Assembly (NCBI GenBank): GCA_040219255.1
Contig: JAVJSW010000001.1
Coordinates: 93,794 to 157,793 of the forward strand
Length of the DNA stretch: 64,000 nucleotides
Reading direction: 5' to 3'
Origin: Sumerlaeia bacterium
GTDB lineage: Bacteria > Sumerlaeota > Sumerlaeia > SLMS01 > JAHLLQ01
The position numbers were made by a program, and so were the translations under genes. The notes under the pieces are model-generated. The model worked only from the letters and a program-made list of their open reading frames with translations, was not told where the DNA came from and ran no database searches. Below, piece by piece: positions 1 to 64,000 of this stretch (within the stretch, counting starts at the first letter, position 1; every line of letters begins with the position of its first letter).

Positions 1-32
1 TCGCAAACTGGGAAAAGGGGACTCGCCGGCTC

Positions 33-1130
33 TTAGCGGAATTCGCCGTCGGGGCCGATGTAGCCAGGGTAGTCGATGTAAACGTCGCTCCAGATTTCCC
101 GATCGTTGGGGAACGGCGAGTCCTCCGCGAACTTGATCGCGTCCATCACTTCCTCTTTGATTTCCTTCTCCAACGCCTCGACCTTTTCCTCGGGGAACAG
201 ATCGGGGTATTGGGCTTCCAGACGCTTCATCGGGTCGCGAAGCTGCCACTGCGACACTTCGTCCTTGGTCCGGTAGGTCTTCGCCGGGTCGGACATCGAG
301 TGTCCGCGATACCGATAGCACACAGCGTTGATAAAGGTCGGGCGCCCTTCTTCGATCGCGATGGTGCGCGCTTCGTCGATGGCGGCGTACATCTCCAGCA
401 CGTCCATGCCATCAACCTTCACGCCGCGAATGCGGTACGCGCCCGGCGTGCGCAGGTGCAGCTCGGGCTCGGCACTGGCGCGATGCACCGCCGTGCCCAT
501 GCCATACAGGTTGTTCTCGACGATGTAGATCACCGGCAGGTTCCACAACGACGCCATGTTGAGGCTCTCGTGGAAGACGCCCTGGTTCATGGCCGCTTCG
601 CCCATGAAACAAACCGCAACGGCCTTTTCCTTGTTGTACATCAGCTTCCAGCCCACACCGGTGGCCAGCGGCACATGGCCGCCGACGATGCCGTTGCCGC
701 CCATCATTCCGTGGCTGACCTTGAACATGTGCATCGAACCACCCTTGCCTTTGGAGCAACCGGTGGCTTTGCCGAACAATTCGGCCATCACTTCCCGCGA
801 GGAGCAGCCTCGGATCAAAGCCTGGCCGTGATCGCGGTACGTCTGGAAAATGTAATCTTTCTCGCCAAGAGCGGCGACCGTGCCGACACCGACGGCTTCC
901 TGACCGATGTACAGGTGGCAGAAGCCTTTGATCTTGCCCATCTGGTACTGCTGGGCGCACCGCTCCTCGAAGCGGCGGATCAGGAGCATCTGACGGTACA
1001 TTTCCATCAGCTTCTCCGCGGGGAGATCGACTCGGGGCTTGGGGATTGCGGACTGGGAGTCCGACACTTCGGACGAAGACGGGCTTTTGGCGTTCTTCGC
1101 CTTATCCTCTGCTTGTGCGCTCGTGGCCAT
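33..1130 (-). CDS. pdhA: Pyruvate dehydrogenase E1 component subunit alpha
   Basis: GFCHLYIGQEA, YRDHG, GKGGSMH, TPP-binding GEAA..NQG..ENN and RYRGHSMSDP motifs; start taken at MATSAQ. Confidence 0.95.
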   Translation of the reverse strand: MATSAQAEDKAKNAKSPSSSEVSDSQSAIPKPRVDLPAEKLMEMYRQMLLIRRFEERCAQQYQMGKIKGFCHLYIGQEAVGVGTVAALGEKDYIFQTYRDHGQALIRGCSSREVMAELFGKATGCSKGKGGSMHMFKVSHGMMGGNGIVGGHVPLATGVGWKLMYNKEKAVAVCFMGEAAMNQGVFHESLNMASLWNLPVIYIVENNLYGMGTAVHRASAEPELHLRTPGAYRIRGVKVDGMDVLEMYAAIDEARTIAIEEGRPTFINAVCYRYRGHSMSDPAKTYRTKDEVSQWQLRDPMKRLEAQYPDLFPEEKVEALEKEIKEEVMDAIKFAEDSPFPNDREIWSDVYIDYPGYIGPDGEFR

Positions 1131-1522
1131 AGGCATCCTTTCGAATTCCGGACAGGCCGCGCTGGGCGGCCCGCGACACAGGTCCGGCAAAATGAGAACG
1201 TGTCATCAAAAAGGCGGGATCATTGCGCAAAGCCAGATGGGCCTGCGACCGCCCCCGCGGGCCGCCAGAGCAAGAGTCGTGCAGACCACCCCGGCATCCA
1301 GCGGCGCACTTTCGCACAATCCAACGGCCCACGATACGGGCCACCCGATCGCGCGAAAGAACCAGGGGAATTTACGGATCGCTCAAAACGCAACGCAACC
1401 GCGAAATGCGTCCGCGGGCGCGAAGGTGTGTGGAAAGGCTTTTTCGGAAACAGAGGGAAAGCGTCGTCGCGTCGCTTGCCGAAGGGTCCAAAGTCCGACG
1501 GCGGGCGCGGGGGGACGCAAAG

Positions 1523-1561
1523 AAAAAGCCCCGCCGCACCTCGGATGGGCGGCAGGGCTTT
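1523..1561 (-). terminator. Probable rho-independent terminator downstream of the secretin gene
   Basis: Hairpin aaagccccgccgc...gcggcagggcttt with an A-run on + (U-run on - strand) about 55 nt after the stop at 1616. Confidence 0.6.
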
Positions 1562-1615
1562 GGATTGCTCGGAATCCGCAGGCGTTGGGAAACCCGCGAA
1601 ACGACCTATGTGGAT

Positions 1616-3139
1616 TTACATCGGGAAGTCGGAGCCGGCTTCGGGAGCCGGATCGAAGGGGGCGGAGTCGCTGGTCTTCAACGTCGGCTTGATGACGATG
1701 GTGACCTTGGTGGTGGTGGTGTCGAAGACGGTTTCGCTGAAGAGCGGGTTGATGATCGGGATGTCTTTGAGGATCGGAATGCCGGTGCGGCTCTCGACCG
1801 AGTTCTGCTTGTCCAGGCCGCCGATGACGAGGGTTTCGCCGTTGCGGATGTTGGCCACGGTGGAGAGATCGCGGCTCGCGATGATCGGAATGTCGGCTTC
1901 CTTGCTGAAGCCTACGAGGCTGTTCACGACGACGTCGATGTCGAGGGTCATGCTTTCGGTGCCGATGAAGGAGAGCAGTTCGACCTTCACGCCTTCGAAG
2001 GCGTCGTCGACCACTTCGTTGAACTCGTTGAGGGAGTTGGTGGCGCCGATGTCGGGCTGCCAGACGGAGTAGGGAATGGCGCGGGTGGAGGAGATAACGG
2101 CTTTGTCGCCAGTGGCGGTGCCGCGGAGACCGCCGGCGAGGCCGCCGGGGACGTCTTCGCTGTTGACCATCGTGATCCGGGTCTTGGTGAGCACCTTGCT
2201 GTCGCCGGTCTGAACGGTGTAGTTCAGCAGTTCGGCGGCAATGCGGGCGTCAAAGGTCAGGATCGTGTCGTAGGTGGCGATTTCCTTATCGAAGAGGCCG
2301 GTGGTGCTGCCGGTGGCGGAGTAGCCGAAGGTACCCGTGACGGCGCGGCGGAAGGAACCCCAGTCGAGGCCGAGGGCGCCGTTGTCGCCCACTTCGGTCT
2401 CGTAGATGGTGACTTCGAGTTCGACTTGCAGCGGGGGCTTGTCGAAGAGTTCGAGAGCGATGATATCATCGGCGATGTCGGTCGGGTTTTCCACGATGTA
2501 GATCGTGTTGGTGGAGTCATCGGCGAAGGGCGGGAAGAGGAACACGCCGACGTTGCCGAGTTCGGTGGCGCCAAGAATGGCGGTCAACTCGGAGGCGGTG
2601 CGGTGCTTGCCGACGTAGGCCACGGCGCCGGGGCCGCCGCCGAAGTCCTTGCCGGTCGCGTCGAAGAACCGGAAACCGGGGCGGTCGGTCTTCTCGACGA
2701 TTTCGGTGATGTAGGGCTCCATGAAGTCGGGCATCGTGACGAACAGGTACTGGACAACGCGTCCACTGGCGTCCTTGACGTCGTTGGCGCCCATGACTTC
2801 CGCGATGCCGCCTTCGTACGCGAGGGTGCGCAGAAGGTAGGACTGAATCTCGATGGCTTCGGCGTTGTAGATTTCGTACACCTTGCCGATGTAGTTGTTC
2901 TTGGCCAAGCCGGGGGCAGGACGGGTCAGATCGCTGGTCTCGCGCTCCAGCGTGTCGATCGTATCGAGGTAGTAGCGGGGAATACCGCTCGCCTTCACGT
3001 TATTGAAGTCGGCGGTGGGGCCGCGGCGATTCGTTTGGATTTCGTTGGTTTGTTGGGAGAAACCAGTCGCGGCGAGAGTGAGCGCGGCGGCGGAGAAAAG
3101 GGCCGCCCGGGTTGAGGAGACTTTGAGAGTCTGCTTCAT
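1616..3139 (-). CDS. Secretin (type II/III secretion, GspD/PilQ-like outer-membrane pore)
   Basis: Signal peptide; D-x-P-x-x-QV-x-LEV-x-I-x-E, LGLDW, GETLVIGGL and GIPILKDIPII..LF secretin-domain motifs. Confidence 0.85.
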   Translation of the reverse strand: MKQTLKVSSTRAALFSAAALTLAATGFSQQTNEIQTNRRGPTADFNNVKASGIPRYYLDTIDTLERETSDLTRPAPGLAKNNYIGKVYEIYNAEAIEIQSYLLRTLAYEGGIAEVMGANDVKDASGRVVQYLFVTMPDFMEPYITEIVEKTDRPGFRFFDATGKDFGGGPGAVAYVGKHRTASELTAILGATELGNVGVFLFPPFADDSTNTIYIVENPTDIADDIIALELFDKPPLQVELEVTIYETEVGDNGALGLDWGSFRRAVTGTFGYSATGSTTGLFDKEIATYDTILTFDARIAAELLNYTVQTGDSKVLTKTRITMVNSEDVPGGLAGGLRGTATGDKAVISSTRAIPYSVWQPDIGATNSLNEFNEVVDDAFEGVKVELLSFIGTESMTLDIDVVVNSLVGFSKEADIPIIASRDLSTVANIRNGETLVIGGLDKQNSVESRTGIPILKDIPIINPLFSETVFDTTTTKVTIVIKPTLKTSDSAPFDPAPEAGSDFPM

Positions 3140-3298
3140 AGTTTGTCGCTTCCATCAATTGGGATGGCCAGGATGTGGCGAACCTAACAGTTGAGAAACA
3201 ACGAAAGATTGCGGCTAAGACAAATTTGGAGCGGTACGGTATTCTCGCATGTTTTTATTGCAATAATTTGCACCTACCGTCCCTAAATCAAAAGCCAC

Positions 3299-4192
3299 TC
3301 ACTTTTCCCTCAAAAATTCGCTCAGGACGGACTGGAAGGCGTCGGCTTTCTCCATCCATGGAAAGTGGCCACACTCAGGGATCCGCACGTGTTTCGCATG
3401 GCTGGGAAGAACTTCCATCCACATGTCGCCGATGCTCGCCGGCATCGCGTCTTCGGCTCCGCCGATTTGATAAACCGGCCTGTCGAGCTGCTTCAAATCC
3501 AAAAACCAGCCGGTTTCCCCATAAAGTTTTTCCACGCTCGCCGTCGTATCCCGGTGTACGGGCCAGCTAAATGCCGCAAGCCCAGGCTTTCCCGCCGCAT
3601 TACTGGGCGCGAAATAGCCCTGATTCAGGAGCGCGTAGCGCTGGGCGTAGTGGCTGTTCACCTCGTCCTCACTGGGATGGGAAAGACCTTCCAGATGCGC
3701 GTCGAGATGGCGCAACTTCTCCTGACCTTCGGGACCCAGGCGCTCCCAAAGCGCGGCGTCGCGTTCCTCCTGCCAGCCACCGCGAGGCCCCATCGGACAG
3801 ATCAGCATCAGGCGCTCGACCCGTTCGAGGTGCTGGCTGGCGTAGTACGCCGCCAGGAATCCGCCCCAACTGTGCGCCAGCAGCCCGATCTTTTCGAAGC
3901 CGCCCAGAACCTCGTCCAGCTCGCGCCGCACCGCCTCGATGTCGTCGCTGTTGGCCTGCACGGTGAAAGGCCCGTCGCTCGGCGATCCGGGACAGCCACG
4001 CTGGATGATCCCCACCGGGCGGTAGCCCGCGTCCCGCAAAGGCGGCCCGAACGCCTTCGACAAGTAATCCGTCACGCCCGGTCCTCCGTGGATCAGGAAC
4101 ATCGGCTTCAGGTCGGAATCGTCCACCCGCACGCGGACCGAGCCGCCGTCGACGGGAACGCTGCGCATGTGGTGTTGGGGAATGTCGGGCAT
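3299..4192 (-). CDS. Alpha/beta hydrolase (proline iminopeptidase-like)
   Basis: HGGPG oxyanion motif, AHSWGG nucleophile elbow, C-terminal CGHFPW; start at MPDIPQ. Confidence 0.85.
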   Translation of the reverse strand: MPDIPQHHMRSVPVDGGSVRVRVDDSDLKPMFLIHGGPGVTDYLSKAFGPPLRDAGYRPVGIIQRGCPGSPSDGPFTVQANSDDIEAVRRELDEVLGGFEKIGLLAHSWGGFLAAYYASQHLERVERLMLICPMGPRGGWQEERDAALWERLGPEGQEKLRHLDAHLEGLSHPSEDEVNSHYAQRYALLNQGYFAPSNAAGKPGLAAFSWPVHRDTTASVEKLYGETGWFLDLKQLDRPVYQIGGAEDAMPASIGDMWMEVLPSHAKHVRIPECGHFPWMEKADAFQSVLSEFLREK

Positions 4193-4418
4193 GATGGGCT
4201 CCTCGGCCAGGATCGGGATAGGGTAGGGAAACGGTATGCCGGAAGCGTACCAGGGGGGAAAGAGTACAAACATCCTCTGACGCTATTCCGTAAGAAAATT
4301 CCGCTATTACAGAATTGATCGGTCCAAGTCTTTGTGTTCTCCTGAATCAATTCTGGACCGTCCCATGGCCTCCCTTGGCCGGTCCCCCGAATGCCACACT
4401 GAAATAAGGACTTCATCG

Positions 4419-6470
4419 ATGCGCTTTTCCACATCCTCCGGCGCCCTTGCCCTTGGAGCCCTCCTCCTGGCTGGCCCGGCGCTTGCCCAGGACTCCCCCG
4501 CCGCCCACACCGTCACCTCGCCCGGCGACATCCACACGGTGACCTTCACCCTGCGCGACGGCGCGCCCTTCTACCGCGTCGATCGGCTCGGCGCGCCCTT
4601 GATCCTCGACTCGCGCCTGGGTCTGGTGCTCAAGGACGGTCCGAGCATGGACGCCGATTTCACGGTCGCCGATTCCTCGACTCGCTCCTTCGACGAAACC
4701 TGGACCACGGTCTGGGGAGAATCCGACTCCATCCGCAACAACTACAACGAACTGCGCGTCCAGCTCCGTAGCGACACCCAGCCCCCGCGCACCCTCGACA
4801 TCGTCTTCCGCGCTTTCGACGACGGCGTCGGGCTGCGCTACGAAGTGCCAGAGCAGGAAGGCCTCGGCGCCTTCGAAATCATGGACGAGTTGACCGAGTT
4901 CGCCATGACCGGCGACCACATGGCCTGGTGGATCGGCGCCTATCAGGACAACCGCTACGAGTACCTGACCAACCACACTCCCGTCAGCGAATTCGAAACC
5001 GCGATTACCCCACTGACGATGGAGACCGACGACGGCGTCGCCATCGCGATCCACGAGGCCGCACTGCTGAATTATTCGAGCATGACGCTGCGTTCGACCG
5101 GTAACGCGACCCTGGAGGCGGACCTGATTCCCTGGTCCGATGGCGTGCGCGTCAAGACGGCGGCGCCGATGGTGACGCCTTGGCGCACGATCCAGGCGAG
5201 CGACGGCCCCGGAGGCCTGATCGAGTCGGACCTGGTCCTCAACCTCAACGAACCCAACAAGATCGAGGACACGTCCTGGATCGAGCCGGGCAAGTACGTC
5301 GGCATCTGGTGGGAAATGCACCTGGGCACCTCCTCCTGGTCCATTGGCGAGACGCATGGCGCCACCACGGAAAACACGAAGCGCTACATCGATTTCGCCG
5401 CCGAGCATGGATTCTCCGGTGTGCTCGTTGAGGGCTGGAACAAGGGCTGGGAGCAGGGCTGGGTCGGCACCGGCGATCACTTCAGCTTCACCGATCCCTA
5501 CCCGGATTTCGACCTGGAGTACCTGGCGAAGTACGCCGTGGAGAAGGGCACGCGGCTGATCGGCCACCACGAAACGGGCGGCGGCATCGAGAACTACGAG
5601 CGCCAGATGGCCGATGCTTACGCGCTCTACAACGACCTGGGCGTTCGCGCGGTGAAGACCGGCTACGTGGCCTTTGGCCCGAACCTGCAACGTACCGGCG
5701 CCGACGGCCAGAAACACGGCGAATGGCACCATGGTCAATGGATGGTCGAGCATTACCAACGCTCGGTCGAAGAAGCCGCCAAACACCAGGTGATGGTCAA
5801 CATCCACGAACCTATCAAAGACACCGGCATCCGCCGCACCTGGCCCAACCTGATGACCCGCGAAGGCGCCCGGGGCCAGGAGTACAACGCTTGGAACGAG
5901 GAAGGTAGCAACCCGCCGGACCACACGGTCATCGTGCCGTTCACGCGCATGCTGGGCGGGCCCTTCGATTACACGCCGGGCATCGTGGAGCTTCTCCTTC
6001 CCGCCCGCCCCAACAACCGCATCCAGGCCACACTGGCCCGGGAACTGGCCCACTACGTGACGATCTACAGCCCGCTGCAGATGGCCGCCGACCTGCCGGA
6101 AAACTACGAGGCCCATCCCGAACCCTTCGCCTTCATCAAGGCCGTCCCCGCCGATTGGGCGGAGACGCGGGTCCTGCACGCGGAAATCGGCGACTACCTG
6201 ACCATGGTGCGCAAGGACCGCGACAGCGAAGACTGGTACCTGGGCAGCACCACCGACGAGCACGGACGCCTGCTCAAGGCCCCGCTCGCGTTTCTGACGC
6301 CGGGTGTGACTTACACGGCGCAAATCTATCGCGACAGCGCCGACGCCGATTGGGAATCCAATCCCTACGGCTTCATCGTGGAAGAAAAGACCGTGACCAG
6401 CGCCGACGTGCTGGATCTGCGACTGGCGCCCGGAGGCGGCCAAGCGATCCGCTTCACCCCGGCCGAGTGA
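4419..6470 (+). CDS. Glycoside hydrolase family 97 (SusB-like alpha-glucosidase), secreted
   Basis: Signal peptide; WIEPGKYVGIWWEMH, YIDFAA, LVEGWNKGW, HHET, REGARGQE and PFTRMLGGPFDYTPG motifs. Confidence 0.93.
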   Translation: MRFSTSSGALALGALLLAGPALAQDSPAAHTVTSPGDIHTVTFTLRDGAPFYRVDRLGAPLILDSRLGLVLKDGPSMDADFTVADSSTRSFDETWTTVWGESDSIRNNYNELRVQLRSDTQPPRTLDIVFRAFDDGVGLRYEVPEQEGLGAFEIMDELTEFAMTGDHMAWWIGAYQDNRYEYLTNHTPVSEFETAITPLTMETDDGVAIAIHEAALLNYSSMTLRSTGNATLEADLIPWSDGVRVKTAAPMVTPWRTIQASDGPGGLIESDLVLNLNEPNKIEDTSWIEPGKYVGIWWEMHLGTSSWSIGETHGATTENTKRYIDFAAEHGFSGVLVEGWNKGWEQGWVGTGDHFSFTDPYPDFDLEYLAKYAVEKGTRLIGHHETGGGIENYERQMADAYALYNDLGVRAVKTGYVAFGPNLQRTGADGQKHGEWHHGQWMVEHYQRSVEEAAKHQVMVNIHEPIKDTGIRRTWPNLMTREGARGQEYNAWNEEGSNPPDHTVIVPFTRMLGGPFDYTPGIVELLLPARPNNRIQATLARELAHYVTIYSPLQMAADLPENYEAHPEPFAFIKAVPADWAETRVLHAEIGDYLTMVRKDRDSEDWYLGSTTDEHGRLLKAPLAFLTPGVTYTAQIYRDSADADWESNPYGFIVEEKTVTSADVLDLRLAPGGGQAIRFTPAE

Positions 6471-6482
6471 TCCCGTGGCGGC

Positions 6483-7517
6483 TCAGTGAGACGCCGCCAC
6501 TTCCTTCTCGAACTTCCCTTCACCCTCAAGCAAGACCGGCCGCACCACGTCCCGCCAGAGTTCATAGCCCTGGCGGTTCATGTGCAGCATGTCCTCGACG
6601 AAGAGTTCGGGGCGGGGCGCGCCGTCCGCGCCGAGCATCGGCGCCGCGACATCGAGGAACGTCACGCGATAATCGCGCTTCGCTTCCTCGGCGAAGAGGG
6701 CGTTCATTTCCGCCACTTGCTCGGCGAAACCGGCGCGCGAAGGGCTGGGCTTGACCGCCAGCACGTACACCCGGGTGCCCGGCAAGCGGACCTCGAGGAG
6801 CGCCATGAAGTCTTGGAACTTTTCCAGGATGGTTTCGGGGAAGACACCGTGGGCGATGTCGTTGTCGCCTTCGTAGAGCAGGATCGCCCGCGGCTTGTAG
6901 GGCGTCACCACTTCATCGAAGTAATGCACCGCATCGTTCATCATGCTGCCGCCAAAGCCGCGGGGCAAGACGGTCAAGGGGGCGAGGTCTTCCTGGATGT
7001 GATCGTGCCAGTGAACGATGCTCGACGACCCGAGCGCCAGCACGCCGCCGGGGGCGGGCATGGCCTGAGCGTCCTGCGCCTTGAAGCGGTCGATATCCTC
7101 GCGCCACCGCTCTGGATCGGGATAGGGCACTTCATTGCTGAGGTCGCGGAAGCGATGCACATAGGCGGAAACTTCCGTGTCGTCCTGCACCAGAACGCGG
7201 AAGTTGTCCGGGACGTTGAAGTCCGCGGTGAGCATTTCCTGCTCCCAAGTGCCCAGGGTGAACTTGAACTCGACGAGGGTACCGCCAGGGACGACGAGAT
7301 CGGCCTCGCGGCGGGTGCCTTCACCGTGCATCAGCTTGCCCTGCGGATGCCAATTGCGCAGCGAGTCGAGATTCCCGGCGATGTAGACGTCGCCGCTCTC
7401 CGGCGGCACAACGGCGGTGACCCGCAATGTCCGGGTCGTGGGCAAATCTTGGGCCGCGAGAGGCCCCCAAACGGCCATCAGCAGGCCCAGCAATACGAAC
7501 AATCTTGGAACGCGCAT
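6483..7517 (-). CDS. Secreted SGNH/GDSL esterase with N-terminal CBM20-like domain
   Basis: Signal peptide; VYIAGN..L.NW.P and VEFKFTLGTW (CBM20-like); GSSS, RGFGG, YEGDND and DMLH (SGNH blocks). Confidence 0.8.
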   Translation of the reverse strand: MRVPRLFVLLGLLMAVWGPLAAQDLPTTRTLRVTAVVPPESGDVYIAGNLDSLRNWHPQGKLMHGEGTRREADLVVPGGTLVEFKFTLGTWEQEMLTADFNVPDNFRVLVQDDTEVSAYVHRFRDLSNEVPYPDPERWREDIDRFKAQDAQAMPAPGGVLALGSSSIVHWHDHIQEDLAPLTVLPRGFGGSMMNDAVHYFDEVVTPYKPRAILLYEGDNDIAHGVFPETILEKFQDFMALLEVRLPGTRVYVLAVKPSPSRAGFAEQVAEMNALFAEEAKRDYRVTFLDVAAPMLGADGAPRPELFVEDMLHMNRQGYELWRDVVRPVLLEGEGKFEKEVAASH

Positions 7518-7668
7518 CCTCAGTTTCCTATCGGGGATCGGATTTTCAACGTTTGTACCGATCCAGGAAAAGGCCATCAGAGTCAACGGACAATAATAAA
7601 ATATCCCGCTTTTCAATAAGCAAAACGGGATACTCACCATCCGACCGAGGCTGACAGAGCAGGGTTTC

Positions 7669-9030
<1,362 letters not shown>

Positions 9031-9124
9031 AGTAACTCGACGGACAGGTTCGGCTTCGATCCTTGTGGGAATGGAGCCCGGAGGCCGGGCCTTTCGCGAG
9101 GAAATCAGAGGGGGTGGCTACGCG

Positions 9125-12007
9125 TCAGGGCAGTTTACTGACGATCGATTCGCTGCGGGGCGAGTCCGAATCTTCCGCCCGCGCGGAAAAAGCTTCCGCC
9201 AGAATACGGGCCTGCTCGGCGTTGTGCCGATTCAGTGAACCCACCGAGGGGCTGGCCGCCACATTCCGGCCCACATAGGTCACATGGCCGAACTGCTCGC
9301 GCAGCAGCGGTTCGATGAAGCGCCACGCTCCGCGATTGAGCGGCTCTTCCTGACACCAAACCAGATCCGCGCCCTTCTCCAGGTATGGCCCCACAATGCC
9401 GGCCATCAGCTTCTTGTGGTACGGATAGAACTGCTCGACGCGCACCAGAGCCACATCGTCGACGCCCTGCTCCTCGCGATACGCGGCCAGATCGTAGTAG
9501 ACCTTGCCGCCACAGAGCACCACGCGGCGCACCGCGCCGGGCTTCTTGCCGGTCGGGTCGTCCTTGATTTCCTGGAAGGTGCCGTTCACCAGATCGTCCA
9601 CCGTGGAGACGGCGCGCGGGTGGCGCAGCAGGCTCTTGGGCGACATCAGGATCAGGGGCTTGCGGAAGTCGCGCTTCATCTGGCGCCGCAGAAGATGGAA
9701 GTACTGGGCCGGGGTCGTCGCGTTGCAGACCTGGATATTCTCGTCCGCGCAGAGCGACAGGAACCGGTCGAGCCAGGCGTTGCTGTGCTCCGGGCCCTGG
9801 CCTTCGTAGCCGTGCGGCAGCAGCAGGACGAGGCCACTGCCGCGCCCCCACTTCGATTCGCCGCTGATGATGAACTGATCGATGATGACTTGGGCGCCGT
9901 TGACGAAGTCGCCGAACTGCGCTTCCCAGCAGATCAGCATGTCCGGGTTGTCGAGCGAGTAGCCATAGTCGAAGCCGAGGACGCTGGCTTCCGACAGGGG
10001 GCTGTCGTAACAGCAGAAGCGCGCCTGTTTGCCCGGCCGGACGTTGTTCAGCGGCATGTAGCCTTCGGCCGATTTCGTGTCCCAGATCATCGCGTGGCGC
10101 TGGCTGAAGGTGCCCCGCCGGCTGTCCTGGCCGCTGATGCGAACCGGGATGTTCTCCAGCAGCAGCGAACCGATGGCGAGGCCTTCGCCGGTGGCCCAAT
10201 CGATGGTGCCGCCTTCCGTCGAAACGCCTTCCCATCGCTTGTCGAACACGCCGCGGCGCTTCTTCGGGTCCGAAAGCTTCTTGTGAACGTGGAAGCCTTC
10301 GGGGAATTCGTGCCAGATTTTCGCCACCGCGATCAGATCCTCGCGGCTTACCCGCGTGTCCACCGGATCGAAGGTGTAGCCGCGCTTGAACATGCGCCAG
10401 GTATCGCCCGAGAAAGCCCGCAGCGCCGTCTGAATCTTGGCGTCCTTCGCGCGCTCGTGCGCCGCCGCCAATTCGCTGTCCAACTCCTTCTCCATCGCCT
10501 CGAGCCGATCCATCGGCACGACTTCTTCCTCGATCAGGGTCTTCTTGTAGATCTCATAGGTGGACGGATGGTTCTTGATGGCCTGATACATCTGGGGTTG
10601 GGTGAAGCCAGGCTCGTCGCCTTCGTTGTGACCGAGGCGCCGGTAACACACCAAGTCGATCACCACGTCCTTGTGGAAGCGCTGGCGGAATTCGACGGCG
10701 ATTTCCGCCGCCTGGAGCACCGCGTCCGGGTCGTCGGCGTTCACGTGGAAAATCGGCGCCTGCACCATCTTCGCCACGTCCGTCGGATAGCGCGTCGAGC
10801 GCCCTTCCTCCGGCGAGGTGGTGAAGCCGATCTGGTTGTTGACAATGACGTGGATGGTGCCGCCGGTGGCGTAACCCTTGAGCTGGCTGTAGTTCAGGAT
10901 TTCCGCCACGATGCCCTGGCCCGCGAAGGCCGCGTCGCCGTGGATCAGCAGCGGCATGACCCGCACCCGCTCCATGTCGTTCAGGCGGCGCTGCTTGCCG
11001 CGCACCCGGCCCTGCACGACCGGGTTCACGGCCTCCAGGTGGCTGGGATTGGCGGTCAGGCTCAGGTGAACGTCCTGGCCGTGATAGGTCGTCCAGTCGG
11101 TCGAATAGCCCTTGTGATACTTCACGTCGCCGTCACCGAAGACCTGGCCTTCGGAGTAGTTGTCCTCGAAATCCGAAAAGATTTCCTCATGGCTTTTCTG
11201 CAGGATATTTGCCAGCACGTTCAGCCGCCCGCGGTGCGCCATGCCGAGGACGATCTCCTCGATGCCTTCGAGGCCCGCTTTTTCGACGATGGTGTCGAGG
11301 GTCGGAATCAGGGTCTCGCCACCTTCCAGGCTGAAGCGCTTCTGGCCAACGTAGGTGGTGTGGAGGAACTTCTCGAAAGCCTCGGCTTGGCGGAGACAGC
11401 GCGCCACGCGCAGCTTCTTGCCCGGTGCGGCATCCGTTTTGTTCAGGAACGGCTCCATACGCTTCTGCAGCCAGCGGCGCTCCGGCGTGTTCTGGATGTG
11501 CATGTACTCCACGCCGATGGTCTGACAGTAGATCGTCTTGAGCGAGTCGATGATCGCCCGCAACGTCATGCGCGCCGGACCGAAGAGCAGTTTGTCGGCG
11601 TGGAACTCCATGTCGAGGTGCTCGGGGCCGAGATCGAAGTTCTCGAGGTCGAGCAGCGGGTGCGTTTCACTGTTGATGCGGCCCAGCGGATCGATCCGGG
11701 CGATCAGGTGGCCCAAGTCGCGATAGTGGTAAATGAGCGAGTCGACGCGCGATTGCAGGCGTTCGAGGGCGGAATCGCCCAGCGGTGCGGCGGCGGGAGA
11801 AGCCGCGGCGGTCACCGTCGCGGCAGCCGCGGAGGCGCCTTCCTCCTCCAGCCGCGTTTGACCGAGGTCGAAGCCCTGGAAAAAGGGATGCCAGCTCTGG
11901 TCCACGCTGGAGGGATCGTCCAGCCATTGGCGATAGAGGTGGTCCACGTAGTCGCTGTTCCAGCCATTGACCGAGCCAGTCCAGCCTTGCTGCTCTGTTT
12001 CCTGCAT
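9125..12007 (-). CDS. sucA: 2-oxoglutarate dehydrogenase E1
   Basis: KRFSLEGGE, GMAHRGRLNVL, HGDAAFAGQG, WEAQFGDF and LLLPHGYEGQGPEHS motifs; start at MQETEQ. Confidence 0.96.
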   Translation of the reverse strand: MQETEQQGWTGSVNGWNSDYVDHLYRQWLDDPSSVDQSWHPFFQGFDLGQTRLEEEGASAAAATVTAAASPAAAPLGDSALERLQSRVDSLIYHYRDLGHLIARIDPLGRINSETHPLLDLENFDLGPEHLDMEFHADKLLFGPARMTLRAIIDSLKTIYCQTIGVEYMHIQNTPERRWLQKRMEPFLNKTDAAPGKKLRVARCLRQAEAFEKFLHTTYVGQKRFSLEGGETLIPTLDTIVEKAGLEGIEEIVLGMAHRGRLNVLANILQKSHEEIFSDFEDNYSEGQVFGDGDVKYHKGYSTDWTTYHGQDVHLSLTANPSHLEAVNPVVQGRVRGKQRRLNDMERVRVMPLLIHGDAAFAGQGIVAEILNYSQLKGYATGGTIHVIVNNQIGFTTSPEEGRSTRYPTDVAKMVQAPIFHVNADDPDAVLQAAEIAVEFRQRFHKDVVIDLVCYRRLGHNEGDEPGFTQPQMYQAIKNHPSTYEIYKKTLIEEEVVPMDRLEAMEKELDSELAAAHERAKDAKIQTALRAFSGDTWRMFKRGYTFDPVDTRVSREDLIAVAKIWHEFPEGFHVHKKLSDPKKRRGVFDKRWEGVSTEGGTIDWATGEGLAIGSLLLENIPVRISGQDSRRGTFSQRHAMIWDTKSAEGYMPLNNVRPGKQARFCCYDSPLSEASVLGFDYGYSLDNPDMLICWEAQFGDFVNGAQVIIDQFIISGESKWGRGSGLVLLLPHGYEGQGPEHSNAWLDRFLSLCADENIQVCNATTPAQYFHLLRRQMKRDFRKPLILMSPKSLLRHPRAVSTVDDLVNGTFQEIKDDPTGKKPGAVRRVVLCGGKVYYDLAAYREEQGVDDVALVRVEQFYPYHKKLMAGIVGPYLEKGADLVWCQEEPLNRGAWRFIEPLLREQFGHVTYVGRNVAASPSVGSLNRHNAEQARILAEAFSARAEDSDSPRSESIVSKLP

Positions 12008-12166
12008 GCCCGCATGCCTCGCGATGGTCCGCCAACCGATTGACGGAAAATGATTGATATCAGACGATCCGGGGCGTGAAGACGCACCGGAAACCGCTTT
12101 AGCGGCAGCGAAGATCATACCGCGCGCCCTGGAATGTCAAGGCACGCTCACATCTCTCCGGGCCGC

Positions 12167-12886
12167 TCATGTCATTTCCTTCGCCAGAACCCCCGCCGCT
12201 TCGAGCGCCCCGAAAAACCGCCGCATCTTTTCCGCGGACTTTCTCCGCGGCGCTTCCTCCAGACCGCTCGACACATCGAAGGCGTAAGGCAGCTCCGGCC
12301 CCAGTTCACCGGCCACGGCGCCGATGTTGTCCGGCGTCAGCCCGCCCGCCAGGAAAACACGCCCGCGGCCGAAGAACGGCCGCGCCACGTCGTGATCGAA
12401 GGTCTTGCCGGTGCCCCCATGCTGGCCCTTGGCGTATGTGTCGAGAAGCACCACCCCGCGGGCCGAGAGGATCGGTTCGATCTCGGCCGCCGACTCGGGC
12501 CCCTTGACCCGTACCGCCCGGATTGCCGGGACCGGCAGGGCCGAGAGGGCCTCGTCGGCGTGCGCCTCGCCGTGAAGCTGAACCGCCGCCAGGTCCAACT
12601 CGCGCACGATTGTAACCATTCGACCCACCGGTTCATGTACGAAGACGCCGAAGGGCCGGACCGGCCGGGCGCTCCTGGCGCGCACTTCGCCGAGCAACGC
12701 CCGGGCGTCCTCCAGCGTCAGGCACCGGGGCGTGCCTTCGGCGAAGATCAGGCCCAGGAACGAGGCACCCAACTCCAGCGCCAGCAAAGCGTCCTCCGCC
12801 AGCGTTAGGCCACACACCTTGACAAGAGCGCGCCTCTCCCCCGCCCTGGGGAAACGTTCGTCGAGTCGGGGTGAATAAATCGTCAT
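12167..12886 (-). CDS. trpF: Phosphoribosylanthranilate isomerase
   Basis: VKVCGLT, GVFV, VQLHG, LLDT..GGTG.TFD, LAGGLTPDN and DVSSGLE motifs. Confidence 0.92.
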   Translation of the reverse strand: MTIYSPRLDERFPRAGERRALVKVCGLTLAEDALLALELGASFLGLIFAEGTPRCLTLEDARALLGEVRARSARPVRPFGVFVHEPVGRMVTIVRELDLAAVQLHGEAHADEALSALPVPAIRAVRVKGPESAAEIEPILSARGVVLLDTYAKGQHGGTGKTFDHDVARPFFGRGRVFLAGGLTPDNIGAVAGELGPELPYAFDVSSGLEEAPRRKSAEKMRRFFGALEAAGVLAKEMT

Positions 12887-13007
12887 GGCGGCGAGTAAGT
12901 CTTCCTGCGGCCCCGAGAGGCGGGGATGCGGTTAAAGGATTGCCGTCTGGGCCGCGCGGGTCAATGATGGCATCCATACAAATGACTTCTCGCGGAGGGA
13001 CATCCCC

Positions 13008-14057
13008 ATGAAGAAAGTGCTGATCGGCTGCGGAATCTTCGTCCTGCTGGCGGCCATCCTGTTCGTCGGCGCGATCGCCTTCGTCGGCATCAAGATCAAT
13101 TCCTGGACCAAGGGCATCGAAGCCGCCGGCCAGGAGATTCAGACCCTGAATACGGATTATCCCTTTGTCGAGCCGAGCGAGGCGCAAAGCCTGGACCCGG
13201 ACCGATTCCAGGACTACCTGGAAATCCGCCAGACCCTCTTCGATCAGTTCATGAACGTGAAGTTCATCCGCGAAATCGCCCTGGCCGCCGAAACCGGCCA
13301 GCAGCCCAACATCGGCCCCGGCGATGTCTTCACCGTCATCGGCGCCGTACCGGGCATGATGCGCGACTTCGCCGAGACCATGCGGGAAGCGGAAATGTCG
13401 CCGGACGAATACGCCTACATCATGCGCAACACGGTGGAAGCAGTGGACGACGCGGCGGACTCCGGCGATCCGGAGCTGGGGGCCCTGTGGGACGAGGTGA
13501 GCGCCTCGATGGAAAAACTGATCGTGGAAATGCAGGCCAACAATCAAGGCCAGCAGTTCGACCTGAGCACCTATCGCCAATTGCGCGACGGCGGAGCCAT
13601 CGTCCCCGCCGCCGATGTGCAGCTCGTCCGGCGCCACAGCGCCCAGCTCTCGGAAAACCCCGCCATGCTGGTGATCGAGCTGTTCCTTATCGACGCCATG
13701 CAGAACGCCGCGGCGGGCGGCAATACCAACGTGCGCTGGCAAACCAACACCACCAACGGCCAGACCGACAGTTCCTTCCAATACGAGCAGTCGGCCCCAA
13801 AGGAAGTCATCTTCGGGCCCATGAGCGAACGCAGCAAAACCGCCGAGGACCGCGCGGCCGAAGTGGAACGGCAGACGCGCCGGGCCGAAGGCCTGCCCGC
13901 CGGCGAAGACTCCGCCAATGGCACCGGCGAGAACGGTGCCTTCTCCAGTTATCTTCAATGGGATCAACGCACCGCGTCCCGGACAACCCCCACCCCGGCG
14001 GCCGCTGGGGAAGATAAAGAAGAGTTCGTCGTTCGCTTCAGCGATCAAGACGAGTGA
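13008..14057 (+). CDS. Hypothetical membrane-anchored protein
   Basis: Good RBS (ggaggga), N-terminal TM helix (MKKVLIGCGIFVLL...), host-like codon usage; no family recognised. Confidence 0.7.
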   Translation: MKKVLIGCGIFVLLAAILFVGAIAFVGIKINSWTKGIEAAGQEIQTLNTDYPFVEPSEAQSLDPDRFQDYLEIRQTLFDQFMNVKFIREIALAAETGQQPNIGPGDVFTVIGAVPGMMRDFAETMREAEMSPDEYAYIMRNTVEAVDDAADSGDPELGALWDEVSASMEKLIVEMQANNQGQQFDLSTYRQLRDGGAIVPAADVQLVRRHSAQLSENPAMLVIELFLIDAMQNAAAGGNTNVRWQTNTTNGQTDSSFQYEQSAPKEVIFGPMSERSKTAEDRAAEVERQTRRAEGLPAGEDSANGTGENGAFSSYLQWDQRTASRTTPTPAAAGEDKEEFVVRFSDQDE

Positions 14058-15010
14058 CCCCGCACCCCCGCCTCTTTCCCAGGACCCTCCATCCGCCCAT
14101 GCCCGCTCGTTTCGCCACGGTTCGATTCCTCACGATCGCCCTCGCTTTTTTCCTAGCTCCCGCCTGCGCCGATTCCCCTTCTACTGCCGATGCACTCGCA
14201 GAGAAAGTGGACGTCGAGGCCCCCATGCAACCCACCGATGAAATCGAAATCCGGCAAGGCGAAACCACCGTGCGGACCGCACCGGCCAGGGGCGCGCTCG
14301 TCACCAGCGTGGTCGTGGACGGCAAGGACCTCCTGACGCTCGACCGCCGGTCGTTCGAAGAAACGCACCGCCACGTGCGCGGCGGCATCCCGATCCTGTT
14401 TCCCTTCAGCGGCGCCCTGAAAGACGGAACGCTGGTGGCCTCGGGAACCCAGATGCCCCAGCACGGCTTCGCCCGAGAGAAAGCCTGGGACGTCGTTTCC
14501 CAATCGGAAAGCGAAATGGTCCTCGGCCTGTCGGACGACGAAGCGACCCGCGCCGTCTATCCCTGGCCCTTCCGCCTGACCTACACGGTGCGGGCGCTGG
14601 ACCGGGGCGTCGAGGTGGTACTGACGGCCAGGAACCTCGGGGATTCGCCGATGCCCACCTCGCCGGGCTGGCACCCGTATTTTCCCCTGCCGGTGGAAGC
14701 CAAACCGGAATTCGCCACCTCCGTCGAGGGCGCGGGCGGCGGCACGGTGACCAACGACCGCGAGATCAACTTCGGCGTGCCCAGCCCCCCCGGCTCCAAG
14801 CTGATGTTCCAACTGCCCGGCACCGGCTTTCTGGAAATGGAATACAGCGAGTCGATGGAGCACCTCCAGATCTGGTCGCTGCCGCGCGGCGCCTTCGTCT
14901 GCGTGGAACCCTGGGACGGCGGCGTGAACGACATCAACACCCCCGGCGCCACCGTGATCGCGCCCGGAGAGATGGCCGAGTGGCGCATGGCCTTCCGCCT
15001 GAATCCCTGA
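14054..15010 (+). CDS. Aldose 1-epimerase / galactose mutarotase-like protein, probably exported
   Basis: RGGIPILFP, HGFAR, GWHPYF and FVCVEPW motifs; hydrophobic leader ending LAPAC; start may be 14099. Confidence 0.85.
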   Translation: MTPHPRLFPRTLHPPMPARFATVRFLTIALAFFLAPACADSPSTADALAEKVDVEAPMQPTDEIEIRQGETTVRTAPARGALVTSVVVDGKDLLTLDRRSFEETHRHVRGGIPILFPFSGALKDGTLVASGTQMPQHGFAREKAWDVVSQSESEMVLGLSDDEATRAVYPWPFRLTYTVRALDRGVEVVLTARNLGDSPMPTSPGWHPYFPLPVEAKPEFATSVEGAGGGTVTNDREINFGVPSPPGSKLMFQLPGTGFLEMEYSESMEHLQIWSLPRGAFVCVEPWDGGVNDINTPGATVIAPGEMAEWRMAFRLNP

Positions 15011-15068
15011 GGTCCTGGGCGGACTCATCAAGGCTCCACTCGACTGTTTTGTGAAGACGTGTCGAAAG

Positions 15069-15790
15069 CTACTGAACCTGCATCATGCTCTTGCGCAGTT
15101 GGCGGATGTTTTCGCGCACGCCACCTTTGCCATAGACCGACGAGCCGGCCACCAGGATGTCGGCTCCGGCGGCGACCGCCAGGTGCGCCGTGGAGGGATC
15201 GATGCCGCCATCGACCTGGAGCAGATAGTTCAGCCCGATCTCCTCGCGCAGCAGCACCAGCTCGCGTACCTTGTTCAACGTGTGCGGGATCAGTCTCTGG
15301 CCACCGAAGCCCGGCTCGACGGTCATCACCAGCACCATGTCGGCGTCCGGCAGGCAATCGCGGATGGCGGACACGGGCGTGTCCGGTTTGATGGAAATGC
15401 CGGCCTGCACGCCTGCGGCCTTGATGTCGCGCAGAAGCCGGGGCGACTCGTCTCGGCCCGCCGCTTCCACGTGAAAGGTGATGTGGTTGGCGCCGGCTTC
15501 GACGAACCGTTCGAAGTAGCGGCGGGGTTCGGAAATCATCAGGTGCACGTCGAAAAACAGATTCGGATCGAGGGGCCGGATGTTGCCGATGACCGCGGGG
15601 CCGAAGCTGATGTTGGGCACGAAATGGCCGTCCATCACGTCGAGATGAAGCCAGCGCACGGAGAGACCCTTGAGGGGCTTGACCGCGTCCTCGAGGCAGG
15701 AGAAATCCGCCGCGAGCAAGGACGGGGCGATGCGCACTCCGGTGCCGCGGCGCGACACCGATCCGTTCCCTTTGGCGGGATCGTTCATCA
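15069..15790 (-). CDS. rpe: Ribulose-phosphate 3-epimerase
   Basis: IAPSLLAADF, HLDVMDGHFVPN, DVHLMI, MTVEPGFGGQ and VDGGI motifs; start uncertain. Confidence 0.94.
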
Positions 15791-16048
15791 TCTTCACATG
15801 GCTCGAAGAACTGGCCTTACGCGGCACGATACAATAACCTCCCCGCTCCCTCGCTCCTGGCCGGATGAGGGGCGCTGCGTTCGTCGACGCTTGAACGCCC
15901 GGCAATGTGCCCGGACAGCCTCGGAAGTGCAAGGGAAGGATGGGGGATCAGGGTGGTCCTCGCCATCGTGTCTAACCCAAACAACGCGGGGTCTCTCCAC
16001 AGCGGCCCCGGCTTTTGCGGAACCGCCGAAAATCTTCCGCCAACCCGT

Positions 16049-16570
16049 CTAATCGGGGACGGAGCATGCCAGCTCCCGGAAAAAGGGCTGGAGAAAATCC
16101 CGTCCCTCCGGGGGCAAGCGGCGATTGACCGACTCCTCGAGGCGCAAGAACGACGCCTGCATGACGCGCAGCTCCTGAAAGCTGCATTGCTGTGTCATAA
16201 TCTGCTGAAGCCAGAACAACAGGTTATTGCGGAACAATTCCGGGTTGCCCAGCAACGCACACAAACACAGATGCCGCAGAACCGTGCCGAACCCTTGACC
16301 GCAAGGGCAAGTTCCCTGACACGCCAACTCGCACGACGCCGCCATCGGACATTCGACCTCCTTCTCGATCGCGTCGAGCGACGCGAAGACATGGTCGACG
16401 GTCCGGCAGGCCAGGTCGAGTTCCGGATGATCGCGGCGCAACTCCTCCAGCTCCTCGTGGCTCGGCACCGCGACCTGGGGCGCGAGGCGCAGCAGAAGGC
16501 GATTTCGTTCCTTCGCCACTTCAGCGGAACCGCAAGCCGCTTCCCTCTCGAATTCCGTTAATTCAGACAT
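16049..16570 (-). CDS. Phycobiliprotein-like globin, Cys-rich
   Basis: PSHEELEEL, C-GQGFGTVLRHLCLCALLGNPELF..LLFWLQQIM and RLPPEGRDFLQPFF align by eye with phycobiliprotein-type globin helices; 11 Cys; paralogue of the upstream gene. Confidence 0.65.
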   Translation of the reverse strand: MSELTEFEREAACGSAEVAKERNRLLLRLAPQVAVPSHEELEELRRDHPELDLACRTVDHVFASLDAIEKEVECPMAASCELACQGTCPCGQGFGTVLRHLCLCALLGNPELFRNNLLFWLQQIMTQQCSFQELRVMQASFLRLEESVNRRLPPEGRDFLQPFFRELACSVPD

Positions 16571-16636
16571 TGAGACACGTCCGTTCTAGTGGGCGGAAGG
16601 AAGACAGGAAGAGAGGAAGAGAGGAAGGCGGGGCGT

Positions 16637-17140
16637 TCAGTGAGCGAACTCGTTGCGACAAATCACGGCGACCATGTCGTCGAGGTAGGGTTCGATGGCG
16701 TTCCTGGCTTCGGGCGTAAGCCGCGACACGACGAGTTGACGCAGGACGCTGAAGGCCGCCACGACGACCGGATCGAGGCGCGCGAAGCCGGCGGCGTCGA
16801 GCACCTGGCGCATCCAGTAGAGACAGTGGCGCTGAAGCAGCGCGCGGTCGTCCAGGACCATGGTCAGCACAACGGAGCGAAGCAGGCGGGTCATGTCGGC
16901 TGCCAATGTGTCCTCCGCGTCTGCGCCGAATCGCTCTTCCATTTCCGGATAAACGCGGCAGACCAGATGGGCGGCCTGCCTCGTAATGGCATCGGCCCCG
17001 ATCAGAACGTCAGCGGCAGCCTCGTAAACGGGTTCCCGTTCGGGTTGGAAGGCCCGGAGCGACTCGAGGTCGCCGGGTGCAAGGTCTGGCGCGACATCGC
17101 CCAATTGGCGCAGGTAGGGCAGTAAACACAAGTAGCTCAT
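16637..17140 (-). CDS. Phycobiliprotein-like globin (allophycocyanin/BBAG-like fold)
   Basis: [13 protein letters not shown] ~ ApcA [33 protein letters not shown] ~ [34 protein letters not shown] ~ LSGEDAAEAGAYFD; 167 aa; RBS agaaggt. Confidence 0.75.
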   Translation of the reverse strand: [167 protein letters not shown]

Positions 17141-17335
17141 GGAAAGCTTACCTTCTCAACGATCTGGGTGGCCTCGACGGTGCGAGGGCGATCGACCTTC
17201 TGAAGGCAGACCTGAAGAATCCGGGGGTATGGTTTCCCAACGGAATCCCCAAAAAAAATCAAAACCAATTACGAAACCTGAATGAAAAACTCAAGCGGGC
17301 ACCTCCGCGGAAGTTCACACTCGGCTCGACCAGCT

Positions 17336-17364
17336 ACTGTCTAGAATTTCGGGATGGTTGTCAA
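17336..17364 (-). promoter_or_regulatory. Putative sigma70 promoter of the globin pair (TTGACA-N17-GACAGT)
   Basis: Perfect -35 and 17-nt spacer; the -10 hexamer is identical to that upstream of the tRNA operon. Confidence 0.55.
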
Positions 17365-17528
17365 GGTTTCCGTTTTCGCGAAGATTACGCATCATCCGAT
17401 TCGCCGCCGGAAATTGAACGATCTCCAGATGAAAATATTTCGCCCCGCAGGTTGTCCCGGCAAAGAGGAACTCTTAATCCCGTAAGCGGCAAGAGGTGGC
17501 GAAATCGTAAGGGGGAAGATCCCGGGGC

Positions 17529-18128
17529 TCAGGCCTCCCGGGGCCGTTCGCCGCCTTCGTTGAGCTTGCCGACCGCTTCGAGGGTGGCGGGGCTGTCGGC
17601 GGTGCCGGCCTTGGCCGCGTAGCCGAACATGATTGTGGAGAAGCCCATGAAGAGCGAATTGATGCCCACCAGCGCGGCGATCGTGGCCAAGGGCTGCATC
17701 GCCAGAACCATCCAGATCAGTGTGGCCAGAATCAGCGAGACGACGCCGCTGAGCAACAGCCAGATCCAGGGCGCCCGTTGCCGCAGCCGAATGGCCAGCA
17801 TCAGCGTGATGATCCCGTTGAGCGTCAGGTAGAGCCCGACGAGCGTTGTCGCCGTCCAGTATTGACTGGTCGGATGGACGAGGATCGTGGCGCCGAAGAG
17901 GATGACGACAAGGGCGGAGAGCATGGAGATGACAAGGCCGCCGAGTTCGCGGGACTTGAGCGCGTAGGCGATCTGCAGCGCACCCGTCAGGATGAACAGC
18001 ACGCCCAGCAAGGGCTCGATGGCGCTGGGCATCGCCATCGGCAGACCGAAGCACAGGGCTCCGAACAAAACGTGAATGCACCCGATGATGACGAAGAGCA
18101 TCCAGATGCGTTGCAGTGCGAAAGTCAT
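17529..18128 (-). CDS. HdeD/DUF308 family membrane protein
   Basis: Six hydrophobic helices with repeated L.G..FI..G..QI / W.WLLLSG pattern and LVGINSLF.G. Confidence 0.8.
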   Translation of the reverse strand: MTFALQRIWMLFVIIGCIHVLFGALCFGLPMAMPSAIEPLLGVLFILTGALQIAYALKSRELGGLVISMLSALVVILFGATILVHPTSQYWTATTLVGLYLTLNGIITLMLAIRLRQRAPWIWLLLSGVVSLILATLIWMVLAMQPLATIAALVGINSLFMGFSTIMFGYAAKAGTADSPATLEAVGKLNEGGERPREA

Positions 18129-18179
18129 AAGCCGAACCTCCGTTCGATCGACAAGAAGGGAAAAAGGGGCGGGCGGTGC

Positions 18180-18896
18180 TCAGCGATCGGACGGGAAGCC
18201 GATGCCCGGGCCGAACATGAAGAGGTCGCCATTGGATTGGGTGCCATTGGTCGGGTCGTAATGAACCGGAAAGGACACCGAATTGTCGTTCACCACACCG
18301 CCGGTGTCGGTCTTGCGGCCGAAACCGAAGTCGCGGTCGGCGTCCGGCCCGGGGCTGGCGATCAGCCAGAGGGCGTTGTTGTTCTCCCGCGGGGTGCCGA
18401 CAAAGGTGCCGCCTTCGCGAAGGGACTCGTACACGTAGCCGACGAATTGGGTCTGGTTGACGCCGTTGAAAATCAGGCTGTTCTGCTCGTCATTCGAGTA
18501 CATATAGGCCCGGTTCGGCGGCAGACAGGTGCCGGTTTCCGTCGGCGTGGGGAAAATGTCGAGGAAGACCACGTTGAGGTAGGCGACCGGGGTGGTGAGG
18601 CGGCGGCTGAGAAATCCGCGGCCCGGGCCATTGGGCCTCAGGCTCCAGCTGTCGCACTCGGTGGGAATGGGCCAGCGGTCCGCCGGGGGATAAATGCTCC
18701 AGTCGACCCGATAGGCCTCGACCCCGGTGGAGGCCGAGCGCGCGTCCGCCCGGAAGCGCGCAACCTTCGACCGCGTCAGAGCCTCGATATAGTTGGGCAC
18801 GGCGATCGCCGCCATGATCCCGATGATGGCGACGACGATAATAAGCTCGATCAGAGTGAAGCCACGGGAGAATCGTTTGGTAAGCGGTTGGCCCAT
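18180..18896 (-). CDS. Prepilin-type N-terminal cleavage/methylation protein (GspG-like pseudopilin)
   Basis: RG|FTLIELIIVVAIIGIMAAIAVPNY class III signal; C-terminal SPGPD and YDPTNGTQSNGDL. Confidence 0.9.
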   Translation of the reverse strand: MGQPLTKRFSRGFTLIELIIVVAIIGIMAAIAVPNYIEALTRSKVARFRADARSASTGVEAYRVDWSIYPPADRWPIPTECDSWSLRPNGPGRGFLSRRLTTPVAYLNVVFLDIFPTPTETGTCLPPNRAYMYSNDEQNSLIFNGVNQTQFVGYVYESLREGGTFVGTPRENNNALWLIASPGPDADRDFGFGRKTDTGGVVNDNSVSFPVHYDPTNGTQSNGDLFMFGPGIGFPSDR

Positions 18897-19178
18897 CAGG
18901 CACCTCTTCGACAATATGGGACTCCGGGCCGCCGGATCGTCCCGCTCCAATCAACTCCCCCGCGTCCCTCCATGGCAGCCACTCCCTTCCGAATGGACGA
19001 ACAGCGACAGCGGACACAAGCAAAAGGCGGAAAGAGGCAAAAAACGAACACTTCGAAGCTCGGGACATGGCGCCTGCACAACGCGCCCGCGAGGAACGCG
19101 GCGGCCCAGGGGAGGCAGGCGGGCCGGCTCTCACGGCACGGGCTGGCGGCGGGGCGGGGGCGCACGAAGCGGCGCACG

Positions 19179-19214
19179 AAAAAATCCCCTCTCGACGGAT
19201 GCCGAGAGGGGAAA
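19179..19214 (-). terminator. Rho-independent terminator of the tRNA operon
   Basis: Stem tcccctctcg / cgagagggga immediately after the tRNA-Asp CCA, followed by a U-run on the - strand. Confidence 0.8.
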
Positions 19215-19218
19215 CGGA

Positions 19219-19295
19219 TGGCGGGAGCGACGAGACTTGAACTCGCGACCTCCGGCGTGACAGGCCGGCGCTCTAACCGACTGAGCTACGCCCCC
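19219..19295 (-). tRNA. tRNA-Asp(GTC)
   Basis: Cloverleaf GGGGGCGTAGCTCAGTCGGTTAGAGC...CCGGC-CT-GTC-AC-GCCGG...GTTCAAGTC...CGCTCCCG-CCA. Confidence 0.97.
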
Positions 19296-19333
19296 GCAGG
19301 TTTGAAAACGGTGCTCTGATCTCTCGGATCGGG

Positions 19334-19410
19334 TGGTGGGCGGACCGGGATTCGAACCTGGGACCCCCAGCTTGTAAGGCTGGTGCTCTAACCAACTGAG
19401 CTACCCGCCC
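19334..19410 (-). tRNA. tRNA-Val(TAC)
   Basis: Cloverleaf GGGCGGGTAGCTCAGTTGGTTAGAGC...CCAGC-CT-TAC-AA-GCTGG...GTTCGAATC...TCCGCCCA-CCA. Confidence 0.97.
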
Positions 19411-19450
19411 GAGAGCGGCGCTTGCGCCGTTTTGCCGCAAGCGGATTGGG

Positions 19451-19479
19451 ACTGTCCACGGCAGACCCCCGCCGGTCAA
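19451..19479 (-). promoter_or_regulatory. Putative promoter of the tRNA-Val/Asp operon (TTGACC-N17-GACAGT)
   Basis: -35/-10 pair with a 17-nt spacer about 40 nt upstream of tRNA-Val. Confidence 0.6.
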
Positions 19480-19657
19480 CCACGAAATGCGGCGCGCGCG
19501 ATTTTTTTTTCCAGGCCCCGCTTCTTTCCCGAAGCGCGAAGTTTCCTTGCTCCCCCCGCGCCCCCTGCGCCATGACTTTTCCTCAGATATGGCGCGCTAA
19601 AGGATATTTCTGGGGAATTCGCGAGTCTCCCCCACTCGCTCGCTCCCAATCCCGATC

Positions 19658-20959
19658 ATGGCTATCTGCATCACCCTTGCCGAACAACCCGACGCTCTCA
19701 GCTCCTACGTCTTCGATCAGGACGTCGTGAAGCTGGGGCGTTCCTCCAACAACGAGGTGCAGTTCGATCCGGCACGCTTTCCCCAGGTCAGCCGCCATCA
19801 CGGCCAGATCGAGCGCACGCCCCAGGGCTGGTACTTCCGCGACCTCGGCAGCAAGCACGGCTCCTTCAGCAATGGAAAGCCGGTCGTCGAACCGCTCCTC
19901 ATCCGCCACGGCGAACAGATCCAACTCGGCCACGGCGGCCCCATCTTCACCGTGGCCTTTCCCATTCCCCGCATCACCGGCGGCGGCGGCACGCACCTCA
20001 AACTCGGCAATTTCATCGAGGAATTCACCTACTTCCCGCTCGCCTTCTCGGAAGCTTTCCTGGGCCGCTACGGCGAATACCACCGGATCGGCACCGGCGG
20101 GTTCGGCGAAGTGTGGCGCGCCAAACCCAGGGACGGCACCACCGACCGTGCCGTCAAGCTCCTGCGCCCCAAAATGCTCGTCGAAGAAGCGGAAAGCCCC
20201 GAGGAACTGGCCAAAGTCGTGCAGCGCTTCGTCCGCGAAGCCAAGCTCATGCACCTGCTCTCCGAAGCCGGCACGCCAGGCATCGCCCGCGTTTACGACT
20301 GGTCCGATCAGATCGATCTCGACTTTATCTACCTCGTCATGGATTTCATCGAGGGCCGCTCCCTCGAAAAGCTCCTCTTCGCCTACCGCACCGTTCCGCA
20401 GGAAGTGGCGGCGAACATCTTCCTGCAAGTGGCCAAGACCCTCAAGGCGGCCCACGAGTTCCGCTGGACCGACGAGAAGGGCATCGCCCATCAGGGCATC
20501 ATCCACCGCGACGTCAAACCCAGCAATATCATGATCGAGCGCGACACGGGCCGCGCCTTTCTCGTCGATTTCGGAATCGCCGGGATTCTGGAAGGCGGCG
20601 AACGCCTGACCGCCACCCACATCGCCCTCGGCTCGGCCCGCTTCCTGCCCCTCGAAGCCCTCAAGAGCAGCCAGATCACACCGTCCCTCGACCTCTGGGG
20701 CTTCGCCGTCTCCCTCTATGTCACGCTGACTCGTGGAGCGTTCCCGTATCAGGCGCGCACCATCATGGAACTGTTCGAGGCGCTCAGCGAGTACCGCTAC
20801 ACTCCGCTCTCTTATTATCGTATTGATTTAGACAAGCGGGTCGTCGAATCCCTGGAGCGCACCTTGAAGCCCGAGGTCGAGCAGCGGGTCCAGTCCTTCG
20901 ACGAATGGATCGGCCTGCTCACCCCGCTGACCGACGAGAACGTCCCTCTCAAGGTATAG
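19658..20959 (+). CDS. FHA-domain Ser/Thr protein kinase
   Basis: FHA motifs LGR..VSRHHG..DLGSKHG; kinase IGTGGFGEVW, AVK, HRDVKPSN, DFG and DLWG; no TM helix. Confidence 0.92.
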   Translation: MAICITLAEQPDALSSYVFDQDVVKLGRSSNNEVQFDPARFPQVSRHHGQIERTPQGWYFRDLGSKHGSFSNGKPVVEPLLIRHGEQIQLGHGGPIFTVAFPIPRITGGGGTHLKLGNFIEEFTYFPLAFSEAFLGRYGEYHRIGTGGFGEVWRAKPRDGTTDRAVKLLRPKMLVEEAESPEELAKVVQRFVREAKLMHLLSEAGTPGIARVYDWSDQIDLDFIYLVMDFIEGRSLEKLLFAYRTVPQEVAANIFLQVAKTLKAAHEFRWTDEKGIAHQGIIHRDVKPSNIMIERDTGRAFLVDFGIAGILEGGERLTATHIALGSARFLPLEALKSSQITPSLDLWGFAVSLYVTLTRGAFPYQARTIMELFEALSEYRYTPLSYYRIDLDKRVVESLERTLKPEVEQRVQSFDEWIGLLTPLTDENVPLKV

Positions 20960-21008
20960 ACCGGCACAGCGCCCCCATTCCTCCCGAGAGACCGAACCCT
21001 TTACCCAC

Positions 21009-21839
21009 ATGGATTGGCCCAGCATCCCCGACGAAATGACGGGCAAATCGCCCCCGCTGATCGACCTCCTGCCCCGCGGGGACAGCGTCGCCGCCTGCGC
21101 CGAACTGCTCATCAAAAATCTTCCCGCCATGACCCAACCCGGCGACCGCGTCGAATACCAAGTCGTCGCCGAAGCCAAGCACCGCCGCGTCACCCTGCCG
21201 GCCCTCATGAAACGCCGCGGAGGCGAAGTCCTCATCCTGACCAGCCACGCCGGCAACTGGCGCCCCCAGGACATCGCCAACTTCGTCGACTGGCTCGTCC
21301 AGGTCCGCACCGTCGGCGCCCTTCAGCCCGCACCCATCCACCTCTTTCACGACATCGAATCCCTGCCCCCCACCATCGAGGAAGCCCTCTCGATGGACCG
21401 GATGATCAAGCTGGCTTACCTGGCCGCGCCCTACATCGTGAACCAGAACGAGCGCAAGAACGCCGAAGTCTTCGCCAAAGTCTTCGAGTACGTCTTCGAG
21501 GATCGCGTCGGTCAGCGCGCCGGCTATCGCGACCTCGAGCGCCTCGACGCCTGGCGCGTCGAAGACGCCCACTCCTTGCCCGACGACACGCCGGCGCGGC
21601 GCTGGCTGATCCAGACCATCGGCGCCTTTCTCGGCGAACTCATCATCAAACGACTCGAGGGTGCCGCCTGGAGCGGTGAATTGCTGACCGAACGCTCGCT
21701 CCGCCGAGTCCGCATCCATCGCTTCGACGCCAATGTCTTCGGAGCGGTGGAACGATGGCTGATCAACGGCCCTCCGGAGAACTACCTTTCGGAGTACGCG
21801 CTGTCGGTGGCGCGGATGGCCGAGGGCCAACTGCCCTAA
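21009..21839 (+). CDS. Hypothetical protein
   Basis: 276-aa ORF with host-like codon usage, 50 bp downstream of the kinase. Confidence 0.7.
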   Translation: MDWPSIPDEMTGKSPPLIDLLPRGDSVAACAELLIKNLPAMTQPGDRVEYQVVAEAKHRRVTLPALMKRRGGEVLILTSHAGNWRPQDIANFVDWLVQVRTVGALQPAPIHLFHDIESLPPTIEEALSMDRMIKLAYLAAPYIVNQNERKNAEVFAKVFEYVFEDRVGQRAGYRDLERLDAWRVEDAHSLPDDTPARRWLIQTIGAFLGELIIKRLEGAAWSGELLTERSLRRVRIHRFDANVFGAVERWLINGPPENYLSEYALSVARMAEGQLP

Positions 21840-21974
21840 AGAAGCCTTTGGCGACAAAACTTATCGCATATGTCAAAAATATCTGAGGCATACGTGCGTA
21901 TCTGCCTTGACCGCTCCGCCTTCTCCGGCGGAACGTACCCGGCAATTTGAGTTCAAGAGACGGAGCCCCCAACC

Positions 21975-23042
21975 ATGCCCATTGTCACAATGCGCCAGAT
22001 TATGGAAGAAGCCGCCAAAAAAGGCTATGGCGTCGGCGCGTTCAACGTCAACAATATGGAGCAGATCCAGGCCATCATGGCCGCCGCGGAGAAGCTCGAC
22101 GCCCCGGTCATCATCCAGGCCAGCCGAGGCGCCCTCGCCTACAGCCAGATGATCTACCTGAAGAAGCTGATGGAAGCCGCGGTGGAAGTCACCCCGAACG
22201 TCCCCGTCGCCCTTCACCTCGACCACGGCAACAGCCCCGAAACCTGCAAGCAGGCCATCGAACTCGGCTTCAGCAGCGTCATGATGGACGGCTCCCTGGA
22301 AGCCGACGGCAAGACCGTCGCCTCCTACGAATACAACGTCCGCGTCACCCGCGAAGTGGTCGAAATGGCCCACGAAGTCGGCGTCACCGTCGAAGGTGAA
22401 CTGGGCGCCCTCGGCGGCATCGAAGACGGCCACGGAGCCGGCATCGCCCTCGACGACAAAGAGCACCTGACCGATCCGGACGAAGCCGTTCAGTTCGTGC
22501 AGGAAACCGGCGTGGACTGCCTCGCCGTCGCCATCGGCACCAGCCACGGCGCCTACAAGACGCTGCGCTACGACAAGGACGGCAACGCCCTGCCGCCGGC
22601 CCTGGCCCTCGAGCGCATCACCAAGATCAAAGAAAACCTGGAGAAGGCCGGCTACAAGAACTACCCCCTCGTCATGCACGGCTCCAGCTCCGTTCCCAAA
22701 GACCTCGTGGACATTGTCAACAAGTACGGTGGCGCCCTGAAGGGCTCGATGGGCATTCCGCTGGAAGACATCCGCTTCGGCATCGAACGCGGCGTTCGCA
22801 AGATCAACGTCGATACCGACGGCCGTCTCGCCATGACCGGCGCCGTCCGCAAGGTCCTCTTCGAGACCCCCGACAAGTTCGATCCGCGCGATTGGATGAA
22901 GCCCGCCCGCACCGCCCTGCAGGCCATGATCGAAGAGCGCATGAAGGCCTTCGGCCAAGCTGGCCACGGCAGCGACTACAAGCCGGTTTCCCTGACCGAC
23001 ATGGCCGAGAAGTACAAGGCCGAGCGCGCCGCCGCCGTCTAA
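21975..23042 (+). CDS. fba: Class II fructose-bisphosphate aldolase
   Basis: AFNVNN, HLDHG, SVMMDGS, VEGELG, AIGTSHGAYK, VMHGSS and KINVDTD motifs. Confidence 0.96.
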   Translation: MPIVTMRQIMEEAAKKGYGVGAFNVNNMEQIQAIMAAAEKLDAPVIIQASRGALAYSQMIYLKKLMEAAVEVTPNVPVALHLDHGNSPETCKQAIELGFSSVMMDGSLEADGKTVASYEYNVRVTREVVEMAHEVGVTVEGELGALGGIEDGHGAGIALDDKEHLTDPDEAVQFVQETGVDCLAVAIGTSHGAYKTLRYDKDGNALPPALALERITKIKENLEKAGYKNYPLVMHGSSSVPKDLVDIVNKYGGALKGSMGIPLEDIRFGIERGVRKINVDTDGRLAMTGAVRKVLFETPDKFDPRDWMKPARTALQAMIEERMKAFGQAGHGSDYKPVSLTDMAEKYKAERAAAV

Positions 23043-23068
23043 CGGACTGGCTGGTTAGCTGGGTTAAG

Positions 23069-23570
23069 CACTGAGGGCACAGAGGTTGACGGCTGCACGG
23101 AGGAAGAGATTCCTCCAGTTGCGGCCGCGGCCTCCGTGCCTTTTTTCATTGAGAGCGCCTCCTGAAAAGGAATAGCGGTCCATCGCACTCTGGCCGCCAA
23201 AGCCATCAGGAGCGACGGTTTCCCGTGCCACCTGATTGGCGGGTAGAGGAATTCGACAGCATCTCTCAAAGACACCACGATCTTTCCCCACAGAGAGACA
23301 GGCCGCACTGCCCGCCGCCGAAGTCTCTTTCTTTCAATTGATCACAAATGATGTTCAGATAACGGCAAGGCTTCTCCGATGCCCCTACTAACTCCAATAA
23401 AACCAATAATCTCCGTGTCCCCTGTGGCTCTGTGGTGATTTTCTGAAGACTCAAGGACAATGTCGAAGTACCTCGTTCACGTAACCTCATCCGATTCCTT
23501 ATCCGTGACAATCCGTGGCAACCCTCTCTCTCTGTGCAACCTCTGTCCTCTGAGCCCTCTGTGGTGAATT
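23069..23570. repeat. Intergenic region bounded by imperfect inverted repeats (cacagag-periodic REP-like family)
   Basis: Left arm cactgagggcacagagg...gcacggaggaagag; right arm revcomp aattcaccacagagggctcagaggacagaggttgcacagag; further arms at about 23411-23440 and 23491-23520. Confidence 0.6.
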
Positions 23571-23571
23571 C

Positions 23572-25137
23572 GTGAACCCCGTCCGTTTCTTCTTCTCCCT
23601 CACCCGCCTCGGCGGCAAAGCCCTCTGGCGCTGGAAAGACCTCGTCGCCCTCGCCGTCATCGGCGTGTGCTGGGTTCTGGCGCGGCGGGTCTATTCGTGG
23701 GATAATGGGGTGCCGTTCGACGACACGCGCCTTGCCTGGTCGATGCAGTTTCTCGATCCCGCCTGGCTGCGGGAAACGCCCTGGCGCTCGCTCTGGTTCC
23801 TGCACAGCCAACCGCCCCTTTTCAACGCCTACCTCGCGGCGATCCTGAACCTCTTCCCGGGGCAGGAAACCCGCTTCTTCGCCCTCAGCTACCGCCTCCT
23901 CGGCGTCCTCCTGGCCGTGTCGCTCTATGGGCTCCAGAGGGCCATCGGCATCACCCGCTTCTGGGCCGTGGCGGTCACGGTGCTGGTGTGCTGCGCGCCG
24001 GCGGCGCTGATTTACGAGCGCTACCTCTTCTACACCTATCCCGTCGCCGCCCTGATCGCCGTGGCCGGGGTGTTCGCCTGGCGCTTTGTCGAAAAGGGCT
24101 GGCGCGTAGCCGACGGCCTTGTCCTCTTCACGCTCCTGGGGGCGCTTATCTTCACCCGCAGCATGTTCCACCCGTTCCTGTGGCTGTTGCCGATGGCGGC
24201 GGGATTCTGCTGGATGGCGGGGCGCGGGAAATGGCGCCGCGTCGCCCTCCTGGCGGCGATTCCGATGGTGGCCAGCCTCGCCCTCTTCACCAAGAATGCT
24301 TTCCTCTTTGGCGAATTCACCTCCAGTTCCTGGCTCGGCATGAGCCTCGGCAAGTACGCCGTCCGCAACATGTCCCAGGACGAACTCGCCGCCTACCTGA
24401 CCCGCGACGACTTCCCCGCCATCTTCGCCGTCGAAACCTTCGAGCCGGTCGATGACTACCGCCCGTACCTGCCGCGACCCCTCGCCGAGCCCACTGGCGT
24501 TCCCGCCCTCGACGCCGACCGCAAAGCCACCGGCGCGGCGAACATGAATCACCTGCAATTCATCGCGGCCTCGAACGAATTCGGCCGCGGCGCCAAGATC
24601 ATTCTGCTCAACGATCCCGGCTATTTCCTGCGCACCTTCCGCGAGGCCCTCATCGTGTACAGCAAACCCGCCACCGATTACGTTCTCATCGCCCTGCGCG
24701 AGCGCCCCGTCGATCCCATCACCCGCTGGTACGCGCGCATCGTCTATGGCAAGTTCGGCCCCTCGCCCTTTCACTACAAGGAAATCGACGGCTGGCTCGA
24801 ACGCCAGGACAAGCACCGGCTCGAGCAAATCGGCTGGTTCCTTCCCATCTACCTGCTGCTCGGCATCGGCGTGGGCGTGGCCGTGGCCTTGGCTCTGATC
24901 CGCGAGCGCCGCCGCCCCACCGGGTCCGAGTTCCTGATTCTCTTTCTCGCCTTCAACGTCCTCTACGTCAGCGGCATCGGCACGCTGCTCGAAGTCGGCG
25001 AAAACAACCGCTTCCGATACCAGATCGAACCGGTCCTTTTTGTCCTCGTCGCGGCGGCGATTCAGCGGCTCGCCATGGCAAGGACTTTGCACCGAAAATC
25101 CCCGCCATTCTGGACGCGATGGAGACGCCGCCGATGA
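23572..25137 (+). CDS. Polytopic membrane protein (GT-C/PMT-like glycosyltransferase candidate)
   Basis: About 10-11 TM segments, HSQPPLF in the first loop, large periplasmic loop, C-terminal ENNRFR; GTG start. Confidence 0.6.
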   Translation: MNPVRFFFSLTRLGGKALWRWKDLVALAVIGVCWVLARRVYSWDNGVPFDDTRLAWSMQFLDPAWLRETPWRSLWFLHSQPPLFNAYLAAILNLFPGQETRFFALSYRLLGVLLAVSLYGLQRAIGITRFWAVAVTVLVCCAPAALIYERYLFYTYPVAALIAVAGVFAWRFVEKGWRVADGLVLFTLLGALIFTRSMFHPFLWLLPMAAGFCWMAGRGKWRRVALLAAIPMVASLALFTKNAFLFGEFTSSSWLGMSLGKYAVRNMSQDELAAYLTRDDFPAIFAVETFEPVDDYRPYLPRPLAEPTGVPALDADRKATGAANMNHLQFIAASNEFGRGAKIILLNDPGYFLRTFREALIVYSKPATDYVLIALRERPVDPITRWYARIVYGKFGPSPFHYKEIDGWLERQDKHRLEQIGWFLPIYLLLGIGVGVAVALALIRERRRPTGSEFLILFLAFNVLYVSGIGTLLEVGENNRFRYQIEPVLFVLVAAAIQRLAMARTLHRKSPPFWTRWRRRR

Positions 25138-25403
25138 CCCGCCCCGACTACAACGCCCTGGCCGATTTGCTTCGTGTGCCCAGCATCGACATGGCCATCG
25201 CCCGCGAACTCCTCAAGATCGACATCACCCGCGTCCAGGACCTCATCGGCCGCGACCCGGAAGCGCTCTACGACGAACTGGTCCTGCGCCGAGGCAAACC
25301 GGTCGATCCCTTCTACCTCTACGTCCTGCGCAGCGCCGTGTACTTCGCCGAAACTCCCAATCCCGATCCCGAGCGGGTGCATTGGCACGCGTGGCAGGAT
25401 TGA
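25134..25403 (+). CDS. Cdd1 / mitomycin-resistance-like helix-hairpin-helix protein
   Basis: L..VP.I...IA..L..I.I....DL.GRDPE.LY..L......DP..LYV.R.AVYFA......W..W pattern; ATGA overlap with the upstream stop. Confidence 0.8.
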   Translation: MTRPDYNALADLLRVPSIDMAIARELLKIDITRVQDLIGRDPEALYDELVLRRGKPVDPFYLYVLRSAVYFAETPNPDPERVHWHAWQD

Positions 25404-25472
25404 GGGCGTGAAATTGACTTGACGTGGTGGCAGGTTGAGGACCTGCTAAGTCATCATGTAGGAGAACTTGCC

Positions 25473-26660
25473 ATGGGTAATATCTTTAATTTGGGCTATG
25501 CGTTGTTGGTTATTGCATTGATCCAATCGCCTGCCGCAGGTCAGATTCAGATCACACTTTTTGGCGAGGATCAGAATCAAGATGGTCAAGTCCTCCTACA
25601 GTTGGGTGAGACGGACCCAACAAATCCCCAATCTTTCCCATTAAACGAGCAAGACACTGATCGAGATGGATTGTCCGATGCGTTTGAAATCAACTTTGAG
25701 AAAGTGGTCAATGATCGGCTGATCAAGCTGGACTTTCTGGATCAGGATTCGGACGATGACGGGTTGTCCGATGGCGATGAATACAATGGGAAAGGTCTGT
25801 GCCGGGCCGGAGCAGAGTATTGGCAATCCCCTTTGGCGGTTCAGCCGTGGCTGCCTGATTCAGACTTTGATGGGATTCCGGACGGCACCGAGTTGGGGGT
25901 GAGGGTTCCGATTCCAGAGTTTTCCACCATATACAACGGGCAACAGGTTACTATCAAGGGAACCGACATCGAAGCAAAATTTGATTTTCGAGTTTGGCTG
26001 ACGATGCTTCCTTTGCATTACAATGGAGGGGAAGAAGTTTCTCCATTGGATGACGTCGAGTATATCCAGTATCGATATTGTTTCCGTGTGGACGACGATC
26101 CTGGTTATGAGGGGCATTATTTTACCCACCCAGTCAATAGCGATACTAACAATGATGGAGTCGTGGATGGATTGCAGGATTTCAATCAACAGATCGTCCT
26201 GGAGGAGATGGATGACCCTTCGAAGTACAACGCTCCCGGAAACTACAATGGGAAATACAAGGATACGGAATTCGATGCATTGACCGGGCTCTATGAAGTT
26301 CCATCAGATTGGGAAACCCACGTTGGCCAGTATATGGGTGGAGGATTTGCATTCATTGGTGGTCAAGCTCAGGATATCGGAGGGCGGTCGCTTCGCCAAA
26401 TCTATCTCATCGCCGGACCAAGCGTGGACGGAATGTGCATGAGGTTTGCATCTTCAGCACGAGATGTTCAAATTACTCCAACCACGATCAATATATTGAA
26501 GACGGGTGAGAAGTACTTGGTGGATTTCGTGGGGAATTTCAATCAATTGGGCAGATTTTCGGTCAGACGAGATTTTTATGAGTGTTCAGTTACTGCCAAA
26601 AAGGTCCACTCCAATCATCTCTTGGTATGGTTAGGGCATAAGTATGCATGGCCTTGTTAA
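25473..26660 (+). CDS. Secreted Ca-binding repeat protein (bacterial TSP3-like DxDxDG repeats), low GC
   Basis: RBS aggaga; signal peptide; DTDRDGLSD, DSDDDGLSD, DSDFDGIPD and DTNNDGVVD repeats; visibly AT-richer than flanks. Confidence 0.7.
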   Translation: MGNIFNLGYALLVIALIQSPAAGQIQITLFGEDQNQDGQVLLQLGETDPTNPQSFPLNEQDTDRDGLSDAFEINFEKVVNDRLIKLDFLDQDSDDDGLSDGDEYNGKGLCRAGAEYWQSPLAVQPWLPDSDFDGIPDGTELGVRVPIPEFSTIYNGQQVTIKGTDIEAKFDFRVWLTMLPLHYNGGEEVSPLDDVEYIQYRYCFRVDDDPGYEGHYFTHPVNSDTNNDGVVDGLQDFNQQIVLEEMDDPSKYNAPGNYNGKYKDTEFDALTGLYEVPSDWETHVGQYMGGGFAFIGGQAQDIGGRSLRQIYLIAGPSVDGMCMRFASSARDVQITPTTINILKTGEKYLVDFVGNFNQLGRFSVRRDFYECSVTAKKVHSNHLLVWLGHKYAWPC

Positions 26661-26817
26661 TCATACGAGATCCTTAATGCACCCTCAAGCCGCCATTCCC
26701 ATCCTCAAACAACGCCGACAGCTGACCTTTCCCACACTAACTCTGTGGGTCATAGCGGATGACTTTCATTTACCCAATGGCGTAAGTCCTCACGCACCAA
26801 CCTCTCAGCTTCGACGA

Positions 26818-26852
26818 ACGTAGCACGTAGCACCCAGCACGCAGCACGTATT
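26818..26852. repeat. Heptamer tandem repeat (acgtagc-like x5)
   Basis: acgtagc acgtagc acccagc acgcagc acgtatt. Confidence 0.6.
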
Positions 26853-26909
26853 CCAGACAAACCCGTTGCCCCCCGCGCCGCCCCTCGCCCACCCTTCCTC
26901 CCCGATTGA

Positions 26910-28238
<1,329 letters not shown>

Positions 28239-28278
28239 GCCCGCACTGGCTTACCAAGCCCCCATCGCATCCAACCCC

Positions 28279-28316
28279 ACGCCCGGAGAGCCCCGCCGCT
28301 CTCCGGGCGTTTCTTT
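28279..28316 (+). terminator. Rho-independent terminator of eno
   Basis: 12-bp stem acgcccggagag / ctctccgggcgt followed by ttcttt. Confidence 0.8.
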
Positions 28317-28320
28317 AAGG

Positions 28321-28512
28321 GTACCACGGCCGTCCCGGCCGTGACCTGCGGCGTTTCCCAGAGACCTGAAACTCTTTGACTTGGGCAGCCGAGTTTCCAC
28401 CGCCCAAACCACCCACCCCCAAATGTCGCGCAGGCTCTCCAGCCTGCGTCCCCCCCCAGCCACCGCCAAGGCCCATAAGTGCAACAAGTGTATCTTGTCT
28501 ATCTTGTCTGAT
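28321..28512. repeat. Cluster of REP-like hairpins
   Basis: gtac-cacggcc-gtccc-ggccgtg (28321-28343), gtcg-cgcaggct-ctcc-agcctgcg (28425-28448) and tatcttgtc x2 (28491-28508). Confidence 0.55.
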
Positions 28513-28647
28513 AGTTGCCACATGAGGGGACAAACCGAAGCGCCTGTGTTTTCCTGATTGGCGTCAGCGGTTGGCGCCACCCGCCGCCGCTGGCCAACCG
28601 ATTCCGGAGGCCACATCATGTCCGCTCTTCATCCCGCCCAAGACCCC

Positions 28648-29913
28648 TCAGCCCCCGCCCGGCGCGTCGCGCACGGCGTGGCGCCGCTCCTGCATCGGCA
28701 GGGACTCCTTCAGCCGGGGCGTCAGGGCGTTCAGGCCCTCGGCGAAGGCCGTCGCGTCCGCCTCCGTCAGACCGCAATCGGCGTCGTTCTCCCGGGCGTA
28801 GGCCGCCTTCTGGAACGGCCCCAGCACCGCCGCCGCCTCGGGCCCGCCGCTGCGCGACTCGGTGCCGTAGAGCGTGCGGTCCGTCAGGCTCGTGAGCAAC
28901 CGCGCCAGGTACTCCGGCGCCGTCTCGCCTTTTTGCCGTTCGTAGCCTGCTTCGCCGATGTCGGCGGTAAACTGGCGGAAGCGGTGGAGAATGCGCGCCC
29001 GGGCTCCGGCGCCGTCGGACAGCTCCGGCTCGGCGCGCTCCCCCCGCGGGCGCCGCCGCCGGTCCTCCCGCACGCCCAGGAGGCCCTCCTCCGCGAGCGA
29101 TTCCCCGGATTTCTCGGACCGCAGTTGCTTGTCCAGCCAGTAGATCACGCCCAGGCAGGCGGCCACCAGCGCGGCGAAAATCAACAACTCCCAGATCATC
29201 TTCGTGATGTCGAAGGTCTGCGCCGAATTCGTGAACTCGTAAGCCTGGGGCGTGCTGAAGGTCAGCGTCCGCGTCTGTCCGCCCCACCAGTGGTCCAGGG
29301 CGAAATACCCGCCCACGCCCAACGCCCACGGCAGCACGGCGGACCGGAACAGCTCCATCACGGCGGGCCAGAGCAGCAGCCCGCCCTGGAACGTGTACCG
29401 ATCCAGCCGGGCGAACACATGGTCGGCCCGCATCGCCACCAGCAACCCCAGCGCGAACGCCGCCACCACCGGCATCGGCGGCAACGGAGGAAAGAGCGCC
29501 GACGCGCACACGATCGCCGAGGAAACCATCAGGATCCGCCCCAGCGTGACTCGCTGCACCTTGAGCAGACACATAAACGCCAGCAGCGCCCCGAAGGCCT
29601 GGAACACCCCCCGATAGCCCACCAGCATGGGCAGAAACATGACACCGACATGCACCAGAAAGAGAACGAACTTGTCGCGGTAGTTGAGTTGCACCATCGC
29701 GTCCAGCAGCACCGAATACAACCCCAGGCTCAGCAGCAACGCCATGCCGCAGAGCGCCATGTACAGCGCCAGCGACAGGTACGTCTCGCCGCTGCCCCAA
29801 TGCAGCGCGAACAGCGCCGAGCAGACGACCACCCAGGTCGCGGCGGTTTCCACCGCCCGCCAGACCGTGGCGCCGAGGCGGAACCGGGGGCGGTAATCGG
29901 TCTGGTCGATCAT
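28648..29913 (-). CDS. Membrane protein with C-terminal DUF4129-like domain
   Basis: Many TM helices, then G..R..GET..EY..RL ... F.KAAYA DUF4129-type pattern; ATGA-coupled to the DUF58 gene. Confidence 0.7.
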   Translation of the reverse strand: MIDQTDYRPRFRLGATVWRAVETAATWVVVCSALFALHWGSGETYLSLALYMALCGMALLLSLGLYSVLLDAMVQLNYRDKFVLFLVHVGVMFLPMLVGYRGVFQAFGALLAFMCLLKVQRVTLGRILMVSSAIVCASALFPPLPPMPVVAAFALGLLVAMRADHVFARLDRYTFQGGLLLWPAVMELFRSAVLPWALGVGGYFALDHWWGGQTRTLTFSTPQAYEFTNSAQTFDITKMIWELLIFAALVAACLGVIYWLDKQLRSEKSGESLAEEGLLGVREDRRRRPRGERAEPELSDGAGARARILHRFRQFTADIGEAGYERQKGETAPEYLARLLTSLTDRTLYGTESRSGGPEAAAVLGPFQKAAYARENDADCGLTEADATAFAEGLNALTPRLKESLPMQERRHAVRDAPGGG

Positions 29914-31214
29914 GCCGTCATGCGGCTCAGGAACACCGTTTCGAGCCCCTCCGTCAGCGCGTCCTGCGGCGTTTTCGCCTTCGTCAACACATGCACCCGC
30001 GCCCCCAGCAGCGTCAGGTGCCGCACCGTTTCCTCCAGACTGAGAGCCGTCACATGACGAATTTCCTGCTCCGCGTACAGCTTGATAAACGACCGGTCGT
30101 CCACCAGCACCATGATGGGCAGAATGCGCCGCTGGGCGAAAGCCGCCACCAGCATCGCCGCCCGGTCCGGGTCGATGGTCGTCACGCCCTGAATCAGAAT
30201 CGCCGTCCCCCCCCGCCTCAGCAGCGGCAGCCGCCGCATCGCCTCGGCGGGGAAATCGACGTCGCCCTCCGCCTTCATAAACGTCAGCCGGTCCAGAATC
30301 ACCGCCAGGTGATTGTTGCCGCTGCCGGTGGGGATATGCTCGACGCGGTCGCCGCCGATGGCGAAGAGCTGCACGTGATGCGACAATTCGATGGCGCGCT
30401 TGGCCAGGCTGGCGGCGGCTTTGATGCCGTACTCCACGCTCGTCTGATCGCCCAGGCCCGTCAGCCCCATGCGCCCCAGATCCAGGAACACGGTCACCTC
30501 CGTCGTGATTTCCTCCTGGAACTCCTTCACCTTCAGATCGCCGGTGCGGGCGCTCGAACGCCAGTGCACGGCGTTCGGATTGTCGCCGACGCGGTATTCG
30601 CGCAGGCCCACGAATTCCTCGCTCTGCCCCGCGCGGCGCGTGGTCTGCACGCCGACGTGGGGCAGGGTCCCCTCGCCCAGGACCTGCGCGACCCGCAGTT
30701 CAGCCCCGGAAGGGTACAAGATCAAGTTGGTGAAATGATTCATGAAGAGCTGGCGCCGGAACAGCCCCAGGTCGTCGAGGGCTTCGAACCGCACCGGCCC
30801 CAGCGTGTAGGGCCCGCGCCGGTGCACGCACTCGCCGAGGTAGCCGAGGCTCGCCGTCTCGCCGCGCCGCAGCGGGTCCTCCACCAGGTGGCGGACTTTG
30901 TAGCTGGCGCCGGGGGGAAAAACATCCTCGACCAGCAGCATGGACGTGGCGGCGCGGTTTTCCGACTCGATCTCCAGGGTCACCGGCAGCGTCTGGCCCT
31001 CGAAAGCGCGCGAGTGGTGCTCGCGCCGGACCTTCATCCCCCGCAGCAACCGGAAGGCCTGCCACCCCGACCGCAGCAGCGCGCCCAACGCCACGAATCC
31101 CACCATCGCCGCCAACGGATTCCTCAGCATGATCCCGGCATACAAGCCAAAGCTGGCCAGCAGCAGCAGGATATTGCGGGAGGTGAGAATGCGGAGCGTG
31201 GGCTCGGTCTGCAT
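29910..31214 (-). CDS. DUF58 domain protein (vWA-like)
   Basis: Two N-terminal TMs; RRG.Y.LGP...DDLGLF, LREYRVGD....VHWRSSAR.G.L.VKEF and VFLD motifs. Confidence 0.9.
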   Translation of the reverse strand: MQTEPTLRILTSRNILLLLASFGLYAGIMLRNPLAAMVGFVALGALLRSGWQAFRLLRGMKVRREHHSRAFEGQTLPVTLEIESENRAATSMLLVEDVFPPGASYKVRHLVEDPLRRGETASLGYLGECVHRRGPYTLGPVRFEALDDLGLFRRQLFMNHFTNLILYPSGAELRVAQVLGEGTLPHVGVQTTRRAGQSEEFVGLREYRVGDNPNAVHWRSSARTGDLKVKEFQEEITTEVTVFLDLGRMGLTGLGDQTSVEYGIKAAASLAKRAIELSHHVQLFAIGGDRVEHIPTGSGNNHLAVILDRLTFMKAEGDVDFPAEAMRRLPLLRRGGTAILIQGVTTIDPDRAAMLVAAFAQRRILPIMVLVDDRSFIKLYAEQEIRHVTALSLEETVRHLTLLGARVHVLTKAKTPQDALTEGLETVFLSRMTA

Positions 31215-31265
31215 GCGGAACGGCTAGCGCAGCGCAGGCGAAACCGCAACGCGCATTCGCGCAGG

Positions 31266-31388
31266 AATTGGCCGCAGATGAATAGGATCAATGGGATAAG
31301 ATTTCGCCGTCACTGGCTTTCCTCCTTGAAACAGACTTTCGTCCATCAAGAATCCCATCCTATCCATCCCATTCATCCGCGGCTAATT
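31266..31388. repeat. AATT-bounded ~38-bp imperfect inverted repeat pair
   Basis: aattggccgcagatgaataggatcaatgggataagatt vs revcomp aattagccgcggatgaatgggatggataggatgggatt. Confidence 0.75.
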
Positions 31389-32108
31389 CTTCTTCAGCAG
31401 CACCTGGAAGTTCGCCCCCGCGAAGCCATCCACGCCCACCACCCCCGCCGCCCGCAGCAGTCCCAGCCACGGCCCCCGCGCCCAGCGCAGTTTCGGGTGC
31501 GCCATCCACATCCAGGAGGCCCGCAGCAAATGCCACGCTTGAAAGCGCAAACCCGTGTTCTCCTCCGCCAGGGCGCGAAAGCTGTCGAAGGAGAAGCGCT
31601 GAATGTGCGGGCCGCGTTGGCTGCCGGCGACTTTCGTGGCGAGGCGGAAGAGGCGGTCTTCCAACGAGTACCCGTTCGGGATCGCCACGTAGCACCAGCC
31701 GCCGGGCTTCAGCACCCGCTCCGCCTCGCGCAGAAACGCCTCGGGTTTCTCCACGTGCTCCAGGATAAAGCCCAGCACCACGGCGTCCACGCTCGCGTCC
31801 TCGATGGGAAAGGCGTCCAGCTTGCCCAGCCGAAACTCGTCGCGGCCGGCCTTGAGGCCGTCGCGGTTGTCGGGCTCGAACATGTCGAAGGCGATGAAGC
31901 GGGGCGCGAAATCCTCGTACACGAACGGCCCCGTGCCACAGCCCACGTCCACCACGGTCTGCCCTTCGGTCAGGTTCGCATAGAGCAACTCCTTGAGGTT
32001 CGGGTGATCGACGGCGCCTTCCGGCGGCCAAGGCAGGGAGCGGTCGAGCGGCGGGCGCCAGGCCGGGTCGCGGGGATCGTTCTGGGGGGAAGGCTTGCGC
32101 TGGCTCAT
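31383..32108 (-). CDS. Class I SAM-dependent methyltransferase (type 11)
   Basis: VVDVGCGTG, FPIEDASVD, ILEHV and RVLKPGG motifs; start at MSQRK. Confidence 0.9.
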   Translation of the reverse strand: MSQRKPSPQNDPRDPAWRPPLDRSLPWPPEGAVDHPNLKELLYANLTEGQTVVDVGCGTGPFVYEDFAPRFIAFDMFEPDNRDGLKAGRDEFRLGKLDAFPIEDASVDAVVLGFILEHVEKPEAFLREAERVLKPGGWCYVAIPNGYSLEDRLFRLATKVAGSQRGPHIQRFSFDSFRALAEENTGLRFQAWHLLRASWMWMAHPKLRWARGPWLGLLRAAGVVGVDGFAGANFQVLLKKN

Positions 32109-32175
32109 GCGAGTGGTTTTGACTTGGCTTGTCCCTGGAGCAAGCCCCTTCATGTTTTTCCGCCCAGCCAACACC

Positions 32176-32958
32176 GTGAAAATCAAGCGTGGAACCCTGC
32201 GCGGCTTCGCCCGCCCGGGGTACGAGGAGTTGTTGCCGGAGTCCATTTCCTGGGCCGACGTGCAGGCCAAGCGGCCCGTCGATCCGGACGTGCAGGTCGC
32301 GAAGCGGTCGCGGTCACGGCTCGTGGTGGCGGTGCCCTTTCGCGGCGAAACGCTCTACATCAAACGCGCTCTGGCCCGCACCTTCGAGCGCAAAGTTTCC
32401 GCCGTGCTGCTGGGACCGAAAACGTATCGCGAATGGCGCATGGCCGAGCGTTTTCGCGCCACCGGCGTCATCGTCCCCGAGCCCCTGTTCTACGCCCGGC
32501 GCGGGCAGTGGCTGTCGTGGCTGGCGACGCGCGGTTATCCGGAAAGCTGGCTGCCAATGGCGGACCTGTTCGAGGCCCGAGGATTGTCCGACAACGACTT
32601 ACAGGACCTCGGCGCTCTGACGCGGGAGCTGCACGGCCGCCAGGTCTTCCATGGCGACTGGCGCACCGACCACATTTATCGCACAGGAGCGGACGAGGAC
32701 GCGCCGCTACTGGAGAAGTACGCCCTGCTGGACCTCGACGGCGCCCGCTGTGGCCGGCCGGTGACGGAGAAGATGCGCGATGCGGCACTGCGCCAGCTCC
32801 TTCAATCGCTGATGCGAGCGGGCTTGACCGAGCCCATGGCGGAGTTGCTGATCCGGGCTTACGATGCCGAGCTGGACGCTTCTCCGCTCTTCGCGGAGGC
32901 CCAGGCGGCCTACGTCGCGACCCAGCCCGGGGCCTCGGCGGAGGACGAGGAGGACTGA
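32176..32958 (+). CDS. Lipopolysaccharide kinase (Kdo/WaaP/InaA) family protein
   Basis: LYIKR, REW, VPEPL, LH...VFHGDW..DHI and LLDLDG motifs; start uncertain (32152 or 32176). Confidence 0.75.
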   Translation: MKIKRGTLRGFARPGYEELLPESISWADVQAKRPVDPDVQVAKRSRSRLVVAVPFRGETLYIKRALARTFERKVSAVLLGPKTYREWRMAERFRATGVIVPEPLFYARRGQWLSWLATRGYPESWLPMADLFEARGLSDNDLQDLGALTRELHGRQVFHGDWRTDHIYRTGADEDAPLLEKYALLDLDGARCGRPVTEKMRDAALRQLLQSLMRAGLTEPMAELLIRAYDAELDASPLFAEAQAAYVATQPGASAEDEED

Positions 32959-32972
32959 GCGAAGAGGCTCGC

Positions 32973-33827
32973 CTAGAGCAGCCCCGACAGAAAGGCCACG
33001 GAGTGCTTGAGGCCGCGCTCGCGGCCCGCGTCGTCGGTGAATTCCGGGTCCCGCTCGGCCTCGATGGTCAGGGGGCCGCCGTAGTTCTGGGCCTTCAATT
33101 CCGCCACAATGGTGGCGAAATCGGTCTGGCCAAAGCCCGGGAAGCGATCGCGCGACGCCCGCAGATCGAAGCGGCCATGGCGGTAAAGCTCCTCGGCAAC
33201 GACCTCGTGGTCCTTGGCGTGGACGTGCAGAATGCGGCCGCGGAAGTGCTGGAGAAAACGCACCGGATCGATCATCTGCTTCATCAGGTGGCTCGGGTCG
33301 TATTCGATGCCGAGGGCGGGGGAATCGACGGCTTGGAACATGGCGTCGAGGATCGCCGGGGTGCAGCTCATGTTGATGCCACGCGGGGGAAAGCCGCGCA
33401 GCATGGTGCAGTTCTCGAAGGCAAGGCGAACGCCCCGGTCCTCGGCGGTCTTGGCCAGCGGCGCCCACACGCGCTCGAATTCCGGCAGATTGTCCTCCAG
33501 CGTCTTGTCCGGGTCGCGGCCGGCGAAGACGCCAATCAGATCGGTCTCGAAGACCTCAGCCGCCTGCATCGTATTGTGGAGCCGGATCAGGTCGTCCTCC
33601 CGTTCGGCGGGGTTGGGCGCCAGCATGTTGCGGTAGAAGCCGAGGGCGCCGACGGTGAGGCCGTGGTCCTTCAACTGCCGGGCCGCGACCTTGACGTCCG
33701 CCAGCGTGCGGTCGCCCATATCGAGGGGAAACCCGGGGCCGACACGAAGCTGGACGGTGCCGAGTCCGAGGCGCTGGACAAGCTCGATGGCCGGCAGGGC
33801 GTGGGGGATTTGCAGAGCGATTTTCAT
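32973..33827 (-). CDS. Sugar phosphate isomerase/epimerase (xylose isomerase-like TIM barrel)
   Basis: LAFENC, YDPSHL, HVHAKD, PGFGQTDF and LTIEAE metal-ligand motifs. Confidence 0.88.
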   Translation of the reverse strand: MKIALQIPHALPAIELVQRLGLGTVQLRVGPGFPLDMGDRTLADVKVAARQLKDHGLTVGALGFYRNMLAPNPAEREDDLIRLHNTMQAAEVFETDLIGVFAGRDPDKTLEDNLPEFERVWAPLAKTAEDRGVRLAFENCTMLRGFPPRGINMSCTPAILDAMFQAVDSPALGIEYDPSHLMKQMIDPVRFLQHFRGRILHVHAKDHEVVAEELYRHGRFDLRASRDRFPGFGQTDFATIVAELKAQNYGGPLTIEAERDPEFTDDAGRERGLKHSVAFLSGLL

Positions 33828-33923
33828 GGAGGCGGAACCCGGAACAGACGCGCGAACCGGACGCGAGGGGCGGGCGGTGGCGAGGGAGATGGGCGTCGAG
33901 AATCGCCGCCGGGCCGCAGGGGG

Positions 33924-35165
33924 TCAAGGCGCGTCGGGGACGTCCGCGGGCGAGGCAGCCGGTCCCGCAGGCGCGGGCTGGAGACCGCCCGGAGGGGCCT
34001 CGTTCGGGGCACCGGCTTGGCCATCCTCCGCGGCCTCGGCGGGGGCGGGGGTTCGCCGGGCCTCAATGCGGAGCGCGGCCACCATGCGGGCGGGCATGAG
34101 GACGTCGTCGATCGCGTAAACGATGCCGTTGCGGGTCAGTACCGGCTGGCCCTGGATGCGGCTTTTCGAGCCGAGGACGATTTCGCCCCGGTCCTTGCGC
34201 ACCTGGAGCTGTTCGCCGGAATTGGGGGGGATGAAGTCGACGCCGCACAGGTCCTCGGGGGCGAGGGCTTGATCCACGATGTGGTAGGCCATCACGTTGC
34301 GCAGCTGAGCGGGGCTGGAGGAAAGGGCGAGAAGAACCTCCGGCGGGAGTTTCTCGAAGGCCGCATCGGTGGGTGCGAAGAGGGTGAGTTCGACCTCCGG
34401 CGTGGCGAGCTTTTCGTCAAGGAGGGCTTTGCGCAGCAGTTCGCGGAGAACCTGATGGTTCCGGGAAACGCGCAGCGTGGCCGCGATGGACTGGGTGGCG
34501 GTGCTGCCGGTGTCGTCCGGCCGGGTTTGGGCGGTTCGAGCGGCGGGCCGGTTTGGTGCCCCCGGCATGAAGAGCGGCCGGTCGAGCACCAGGATCAACC
34601 CGTTCTGCGCATAGAGCAGTTGGGTGACCTCGGCATTGCCGACATAGGAGGTCGTGCCCTCGGTGCGGATGATCAGGGAGTTGCCGAACTCGGTTTCGAC
34701 TTCGGCCGTGCGGCCGGGCGCCAAGGACTGCGGATCGACCACATCGCCCGCGAGGTGGGCGCGAAGCCATTGCCGGAGGCCTTCGCGATCGTTCGTAATG
34801 CGTTCCAGGGCGCTGGTGTCGGTATTGAGGAACGCCTGATCGGAAGGCGCCAGGATCGTTACGGGAGCCAAGGTGTTCAGCTCGCTGCGCATCTGGGCTT
34901 TGTTGAGCAGCCGGGAGAAAATCGTCAGGTCTTCCTCCTGGGCCAGAACGGAATCGAGACCGAGGATGAAGCTGCTGTCGTCGAGGTCCATCCCGGCGGG
35001 TTCCTGGATCTGCTGCGTCGGCGTGGTCAGTTGAAGGGGTTTGCCCTCTTGAGGGGGCAGGAGAGGCCGGTCCTGATCCTGGGCCGGCGCCGCGAGGGCA
35101 CACAGCGCGATCAGGGCGGTGAGGGAGAGAAGGATCGGCTTTATGGTCTGTTTTCTATTCGACAT
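33924..35165 (-). CDS. Secreted fasciclin (FAS1) protein, two domains
   Basis: Signal peptide; TILAPSDQAF / TLFAPTDAAF H1 motifs, YHIV, and NGLILVLDRPL / NGIVYAIDDVL H2 motifs. Confidence 0.9.
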   Translation of the reverse strand: MSNRKQTIKPILLSLTALIALCALAAPAQDQDRPLLPPQEGKPLQLTTPTQQIQEPAGMDLDDSSFILGLDSVLAQEEDLTIFSRLLNKAQMRSELNTLAPVTILAPSDQAFLNTDTSALERITNDREGLRQWLRAHLAGDVVDPQSLAPGRTAEVETEFGNSLIIRTEGTTSYVGNAEVTQLLYAQNGLILVLDRPLFMPGAPNRPAARTAQTRPDDTGSTATQSIAATLRVSRNHQVLRELLRKALLDEKLATPEVELTLFAPTDAAFEKLPPEVLLALSSSPAQLRNVMAYHIVDQALAPEDLCGVDFIPPNSGEQLQVRKDRGEIVLGSKSRIQGQPVLTRNGIVYAIDDVLMPARMVAALRIEARRTPAPAEAAEDGQAGAPNEAPPGGLQPAPAGPAASPADVPDAP

Positions 35166-35303
35166 GATGGGAGCCTCCATGGGCATTCATACAAGCCGGC
35201 GCGCTTAACGAGCCGTCGGCAGCGAGGTCCGATCCGGGGATGGATGAAGACCTCGCTGCCGACGGAAAAGGCAAGAAACGTACTTGGCCCAGGTGCCGAA
35301 AAA

Positions 35304-36740
35304 TCAGCTTGTCCAGTTTTCGTGGAAAGAGCCGGGCTTGTCGAGGCGCTCGAAGGTGTGGGCACCGAAGAAATCGCGCTGGGCCTGGATGATATAGGCC
35401 GGACCGCGGGCGCGGCGATAGGTGTCGTAGTAGGCCAGCGAAGCCGACAGCGCGGGCACCGCGAGGCCACTGTTCACCGCCGTGGTGACGACCCGGCGCC
35501 AGGCTGCTTCGCAGTTCTGGAGAATCTGGGCGAACTCGGCGTCCATCATCAGGTTCGGCAGGCTGGCGTTGCGATCGAAGGCGGACTTGATCTTGTCCAG
35601 GAAAACCGCACGGATGATGCAGCCGCCCTTCCAGATGCGGGCCGTCTCGCCCAGGTTCGTTTCGTAGCCGAACTCCTTGCTGGCGTTGCCGATCAGGGCC
35701 ATGCCCTGGGCGTAGGAGCAGACCTTCGCGGCATAGAGCGCGAGGCGCACGTCCTCGACGAAGGCGGCTTTGTCGAGAGCGCTGAGCGTAGCGGGTTTGA
35801 CGCCGCTGAGGACCTTGGCCGCGGCGTGACGTTGGTCGAAGAGGGCGCTCATCAGCCGGCCGTCGACCGCCGCCGTGATGGTGGGAATCGGCACGCCGAG
35901 ATCGAGAGCGGCCTGGCTGGTCCACTTGCCAGTGCCCTTTTGCGCGGCGGCGTCCTTGATCTTGTTGACCAGCAGATCACCAGTCTCCGCGTCCTTGTGG
36001 TTCACCAGTTGGGAGGTGATTTCGATCAGGAAACTTTGGAGTTCGCCGTCGTTCCAGTCCGTGAAAATCGAGGCCATCTCGTCGCCAGACTCGATGCCGC
36101 CGAGGTTGCGCAGGATGTCGTAGGCCTCGGCGATGAGCTGCATGTCGCCGTACTCGATGCCGTTGTGGACCATCTTGACGAAGTGGCCGGCACTGTTGTG
36201 GCCGCACCAGGTCACGCAAGGGCCGCTGTCGGTCTTGGCGGCGATCTTGGTCAGGATCGGCTCGAGATCGTTATAGGACGAGCGGGCGCCGCCAGGCATG
36301 AGACTAGGGCCCCAGAGGGCGCCTTCCTCGCCGCCGCTGATGCCCATGCCGAAGAAGTTGTAGGGCTTGTCTTCGGCGTCCTTGGCTCGGCGTTCCGTGT
36401 CGGGAAAGTGAGCGTTGCCGCCGTCGATCAGGATGTCGCCGTCTTCGAGGAACGGGGCGATCTGGTCGATGACGGCCTGGGTGGCCTTGCCGGCTTGGAC
36501 CATGATGAGGATGCGGCGCGGCCGTTCGAGGGACGCGACGAAGTCCTGGAGTTCGGCCTGGCCGATCAGGTTGCGGCCTTCGCCGTGGGTGGCGACGAAC
36601 TCTTCCATTTTGGAGGTCGTGCGGTTGTAGACGGAAACGGGGAAGCCGTTGCGTTCGACGTTGAGGGCGATGTTCTGGCCCATGACGCCGAGACCGATCA
36701 CGCCGAACTTCTGAGTGCCCACCGCCTTGGGTGCAGACAT
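35304..36740 (-). CDS. gndA: 6-phosphogluconate dehydrogenase, NADP-dependent, decarboxylating
   Basis: GLGVMG, IDGGN, SGGEEGA, FVKMVHNGIEYGDMQ and QAQRDFFGAH motifs. Confidence 0.97.
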   Translation of the reverse strand: MSAPKAVGTQKFGVIGLGVMGQNIALNVERNGFPVSVYNRTTSKMEEFVATHGEGRNLIGQAELQDFVASLERPRRILIMVQAGKATQAVIDQIAPFLEDGDILIDGGNAHFPDTERRAKDAEDKPYNFFGMGISGGEEGALWGPSLMPGGARSSYNDLEPILTKIAAKTDSGPCVTWCGHNSAGHFVKMVHNGIEYGDMQLIAEAYDILRNLGGIESGDEMASIFTDWNDGELQSFLIEITSQLVNHKDAETGDLLVNKIKDAAAQKGTGKWTSQAALDLGVPIPTITAAVDGRLMSALFDQRHAAAKVLSGVKPATLSALDKAAFVEDVRLALYAAKVCSYAQGMALIGNASKEFGYETNLGETARIWKGGCIIRAVFLDKIKSAFDRNASLPNLMMDAEFAQILQNCEAAWRRVVTTAVNSGLAVPALSASLAYYDTYRRARGPAYIIQAQRDFFGAHTFERLDKPGSFHENWTS

Positions 36741-37549
36741 CATTCGCTTACCTCTTCTTGTTTGACGGGAATATCGATCGAGAAATAATCGAGCTGTTCT
36801 TGGGAAAATTGGGAGATGGCGGCGTGATCGGCGAGCCAGATGACATTGGAGCCGTTGCCGCGGACGCCTTCGATGGGATAGGGGTTGGTGACGTTTTCTC
36901 GGCGCTGGGGGTCGAAGATTTCGCGCATGACAGGGGCTTTTTTCTCGCCCGTAACCATGATGAGAATGTGAGAGGCCGCGTTGATCGCCGAGTAGGTCAT
37001 CGTCAGACGATGGGTGTTCAGTTGGGGCACTTCGTTGGAGACGAAGACGCGGTAGGGAGGGACATGGAGCGCCGCCGTGCCGGGGAAGAGGGAGGCGGTG
37101 TGGCCATCGGGACCCATGCCGAGAATGACGAGATCGAGGGAGGGAATGCCGGTGCCGGGAGAGAGGGGCACATGGCGCTTGATGGTGATTTCGTAGCGAA
37201 GGGCTTCGAGTTCGAGGTTGTCGGAGCCGCCATTGGGGACGTGGACGAGTTCGCGGGGGATGTCGCAGGGGCGGAAGAGGGTGTCGCGCGCCAGCTTGAC
37301 ATTGGATTCCTCATGATCGGGGGGAACGGAGCGCTCGTCTCCGAAGAAGAAGCGGGACTTGGCGATGATTTCGGGGGTGAAGTATTCGGAGTCGGCGAGA
37401 TGGCGATGGAGAACGGGCGGAGTGGAGCCCCCCGAGAGCGCGACGTTGAAACTGTCGTGATCCAGGATGGCGTCCATCGCGGCCTCGACAAACATGCGGG
37501 CGGCGGCTTCGGCGAGCATCTCCGGGTCTTCGTAGCAGTAAATGATCAC
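36740..37549 (-). CDS. pgl: 6-phosphogluconolactonase
   Basis: ALSGGSTP, FGDER.VP, LGMGPDGHTASLFP and RLTMT motifs; GTG start. Confidence 0.94.
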   Translation of the reverse strand: MIIYCYEDPEMLAEAAARMFVEAAMDAILDHDSFNVALSGGSTPPVLHRHLADSEYFTPEIIAKSRFFFGDERSVPPDHEESNVKLARDTLFRPCDIPRELVHVPNGGSDNLELEALRYEITIKRHVPLSPGTGIPSLDLVILGMGPDGHTASLFPGTAALHVPPYRVFVSNEVPQLNTHRLTMTYSAINAASHILIMVTGEKKAPVMREIFDPQRRENVTNPYPIEGVRGNGSNVIWLADHAAISQFSQEQLDYFSIDIPVKQEEVSE

Positions 37550-37579
37550 TGAGGCGGCTCCTCGGGGTTTGAGCGGATT

Positions 37580-38659
37580 TCAGGCACCTGGCTTGGGGCG
37601 ATCCCGAAGGATTCGCCAGGCCACCGCCGCGGAATCTCGAAAGCTTCCGCTGCGGTGTCTGGTCGTCAAGGCAAGGCCCATGGCTTGTGCGTCCGAGAGA
37701 GGGCGGGCGAGATGTTGCTCGTGCTGTTTGCCGAACGAGACGGCTCCCAAACCGGGGACTTCCAGGACCAATTCGAGAAACCCGCCCTCCTCGGTGGCCG
37801 CTGTCTCATCGCACTCGATGGCGAAAGCGACCGGATTCGCCTGCGAAACAAAACCCGCGCCGCCGGTCCATTCCCAGCCCAATCGTGACGCAACCCAACC
37901 CGCTAACAAAGCTGCACAGACCGTCAAGCTGGAAGTGGGGTCCTTTTTCGAAGGTGCCAAACGAATGTGGAGGCGGGGCTTCTGGCAGCCGTTGGCGCGA
38001 ACGCCGGGATCGTCGAAGGCGCCGGCGATTTGCTGGCGCAGGGGCTCGAAGCGGAACCAGGAGAGATCGACGACGGGGCAACTGCCGCTTTTCTTCGGGC
38101 ACTCCGCCATCTCCCGCAGGGCCGCCGCCGGATCGGGCAGGTGGGCGCTGTCGCGGACCAGGTAATCGACGGACTTGCGCAGGCTGGTCAGCATGTCTTC
38201 CTGGAGCCCGAGGCCGGACCCGCGGGTCCACAAGGTGGTCGGCACATCGGAAACGAACAGGGGCAGAACGGCGCCGCGCAAGTGCCGGGCCGAGTCCTCG
38301 TTGAACCGCAGGTGGATTTCTTCGCAGCAGACTTGGCGCTGACCGCCGGTCAGGAAGCAGTAGGCGTTCACGCGGGCCTCGATGCCATCGGCCTGCGGGT
38401 GGCGTTCGAGGAGGAAGAGGCGACAGGGGTATTCGGTGACGAGTTGGCGGAAGGCGTCGCGGACCTGGGGGATTTGCTCGGGTCCGCCGAGCCACAGCAG
38501 GTTCCCCAGCGTGATGCGGGTGACGCCGCCATCGCCGTCGCCCGCTTCGTCCTGGCCGCCACGCACGTCCCAGAGTTCGGCGAGTTTGGCCTCGATGGCG
38601 TTGGGGTTCAGCGTCACGGGGAATCCCGGAACAAATTCCTGAGAGGAGAGTGCGGGCAT
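37580..38659 (-). CDS. opcA: Glucose-6-phosphate dehydrogenase assembly protein OpcA
   Basis: Lies between zwf and pgl; IE..L..LW, PCR, AYC, VCCEEI, VLPL..SDVP..LW and DLSW.R motifs. Confidence 0.85.
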   Translation of the reverse strand: MPALSSQEFVPGFPVTLNPNAIEAKLAELWDVRGGQDEAGDGDGGVTRITLGNLLWLGGPEQIPQVRDAFRQLVTEYPCRLFLLERHPQADGIEARVNAYCFLTGGQRQVCCEEIHLRFNEDSARHLRGAVLPLFVSDVPTTLWTRGSGLGLQEDMLTSLRKSVDYLVRDSAHLPDPAAALREMAECPKKSGSCPVVDLSWFRFEPLRQQIAGAFDDPGVRANGCQKPRLHIRLAPSKKDPTSSLTVCAALLAGWVASRLGWEWTGGAGFVSQANPVAFAIECDETAATEEGGFLELVLEVPGLGAVSFGKQHEQHLARPLSDAQAMGLALTTRHRSGSFRDSAAVAWRILRDRPKPGA

Positions 38660-38675
38660 GATGAGGTCCTTCCGC

Positions 38676-40217
38676 CTACAACCGGCGCCAGCCGCCGGGC
38701 AGGTCCTTGACGAGTTCTTTGGCCGAACGGGGGCCCCAGGTTCCCGCATCGTAGTTGGGGAAATCGGTGGGCGGGGCCTCGGCCCAGGCGGTATGGATAC
38801 TGGTGACGAGGCGCCAGGCGCGCTCGACTTCGTCGGAGCGGGTGAAGAGCGAAGCGTCACCCACGACGCCGTCGAGAATGAGGCGCTCGTAGGCTTCCGG
38901 CGTGGCCTGGCCAAAGGACGAGCCATAGCGGAAATCCATCTTCACGTTCTGGAGAACCATGCTCATGCCGGGACGCTTGGCCTCGAACGAGATGGAGATG
39001 CCTTCGTCGGGGGATATGCGCATGACCAGCGTGTTGCTCTGGGTGGCGTCGTTGAAGATCTGGTGGGGCGGCTTCTTGAAGGTGACGGCGATTTCCGTGG
39101 CGCGTTTGGGCAGGCGCTTGCCCACGCGCAGCAGGAACGGCACACCGGCCCAGCGCCAGTTGTTCACGTTCAGCCGCAGCGCCACATAGGTTTCCGTGAC
39201 GGACTCGGGGTTCACGCGTTCTTCCTGGCGATAGCCCTTCACTTCCTTGCCGTTCATCGATCCGGGGCCGTACTGGCCGCGGACGACACGGGCGGCGACT
39301 TCCTCGGGCGTCATTTTCGGCAGGGCCCGCAAGACCCGCACTTTCTCGTCGCGCAGGCTTTCGGCGTCGAGGCTGGCCGGGGGCTCCATCGCCACGAGAC
39401 TGAGGAGTTGAAGGAGATGGTTCTGGCCCACGTCGCGCAGGGCGCCGGCGGTGTCGTAGTACTGGCCGCGATTGCCGCTCATGCCGAGGTCCTCGGCGGC
39501 GGTGATCTGCACGTCCTGGACGTATTGGCTGTTCCAGATGGGCTCGAAGATCGCGTTCGCGAACCGGAAGGTGAGGATGTTCTGGACGGTTTCCTTACCC
39601 AGATAATGATCGATGCGGAAGACTTGGCTTTCGTCGAAGACTTTCGTGACGTGGCGGTTGAGTTCGCGGGCGCTGTCGAGATCGTGGCCGAAGGGCTTCT
39701 CGATGATGAGGCGGGTCCAGGGACCCTTGGAGCTTGGCTTGTGGACCAGGCCGGTGCTGGCGAGATCGTCGAGAACGGACTCGAAGAACTGGGGATCGGT
39801 GGCCAGATAGATGAGGCGGTTGCCGGAGAGGTTGAGGTCCTTCTCGAGCTGCGCGACGCGTTCGTGAAGGGCCGGGTAGTCCTCGGAATTGCCGAAATTG
39901 AGCTGCTGGTAATAGACGCGGGCGAGGAATTCGCGCTCCTCGTCCGCCGTGGGCTTGCGGCGCGAGTGCTCGCGGAGAGCCTCGCGGACGTCCTCGCGCC
40001 AGCCATCGTCGCCCCGGGGCCGGCGGGCCACGCCCAGGATCACGGTATGGGGCGGCAGATAGCCATCGCGCATCAGGTTGAAAAGTGCGGGCGCCAGCTT
40101 GCGCTGCGTCAGATCGCCGGTCGCGCCGAAAACGATCACCACGGGCGGCTCGCCGGGACGCCGGGAACTGGATTCGGAGCGAAAGGGGTTTTCTTGGGAG
40201 ACGGGGGCGGAGGCCAT
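38676..40217 (-). CDS. zwf: Glucose-6-phosphate 1-dehydrogenase
   Basis: FGATGDL, EKPFG, RIDHYLGKE, QNHLLQ, RWAGVPF and AYERL motifs. Confidence 0.97.
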   Translation of the reverse strand: MASAPVSQENPFRSESSSRRPGEPPVVIVFGATGDLTQRKLAPALFNLMRDGYLPPHTVILGVARRPRGDDGWREDVREALREHSRRKPTADEEREFLARVYYQQLNFGNSEDYPALHERVAQLEKDLNLSGNRLIYLATDPQFFESVLDDLASTGLVHKPSSKGPWTRLIIEKPFGHDLDSARELNRHVTKVFDESQVFRIDHYLGKETVQNILTFRFANAIFEPIWNSQYVQDVQITAAEDLGMSGNRGQYYDTAGALRDVGQNHLLQLLSLVAMEPPASLDAESLRDEKVRVLRALPKMTPEEVAARVVRGQYGPGSMNGKEVKGYRQEERVNPESVTETYVALRLNVNNWRWAGVPFLLRVGKRLPKRATEIAVTFKKPPHQIFNDATQSNTLVMRISPDEGISISFEAKRPGMSMVLQNVKMDFRYGSSFGQATPEAYERLILDGVVGDASLFTRSDEVERAWRLVTSIHTAWAEAPPTDFPNYDAGTWGPRSAKELVKDLPGGWRRL

Positions 40218-40493
40218 GATCCGGGGCGATTCCTTGCAACTGAGGACGTGCGGGCGCGAATCGGCCCGGCACGGCGTTAGGCAAACGATGGGCCGCGAGG
40301 CAACCGCGTTGCAAGACCGCGAACCGGAGCGTTTGTGTCCTACTGTGAGGAATTACCCGGCCAGTGGGGCGGCGGCTGGCGGCGCGGAAGTCCAAGGGGC
40401 GAAGGGGCGATTCCGCCAAAAAAAAGGGTTGCTTTTGGGCGAGAGTGAGGCACCGTCAATTACTTCAAAACAAAAAAAACGGGAGAATTTTCG

Positions 40494-40874
40494 ATGAATT
40501 TCCTCAAGTCCCTTCCTTCCCTCCTCGTCGCCGCAGGCTGTCTCGTCTGCTTTTTCGCCCTCACCTCGACGGTTTCCGCCAGCGCGTGTTTGAATGGCCA
40601 TCATTGTACGAATGGTGGCGAAAATTGTGGCCCAACTGTAGGAATGCGCATTTGCACGAAGGACGATCCAGGCATACCCGAACCGTATGGAAAACCCTGC
40701 TACGCTTGCACAGGTGGGAACCAATTGGGCAAGTTCTGCAAGGAAGGTAATGGAACCTGTTATGACGATGGGTTTACGCCGTGTGGAGATAAGATCAAGG
40801 GGGTCTGCAATGGAAGGGGCGGGTGTAACCTAATCGAATCTGTCGGCGGGTGCAACATTCCGGCGTGCACCTAA
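40494..40874 (+). CDS. Small secreted cysteine-rich protein
   Basis: RBS ggaga after an A-rich leader; signal peptide; 13 Cys in ~95-aa Gly/Asn-rich mature part; low GC. Confidence 0.75.
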   Translation: MNFLKSLPSLLVAAGCLVCFFALTSTVSASACLNGHHCTNGGENCGPTVGMRICTKDDPGIPEPYGKPCYACTGGNQLGKFCKEGNGTCYDDGFTPCGDKIKGVCNGRGGCNLIESVGGCNIPACT

Positions 40875-40940
40875 TCACGGCGTCAGTAGGACATCCTGAA
40901 TCCATCCTCCCCTCGGACTGGGAATAAAGAGTCAGTCGCG

Positions 40941-42125
40941 ATGCGAAGCATTTTCCCGCCAAATGTTCCAGCTTTTTGCTGCGGACTTCGAGTCGCCACC
41001 ATAATTGTCGCAATTGTCGTGGCTCCTTCTGGAGTACTTGGAAGTACCCTTAAGGATATACAGAAGGCCTGGGCAGAGACCTTTCCCCAAGACGCTAACT
41101 TCTCTGGATTGGTGCTCAAGAAGTCCGCGCCGCTGGGCAAACTGGACGATAGCTCCGAAATCTATGTGGTTCTCTCCACAGAGATTCGCGTCAACGGAGA
41201 CCGTCTCTTCTATTCGTCCGAAATGTATCAAAACGAAGACCCCAGCACCCTGATCCAGAAGAACGTCGCTGCCTACGATGGCGAATACACCCGGGGATAC
41301 GGCGATCCTCTCACACATCCGATGTCGGGCGCGGTCCGCACGGGCTACACGGAATCGTCGATGGACATTACCGAGTGGCATTTGTTCGGTCCTAAGACAT
41401 GGAACTTTCGCGGCTACCTATGGGATTTGATTTCGGTTCCCGGAGCGTTTGTCGAGGAGACTGCCGATGAGGGTTTCAAGATATCCTTTCCGAACAACCC
41501 GTTCATGGAAAACAATTCTTATATTGTTTATGCCTCCAAAACATACCCATATCTTCCGACCAGACTGGAGGTGTACGTCGGTCCATGGGAGGAACGTCTT
41601 TTGATTTGCCGGGTGGACAATTTCTCCTTTCATGAAGTCCAAGGTGATCGCCTCTGGTTTGCAAGTTATAAAAATACATCTGTGCTCGGTGAAGTCGAGG
41701 CAACCGCCGTTCTGAAGGATTTTGTCTGGTACGACAACGCCGAAGAAAACGCCGATTTCAATATCGAATTCCCCATTGGCACCACCGTGTATTACGAGGA
41801 AACGGACCATTTCGAAAAGATCGGCGATCCGGTGGCCTCTGCGCTCGGCGCGGACGTCGTCGGAGGAAATCGACCGGGGGAATTTCTCGACGACTTGGAC
41901 CTGCCGTCCAAGGGCGCGGCCACGGAGCAAGCCCTCGAGGAGCGTTCGTCTCCCATGCCGAAGCCATCGCCGAGTGCTCTGCTTCCGGTGGAGAGGGCGA
42001 CTGGCGAAACTCCGTCTCCTGCCAGGAGTGGCAACTGGCCGATCTTCCTGATAGGGTTGGGTTTGGTCGCTCTCGGCGTGGCCGCCCACTTCCTTCTCCC
42101 CAAATTCCAGAACGGCAAGAAATAG
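40941..42125 (+). CDS. Exported beta-rich (LolA-like?) protein with C-terminal TM anchor
   Basis: N-terminal hydrophobic leader; AAYDG, YLPTRLEV and FNIEFPIGT motifs; Pro-rich linker, C-terminal TM and KK tail; low GC. Confidence 0.65.
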   Translation: MRSIFPPNVPAFCCGLRVATIIVAIVVAPSGVLGSTLKDIQKAWAETFPQDANFSGLVLKKSAPLGKLDDSSEIYVVLSTEIRVNGDRLFYSSEMYQNEDPSTLIQKNVAAYDGEYTRGYGDPLTHPMSGAVRTGYTESSMDITEWHLFGPKTWNFRGYLWDLISVPGAFVEETADEGFKISFPNNPFMENNSYIVYASKTYPYLPTRLEVYVGPWEERLLICRVDNFSFHEVQGDRLWFASYKNTSVLGEVEATAVLKDFVWYDNAEENADFNIEFPIGTTVYYEETDHFEKIGDPVASALGADVVGGNRPGEFLDDLDLPSKGAATEQALEERSSPMPKPSPSALLPVERATGETPSPARSGNWPIFLIGLGLVALGVAAHFLLPKFQNGKK

Positions 42126-42129
42126 TGCG

Positions 42130-42897
42130 ATGAAGAGCGCCTCGCCCCTATTCCTGGTTCTTTCCCTGTTCGCCGTTTCGGTCGTTTCGCTGAGCGCGCT
42201 CAAGTTACGGCCAGCGGATCAATCCGTCGAGAATAATGAATCGCAGCCCGAAGCGACATCCAATGCGATTCACTCGGGAAACCTCGTTATCTTCCCTAAG
42301 GTAGTCGACTTGGGCGTGGGAATTCCGGAAACCGGCGTGTTGAGAAAGATTGTTTTCCGCAATACGGGGCGGGAAAATATCGAAATTTCCAGCGTTCGGA
42401 CCAATTGCCCTTGCCACATGACGAACTGGAGCGAGGCCGTCTTGCCAGCGGGCGGGGAGATGGCGCTTGAGGTCGATTTTACGGTATATCGGGGGCAATA
42501 CGTGGCCCAGGTGATGATTGCCGCCGTCCAAGACGGAGAGGAAACGATCCACCTGATCGACGCCTACGGCGTGGGCTCCTATCCCAACGAAATCGAATAC
42601 GAGCACCCCTTCTTCGAGAGGCGGCCGGGCGACCACTTGGTCCTGCCAATCAAGTTCACGACAGAGGAAAAGCCGGAAGGCTGGGATTTTTTCTATAAAC
42701 GCCATTCGGACAAGGAATCGCTGCCAGCCAACGAGGCCGCCATTCTCGAAACCGTTCACCATTCCGACCACTACGTCAGCCGGCTGCAAATGACAATTCC
42801 CGTCACGGAAGACTCGGTGCCGAAGTACTCGAAAATCCTCATCACGGGCAAGAAGCCGGGCCTCGAGCCGATCACTTGTCAGGTGGTCGTCCGTTAG
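42130..42897 (+). CDS. DUF1573 domain protein (Ig-like), exported
   Basis: Signal anchor; VDLG...F.NTG...I.I..V.TNCPC.......L..GG...L.V.F pattern. Confidence 0.78.
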   Translation: MKSASPLFLVLSLFAVSVVSLSALKLRPADQSVENNESQPEATSNAIHSGNLVIFPKVVDLGVGIPETGVLRKIVFRNTGRENIEISSVRTNCPCHMTNWSEAVLPAGGEMALEVDFTVYRGQYVAQVMIAAVQDGEETIHLIDAYGVGSYPNEIEYEHPFFERRPGDHLVLPIKFTTEEKPEGWDFFYKRHSDKESLPANEAAILETVHHSDHYVSRLQMTIPVTEDSVPKYSKILITGKKPGLEPITCQVVVR

Positions 42898-43020
42898 GCT
42901 TGTCGGATCGTTCCGCGCTCGTCGCCAGCGATTTGCCCAAACTCGAAGTCATCAGAAACCGGCACCTCGCCGGGACATTCCTCTATCCCGGCGGCGGCCA
43001 TCAACCGCGCGGGGCGTGCC

Positions 43021-44643
43021 TCAGTCGTAGCGCAGCGCCTCGACCGGGTCCATGCGGGCGGCTTTGAAAGCGGGGATGATGCCGGCGAGGAGGCAAATGA
43101 GGAGGGCGCAGCCTGCCAGGAAGCCGATGACGCCGGGTTCGACGATGACCGGCAGGCGGTCGATGAGGTAGACGGCGGAGGGGATTTGGAAAATTTTCTC
43201 GATGTCGCGGTCGACGAACCGGCAAATCCACAGGCCCCAGGCGGTTCCCAGGGTGGTGCCGACGACGCCGATGAAGAAGCCGTGGTAGAGGAAGATCCGC
43301 AGGATCATGGCGCTGGTGGCGCCCATGCTCTTCAGGATGCCGATTTCGCGGGTTTTTTGGGTCACGACCAGGATGAGCGTGCCGATGATGTTGAGCGAGG
43401 CGACGATGACGATGAGCAGCAGGATGATGAACATGGCCACCTTTTCGATCCAGAGGGCTTCGAAGAACTCGGGGTTGATTTCGTCCCAGGTGCGCGTGAA
43501 GACCGATTGGGTGCCGAAGGCTTCGAATAGATTCTCGCGAATCCGGGCGCGGACGACCTGCACCTTTTCCGGTTCGTCGATGCGGATGTGGATGCTGCCG
43601 ACCTGATCCTCGGCGAGGAAGAGGTCCTGCACCGTTGCCATGGTGGCGTACGCGAAGTTCTCGTCCACGTTGTAGATGCCGGTCTGGAAGACGCCGGCGA
43701 CGCGCAGGGAGCGGATGGCGCCCTTGGGCCCGAGGGCGGTGGGGCGGACTTTGCCGAGGGCGTAGATTTTGTCGCCCACGTCGACGCGCAGTTTGCGCGC
43801 CAACTCTTTGCCCAGCAGGACTTCGCGGAACTCGGGGTTTCCCGTGCCAGCCAGGATGCTGTCGGCGGCGGCGACTTCCGTGACTTTGTGTTCGCGGCTG
43901 AAATCGACGCCGCGCAGGAGGGCGCCGACTTTCTCTTCGCCGATGCCGGTGTCGGCCTGGAAGAAGGTCTGGCGGCTGAGCAGCGGCGCGGCGGCGACGA
44001 CGCCGTCGGTGCCTTCCACGATTTCGATGATGCGTTCGGCGTCCTCGGCGGGGAACTCAAAGTCCTCGCCAGCGAAGGGCGGCCAGACCTCGACGTGGGC
44101 GAAGACGCCCATCATGCGCTTCACGAGAATGCTATCGAAACCGTTCATGACGCTGATGACAACGACCAGGGCCATGACGCCGACGCTGACGCCAAGAACG
44201 GAGACGACGGTGATGAGGTTGACCAGCGAACCGCTGGAGCGCGAGATGAGGTAGCGTTTGGAGACGAAGCTCTCGAAGCTGGCGTCGATGACTCGCGACA
44301 GGAGATAGCGGCGGGCTCTGAGGCCGCCGAGGAAGGCGAAGACGGCCGCCACGGCGATCGCAACGGCGAGGCCGAGGTCGCGCAAGTCGTTCACATGACG
44401 TTTGGGGTCCCAGTTCGGGAAGAGCCCATCGGCGACGAGGCGAGGGTCCGGGGCCTGGGCGTAGCCGACGACGAGGACGATGATCTTGATGAGGACATCG
44501 AGGGTGGCGACGCCGAGAAAAAGAAAGAGCGCGAGGAGAAGCAAGTCCATCGCGATACCGCCGAGCCGGGCAAGGAGTTCGTAGGCCGGGCCCCGGCGGG
44601 ACGAGGAGCGCGGAGCTGTCGGCGCCGCGTTGGGATGGGACAT
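43021..44643 (-). CDS. LolC/E-type (MacB/FtsX-like) ABC permease with N-terminal extension
   Basis: RYL...ISVMNGF, AHVEV, LLGKELA..L, TW.E.N, IVA.LNI, K.REIGILK.MGA and IPA.KAARMDPVEALRYD motifs. Confidence 0.9.
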   Translation of the reverse strand: MSHPNAAPTAPRSSSRRGPAYELLARLGGIAMDLLLLALFLFLGVATLDVLIKIIVLVVGYAQAPDPRLVADGLFPNWDPKRHVNDLRDLGLAVAIAVAAVFAFLGGLRARRYLLSRVIDASFESFVSKRYLISRSSGSLVNLITVVSVLGVSVGVMALVVVISVMNGFDSILVKRMMGVFAHVEVWPPFAGEDFEFPAEDAERIIEIVEGTDGVVAAAPLLSRQTFFQADTGIGEEKVGALLRGVDFSREHKVTEVAAADSILAGTGNPEFREVLLGKELARKLRVDVGDKIYALGKVRPTALGPKGAIRSLRVAGVFQTGIYNVDENFAYATMATVQDLFLAEDQVGSIHIRIDEPEKVQVVRARIRENLFEAFGTQSVFTRTWDEINPEFFEALWIEKVAMFIILLLIVIVASLNIIGTLILVVTQKTREIGILKSMGATSAMILRIFLYHGFFIGVVGTTLGTAWGLWICRFVDRDIEKIFQIPSAVYLIDRLPVIVEPGVIGFLAGCALLICLLAGIIPAFKAARMDPVEALRYD

Positions 44644-44667
44644 GGATGATGCAATTCCGTTGGTGTT

Positions 44668-44976
44668 TTAGCTGCCGGCGAGAAGATCGTCGCGCGATTC
44701 GGCGCGGCGCTCGCGGTGAGCCCGCACGCGGGCCCGGTCGCGGCGCTTGGCCATCTCGTTCATAACGATCGAGCCGCGATAAGCCAGGTAGAGCAAGACG
44801 CCCAGCAGAAAAATTCCGCCGCCGGCAATCATCAGACTGCCGCCGACCATGGCGGTATCGCCGCCGCCCGCTCCACCCGCGACAAATCCCATGGCGAGAA
44901 TGATCCCGCCGAAAGCACATAATTTCCACGAAAGGGAGAAAAGTTTCTCCCGTGTCGCCCGCCGAATTCGTTTCAT
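44668..44976 (-). CDS. Small two-TM membrane protein
   Basis: MKRIRR start with RBS (gaagggg); two hydrophobic helices and a basic tail; same strand as the operon. Confidence 0.65.
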   Translation of the reverse strand: MKRIRRATREKLFSLSWKLCAFGGIILAMGFVAGGAGGGDTAMVGGSLMIAGGGIFLLGVLLYLAYRGSIVMNEMAKRRDRARVRAHRERRAESRDDLLAGS

Positions 44977-45092
44977 CCGATTTGCCCCTTCCCATCCTTG
45001 GTTTCGGTCGATTTGGGGGAAGGTCACCACAGAGTTCGCTGTTTGGCAAGGGGGGCGATGGAAAGGAGCGCTTTGGCGGCCATAAAGCGGGA

Positions 45093-45383
45093 TCAGTGCC
45101 GGCCCTTGACCTGGTCCACGTCCGCCTCGGCGGTGGTGATGAATCCCATCACCATCAAGACCATGCCGGCGATGATGGCGGCGCTGGTGATGATTTCCAA
45201 AGCCTGGCCGACAAGCAGCCGGGTGGACTCTTCCTCGGCCCCGGAAACGACCGCGACGGCGACGATAAAGCCAAGGAAGCCAATGACCAGACTGTTGATC
45301 CCGATCCTGAGATAGAGGGCTCGTTTGGAACGGCTTTGCCCCGAACCGGTCGATTTCTTGCGGCGCTGCTTTTTCTTGCTCAT
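45093..45383 (-). CDS. Small two-TM membrane protein
   Basis: ATGA overlap with the lysS stop; basic N-terminus and two hydrophobic helices. Confidence 0.7.
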   Translation of the reverse strand: MSKKKQRRKKSTGSGQSRSKRALYLRIGINSLVIGFLGFIVAVAVVSGAEEESTRLLVGQALEIITSAAIIAGMVLMVMGFITTAEADVDQVKGRH

Positions 45384-46933
45384 GAGGCGTCCTCCGTTGG
45401 CGGCTGATCCTTGGCGCCAGCATCCGCCGCACCCTTCGAGCGCATCAACGGGAATAAGATGACGTCGCGGATTGAGGGGCTGCCGGTGGCCAGCATCACA
45501 AAGCGATCGATCCCCACGCCGAGGCCAGCGGTCGGCGGCATGCCGATTTCCAGCGCGCGGATGTAATCCTCGTCCACCTCGCCGACCGATTCCATGTCGC
45601 CGCCCTTGCGCCGCTCGACTTGCTCCTTGAAGCGCGCGTACTGCTCCGCGGGGTCGTTCAGCTCGCTGTAGCCGTTGGCGATCTCCATGCCGTCGATGTA
45701 AAGCTCGAAGCGGTCGGCCACTTCCGGGTCATCCGGCTTGGACTTGGCCAGGGGCGAGAGGCTCTTGGGGAACTCGATGATGAAGGTCGGTTCCAGCAGC
45801 TTGTGCTCCACCAACTCCTCGAACAGGTGCATGATCGCGTCGCCCGATCCGATGCCATCGGGGATTTCGTGATGGCCAGCGGCGGCGATAACCTGCTCGC
45901 GGGTCATGCTCCAGTGCAGGTCCAGCCCCGCGTGCTCCTTGACGAGATCGAGGATGGTGCGGCGGGCGAAAGGCTTCGCCAGATCGTGGCGGGCGCCTTC
46001 TTCGCCAGCGCGCTGCAGGACGATTTCCGTGCCGCCGGTGGCCGCGCGGCAGGAAGCCTGAAGCAACTGCTCCACGAAATCCATCATGTCCCGCGCGTCC
46101 CAGCCCGCGGCGTACAATTCGAGCATGGTGAACTCGGGGTTGTGCTGGGTGCTGACGCCTTCGTTACGGAAGTTGCGATTGATTTCGTAAACGCGGTGCA
46201 TGCCGCCGACGACGAGACGCTTGAGGTAAAGCTCGGGAGCGATGCGCAGGTAGAGCGTCATATCCAGCGCGTTGTGATGCGTGACGAAGGGCCGGGCCGA
46301 GGCGCCGCCATAGAGCGGCTGCATCATCGGCGTTTCGACTTCCAGGAAGTCCTGATCGTCGAGCCACCGGCGCATTCCGCTGACGAGCTTCGAGCGCGTC
46401 TTGAACACCTCGCGCACGTCCGGGTTCACGGCGAGGTCCAGCGAGCGCTGGCGATAGCGCAATTCCTTGTCCGTCAGGCCCGCCCACTTCTCCGGCAGGG
46501 GCCGTGTGTTCTTGGCCAGCAGCTTGAGATCGTTGGCTTTGATACTGAGTTCGCCGGTCTTGGTGATGAAGGCGACGCCAGTCACGCCGACAATATCGCC
46601 GTGGTCCATGAAATCCTTGTAGTGCTGGAAGGCGGTTTCCGGCAGGTCCTGCATGCGCAGGAAGACCTGGATCTGACCGGTGTGATCGCGCAGGTGGAAG
46701 AAGGCGGCCTTGCCCATGCGCCGGATGTTGATGGCACGGCCCAGGGCGCTGACGACCACCTCCTCCTTGTCGACGAAGGCATCGGGGTTGGCGACGATTT
46801 CCGCGGCGGTGTGGGTGATGGGGAACTTGGCGGGATAGGGATCGAAGCCCGCCTCGCGCAGGCCGGCCACCTTGCCGTAGCGCACCTCCTGGAGGTCGTT
46901 GTGATCGGGCAGGAAAGGAAATGTCTGGCTCAT
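45380..46933 (-). CDS. lysS: Lysine--tRNA ligase (class II)
   Basis: MGKAAF, RYRQR..DL, LYLRIAPELYLKRL, FRNEG, HNPEFTMLE and GMPPTAG.G.GIDR motifs; start at MSQTF. Confidence 0.97.
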   Translation of the reverse strand: MSQTFPFLPDHNDLQEVRYGKVAGLREAGFDPYPAKFPITHTAAEIVANPDAFVDKEEVVVSALGRAINIRRMGKAAFFHLRDHTGQIQVFLRMQDLPETAFQHYKDFMDHGDIVGVTGVAFITKTGELSIKANDLKLLAKNTRPLPEKWAGLTDKELRYRQRSLDLAVNPDVREVFKTRSKLVSGMRRWLDDQDFLEVETPMMQPLYGGASARPFVTHHNALDMTLYLRIAPELYLKRLVVGGMHRVYEINRNFRNEGVSTQHNPEFTMLELYAAGWDARDMMDFVEQLLQASCRAATGGTEIVLQRAGEEGARHDLAKPFARRTILDLVKEHAGLDLHWSMTREQVIAAAGHHEIPDGIGSGDAIMHLFEELVEHKLLEPTFIIEFPKSLSPLAKSKPDDPEVADRFELYIDGMEIANGYSELNDPAEQYARFKEQVERRKGGDMESVGEVDEDYIRALEIGMPPTAGLGVGIDRFVMLATGSPSIRDVILFPLMRSKGAADAGAKDQPPTEDAS

Positions 46934-47793
46934 CGGGTTTCGGCCGTTCTTGTCGTCGGTCTGTCGGAAGAGGAGGTACGGGGCGGTTCGGCGTCGCCGG
47001 CTTTGACCTTCGCGAGCAACTCCTTGGCGCTTTCGCGGGCGGGGCCGAAGAATTTTTCTTCCGCTTCCCGGCGGGCGGTCTTCACGTTGTCGCTCCACTT
47101 GTCCGGATCGTCGAGCGCCTGGAAGCGGGCGAAGGCGTCCTTGGGATCGCCCTGCTCGAGTTCGTGAACGCCGAGGTAATAATTGGCCAATTCGTTGGCC
47201 GCGTCGCCCTTGTCGATTTCGCCCTTCAGGAGAGCGATGGCCCGGTCGCGGTCGCCCAGGTTCCAGTAAGACACGCCAGCCATGGCGCGAGTTTCCGGAT
47301 TGTTCTCGGGCTGCAACCGGGCGCTTTTCTCCAGGAGCGGCGCCGCCTTCTCGAAGTTCTCCGCCTCGAAGTAGGCTTCGCCGAGACGGCGAAGGAACTT
47401 GTCGCTTTCCCAGGCGCCGCGGAATTCCTCGCGGTTGGCGAACTTCTCGAGTTGAGCGATGGCGCGGTCCCATTGCTCCGCTTGCTCGAAACGCTCCGCT
47501 TCGAGGAGCATCTTGCGCATTTCCCGGGTCTTGCCGCCGGTGACCATGGTGGCGCCGATGATGACGGCCTGGAAAATCAGGAACACGGCGATGTAGAGCC
47601 CGATCCAGAACTTGGGCGAGAGGGTTTTGCGCTCCTGAGCGGCGCGTTTCTTTTCCGCCGCGATTAGGGCCGGCTTCTTCGATTCCGGCGCGGGCGCCGC
47701 CGAACCCTTAGAGACCGCGGCGCGGCGGGCGTCCTTGGCCGAACGGGGCGGCGGAGAATTCTTCGTGCTGGATTGCGAACGGCGTCTGCCCAT
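46930..47793 (-). CDS. Membrane-anchored tetratricopeptide repeat protein
   Basis: One TM, then TPR-like helices (LGEAYFEAENFEKA, AGVSYWNLGDRDRA, YYLGVHELEQGD); ATGA-coupled to lysS. Confidence 0.8.
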   Translation of the reverse strand: MGRRRSQSSTKNSPPPRSAKDARRAAVSKGSAAPAPESKKPALIAAEKKRAAQERKTLSPKFWIGLYIAVFLIFQAVIIGATMVTGGKTREMRKMLLEAERFEQAEQWDRAIAQLEKFANREEFRGAWESDKFLRRLGEAYFEAENFEKAAPLLEKSARLQPENNPETRAMAGVSYWNLGDRDRAIALLKGEIDKGDAANELANYYLGVHELEQGDPKDAFARFQALDDPDKWSDNVKTARREAEEKFFGPARESAKELLAKVKAGDAEPPRTSSSDRPTTRTAETR

Positions 47794-47972
47794 GAAAGCC
47801 TGATTTCAAGCGGATTGGAGCCCCGGCGAAGCGCCGGAATTCCAGACGCGGGACCAAAGCAAACCCCCGCCTCCGCCCGCAACCGCAAAAGCCGGCGGCA
47901 CCTCAACAGGGGTGGTTCCGGTCGCTGTCATTCTTCGATCATGGGGATCGATCGGCCCTCCAGCTCCCCCGC

Positions 47973-49334
47973 CTACAGCCGCGTCTCCACCAGCATCGCC
48001 ATGCCCTGGCCGCCGCCGATGCAGAGGCTGGCGACGCCGGTGCGCATGCCGGTGGCTTTGAGGGCGTTGACCAGGGTGACGATGAGGCGGATGCCAGTGG
48101 CGCCCATGGGATGACCGAGGGCGAGGGCTCCGCCATGGACGTTGAGGCGGTCGAGGGGCACTTCGTAGCCGTCCTTGCGCATCTGGCGCAGAACGGCGAG
48201 GATCTGAGCGGCGAAGGCCTCGTTGATCTCGAAGAGGTCGATGTCGTCCATCTGCAAGCCGTGTTCCTTCAGCAGCTTGGGGATCGCGTAGGCCGGACCC
48301 ATGCCCATGCGGCGGGGGTCCAGCGCAACGGTGGCGACGCCGGTGACCCAGGCGTCGACCACGAGGTTCTGTTTGCTGGCGAATTCCCGCGAGAGCGCGT
48401 AACAGGAGGCGGCGCCATCGTTCAACGGCGAACTGTTGCCGGCGGTCACGGTGCCGTCTGGGCGGAAGGCGGGCCGCAACTTGGAAAGCTTGGCCACCGT
48501 CGTGTCCGGGCGGATGCATTCGTCTTTGGGAATGTCCAGGGTCTGGATGTCTTTCTCTTCTTCGAAGAGCCAGCGGTAGGTGTCGCCGTACTCTTTCTGC
48601 CAGACGGCGAGGGCGACTTCCGCGGCGCGGGTGTGGCTCTTGACGGCGTAGGCGTCCATTTCCTGGCGGCGGATGCCGTATTCGTCGGCGAGGATCTCGG
48701 CGGTCTCGCCCATCGGCAGGTCGTGCTCGTCGTCTGGAGCCATGCGGATGCGATGGGGAGCGGGGGCGGCGTAGGCGTAGGGCCGGGCCGTGCGGTCGTA
48801 GAGCCAGGGGGCGCGGCTGGAGCTTTCAACTCCGCCGACGAGAATTCTCTCCGCCATGCCGGAGTTGAGTTTGGCGCAGGCGGTGGCGAGGGCTTCCATG
48901 CTGCTGGCGCACTGGCGGTCGATAGTCATGGCGGGGACGTCTTGCGGGAATCCGGCGGCGAGACCGGCGACGCGGGCGATGTTGCCCGTGCCGTTGCGCA
49001 CGCTGCCGGCGATGATTTCCTCCGGCGTGGTGAGGGACGCCTCGAGGCCTTCGAATTCCGCGACCATGTGCGTGGCTTCGTGGCGGGTCGAGGGGCGCTC
49101 GTAATGGGTGGCGCCGGGGTCTTCTTTGCGCAGTTTCTCGTCCATCATTTCGGTGGCGTAGGCGCGATGGAACTGGGAGATCAGGCCCGGAGATGCACCG
49201 AAGAGCCCCGCCTTGGACACGCCGAAGCAGGCAGCGAGCAAGTCTTGAGGCTCGAACCCGGCGAGGAAACCGCCCATTTTGCCGATGGGGGTGCGGTTGA
49301 GACCGACGAGTGCGACAGGTTGGCGGAGTTTCAT
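47973..49334 (-). CDS. Thiolase (acetyl-CoA C-acyltransferase)
   Basis: RTPIG, DRQCASS, TAGNSS.LNDGA, EINEAFA, GHPMGATG and CIGGGQG motifs. Confidence 0.93.
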   Translation of the reverse strand: MKLRQPVALVGLNRTPIGKMGGFLAGFEPQDLLAACFGVSKAGLFGASPGLISQFHRAYATEMMDEKLRKEDPGATHYERPSTRHEATHMVAEFEGLEASLTTPEEIIAGSVRNGTGNIARVAGLAAGFPQDVPAMTIDRQCASSMEALATACAKLNSGMAERILVGGVESSSRAPWLYDRTARPYAYAAPAPHRIRMAPDDEHDLPMGETAEILADEYGIRRQEMDAYAVKSHTRAAEVALAVWQKEYGDTYRWLFEEEKDIQTLDIPKDECIRPDTTVAKLSKLRPAFRPDGTVTAGNSSPLNDGAASCYALSREFASKQNLVVDAWVTGVATVALDPRRMGMGPAYAIPKLLKEHGLQMDDIDLFEINEAFAAQILAVLRQMRKDGYEVPLDRLNVHGGALALGHPMGATGIRLIVTLVNALKATGMRTGVASLCIGGGQGMAMLVETRL

Positions 49335-49556
49335 GGCAGGCAATCCTTTTCCGGGGACGGGCGAGTGATCAGGGCGGCAGAAGAGGCGCAGTTCGGCCCC
49401 TGCCGCAAGGCGTCTCTCGCCGGGAGCAGAAACCGCGCCCACCGAATTCTTCAAGCGACATTCCTCTGGAGGTCCGGAGGGGATCGCCGCGTCGGGGGGG
49501 AACCTCAGCCAGCGCTGGATTCTTCGCGCCCCGCTGTGGACCCATCAACCCGCAGA

Positions 49557-51416
49557 TCAGGTGTTGATCCGCATGTTCTGCAATTCCCGCTCGACGCTCT
49601 CGCGGGTGCTGTCGGCCAGCGAGGGCGGGATGAGCGATTTTCGCGAGCACTCCATGTAGGCTTGCAGCGTTTGCCAGCGGCGCTGGCGGGCGATCTGGCT
49701 CGGCAGGATGTTGCCGATGACGGACTCGACCTGCTCGAAGGTCAGCGTACCGGTCAGGACGCGTTCGCTCCGCAACTCGACGACGACTTCGTTGAAGTCC
49801 GCCGGCGAGAGTTCCTTGGTGCGCTCCTCGATGGCGTCGCGCTGCGCTTCCGTCAGTTCCGAGGGATCGAACTGGGCGCGGCTGAGGATGAAATCGATGT
49901 AGGCGCGGCGGTCATCGCCCTCGGGATCGAACACAGGCAGGTGCAGGCCCGCGCGGCCGCTGCGTTTCAAATCCGGCGCGAGATTGTCGGGCCGCGCCGT
50001 GAGCAGCAGCCAGATGATCTTTCCCCGGTTGCGTGGGTTGCCCATCATCTTGATCAGGTTGCCGAAGAGCCGGGCCTCGGTTTCGTGCGTATTGCCGCCC
50101 GGTTTGGTGAAAACCGTGTCGGCTTCGTCGATGAAAATGATGACGTTGCCGAGGGCTTCGAGGACCGAGCGGAGTTTCTCGAAAATCGCGTCGGTCTGGC
50201 CAAAGTACATCGACCGCAGGTTCTTGAGCACGATAACGAGCCGGTCGCACTCGGCGGCCCAAGCCTCGAAGACGAAGGTCTTGCCCGCGCCGTTGGGGCC
50301 GGGGACCAGGATTCCGACGGGCGCGACCTTGGGATCGCGCGTGTCCAGGAGTGCCTTGACGCGCTTCAGCTCCGCCTTCAAGGCCGTCGCGCCTACCACG
50401 TCGTCCATGGAGTGGGCCGGTTTGACGATTTCGATTTTGTCGCCGAGTTCGCTCACCAGCAGCCGGTTGAGTTGCTCCAGGATGTCCGCTTCGTCGATTT
50501 CGCCGTCGCGGTAGGAGGCTTGCAGGAACAGGTTCTTGATCGTCAGCAGGGTCATGCCGGCGGTCAATTCGGCCAGCTCCTTCTTCGAGCGCTGAAGTTT
50601 CAACTCCTGACCGAATTGGCCGGAATACCATTCGATAAAGGCGCGCCGGCAGTCCTCGTCCGGCAGGGGAACGCCGGTCATGCTCATGTGGGGCAGACGA
50701 CGCAGCGTCTCGTGGATGCTGGCCATGGTGGGCGCCACGAGAATGACCTGCTCGTTGCTTTCGAGGAACTCCGGGTCCGTGAACCACTCGGTCAGGAGGG
50801 TCAGCTTCTGCCGGTCGATGTCGCTCATCTGGGCCAGGGGGGCGTCGGGCAGGAGCATTTCGGCGTGCTTGACGATGATGGTGAGGCCGCCGGAGATGGG
50901 ACCTTCGCGGCGCTGGCGGGCGAGGAGGCAAAGCTCCTCGAGGAAGCGCAGCGTGAGGAAGCTGTAGACCTGCGATTCGACCACGGAGCGGTCGAACTTG
51001 GCGGCGCGCTTGTCGATGTCCTTCTGGCTCATCATGGCGCCGAGGCGGTCGGCCTTGGAGTAGAACTCCCGCAGGGCGTTGTAGCATTCGTTGCGGCGGG
51101 CTTTGTCGCTGGTTTCGACGCCGAAGTCGATGCCGCGGGCGATGTTGTAGGTGATGACGAGGCGCCCGCGCCGCTCCAGGCGTTCGGCCAGGTAGCGCTC
51201 CAGCCCCACATAGCGGTGTGCGTTGTCGGGTTCGTCGGCGCTGCAACTGATCCCGAGACCATCGAACAGGTCCGACACGTTGCCGGTCAGGAGAAACTGA
51301 TTGCTCTGGCGCGAGAGAAAGCGGTCGGCGATTTCGCGAAAGAAAGGTTCCAACTCGCGGTCCTCGATTTCGCGGAAGTCTTCGGGGGTGCAGGGTTTTG
51401 GCGTCTGGCGTTGCAT
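49557..51416 (-). CDS. AAA+ ATPase with degenerate N-terminal domain
   Basis: Walker A GPNGAGKT, Walker B IIFIDEAD, SRH TARPD.L.PDLKRSGR; N-terminal LLTGNVSDLF domain. Confidence 0.88.
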   Translation of the reverse strand: MQRQTPKPCTPEDFREIEDRELEPFFREIADRFLSRQSNQFLLTGNVSDLFDGLGISCSADEPDNAHRYVGLERYLAERLERRGRLVITYNIARGIDFGVETSDKARRNECYNALREFYSKADRLGAMMSQKDIDKRAAKFDRSVVESQVYSFLTLRFLEELCLLARQRREGPISGGLTIIVKHAEMLLPDAPLAQMSDIDRQKLTLLTEWFTDPEFLESNEQVILVAPTMASIHETLRRLPHMSMTGVPLPDEDCRRAFIEWYSGQFGQELKLQRSKKELAELTAGMTLLTIKNLFLQASYRDGEIDEADILEQLNRLLVSELGDKIEIVKPAHSMDDVVGATALKAELKRVKALLDTRDPKVAPVGILVPGPNGAGKTFVFEAWAAECDRLVIVLKNLRSMYFGQTDAIFEKLRSVLEALGNVIIFIDEADTVFTKPGGNTHETEARLFGNLIKMMGNPRNRGKIIWLLLTARPDNLAPDLKRSGRAGLHLPVFDPEGDDRRAYIDFILSRAQFDPSELTEAQRDAIEERTKELSPADFNEVVVELRSERVLTGTLTFEQVESVIGNILPSQIARQRRWQTLQAYMECSRKSLIPPSLADSTRESVERELQNMRINT

Positions 51417-51501
51417 GATGGCGGTTTATCCTGAGGAGGTGGCGCGGCGACTACGTTCCTGCCCGATTTGGCGTCGGGGCGCGACCCGAATCCGGAGGCG
51501 G

Positions 51502-54500
51502 CTACTTGAGGATCCATCCGGACCATGGCAGGCGGTCTGTCTGAATCAGTACTTCGCGGGATTGGGTGACGGAGCGCCCGGCCAGGCGCACCCGCAGAAT
51601 GCGCGCGTCCGCGTCGAAGGTCCAGCCCGGCCCGGGCGCGCCGGGCACCGCGTCCTGGGCAAGTTCCAGGCCGTCGGCGGAGACGCCCTCGACGCGGTTC
51701 AGTCCATGGACTTCAAGGTCGTAGGCGCGAATCGCGGGCATGCCGGCCACCGTCTGGGCCGGGGCGGCGATGTCGAGACTCAAGTGGCTCGTTCCGCGCC
51801 ATAGGGCGCGAAAGAGTGTGTCGGCGTAAATCCCGCGCTGGTAGTCTTTCGTCAGCCCATCGTCCTCGTAGAGACGCCCCTCGGCGTTCATCGGATAGGG
51901 GGCGTAGACGCGGAGGGTGATGGCGTCGAGGGGGGCTTCGTCGGAGGTCATCATCTCAGGCCCCAAGGGAATGATGGCGGGGGCGCGGACGTAGAACGGG
52001 AAGTCGGCGGCACCGCCGAGGAAGTCCACATCCCCGCCCCCGACGAGAGCCTCGCCGGTGAACCAGTCGAACCAGGTGCCCTCGGGCAGATAGACGGAGC
52101 GGCCGGGGACTTCGGGCGCGGTAATGGGTGCGGCCATGAGGGACTCGCCGTACATGAACTGGGAGTTCAGATTCCAGGTCCGCTCGTCTTGCGGCCAGTC
52201 CATGACCAGGGGCCGCATAATGGGGGCGCCAGTTTCGTAGGACTGCCGCGCGATCGTGTAGTGGTGTGGGATCAGCCGGTAGCGCAGCCGGAGCAGGTCG
52301 CGCACCGCCGCTTCGACTTCCTCGCCGAAGCGCCAGGGCTCGCGATCGCTGAAGGCGCCATGGGGGCGATAGAGCGGATTGAAGAAACCGAACTGGCACC
52401 AACGCAGGTACAGCTCCGGCGTCGGCTTTCCATTGAACCCGCCGATGTCCGAATTCCAGTAGGGCACGCCGGCCAGGCCCATGCTGGCGGCGATGGCGAC
52501 CTGCTCTTCCAGGTGGTCCCACCGGGCCTGGACGTCGCCGCTCCAGACGCTGGCGCCGTATTTCTGCATGCCCGCATAGCCGCTGCGGCTCATGATGAAG
52601 GGGCGCTTGTTGGGCGCGTAGCGATCCATCGCCTCGTTCAGCGAGCGGTTCATTTCGAGCGCCAGCACATTGTGCACCGCCCGGGCCGGGCCATCGTGGA
52701 ACATCATCTCGTTCACGAGGCCCTCGGGCTCGTTGAGGTCCTGCCAGAACCCGTCGAACTGGTACTCGCGGATCAGTTTCTCATGCTTGCCGATCCACCA
52801 CTCGCGCGTGTCCGGGTTGGTGAAATCGAGGATGAAGATCGGGCCGGGGGCGATCCAGCCGAGGTCTTGCCCGGGGATCTGCATCAGGTTTTCGCTGTCC
52901 CGCGTGAACAGCTCCATCTCGTAGGCTTCCTGAATATTGAAAGAGAAGGTCGTCATCTGCGGTTCGGTGATGGGAACGGTCTTGATTCCCTGCTCGCGGA
53001 GGCCCGCCAAATTCTGGGTCGGATTGGCCCATTCGGGGGTATCCTGGAACTCGAGGTTCCCCATGTAGGGCTGGCCGAACCAGAAGAGATCGATGACGAT
53101 GGCATCGAGGGGGATTTGACGGTCGCGGAATCCGTCGACGATGCCTTGGATTTCCGCGAAGGAGGTGTACCCGTACTTGGATTGCACGTTGCCGAAGGTC
53201 CAGCGCGGCGCCAGCGCGGGCCGGCCGGTGACCTGAGTGTACTGATCCACCACATCGCCCATCGAGTCGCCGAAGAAGACGTAGTAGGACAGCTCGCCGA
53301 ATTCGGTCTCGTAGGTGATCGCTTCTTGGACCTCGCCGCCGAAGGAGATCGTGGCCTCCGCGGGATTGTCGATGAAGACGCCGTAGTTCTTGTTGCTGAC
53401 CCAAAACGCCCACATCAGGAAGGAGGGCGCTTCGTGGCGGTTGTCGAGGTAGTAGGTCCGCCCGCGGCGGTTGATGCCGCCGGCACCGTTGGTGGAGTGC
53501 TCGCCGAGGCCATAGATGTTGTCATCGGGCGCCAGTTCGAAGGCGACTCTGCGATAGTCCGGGCCGAAAAGGATCCACTCGCTCGGATTGTCGCGCAGCA
53601 GCACCGCGCCGTCGGGCTTCTCGTAGGTCAGGCGGAGCGGCGACGTGCTAACTCGGACGCGCCAGCCGGGCCCTTCGAGGACCAAGTCCGGGTCCTCGAT
53701 CGTCCGGAAATCGGGAGCGGGCCAGTCGGTGCGGGTCACGGCGTAGGAGTGCTCCGGGGGGAATTCGCCGCGGGGCGCCAGGTCTACCCGGATGGTCTTG
53801 TCGAGCCGTGGCAGGAGCCGGATTTTGGACTCGCCCGACATCAGGAGGACGCCGGTGGTGTAAACTTCGTAGGCGTCGAGGTCGCCGATGTCGCCGGAGA
53901 TGGGCTCCTCCGGCGCGTTCGTGTAGAGTGTGCGGTTCCAGTCGTCCACCGAATGCGGATAATCGGGCGATCCGATGGCGAAGTAATCCCAGTCGAAGGT
54001 GTGGCCGTCCGTCTGGGTGAACCCGATCAGCTCGATGCGGTCGCCGAGCGGCTGCCATTCGGTTTCGTTGTGGGTGAATTCGGCCACGGGATCGGAGAAG
54101 TCGCGCTGGCGCGACACCACCGCCCGCAGCATCGTGGGCGAGGTGCCTTCGACTGTGGCTCTGAGGAAGAATTCGTCGCCGGGGACGATGGGGTGGGGGA
54201 CCGGGTCGAGGAAGTCGGTGAAATCGCCCCCTTGGCGCCGAAGACGGATGACGTCGTTTCCGCCGTCGATGGTGAGCAAATAGCCCTCCGATCCGTTCGA
54301 ACGCAGAGCGAGTTCAGCGTTTCGCTCGCCCGCCGTGTCGGTGAATTCCGCCATTTCGACCCGGGCATGGACGGTGTAGTCGAGGCTGGGAAGGAGCGGA
54401 GTGAGGGGCTGAGTTCCGCGCCGCGAGATGCCATTGTCCAGACGGCGCAGTTGGAGGATGCCTTCGTTGGGCGGCTGCGGCTCGTTCGGGAAGTAGCCGC

Positions 54501-54690
54501 TGAAGGACCCGAATCGGTTCCAGAAGTCTTCGTTGATGTCGCCTCCGTCGGCGCCCCAATCGAACTGATCGTAATAGACTTCCTGGGCCGGGGCTGGAAA
54601 CGCTGCGAACGCGAACAGAAGGGCGCAGAGAATTCGGCGCAGGGATGAGGCGGTTGAGGGCGCGTGGTGCTGGGGTCGTCGATTCGTCAT
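51502..54690 (-). CDS. Secreted glycoside hydrolase family 31 (alpha-glucosidase/xylosidase) with extra N-terminal beta-sandwich
   Basis: YGLGE, IPLDAIVID..W, nucleophile FWQDLNEP, acid/base WSGD, SDIGGF, ELY.RW.Q.G and YEDDG motifs; signal peptide. Confidence 0.93.
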   Translation of the reverse strand: MTNRRPQHHAPSTASSLRRILCALLFAFAAFPAPAQEVYYDQFDWGADGGDINEDFWNRFGSFSGYFPNEPQPPNEGILQLRRLDNGISRRGTQPLTPLLPSLDYTVHARVEMAEFTDTAGERNAELALRSNGSEGYLLTIDGGNDVIRLRRQGGDFTDFLDPVPHPIVPGDEFFLRATVEGTSPTMLRAVVSRQRDFSDPVAEFTHNETEWQPLGDRIELIGFTQTDGHTFDWDYFAIGSPDYPHSVDDWNRTLYTNAPEEPISGDIGDLDAYEVYTTGVLLMSGESKIRLLPRLDKTIRVDLAPRGEFPPEHSYAVTRTDWPAPDFRTIEDPDLVLEGPGWRVRVSTSPLRLTYEKPDGAVLLRDNPSEWILFGPDYRRVAFELAPDDNIYGLGEHSTNGAGGINRRGRTYYLDNRHEAPSFLMWAFWVSNKNYGVFIDNPAEATISFGGEVQEAITYETEFGELSYYVFFGDSMGDVVDQYTQVTGRPALAPRWTFGNVQSKYGYTSFAEIQGIVDGFRDRQIPLDAIVIDLFWFGQPYMGNLEFQDTPEWANPTQNLAGLREQGIKTVPITEPQMTTFSFNIQEAYEMELFTRDSENLMQIPGQDLGWIAPGPIFILDFTNPDTREWWIGKHEKLIREYQFDGFWQDLNEPEGLVNEMMFHDGPARAVHNVLALEMNRSLNEAMDRYAPNKRPFIMSRSGYAGMQKYGASVWSGDVQARWDHLEEQVAIAASMGLAGVPYWNSDIGGFNGKPTPELYLRWCQFGFFNPLYRPHGAFSDREPWRFGEEVEAAVRDLLRLRYRLIPHHYTIARQSYETGAPIMRPLVMDWPQDERTWNLNSQFMYGESLMAAPITAPEVPGRSVYLPEGTWFDWFTGEALVGGGDVDFLGGAADFPFYVRAPAIIPLGPEMMTSDEAPLDAITLRVYAPYPMNAEGRLYEDDGLTKDYQRGIYADTLFRALWRGTSHLSLDIAAPAQTVAGMPAIRAYDLEVHGLNRVEGVSADGLELAQDAVPGAPGPGWTFDADARILRVRLAGRSVTQSREVLIQTDRLPWSGWILK

Positions 54691-55034
54691 CGGTCCAGAT
54701 TCGTGCGGCTGAAGCCGGGGGTTGTTGAGGGGCAACCGGGGGGGCTTTGGGTTGGAAACCCTTTACCGGTTCGCGGGGGATTTTATTCACCGGGAAAGTT
54801 TCCGGCCGCAAGCGGGTTCGGGGCTCGCACGGCATTTGCTGGGAGAGTAAGTGGCGCCAGATGCGAATGATGGCCGTTCGAATAAGAACGGCGCTGAATT
54901 ATTCGGATCGTTCAGAAAGGGCTAGGCATCCTTCCCCACCCTGTGGTGACTCTTCAGCCTTACCGTGGGAAGGTTGTGATGGTGCCCATCGCGGCTTTGC
55001 CGCGCATTCAAAGGAAGACAATAAGGCATACCGA

Positions 55035-56165
55035 ATGACAGTTCACGAAGAAACCGAACCGAAGACCTCGAAAGACTACAAGCGCATGGTGGACCCTTTC
55101 AAGGGCGCGGATGACCGCTCCAGCGCTTTGCAGCTCACCACCACCCTCGCTCTCTTTTTCGGCTTTTGGATCTTGGCTTGGCTGAGCCTCGATGTCAGCT
55201 ATCTGCTGACCCTTCTGCTGGGGATTCCGGCGGCCGGATTTCTCGTCCGTCTTTTCATGATCCAGCACGATTGCGGGCATGGCTCCTACTTCAAGTCCAA
55301 GAAGCTCCGCGACAGCGTCGGATTTTTCCTAGGGTGTCTCACTTTGACCCCCTACCATTACTGGAAAACGACGCATGCGTATCACCATTCGCATTCCGGC
55401 GACCTCGACTTCCGGGGCTTTGGCGACATCAAGACCTGGACCGTGAAGGAATACCAGAGCCGCACCAAGGGCCAGCGCCTCTACTACCGCCTGTACCGCA
55501 ATCCGCTGATCCTGTTCGGCATCGGGCCGACCTATCAGTTCGTCATCAAGCACCGCTTTCCCTGGGACATTCCCCAGAAATGGCGCAAGCTGTGGAAGGA
55601 CGTCTGGCTCACCAACCTGGCCGTCGCCATTCTCGTCGCCGTCGCCGGTTATTTCACCGGTTACGCCGAGTTCTTCCTGGTGCAGGCCCCGATCACGTTC
55701 ATGTCCTCCACCTTCGGCCTCTATCTGTTCTACGTGCAGCACCAGTACGAAGAAACCTACTGGCACGACCATGAGAACTGGGACTACTTTGACGCCGCCA
55801 TCTACGGCAGCTCGCATTTGGTTCTGCCTAAGTGGCTTCAGTGGATGACCGCCAGCATCGGCATCCATCACGTCCATCACCTCAGCAGCCAGATTCCGAA
55901 CTACAAGCTGCAGGCTTGCCTGGAAGCGAACCCGGACTTGCAGAAAGCCACCCAGATCACCATTCCGGAAACGTGGCCGCTGATGAACCTGACGCTTTGG
56001 GACGAAGAGTCCTTGCGCATGATCCGCTTCTCGGACCTGCGCAAGGGCAATTACGGCAAGAAGCTGCTGGACGCCGAGAAAGCTGCGGCCGCCGCGCAAG
56101 CCCCCGTGGCCAGTGTGGTCGACGCGGACGATAAATCCGAGGTTGAAGAACCGGCTCTGGTCTAG
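55035..56165 (+). CDS. Membrane fatty acid desaturase (Des-like)
   Basis: His boxes HDCGH, HAYHH and HHVHH, plus FYVQH; TM helices. Confidence 0.92.
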   Translation: MTVHEETEPKTSKDYKRMVDPFKGADDRSSALQLTTTLALFFGFWILAWLSLDVSYLLTLLLGIPAAGFLVRLFMIQHDCGHGSYFKSKKLRDSVGFFLGCLTLTPYHYWKTTHAYHHSHSGDLDFRGFGDIKTWTVKEYQSRTKGQRLYYRLYRNPLILFGIGPTYQFVIKHRFPWDIPQKWRKLWKDVWLTNLAVAILVAVAGYFTGYAEFFLVQAPITFMSSTFGLYLFYVQHQYEETYWHDHENWDYFDAAIYGSSHLVLPKWLQWMTASIGIHHVHHLSSQIPNYKLQACLEANPDLQKATQITIPETWPLMNLTLWDEESLRMIRFSDLRKGNYGKKLLDAEKAAAAAQAPVASVVDADDKSEVEEPALV

Positions 56166-56186
56166 AGGGTCTATCGGTTCGATACC

Positions 56187-56921
56187 TCAGAGTTTCTCTG
56201 TCGCCTTCAAACCGAGAGCGATACGCAACCCTTCGAAATTTGCGACATGGAGCGTGGCCGGTTCCTCCGGCAGGATCGGCTCCATGTCGTACTCCCATGT
56301 CTGGGGGTGGGGCACGAAGATGGTGCGGATTCCGGCGCGCTTGGCGGCGTTGATGTCGCCGCCCGGCGAATTGCCCACCATCACCACATGGGCCGGGTCC
56401 AGGTTGTATTTCTTCAGCACATCGCGATAATTCTGCGGCTTTTTGTCGGGGACGACTTCGATGGCGTGGAAGAGCGATTCCAGGCCGCTGCGAAAAACCT
56501 TGCCCATTTGGTCGCCGTGGTGGCCTTTGGTGACCATGATGGTCTGGTAGCTTTCCTTGAGCAGTGGCAAGGTCCGCGCCACGCCGGGCCGCAGGACGAT
56601 GGGGTGGCTGCGCAGGAACCGGGTCCATTCGAGGGCCTGTCGCCTCAGACCGGGATGCAGCATGCGGCCACGTTCGTGCGCCTGGCACAGGTGCCGCAGA
56701 GCCTGCAGCAGGGAAATTTCGTAGCTGTCGTAGCCGAAGCCGCGGAACGGGATGTTGCGCAATTCGTAGCGATGCAGAATGCGTCCCGTCGCGTAATCGG
56801 TGAAGCCCAGGCGGCGGCCCGTCTGGCAGAGCCATTGGAGCGACTGCATGAAGTAGATGTTGTTTTCCCACAGGGTGTCGTCGGCGTCCACGAAGACAGC
56901 CTGCACATTTCGCAATTCCAC
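56187..56921 (-). CDS. HAD family hydrolase
   Basis: DADDTLW motif I, TKG motif II, MVGNS..GD motif IV; GTG start inferred. Confidence 0.87.
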   Translation of the reverse strand: MELRNVQAVFVDADDTLWENNIYFMQSLQWLCQTGRRLGFTDYATGRILHRYELRNIPFRGFGYDSYEISLLQALRHLCQAHERGRMLHPGLRRQALEWTRFLRSHPIVLRPGVARTLPLLKESYQTIMVTKGHHGDQMGKVFRSGLESLFHAIEVVPDKKPQNYRDVLKKYNLDPAHVVMVGNSPGGDINAAKRAGIRTIFVPHPQTWEYDMEPILPEEPATLHVANFEGLRIALGLKATEKL

Positions 56922-56935
56922 GTTGGTTAGAGTCC

Positions 56936-57259
56936 TTACTGCTCGGGGTTTTCCTCGTCGTCGATGGCGTCGGCGAGACCAGCATCGTCGCGAACGCGGC
57001 TGGAGCGCAACTGCCGCAGATATTGCCCACGCCGTTCGCGGTATTCTTCCGGGTCCATATCGACGATGGGTTCGTCCTCGCCGGCTTTGACTTGCTCGAA
57101 GATTTTCTGGATAAACGGCACACACCAGCCGCAGCCCGTGCCGGCGCCGTAGCACTCGCTGCACTGCGATGCCACCTTGGGATCGTTGAGGCGCACGAAG
57201 GTCGCGACCTTGCGTCCGGTGACGTGAAAGCACACGCAGAGTTCGTCTCGCAGGTTCAT
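56936..57259 (-). CDS. BFD-like [2Fe-2S] binding protein
   Basis: C-x-C ... AGTGCGWC motif. Confidence 0.82.
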   Translation of the reverse strand: MNLRDELCVCFHVTGRKVATFVRLNDPKVASQCSECYGAGTGCGWCVPFIQKIFEQVKAGEDEPIVDMDPEEYRERRGQYLRQLRSSRVRDDAGLADAIDDEENPEQ

Positions 57260-57378
57260 GACCGTCCGCTCCCCGTGTCAAAAGAGTGGACCCGTGTCCG
57301 TGTTGGCGATGTTTTTCTTTGCGCCACGGCCCGGGCGGTTCTTGCGTAGGTGGTTGAAACCCGTCAAGATGCCGCCCC

Positions 57379-57858
57379 ATGACCCCTTCGCCCCCTGAGC
57401 CCAAGAAGAAAAAGAAGGTCCCCAAGCACACGGTGGGATGGACGGAGTACGTGGGCCTGCCGGAGTTGGGCATCGACCGGCTGGATGCGAAGGTGGACAC
57501 GGGGGCCCGCACCAGCGCGCTGCACGTGGAGAACGTGGTGAAGCGCAAGGATGGGCTGCTGGAATTCGACGTGGTGCTGAGCCGCAAGAAGCTGAACCGG
57601 CGGGTGCGCGTGTCGGCTCCGATTCTGAAGCGGGCCAAGGTGCGCTCGAGCACGGGCGAGTACCACGAGCGATACTTCATCAAGACGCGGCTTCGGCTCG
57701 GACCCGTGGAAAAGGACATTGAATTGTCGCTGGTGTCCCGGGAGAAGATGGTTTTCCGCATGTTGATCGGCCGCAAGGCCCTGGAGCGGGACTTTCTCGT
57801 CGATGTCAGCAAGCGCCGCGTTCACGCGCCCCAACCCAAGGAACCCAGACTGTCTTAG
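57379..57858 (+). CDS. RimB-type retropepsin-like protease (annotated family 'ATP-dependent Zn protease', DUF785)
   Basis: VGW.EYV.LPELG, AKVDTGARTSALH, VRSS.G..ER and MLIGR.AL motifs; upstream of rimK. Confidence 0.87.
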   Translation: MTPSPPEPKKKKKVPKHTVGWTEYVGLPELGIDRLDAKVDTGARTSALHVENVVKRKDGLLEFDVVLSRKKLNRRVRVSAPILKRAKVRSSTGEYHERYFIKTRLRLGPVEKDIELSLVSREKMVFRMLIGRKALERDFLVDVSKRRVHAPQPKEPRLS

Positions 57859-57866
57859 TTTTTTCT

Positions 57867-59021
57867 ATGCGTATCGCTCTTCTCTCCCGAGCCCCCAATT
57901 CCTACAGCTCTCGCCGGCTTCGCGAGGCCGCCGAGGCCCATGGCCATCGTCTCGACATGCTCGATACGCTGCGGTTTTCCCTCGGCATTTCCCATCACCG
58001 GCCTTCGCTTTTCTACGAGAACAAAGCGGTCCCCAACTACGACGCGGTCATTCCCCGCATCGGCGCGTCGATCACCTTCTACGGTCTGGCCGTCATCCGC
58101 CAGTTCGAGCAAATGGGCGTCTCGGTGCAGAACGAGTCGCTGGCGATTTCGCGTTCGCGGGATAAGCTGCGCTCGATGCAGATTCTCTCGCGCCACGACG
58201 TGGGCATTCCGACGACCGCCTTCGTGCGGGCGCGCGAGGACGTCTTGCCGGCCATCGCGCGCATTGGCGGCGCCCCCGTGATCATCAAGGTTCTGGAAGG
58301 CACCCAGGGGATCGGCGTGATCCTGGCCGATTCGGTGAAAATCGCCCAGGCGATCATCGAGACCCTGCAAAGCGCCCGGCAAAACGTCCTCATCCAGAAG
58401 TTCATAGCCGAGAGCAAAGGCAAAGACATCCGCGCCATCGTCGTCGGCGACCGAGTCGTGGCCGCCATGCGCCGCAAAGCGGTCGGCGACGAATACCGCA
58501 GTAACGTGCACCGTGGTGGCACCACGGAAGGGGTGACACTTTCCCCCGAATACGAGCACACCGCCATTCGCGCCGCCCAGATCATGGGCTTGTCGGTGGC
58601 CGGGGTGGACATGCTGGAGGGGGAAACGGGTCCCCAGGTGATGGAGGTCAACTCCTCGCCGGGCCTCGAAGGCATCGAGAAATGCACCGGGGTCGATGTG
58701 GCCGCTTGCATCATCGAGGAACTCGAGCACCAGGTGCTCTTTCCCGATGTGGACCTGAAGAGCCGGCTGCGCCTGACCGCCGGCTTCGGCGTCGCCGAAT
58801 TCCCGGTCCACAACATGCCCGACATCGAGGGGCGGAAACTGCGCGACACCACCCTGTCGGCGGACAACATCCATGTGCTCCAGATCAACCGCAACAACGC
58901 CATTCTGCCCAACCCCGGCGGCGACGATTTGATCGAGACGGGCGACAAGCTCCTTTGCTACGGAGAGTTAGCCAAGCTGCGGGCCTTGATGCCGAAGCGC
59001 GAAAGCCACCACGAAACATGA
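57867..59021 (+). CDS. rimK: RimK family alpha-L-glutamate ligase fused to a C-terminal RCK_C (TrkA-C) domain
   Basis: DAVIPRIGASIT, RSRDKL, EGTQG.GV, RSNVHRGG, AGVD and EVNSSPGLEGIE motifs; then G..L.D......VL.I.R.......P..D..I..GD.L...G. Confidence 0.92.
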   Translation: MRIALLSRAPNSYSSRRLREAAEAHGHRLDMLDTLRFSLGISHHRPSLFYENKAVPNYDAVIPRIGASITFYGLAVIRQFEQMGVSVQNESLAISRSRDKLRSMQILSRHDVGIPTTAFVRAREDVLPAIARIGGAPVIIKVLEGTQGIGVILADSVKIAQAIIETLQSARQNVLIQKFIAESKGKDIRAIVVGDRVVAAMRRKAVGDEYRSNVHRGGTTEGVTLSPEYEHTAIRAAQIMGLSVAGVDMLEGETGPQVMEVNSSPGLEGIEKCTGVDVAACIIEELEHQVLFPDVDLKSRLRLTAGFGVAEFPVHNMPDIEGRKLRDTTLSADNIHVLQINRNNAILPNPGGDDLIETGDKLLCYGELAKLRALMPKRESHHET

Positions 59022-60211
59022 GCCCCAGCAAACGCCCCGCAAATGGAAAAGGCCCCGAGCCGGCGCCCGCCCCTCGCGACCACAGTGCCCCCATCGTGAT
59101 CGGCGGCCAGGCGGTCCACCTCGGCGAAACCCGCGACATCAACATTCCCTTCAGCGAGAACTACCTTGGCGGCTCGGTCTCCTTTCCGGTCCGGGTGATT
59201 CGCGCCGCCGAACCGGGACCGGCCATCTTCTTCACCGGAGCCGTTCACGGCGACGAATTGACCGGCGTCGGCATTATCCGCGAGTTCCTCTTCAGCGAAC
59301 TGCCGCCGTTGGTTCGCGGATCGGTGATCTGCGCCCCGGCGGTGAATACCTTCGGTCTGGAAACGCAGAGCCGCTACCTGCCCGACCGCAAGGATCTGAA
59401 CCGCTGCTTTCCCGGCGCGGCGGATGGCAGCATGAGCAGCCGGCTGGCCTTTGAAATCACCCGCCAGATTATCCAGAACAGCGACTACGGCCTCGATTTC
59501 CACAGCGCCGCGGTGCGCCGGGTGAACTATCCGAACGTGCGCGCCGACCTGACCGATCCGCGGGCGAGGGCACTGGCCGAGGCTTTCGGCTGCGAGTTGA
59601 TCGTCAGTTCGAAGGGCCCGGAGGGTTCGCTGCGCCGGACCGCCTGCGAAGCGGGCGTGCCGACGATCATCCTGGAGGCGGGTGAGGTATGGAAAATCGA
59701 ACCGGGCGTGGTGCAGATCGGCATCCGCGGCTGTGTCAACGTTCTGCGGTCGCTGGGCATGGTCGAGGGCGAACGGCTCGAACCCATCTTCCGCGCCACC
59801 ATCGAGAAAACAACCTGGGTCCGCGCCAGCCGGGGGGGCTTCCTGGGTTTCCATAGCAACCCCGGCGACCTGATCCGCAAGGGTCAGCCGCTGGCGACGA
59901 ACTACAGCATCTTCGGACGCGAGCGCAGCGACCTCGTCGCCCCGGAAAACGGCCTGATTCTCGGCATGGCCACCATGCCCGCCGTCAAGCCGGGGGAACC
60001 CGTTTATCACCTGGCGATCCTGGACGACGACGAATACCGCCGCATCCGCCAGGCCATCGCGTCCTCGCCCGACCACGGCCTCTTCCAGCGCCTGCGCGAC
60101 GACTTCTCCACCAACGTGCACAACCCTTCGGCGGACTACAACGAAGTCATCTCCGCGGCCCCCGAACCGGAAGACCCGCCGTCGCTGGAAACGCAGTACG
60201 GGGAGGATTAG
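59018..60211 (+). CDS. Succinylglutamate desuccinylase / aspartoacylase family (M14) protein
   Basis: HGDE, RYLPDRKDLNRCFPG, DFHS and ILEAGE motifs; ATGA-coupled to rimK. Confidence 0.9.
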   Translation: MSPSKRPANGKGPEPAPAPRDHSAPIVIGGQAVHLGETRDINIPFSENYLGGSVSFPVRVIRAAEPGPAIFFTGAVHGDELTGVGIIREFLFSELPPLVRGSVICAPAVNTFGLETQSRYLPDRKDLNRCFPGAADGSMSSRLAFEITRQIIQNSDYGLDFHSAAVRRVNYPNVRADLTDPRARALAEAFGCELIVSSKGPEGSLRRTACEAGVPTIILEAGEVWKIEPGVVQIGIRGCVNVLRSLGMVEGERLEPIFRATIEKTTWVRASRGGFLGFHSNPGDLIRKGQPLATNYSIFGRERSDLVAPENGLILGMATMPAVKPGEPVYHLAILDDDEYRRIRQAIASSPDHGLFQRLRDDFSTNVHNPSADYNEVISAAPEPEDPPSLETQYGED

Positions 60212-60215
60212 AGAG

Positions 60216-60342
60216 AATTCACCGCAGAGGCGCGGAGGACGCAGAGAACGTTCATTTAATGCTACTTAGACGGTTTTCCTCGCAGCGAAATCAGAAAAGT
60301 TCCTCCGTGAATCTCCCCGCTCCGTGACCTCCGTGTTCAATT
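60216..60342. repeat. AATT-bounded imperfect inverted repeat pair (same family as 23069-23570)
   Basis: aattcaccgcagaggcgcggaggacgcagag ... revcomp aattgaacacggaggtcacggagcggggagattcacggag. Confidence 0.6.
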
Positions 60343-60383
60343 TTTCCCAGCCATTTCCCCGCCCACAGGAGACCCAACGCACC

Positions 60384-61568
60384 ATGCTACGCCGCGCCTT
60401 GCTCGCCCTTTCACTTCTCGCCCTTCCAGTAACCGCCGCGGCCCAGGAGACTGCCGAACCGATGCCTGAACCCGTTCCCGTTTTCGATCTGCACAGCGAC
60501 ATTCTGCTGCGCGCCATTTCCAACGGCGTGGACATCGGAGAGGCGCCGGAGTGGACGCAGGTGAACCTGAAGACGATGGAAGCCGGCCACGTCGAGAACC
60601 AGGTCTTCGCCGTGTGGGTCGATTCGTACGGCGTCACGGGCCTGAACGCGACGCGGCGGGCGCTGGAGATGATCGACATTTTCCAGGCCCAAGCCGAGAA
60701 GTATAAGGACCGCATGGCTCTGGCGACGACGATGGCGGAGGCCGATGCGATCACGGATTCGGGCCGCGTGGCGGTCTGGCTGTGGCTGGAAGGGGGCGCG
60801 CCCATCGCCGACGATCTGGCGCTCCTGAGAACGTTCTATCGCCTGGGTGTGCGCGGCATGACGCTGACCTGGATGAACAATCTCCTCTGGGCCGGGGCCG
60901 CGACGGATAAGGACGATCCGGACATGGGCCTGACCGAACTGGGCCGCGAAGTCGTCGCGGAAATGAACCGCCTCGGCATGGTGGTGGATGTCAGCCACGT
61001 CAGCGAAGCGACCTTCTACGACGCCCTGGAACTCAGCACGGACCCGGTGGTGGCGTCGCATTCGTGCTGCCGGGCGCTGGCCGATCACCCGCGCAATCTG
61101 TCGGACGATCAGTTGCGGGCGCTGGCCAAGAACGGCGGCGTCATCGGCATCGCCGCCATGCCGAGCTACCTCAGCACGGATTTCGACGCTGCCTGGGAAG
61201 AAGCGGAAGCTCGTGTCGCCGATCAGATCGCGGCCCTGAAGGCGGAGTACGACGGCAACACCGGCAACCCGCTTTACCGCGATGCGCGCCGGATTCTGAT
61301 TCAGAATGAAATCGATGAGGAGCGGTCGGTGACTCTCGGCACCTATCTCGACCACATCGAGCACGCCATCGAAGTCGCGGGCTACGAGCACGTCGGTCTC
61401 GGCAGCGATTTCGACGGCATCTGGGCGTTCCCCATCGGGCTGGAGAAAGCTTCGAAATGGCAGAGCGTCGCCGCTGGCCTGCGCGATCGTGGCCACAGCG
61501 AAGAGGTCGTCGCCGCAGTCATGCACGGCAATGTGGCCCGAGTGTTCCGGCAGGTGATGGATCGGTAG
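60384..61568 (+). CDS. Membrane dipeptidase (peptidase M19), exported
   Basis: Signal peptide; DLHSD, EGG, EMNRLG.VVDVSH, ASHS, HPRNL and GLGSDFDG motifs. Confidence 0.92.
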   Translation: MLRRALLALSLLALPVTAAAQETAEPMPEPVPVFDLHSDILLRAISNGVDIGEAPEWTQVNLKTMEAGHVENQVFAVWVDSYGVTGLNATRRALEMIDIFQAQAEKYKDRMALATTMAEADAITDSGRVAVWLWLEGGAPIADDLALLRTFYRLGVRGMTLTWMNNLLWAGAATDKDDPDMGLTELGREVVAEMNRLGMVVDVSHVSEATFYDALELSTDPVVASHSCCRALADHPRNLSDDQLRALAKNGGVIGIAAMPSYLSTDFDAAWEEAEARVADQIAALKAEYDGNTGNPLYRDARRILIQNEIDEERSVTLGTYLDHIEHAIEVAGYEHVGLGSDFDGIWAFPIGLEKASKWQSVAAGLRDRGHSEEVVAAVMHGNVARVFRQVMDR

Positions 61569-61580
61569 GCGGTTCGCGCC

Positions 61581-62432
61581 CTAGCCCTTCACCGCCCCCG
61601 CCGTCATGCCCGCCACGATGTGGCGCTGGAAGATGAGCACGAGCACCACGAGCGGCAGCGTCACGACCACGCAAGCCGCCATGATGCTGCCCCACGGGAC
61701 GGAGAAGAGGCTGTCGCCGCCGAAGTTGGCGATGACGACCGGCACGGTGCGGGACTCGTTGGTGATGGTCAGGGTCAGAGCGAAGAGGTACTCGTTCCAG
61801 GCCGCGATGAAGGCCAGTAGACCGGTCGTCGCGAGGCCGGGGAGACTGAGCGGCAGGAGAATGCGCCAGAAGGTCTGGAGCGGCGAGGCGCCATCGACGT
61901 AGGCGCTTTCCTCCAGTTCGCGCGGCAGGGACTTGAAGAAGCTCGTCATGACCCAAATGGTGAAGGGCAGCGTGAAGAGCATGTAGCTGAGGATCAGGCC
62001 GCCGAGGCTGTTGAAGAGGCCGAGCGAGCTGATGGTGGATTTGACGGCGCCGACGACGCTGATTTGCGGAAACATGGTCATGCTGAGGACAAGGCCCATG
62101 ATGGCCTGGCGCCCACGCATTTTGTAGCGCCCCAGCGCGCACGCCGCCAAGGCTCCCACGCCCAGCGCCAAAATCGTCGTGCCGCCCGCCACGATGGCGG
62201 AATTGCGCAGCGACAGCAGGAAATCGCGGTTGGTGAAGACAGACTTGTAGTGCGTCGCCGTGGCGCCCGGCACGGCCAGGTAATCGGCGGGAGTGGCGGT
62301 GATCTGGGTCTCGGGCTGGAAGGAACCGTTGAGCGCCCAGTAGAACGGGAAAATGGTGTAGATCAGCGCGAGCGCCAGCACGAAATAAAACAGCGAACGG
62401 TTGGCGATGCGGACGGTTTGCTTGCGGGTCAT
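61581..62432 (-). CDS. Carbohydrate ABC transporter permease (MalG-like)
   Basis: EAA-loop LPRELEESAYVDGAS, WNEYLFA and Q..IV.G.TAGAVKG motifs. Confidence 0.93.
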   Translation of the reverse strand: MTRKQTVRIANRSLFYFVLALALIYTIFPFYWALNGSFQPETQITATPADYLAVPGATATHYKSVFTNRDFLLSLRNSAIVAGGTTILALGVGALAACALGRYKMRGRQAIMGLVLSMTMFPQISVVGAVKSTISSLGLFNSLGGLILSYMLFTLPFTIWVMTSFFKSLPRELEESAYVDGASPLQTFWRILLPLSLPGLATTGLLAFIAAWNEYLFALTLTITNESRTVPVVIANFGGDSLFSVPWGSIMAACVVVTLPLVVLVLIFQRHIVAGMTAGAVKG

Positions 62433-63358
62433 CGAACGTCCTCCGACCCGGGCCGCAGCGCCACGACGTAGGCGATGACGAACAGCGCGATGAGCAGGAA
62501 AATCGCCACGCTGATGGCCGAACCATAGCCCATCTTGCCGAAACTGATCAGGTACTGGAAGTTATAGGTCGCCATGCTTTCCGTGTTCTGCGCTCCGCCA
62601 GTCATGACCCAGATCACGTCGAAGACGCGGAGTGCGTCGAGCGTGCGGAAGATCAACGCGACCAGGATCGCGGGTTTCAGGAGCGGGAGGGTGATCTTGA
62701 AGAACTGCTGGACTTTGTTGGCGCCGTCGACGTCGGCGGCCTGGTAGAGACCGCCGGGGATGAGTTGCAGCCCAGCGAGCAGCAGTAGCGCCACGAAGGG
62801 CGTCGTCTTCCAGACGTCCACGGCGATGACGCTGATCATCGCCAGACCCGGTTCCGCCAGCCACGCCGGTTTCGTGTCGAGGAGGTGGAACTTCGTGACC
62901 AGCAAATCGTTCACGACGCCGTAGGTATCGACGAACATGTAGCTCCAGATCTTGGCGCTGACCACCGTCGGCAGGGCCCACGGGATCAGGATGGCCGCGC
63001 GGACGAGGCCCCGGCCTTTGAATTGGCTGTGGATGACCAGGGCGATGGCGAGGCCGAAAATGAACTCGATGGTTACGCTGCCGAGGGTGAAGACCACGGT
63101 GTTCCAGACAGCGGCCCAGAAATCCTTCTGGCCAAAGAGCGTCGTGTAGTTCTTGAGCCCCACGAATTCCGGGTCGCCGATGCCGTCCTGCGCGTTCGTC
63201 AGACTGGTGATGAACGTCGCGACCAACGGATACAACCCAACGAGCAAGAGGAGCAGCAGCGCAGGGGCCATGAAGCCGTAACCGATGCGGCTCTGGCGCG
63301 CGGCGAGGCTGAGACTCTTGCGCGGTGGTTGGGGGGCGGGGGCGGTCTCGACGGTCAC
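62429..63358 (-). CDS. Carbohydrate ABC transporter permease (MalF-like)
   Basis: FVGL.NY, DVWKTTPF, EAA-loop LYQAADVDGA and VFD.IWVMTGG motifs; GTG start overlapping the SBP stop. Confidence 0.92.
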   Translation of the reverse strand: MTVETAPAPQPPRKSLSLAARQSRIGYGFMAPALLLLLLVGLYPLVATFITSLTNAQDGIGDPEFVGLKNYTTLFGQKDFWAAVWNTVVFTLGSVTIEFIFGLAIALVIHSQFKGRGLVRAAILIPWALPTVVSAKIWSYMFVDTYGVVNDLLVTKFHLLDTKPAWLAEPGLAMISVIAVDVWKTTPFVALLLLAGLQLIPGGLYQAADVDGANKVQQFFKITLPLLKPAILVALIFRTLDALRVFDVIWVMTGGAQNTESMATYNFQYLISFGKMGYGSAISVAIFLLIALFVIAYVVALRPGSEDVR

Positions 63359-64000
63359 GGCGCGGCGAGCACCCGGGTCATTTCTTCCTCCATCGCCGCC
63401 ACGGCGGCGGCGCCCTCGGCCTGACCGGTGAGGACTTCGTTGGCATTCTTGAAGAAGATCGAGGAGATCTGATTGTAGTCCAGGCCGGTCACCGTCGAGG
63501 GCCGGGGCGTGGCGTTGAGAAGCACATCGCGGTACTCGGGGAAATAGGGGATGGCTTCGGCGATTTCCGCGTCGTCGTAGAGTTCGACCCGAGGGGGCAG
63601 GAATCCGCCGACAAGAGCGCGGCGCTTGAGCATGTCGGCGCTCGTCAGAAAATTGACCAGTTTGATCGCCGCGTCCTGCTTGGTCGAGTACTTCGACACC
63701 GCCAACTGCCAGCCGCCGAGCGCCGCCGCGTGGCCACCGCCGCCGTCCGGATTGAGCGCCACCGCGACTTGACCCTTCACCGGCGAGCCTTCCTTCTGGC
63801 ACTCGGCCCAGACGTAGGGCCAGGAGCGCAGGAAGGCCGCGTTGCCATTCTGGAAGAGGCCGAGGGACTCGGGCTCCATGTAGGCGGCGACGCCCGGCGG
63901 CGAAATGTTGCCGACCCAGCCCGCGGCGCGGTCGAGCGCCTGGGCGGCCGCTTCGTTGTTGATCGTCACGTTGCCTTCGCCATCCACAATAGATCGGAAG
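63355..64000 (-). CDS. Sugar ABC transporter substrate-binding protein (trehalose/maltose type), partial; 5' end outside the window
   Basis: ISPPGV, FQNGNAAF.RSWPY, LGGWQLAVSKYS and PRP motifs. Confidence 0.88.
   Translation of the reverse strand, partial: FRSIVDGEGNVTINNEAAAQALDRAAGWVGNISPPGVAAYMEPESLGLFQNGNAAFLRSWPYVWAECQKEGSPVKGQVAVALNPDGGGGHAAALGGWQLAVSKYSTKQDAAIKLVNFLTSADMLKRRALVGGFLPPRVELYDDAEIAEAIPYFPEYRDVLLNATPRPSTVTGLDYNQISSIFFKNANEVLTGQAEGAAAVAAMEEEMTRVLAAP

Follow-up and report, generated by a model that had tools for sequence, protein, structure and literature searches.

Two diverged phycobilisome-family globins of a Sumerlaeota bacterium as putative dispersed members of a bilin module

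Introduction

A tandem pair of genes, A and B, on a 64,000-nucleotide stretch of the genome of a Sumerlaeia bacterium (assembly GCA_040219255.1, contig JAVJSW010000001.1, positions 93,794 to 157,793; hereafter the window) codes, as judged by sequence comparison, for real and strongly diverged members of the bilin-binding globin family which includes the phycobiliproteins and the bilin biosynthesis-associated globins (BBAGs; Rockwell, Martin and Lagarias, 2023, PMC10151467). With a probability of roughly 0.6, A and B would represent accessory globins of a pre-PcyA-type bilin module that are dispersed from its core, which is located on another contig of the same genome.

In the parts of that article drawn on here, bilin-binding globins of heterotrophs are described as the ancestral stock of phycobiliproteins, with functions unknown and the exact origin of phycobiliproteins unclear, and the pre-PcyA gene clusters are stated to contain 'one or two' globin homologues, with possible distant members in the pre-1 clusters (PMC10151467). 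No mention of Sumerlaeota was found in the related literature consulted, including an article on pre-PcyA.

Results

The earlier note on this DNA had described A and B as co-oriented tandem frames, 66 bp apart and paralogous to each other, which the ORF listing and a BLASTP comparison of the two proteins (43.5 bits, E 1e-10, 24% identity over 145 columns) bear out (Table 1). The intergenic region upstream of gene A is probably the promoter region of the pair, and an AAGG-containing stretch is discernible by eye about 10 nt before the ATG of gene A. No sigma-70-type site was recovered between 14900 and 18300, and the two terminator-like sites in this interval do not exceed the expectation from shuffled sequences (mean 3.3). 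An Rfam scan of 15900-17700 returned no family at threshold, with a sole match at E<=1 of 18.1 bits against a gathering score of 61, and there are no repeats of note near the pair.

Table 1. Features of the gene pair, in coordinates of the window
Feature	Position	Strand	Description	Basis
Gene A	16637..17140	(-)	167 aa, ATG start	ORF listing
Gene B	16049..16570	(-)	173 aa, ATG start	ORF listing
A-B spacer	16571..16636	(-)	66 bp; without reported terminator-like site	
Upstream intergenic region	17141..17528	(-)	388 bp; G+C 0.55 against 0.60-0.66 around	
A residues 79-82	16895..16906	(-)	LAAD in the CxRD column	Alignments and translation check
B residues 90-93	16292..16303	(-)	CGQG in the CxRD column	Alignments and translation check
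B residues 74-104	16259..16351	(-)	Cysteine cluster	Translation check

Downstream of the pair lies rpe (PF00834, 225.9 bits) and upstream a gene for a DUF308 protein (54.2 bits), which we take to be of the HdeD family; a pilin-like protein and an aldose epimerase are further neighbours. As previously noted, V4R proteins, ferredoxins and bilin reductases do not flank the pair, nor is there a B12-binding or STAS partner gene beside it. The codon-position G+C of both genes is coding-like, with GC3 values of 0.77 and 0.75 slightly under those of the neighbours (0.81-0.87). A tRNA-Asp and a tRNA-Val gene are found 2 kb upstream of the pair. The idea of a genomic island or of transfer was not adopted, as the G+C content of the pair (0.60-0.64) is similar to that of the flanks and, besides the two tRNA genes, no sign of an island was seen. 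In a synteny test of 10 family genomes, the other 10 genes of the window were missing from the 1.5 kb around rpe in all 10, and the DUF308 gene was detected with this query in only two of 11 family genomes, with a weak match in G005.

Protein A is readily assigned. It matches the Pfam family PF00502 (Phycobilisome) with 50.7 bits (E 2.5e-13, cut-off 22.2), residues 21-157 aligning to profile positions 14-152 of 155, and as A matches no other Pfam family at E<=10, no better match to RsbRD_N or protoglobin sensors, which would have spoken against the phycobiliprotein likeness, was found for this protein. In hhalign, residues 10-164 of A aligned to a profile of 23 relatives, from which A and B had been left out, with a probability of 99.5% (E 1e-22). 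A phmmer search of PDB sequences with A gave 17 distinct matches at E<=10, of which 15 are phycobiliproteins and two annexin, the best match, 9v7j_s, being the only one under 0.01 (E 0.0026). When a profile of the whole family set was used instead, 200 PDB sequences were retrieved at E<=1, with 8ddy_A on top (E 2.4e-15) and the best 60 of the 200 all being phycobiliproteins. The scores of A against the NCBIfam equivalogs ApcA (16.7 bits, cut-off 270) and CpeA (16.6 bits, cut-off 225) are low.

The phycobiliprotein likeness that had been claimed for both proteins holds for B by profile only within residues 89-166 (hhalign 96.7%, E 4e-10), with residues 1-88 not matching the profile of the 23 relatives (probability 0.15%). 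The protein matches no Pfam family at E<=10, so that as a whole it does not reach the PF00502 cut-off, no PDB sequence by phmmer at E<=10 and none of the NCBIfam phycobiliprotein equivalogs. Its feature matches in the ESM Atlas are PF00502 clusters (0.90, 0.88 and 0.87), and the Atlas model of B is moderately confident (pTM 0.69, pLDDT 0.72). Family membership of B is thus derived from the BLASTP match to A, the hhalign match of residues 89-166 and the PF00502 clusters of the Atlas.

Alignments, among them a HMMER alignment, and a translation check confirm the substitutions in the CxRD motif that had been read from the sequence, LAAD in A and CGQG in B. A has lost the Cys and the Arg and keeps the Asp (D82), placed on the D of C-I-R-D in the HMMER alignment to 9v7j_s, whereas B keeps the Cys and has lost the Arg and the Asp. 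Among the 23 relatives the Asp is invariant (23 of 23) and the Arg nearly so (at least 90%); the Cys is absent in five, thus Cys-less members exist in the family. B is in addition rich in cysteines, with a cluster of the pattern C74-x5-C80-x3-C84-x3-C88-x-C90 ... C102-x-C104 and altogether 11 Cys in 173 residues (6.4%) versus a median of 1.8% in 44 family rows, a composition that none of the other 42 rows shows. The 97%-identical relative P0021 retains every one of the 11 Cys.

The genome that carries the pair, G000, is 92% complete and has no match at E<=0.01 to the reaction centre families PF00124 and PF00223 or to the phytochrome PHY domain PF00360, in agreement with the non-photosynthetic host that the earlier note had assumed. 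The description of the pair as 'stand-alone' is correct locally and fails genome-wide, as a bilin module is encoded on contig C61, a heme oxygenase (59.5 bits) on contig C64, and the G2-type relatives of A (see below) reside inside such clusters in two other records. The module on contig C61 consists of a 2Fe-2S protein (Fer2, 34.9 bits), a V4R protein, a second PF00502 globin (65.7 bits) with a CYRD motif, another V4R protein, a Ser/Thr kinase, two MinD/ParA-like P-loop proteins and a ferredoxin-dependent bilin reductase (Fe_bilin_red, 84.2 bits). The V4R proteins flanking the globin (55 and 35 bits) are both V4R matches of the genome, and no extra globins are found beside the module. Next to the reductase gene comes a convergent frame which, by eye, may code for an ABC-transporter permease. 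Of the bilin-related genes that the earlier note had named as informative (ho1, pre-pcyA, V4R and lyases), heme oxygenase, reductase and V4R are therefore present; CpeS/CpeT lyases (PF09367, PF06206) are not found in this genome. Linker polypeptides (PF00427) are absent from all 11 family genomes, the own genome included.

Additional globins occur beside a canonical BBAG in two other records and are here labelled G1, G2 and G3 by type. In G005, a Candidatus Sumerlaeia MAG of the same family, contig C80 codes for a BBAG, V4R, a kinase, two P-loop proteins, an FDBR (77.9 bits) and, after it, three PF00502 globins which keep the CxRD motif as CLRD, CRRD and CGRD. The metagenome locus L048 is ordered G3, G2, G1, Fer2, V4R, a small ORF, BBAG, V4R, kinase, two P-loop proteins and FDBR (69.9 bits), and the order G3-G2-G1 is fixed in both records. 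The Cys at residue 61 of A corresponds to a Cys invariant in all four G2 proteins, and after a 96% copy the four best matches to A are of the G2 type (29-31% identity).

Such globins are rare. Only 20 matches to A at E<=1e-3 were found among 1.84 billion representatives, and a locus search with a 5-row alignment led to the G005 contig only among genome contigs and to one locus, L048, among metagenome contigs. A search with a 15-row alignment of accessory globins gave five proteins among 8000 scored candidates, a figure which is not a measure of prevalence. Accessory-type globins were detected in only two of the 75 phylum genomes searched (G000 and G005), and word-indexed and representative searches found no A- or B-like protein beyond one near-identical strain; with this restricted distribution, a conserved function of A and B is without comparative support.

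Phylogenetic placement is firmer for A than for B. In a 39-row tree, a split at 95/98* separates 17 rows, the accessory globins with A and B, from the remaining ones, A and B being sister to the G2 type at 88/94 and joined to each other at 94/90. When B is omitted, A still groups with G2 (aLRT 92) within an accessory set at 98*; when A is omitted, B shifts next to a canonical BBAG (aLRT 80). The branch of B is very long (2.9 changes per column in the 39-row tree), and by phmmer it scores best, apart from itself, with canonical Sumerlaeota BBAGs (39.4 and 38.4 bits), A following with 29.7 bits. The placement of B within the family is thus unstable. From the trees without A or without B two Acaryochloris cluster globins were dropped for their long branches; all rows were kept otherwise (39 in the main tree and 44 in the tree with phycocyanins), seven rows from ORFs of relatives having been trimmed N-terminally because of over-long ORF starts, as called.

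At their N-termini A and B share 33% identity over 48 residues (E 0.011, from one comparison), a weak likeness seen only between each other that fits a local duplication, and in a search of the own genome with B only A was found at E<0.1 besides B itself (E 4.5e-6). That B arose as a duplicate of A was considered and is uncertain, since B, although joined to A in the full tree, moves when A is left out and scores higher with canonical BBAGs.

The 44-row tree was rooted with a photoglobin-like protein from the same phylum (G072; B12-binding at 78 bits), cut to its first 175 residues. Four phycocyanin subunits branch outside all 39 BBAG-like rows, including A and B, at 87/91 (not starred), and an AU test does not reject one clade of A, B and the phycocyanins (p 0.25), the phycocyanin being from one organism only. 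The special bearing on the origin of phycobiliproteins that had been proposed for the pair finds no support in these results.

Three DNA-contig runs of one study allowed a strain comparison, with X2 and X3 spanning only a small part of the pair. In the second strain the two ORFs are intact, and the copy of B is 97% identical. A differs from the strain in run X1 by 10 synonymous and six non-synonymous changes over 125.7 and 375.3 sites, a pN/pS of about 0.2, which shows A to be under purifying selection between the two strains. The eight listed changes in B comprise two synonymous and six non-synonymous ones, with one or two more not itemised, and five of the six substitutions score as BLASTP positives. 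There is little sign of constraint on B, which could be drifting. The counts are very small and, as the depth of the strain contigs is at most 5.4, single errors are possible.

Discussion

In comparison with BBAG-1 and BBAG-3 of the pre-1 and pre-3 clusters, A and B share the PF00502 family (A by score), the heterotrophic host and the presence of a cluster and a heme oxygenase in the genome. Unlike these, they are not linked to the heme oxygenase/FDBR cluster with V4R and Fe-S proteins, which is distributed over contigs C61 and C64, they do not have a CXRD motif complete with the attachment Cys, and A belongs with G1-G3 in an accessory clade distinct from the canonical globin. A further counterpart is the G3-G2-G1 trio, likewise tandem and co-oriented, with G2 nearest to A in identity and by the common Cys. 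The trio, however, comprises three globins inside the module with CxRD kept, whereas in G000 two globins lie elsewhere with a degenerate motif. With the alpha/beta pairs of Apc, Cpc and Cpe, A and B have in common that they are adjacent paralogues of about 165-175 aa of the same fold family, nearly all of A aligning to Apc and Cpc chains; yet the genome is devoid of reaction centres, CpeS/CpeT lyases and linker polypeptides, the attachment Cys is missing in A and the Arg and Asp in B, and the equivalog scores are far under the cut-offs.

Under the favoured assignment to the accessory part of the module, the pair would work with bilin provided by the heme oxygenase and the reductase and not as an independent pigment system. 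As linkage defines BBAGs and the pair is unlinked to the module, this functional tie is one that we infer. A, with the pocket Asp and the G2-specific Cys61, might accommodate a bilin, though at most one that lacks the canonical thioether. Canonical bilin binding is improbable for B, in which the invariant Asp is lost and a cysteine-lined segment takes the place of the attachment helix; B may be a partner or regulatory subunit, or provide a thiol, metal or redox site.

The earlier note had instead envisaged an alpha/beta-like heterodimer independent of a bilin cluster, which would act as a pigment, redox or metal sensor or store and would branch near the base of the phycobiliproteins. The tandem arrangement 66 bp apart, the complementary losses in CxRD with Asp kept in A and Cys in B, the 11 cysteines of B, the weak N-terminal likeness of the two proteins and the AU test are compatible with such a heterodimer. 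We nevertheless regard it as unlikely, given that a bilin module and a heme oxygenase are present in the genome, that A nests with globins of the G2 type, which two other records carry inside such clusters, that the maximum likelihood tree sets the four phycocyanin subunits outside the BBAG-like rows and that A scores far below the ApcA and CpeA cut-offs.

It is also improbable that A and B are relaxed relics which, after leaving the module, lost the motif and are drifting, B furthest, with no or residual function. The ratio of synonymous to non-synonymous changes in B, its loss of the invariant Asp and the nearly invariant Arg, the long branch, the odd composition, the N-terminal half without profile match, the missing Pfam and PDB sequence matches, the somewhat lower GC3 and the occurrence of the pair in one species-level lineage only point in this direction. 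The intact frames in two strains, the pN/pS of A, the conservative nature of most substitutions in B together with the retention of 11 of 11 Cys, and the pLDDT of its Atlas model argue the other way, and the few changes counted on contigs of low depth weigh little for decay.

A heterodimer with divided labour, in which A would hold a bilin without thioether by means of the Asp and Cys61 and B would carry a cysteine-lined metal, Fe-S or thiol-redox site, is a quite doubtful proposal drawn from the residue patterns. The site in B would then consist of C74, C80, C84, C88, C90, C102 and C104 and replace the bilin pocket. If true, a heterotroph would possess a sensor on the phycobiliprotein fold that couples bilin and redox, and in a wider sense G1-G3, A and B would associate with the cluster BBAG as heteromeric partners, in a non-photosynthetic counterpart of alpha/beta assembly.

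A switch of one or both proteins to heme or another cofactor, as in RsbR or photoglobin sensor globins, is very unlikely: the loss of CxRD in both proteins and the Cys-less members among the relatives would be in line with it, as would BBAG-2, which binds biliverdin, and the photoglobins, both lacking CXRD according to the consulted parts of the article (PMC10151467), but BBAG-2 and photoglobins have B12-binding proteins or domains as partners, A and B are adjoined by no such or other partner gene, the pocket Asp is retained in A, and at E<=10 A matches PF00502 alone and B no Pfam family.

What this locus adds is, in the first place, the presence of a bilin-globin system in Sumerlaeota. Secondly, a separate clade of additional globins, with up to three members in the fixed order G3-G2-G1, accompanies the canonical BBAG in some pre-PcyA modules. 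Thirdly, one lineage appears to have moved two such globins off the module with loss of the canonical attachment motif, and one of the two has gained 11 cysteines. Were A and B drifting relics, the locus would be ordinary; if, on the other hand, the accessory globins form assemblies among themselves or with the BBAG, they would constitute a tractable model for the pre-photosynthetic rise of multi-subunit biliproteins.

The globin pair and its locus

With respect to family membership, the earlier note had placed the proteins encoded by genes A and B of the window with the phycobiliproteins, and this placement holds: A is, by its almost full-length match to the Pfam Phycobilisome profile PF00502 (50.7 bits, E 2.5e-13), a clear member, and B is linked to the family by a BLASTP match to A (24% identity, E 1e-10), a match of its residues 89-166 to a profile of 23 relatives from which A and B were left out (96.7%, E 4e-10), a weak likeness of its first 88 residues to the N-terminus of A (33% over 48 residues, E 0.011 in a single comparison) and its ESM Atlas features, with three PF00502 clusters at 0.90, 0.88 and 0.87. 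Residues 1-88 of B gave no match to the profile of relatives, the protein has no match in Pfam, NCBIfam or PDB sequences, and a structure search in the ESM Atlas, where its model has a pTM of 0.69 and a pLDDT of 0.72, gave no match over TM 0.41. Among the 17 matches of A to PDB sequences at E<=10, 15 are phycobiliproteins, one alone lying below 0.01, and a profile of the whole family set matches phycobiliprotein chains strongly (top 8ddy_A, 2.4e-15). The NCBIfam equivalogs ApcA (16.7 bits, cut-off 270) and CpeA (16.6 bits, cut-off 225) score far under their cut-offs, which places A outside Apc, Cpc and Cpe. Against 1.84 billion representatives A retrieves just 20 proteins at E<=1e-3, in the order of a 96% copy, four proteins of type G2 (29-31% identity) and then proteins like G3, G1 and the bilin biosynthesis-associated globins (BBAG), where G1, G2 and G3 are our labels for accessory globin types.

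In the bilin-attachment motif CxRD of phycobiliproteins, the Cys forms the thioether, the Asp touches the central pyrrole nitrogens and the Arg touches a propionate. In an alignment of 25 sequences the place of CxRD is taken by L-A-A-D in A (residues 79-82) and by C-G-Q-G in B (residues 90-93), as the earlier note had it, with the Asp kept without the Cys in A and the Cys kept without Arg-Asp in B; D82 of A is also aligned by HMMER to the Asp of C-I-R-D in a PDB chain. All 23 relatives have the Asp and almost all of them the Arg; the five that lack the Cys retain Arg-Asp or Glu-Asp. Given the roles of these residues, A would have lost covalent attachment at this site and kept the key pocket residue, whereas B would have lost the pocket residues and kept the Cys. 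A retains Cys61, invariant in the four G2-type proteins, which by our own approximate count on the alignment presumably lies close to where phycoerythrin beta chains carry their second attachment Cys. Cysteines number 11 in B (6.4% versus a median of 1.8% over 44 family rows), among them C74-x5-C80-x3-C84-x3-C88-x-C90 and C102-x-C104, and all 11 are kept in a second strain.

The genes are 66 bp apart. Upstream of A, a spacer that is 388 bp long and lower in G+C (0.55) leads to the gene for a DUF308 membrane protein (54.2 bits), a family which we take to be HdeD; with this query, the protein is matched in just 2 of 11 family genomes. Downstream of B, at least 116 bp on, lies the ribulose-phosphate 3-epimerase gene rpe (PF00834, 225.9 bits), and farther neighbours encode a pilin-like protein, an aldose epimerase and an FHA-Ser/Thr kinase. 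Between the tRNA pair and rpe, the pilin-like gene, the DUF308 gene, A and B are the sole genes. Genes for V4R proteins, ferredoxins and bilin reductases were not found in the flanks, and the locus is as previously described, with paired ORFs, rpe and hdeD-type neighbours and no flanking bilin genes.

Table. Coordinates and scores of the globin genes and associated features
Feature	Locus	Position	Strand	Remarks
Gene A	window	16637-17140	minus	ORF, 167 aa
Gene B	window	16049-16570	minus	ORF, 173 aa
tRNA-Asp (gtc) + tRNA-Val (tac)	window	19219-19410	minus	2 kb upstream of A/B pair
2Fe-2S protein	C61 module			34.9 bits
First V4R protein	C61 module			55 bits
Small ORF	C61 module			between first V4R and globin
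Second V4R protein	C61 module			35 bits
Ser/Thr kinase	C61 module			120.8 bits
Two MinD/ParA-like P-loop proteins	C61 module			24.8 and 25.0 bits, slightly below cut-off of 25.4
Ferredoxin-dependent bilin reductase	C61 module			84.2 bits
Kinase/P-loop part of extended module	L025 (G000 C61)	7171-10484		same genes in L024, L048
G3	G005 C80			159 aa, CLRD, 50.1 bits
G2	G005 C80			CRRD, 32.3 bits
G1	G005 C80			224 aa, N-terminal extension, CGRD, 35.5 bits
Globin trio	L024 (G005 C80)	10112-11777	minus	after reductase gene
Globin trio	L048	9315-11016	plus	before Fe-S gene
Cys-less globin + long protein	L041 (G008 C16)	208-678 and 796-3342	minus
Photoglobin-like protein	L037 (G072 C10)	793-1872	minus	outgroup of 44-row tree
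Cyanobacterial BBAG cluster	L045 (Acaryochloris marina MBIC10699 plasmid pREC3)	17148-20456

A bilin module elsewhere in the genome

The designation of the pair as stand-alone fails on the scale of the genome (G000; 5.35 Mb, 83 contigs, 92% complete), as contig C61 carries a second PF00502 gene (65.7 bits, motif CYRD) in a module with V4R and bilin reductase genes, and contig C64 a heme oxygenase gene (59.5 bits). A and B are BBAG-family globins of a bacterium that, by its heme oxygenase and reductase genes, can make and reduce biliverdin. Reaction-centre (PF00124, PF00223), phytochrome PHY, CpeS, CpeT and linker families were not found in the 92% complete genome. The module is of the same cluster type as the pre-1/pre-3 pre-PcyA clusters, in which two V4R proteins accompany an Fe-S protein, 'one or two' globin homologues and, in some cases, a heme oxygenase, the pre-1 clusters having members at times at a distance (Rockwell, Martin, Lagarias, PMC10151467). 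The kinase and two P-loop genes between the second V4R and reductase genes are conserved in G000, in G005, a same-family Candidatus Sumerlaeia genome, and in the metagenome contig L048, and the small ORF between the first V4R and BBAG genes in G000, G024 and L048; the available text of PMC10151467 makes no mention of these additions.

In G005 the reductase gene (77.9 bits) of the same module (contig C80) is immediately followed by three consecutive PF00502 genes, the gene after them, read by eye, encoding phosphoglycerate kinase, and in L048 the genes G3-G2-G1 stand in unchanged order ahead of the Fe-S gene in an otherwise identical module. Pre-PcyA-type modules include genes for close relatives of A. 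The trio has a fixed order and a CxRD motif throughout in both, and each type is found in about 4-5 lineages among the 1.84 billion representatives. On C61 of G000, no extra globins follow the reductase gene, where a convergent frame, by eye a permease, is located. Across the 75 phylum genomes searched, 12 have a PF00502 match of any kind, and accessory-type globins occur in G000 and G005 only. We consider it probable, at about 60%, that the pair represents a relocated accessory-globin set of the module, acting on or reporting the same bilin.

Among the papers searched, just three relevant ones use the term BBAG, namely PMC10151467, PMC13446030 and PMC11480375. Sumerlaeota are not named in the related literature examined, 'Sumerlae' does not occur in the available text of PMC13446030, and in the available article texts we found no account of a block of three globins or of unlinked copies lacking the motif; the supplements may show them.

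Other globin systems have been noticed. In the phylum, a Cys-less PF00502 globin of about 156 aa (53.3 bits), with KTARD or KTLRD replacing CxRD, is encoded beside a long protein in G008, and similar pairs are present in G003, G013, G016 and G020 (loci L031, L034, L035, L038, L042). The long protein of G008, an 848-aa ORF within a 973-aa open frame, matches the family profile and has one PF00502 stretch in Pfam (42.1 bits; own HMM E 1.4e-21). In the cyanobacterial cluster L045 the order is V4R, a hypothetical protein with weak PF00502 similarity (20.9 bits), V4R, 2Fe-2S protein and a globin annotated 'allophycocyanin' (47.7 bits).

Relation to phycobiliproteins

In a 39-row tree, the canonical BBAG-like rows are separated at 95/98* from the 17 accessory rows, which comprise A and B with their near-copies as well as types G1, G2 and G3; A and B join at 94/90 and are sister to G2 at 88/94. 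A stays with G2 after removal of B (aLRT 92), but B moves beside a canonical BBAG once A is removed (aLRT 80), which makes its position unreliable; the top phmmer scores of B, 39.4 and 38.4 bits, belong to two canonical BBAGs of Sumerlaeota, with a G2 protein at 32.3 and A at 29.7 behind them. A 44-row tree adds four phycocyanin genes of Acaryochloris plasmid pREB3, two for alpha and two for beta subunits, with the photoglobin-like protein of the same phylum from G072 as outgroup; in this protein a weak N-terminal PF00502 match (18.6 bits) is joined with B12-binding domains (58.1 and 78 bits). All 39 BBAG-like rows form a set that excludes the phycocyanins (87/91, not starred), and A, B, G1-G3 and the Sumerlaeota BBAGs share an unresolved group of 25 (81/90); G1 (99/100*), G3 (99/94*) and G2 (86/96) form clades in this tree.

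An independent heterodimeric sensor near the root of the phycobiliproteins is an unlikely alternative for A and B: a clade uniting them with the phycocyanins is not rejected by the AU test (log-likelihood difference 6.2, p 0.25), but the genome holds the module and heme oxygenase, and, under limited, phycocyanin-only sampling, tree and AU test give no sign of a special closeness to phycobiliproteins.

Maintenance of the genes

A second strain has near-identical relatives of both proteins, P0001 with 96% identity to A and P0021 with 97% to B, each from one 2411-base contig, and the six residue changes per gene match those on contigs of sequencing run X1. The counts are tiny and the X1 contigs shallow (depth <=5.4): A has 16 listed changes, 10 synonymous (125.7 sites) and 6 non-synonymous (375.3 sites), giving a pN/pS of about 0.2, and B has 8, 2 synonymous and 6 non-synonymous, of 9-10 differences in total on the contigs, giving a ratio of about 0.5-0.6 if the unlisted ones are synonymous. 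Five of the six replacements in B are BLASTP positives and none affects a Cys. G+C by codon position is coding-like in both genes, with a GC3 of 0.77 and 0.75 versus 0.81-0.87 in the neighbours. We read A as maintained and B as under either weak constraint or changing function. That the pair is in decay seems doubtful, as the pN/pS of A and the untouched Cys of B argue against it.

Strain differences amount to 2 of about 547 covered bases in rpe, about 2% of covered bases in B and about 4% in A. Divergence from the X1 strain is uneven within 15000-18200 of the window, the 16 differences of A being crowded into 16658-16871 and at least 15 substitutions and 2 indels lying within 17391-17520 of the spacer upstream of A, which may reflect recombination or relaxed constraint.

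Proposed role

The function of BBAGs is described as unknown in PMC10151467. A switch of A and B to another cofactor is improbable. In the favoured reading as relocated accessory globins, the pair would be the accessory-globin set of the bilin module, moved to another site, and would act on, or report, the bilin produced by the C61 and C64 genes. To judge from the residues retained, A may hold a bilin without the canonical thioether, and B would more probably serve as a partner, or as a thiol/metal site, than hold bilin in the canonical manner.
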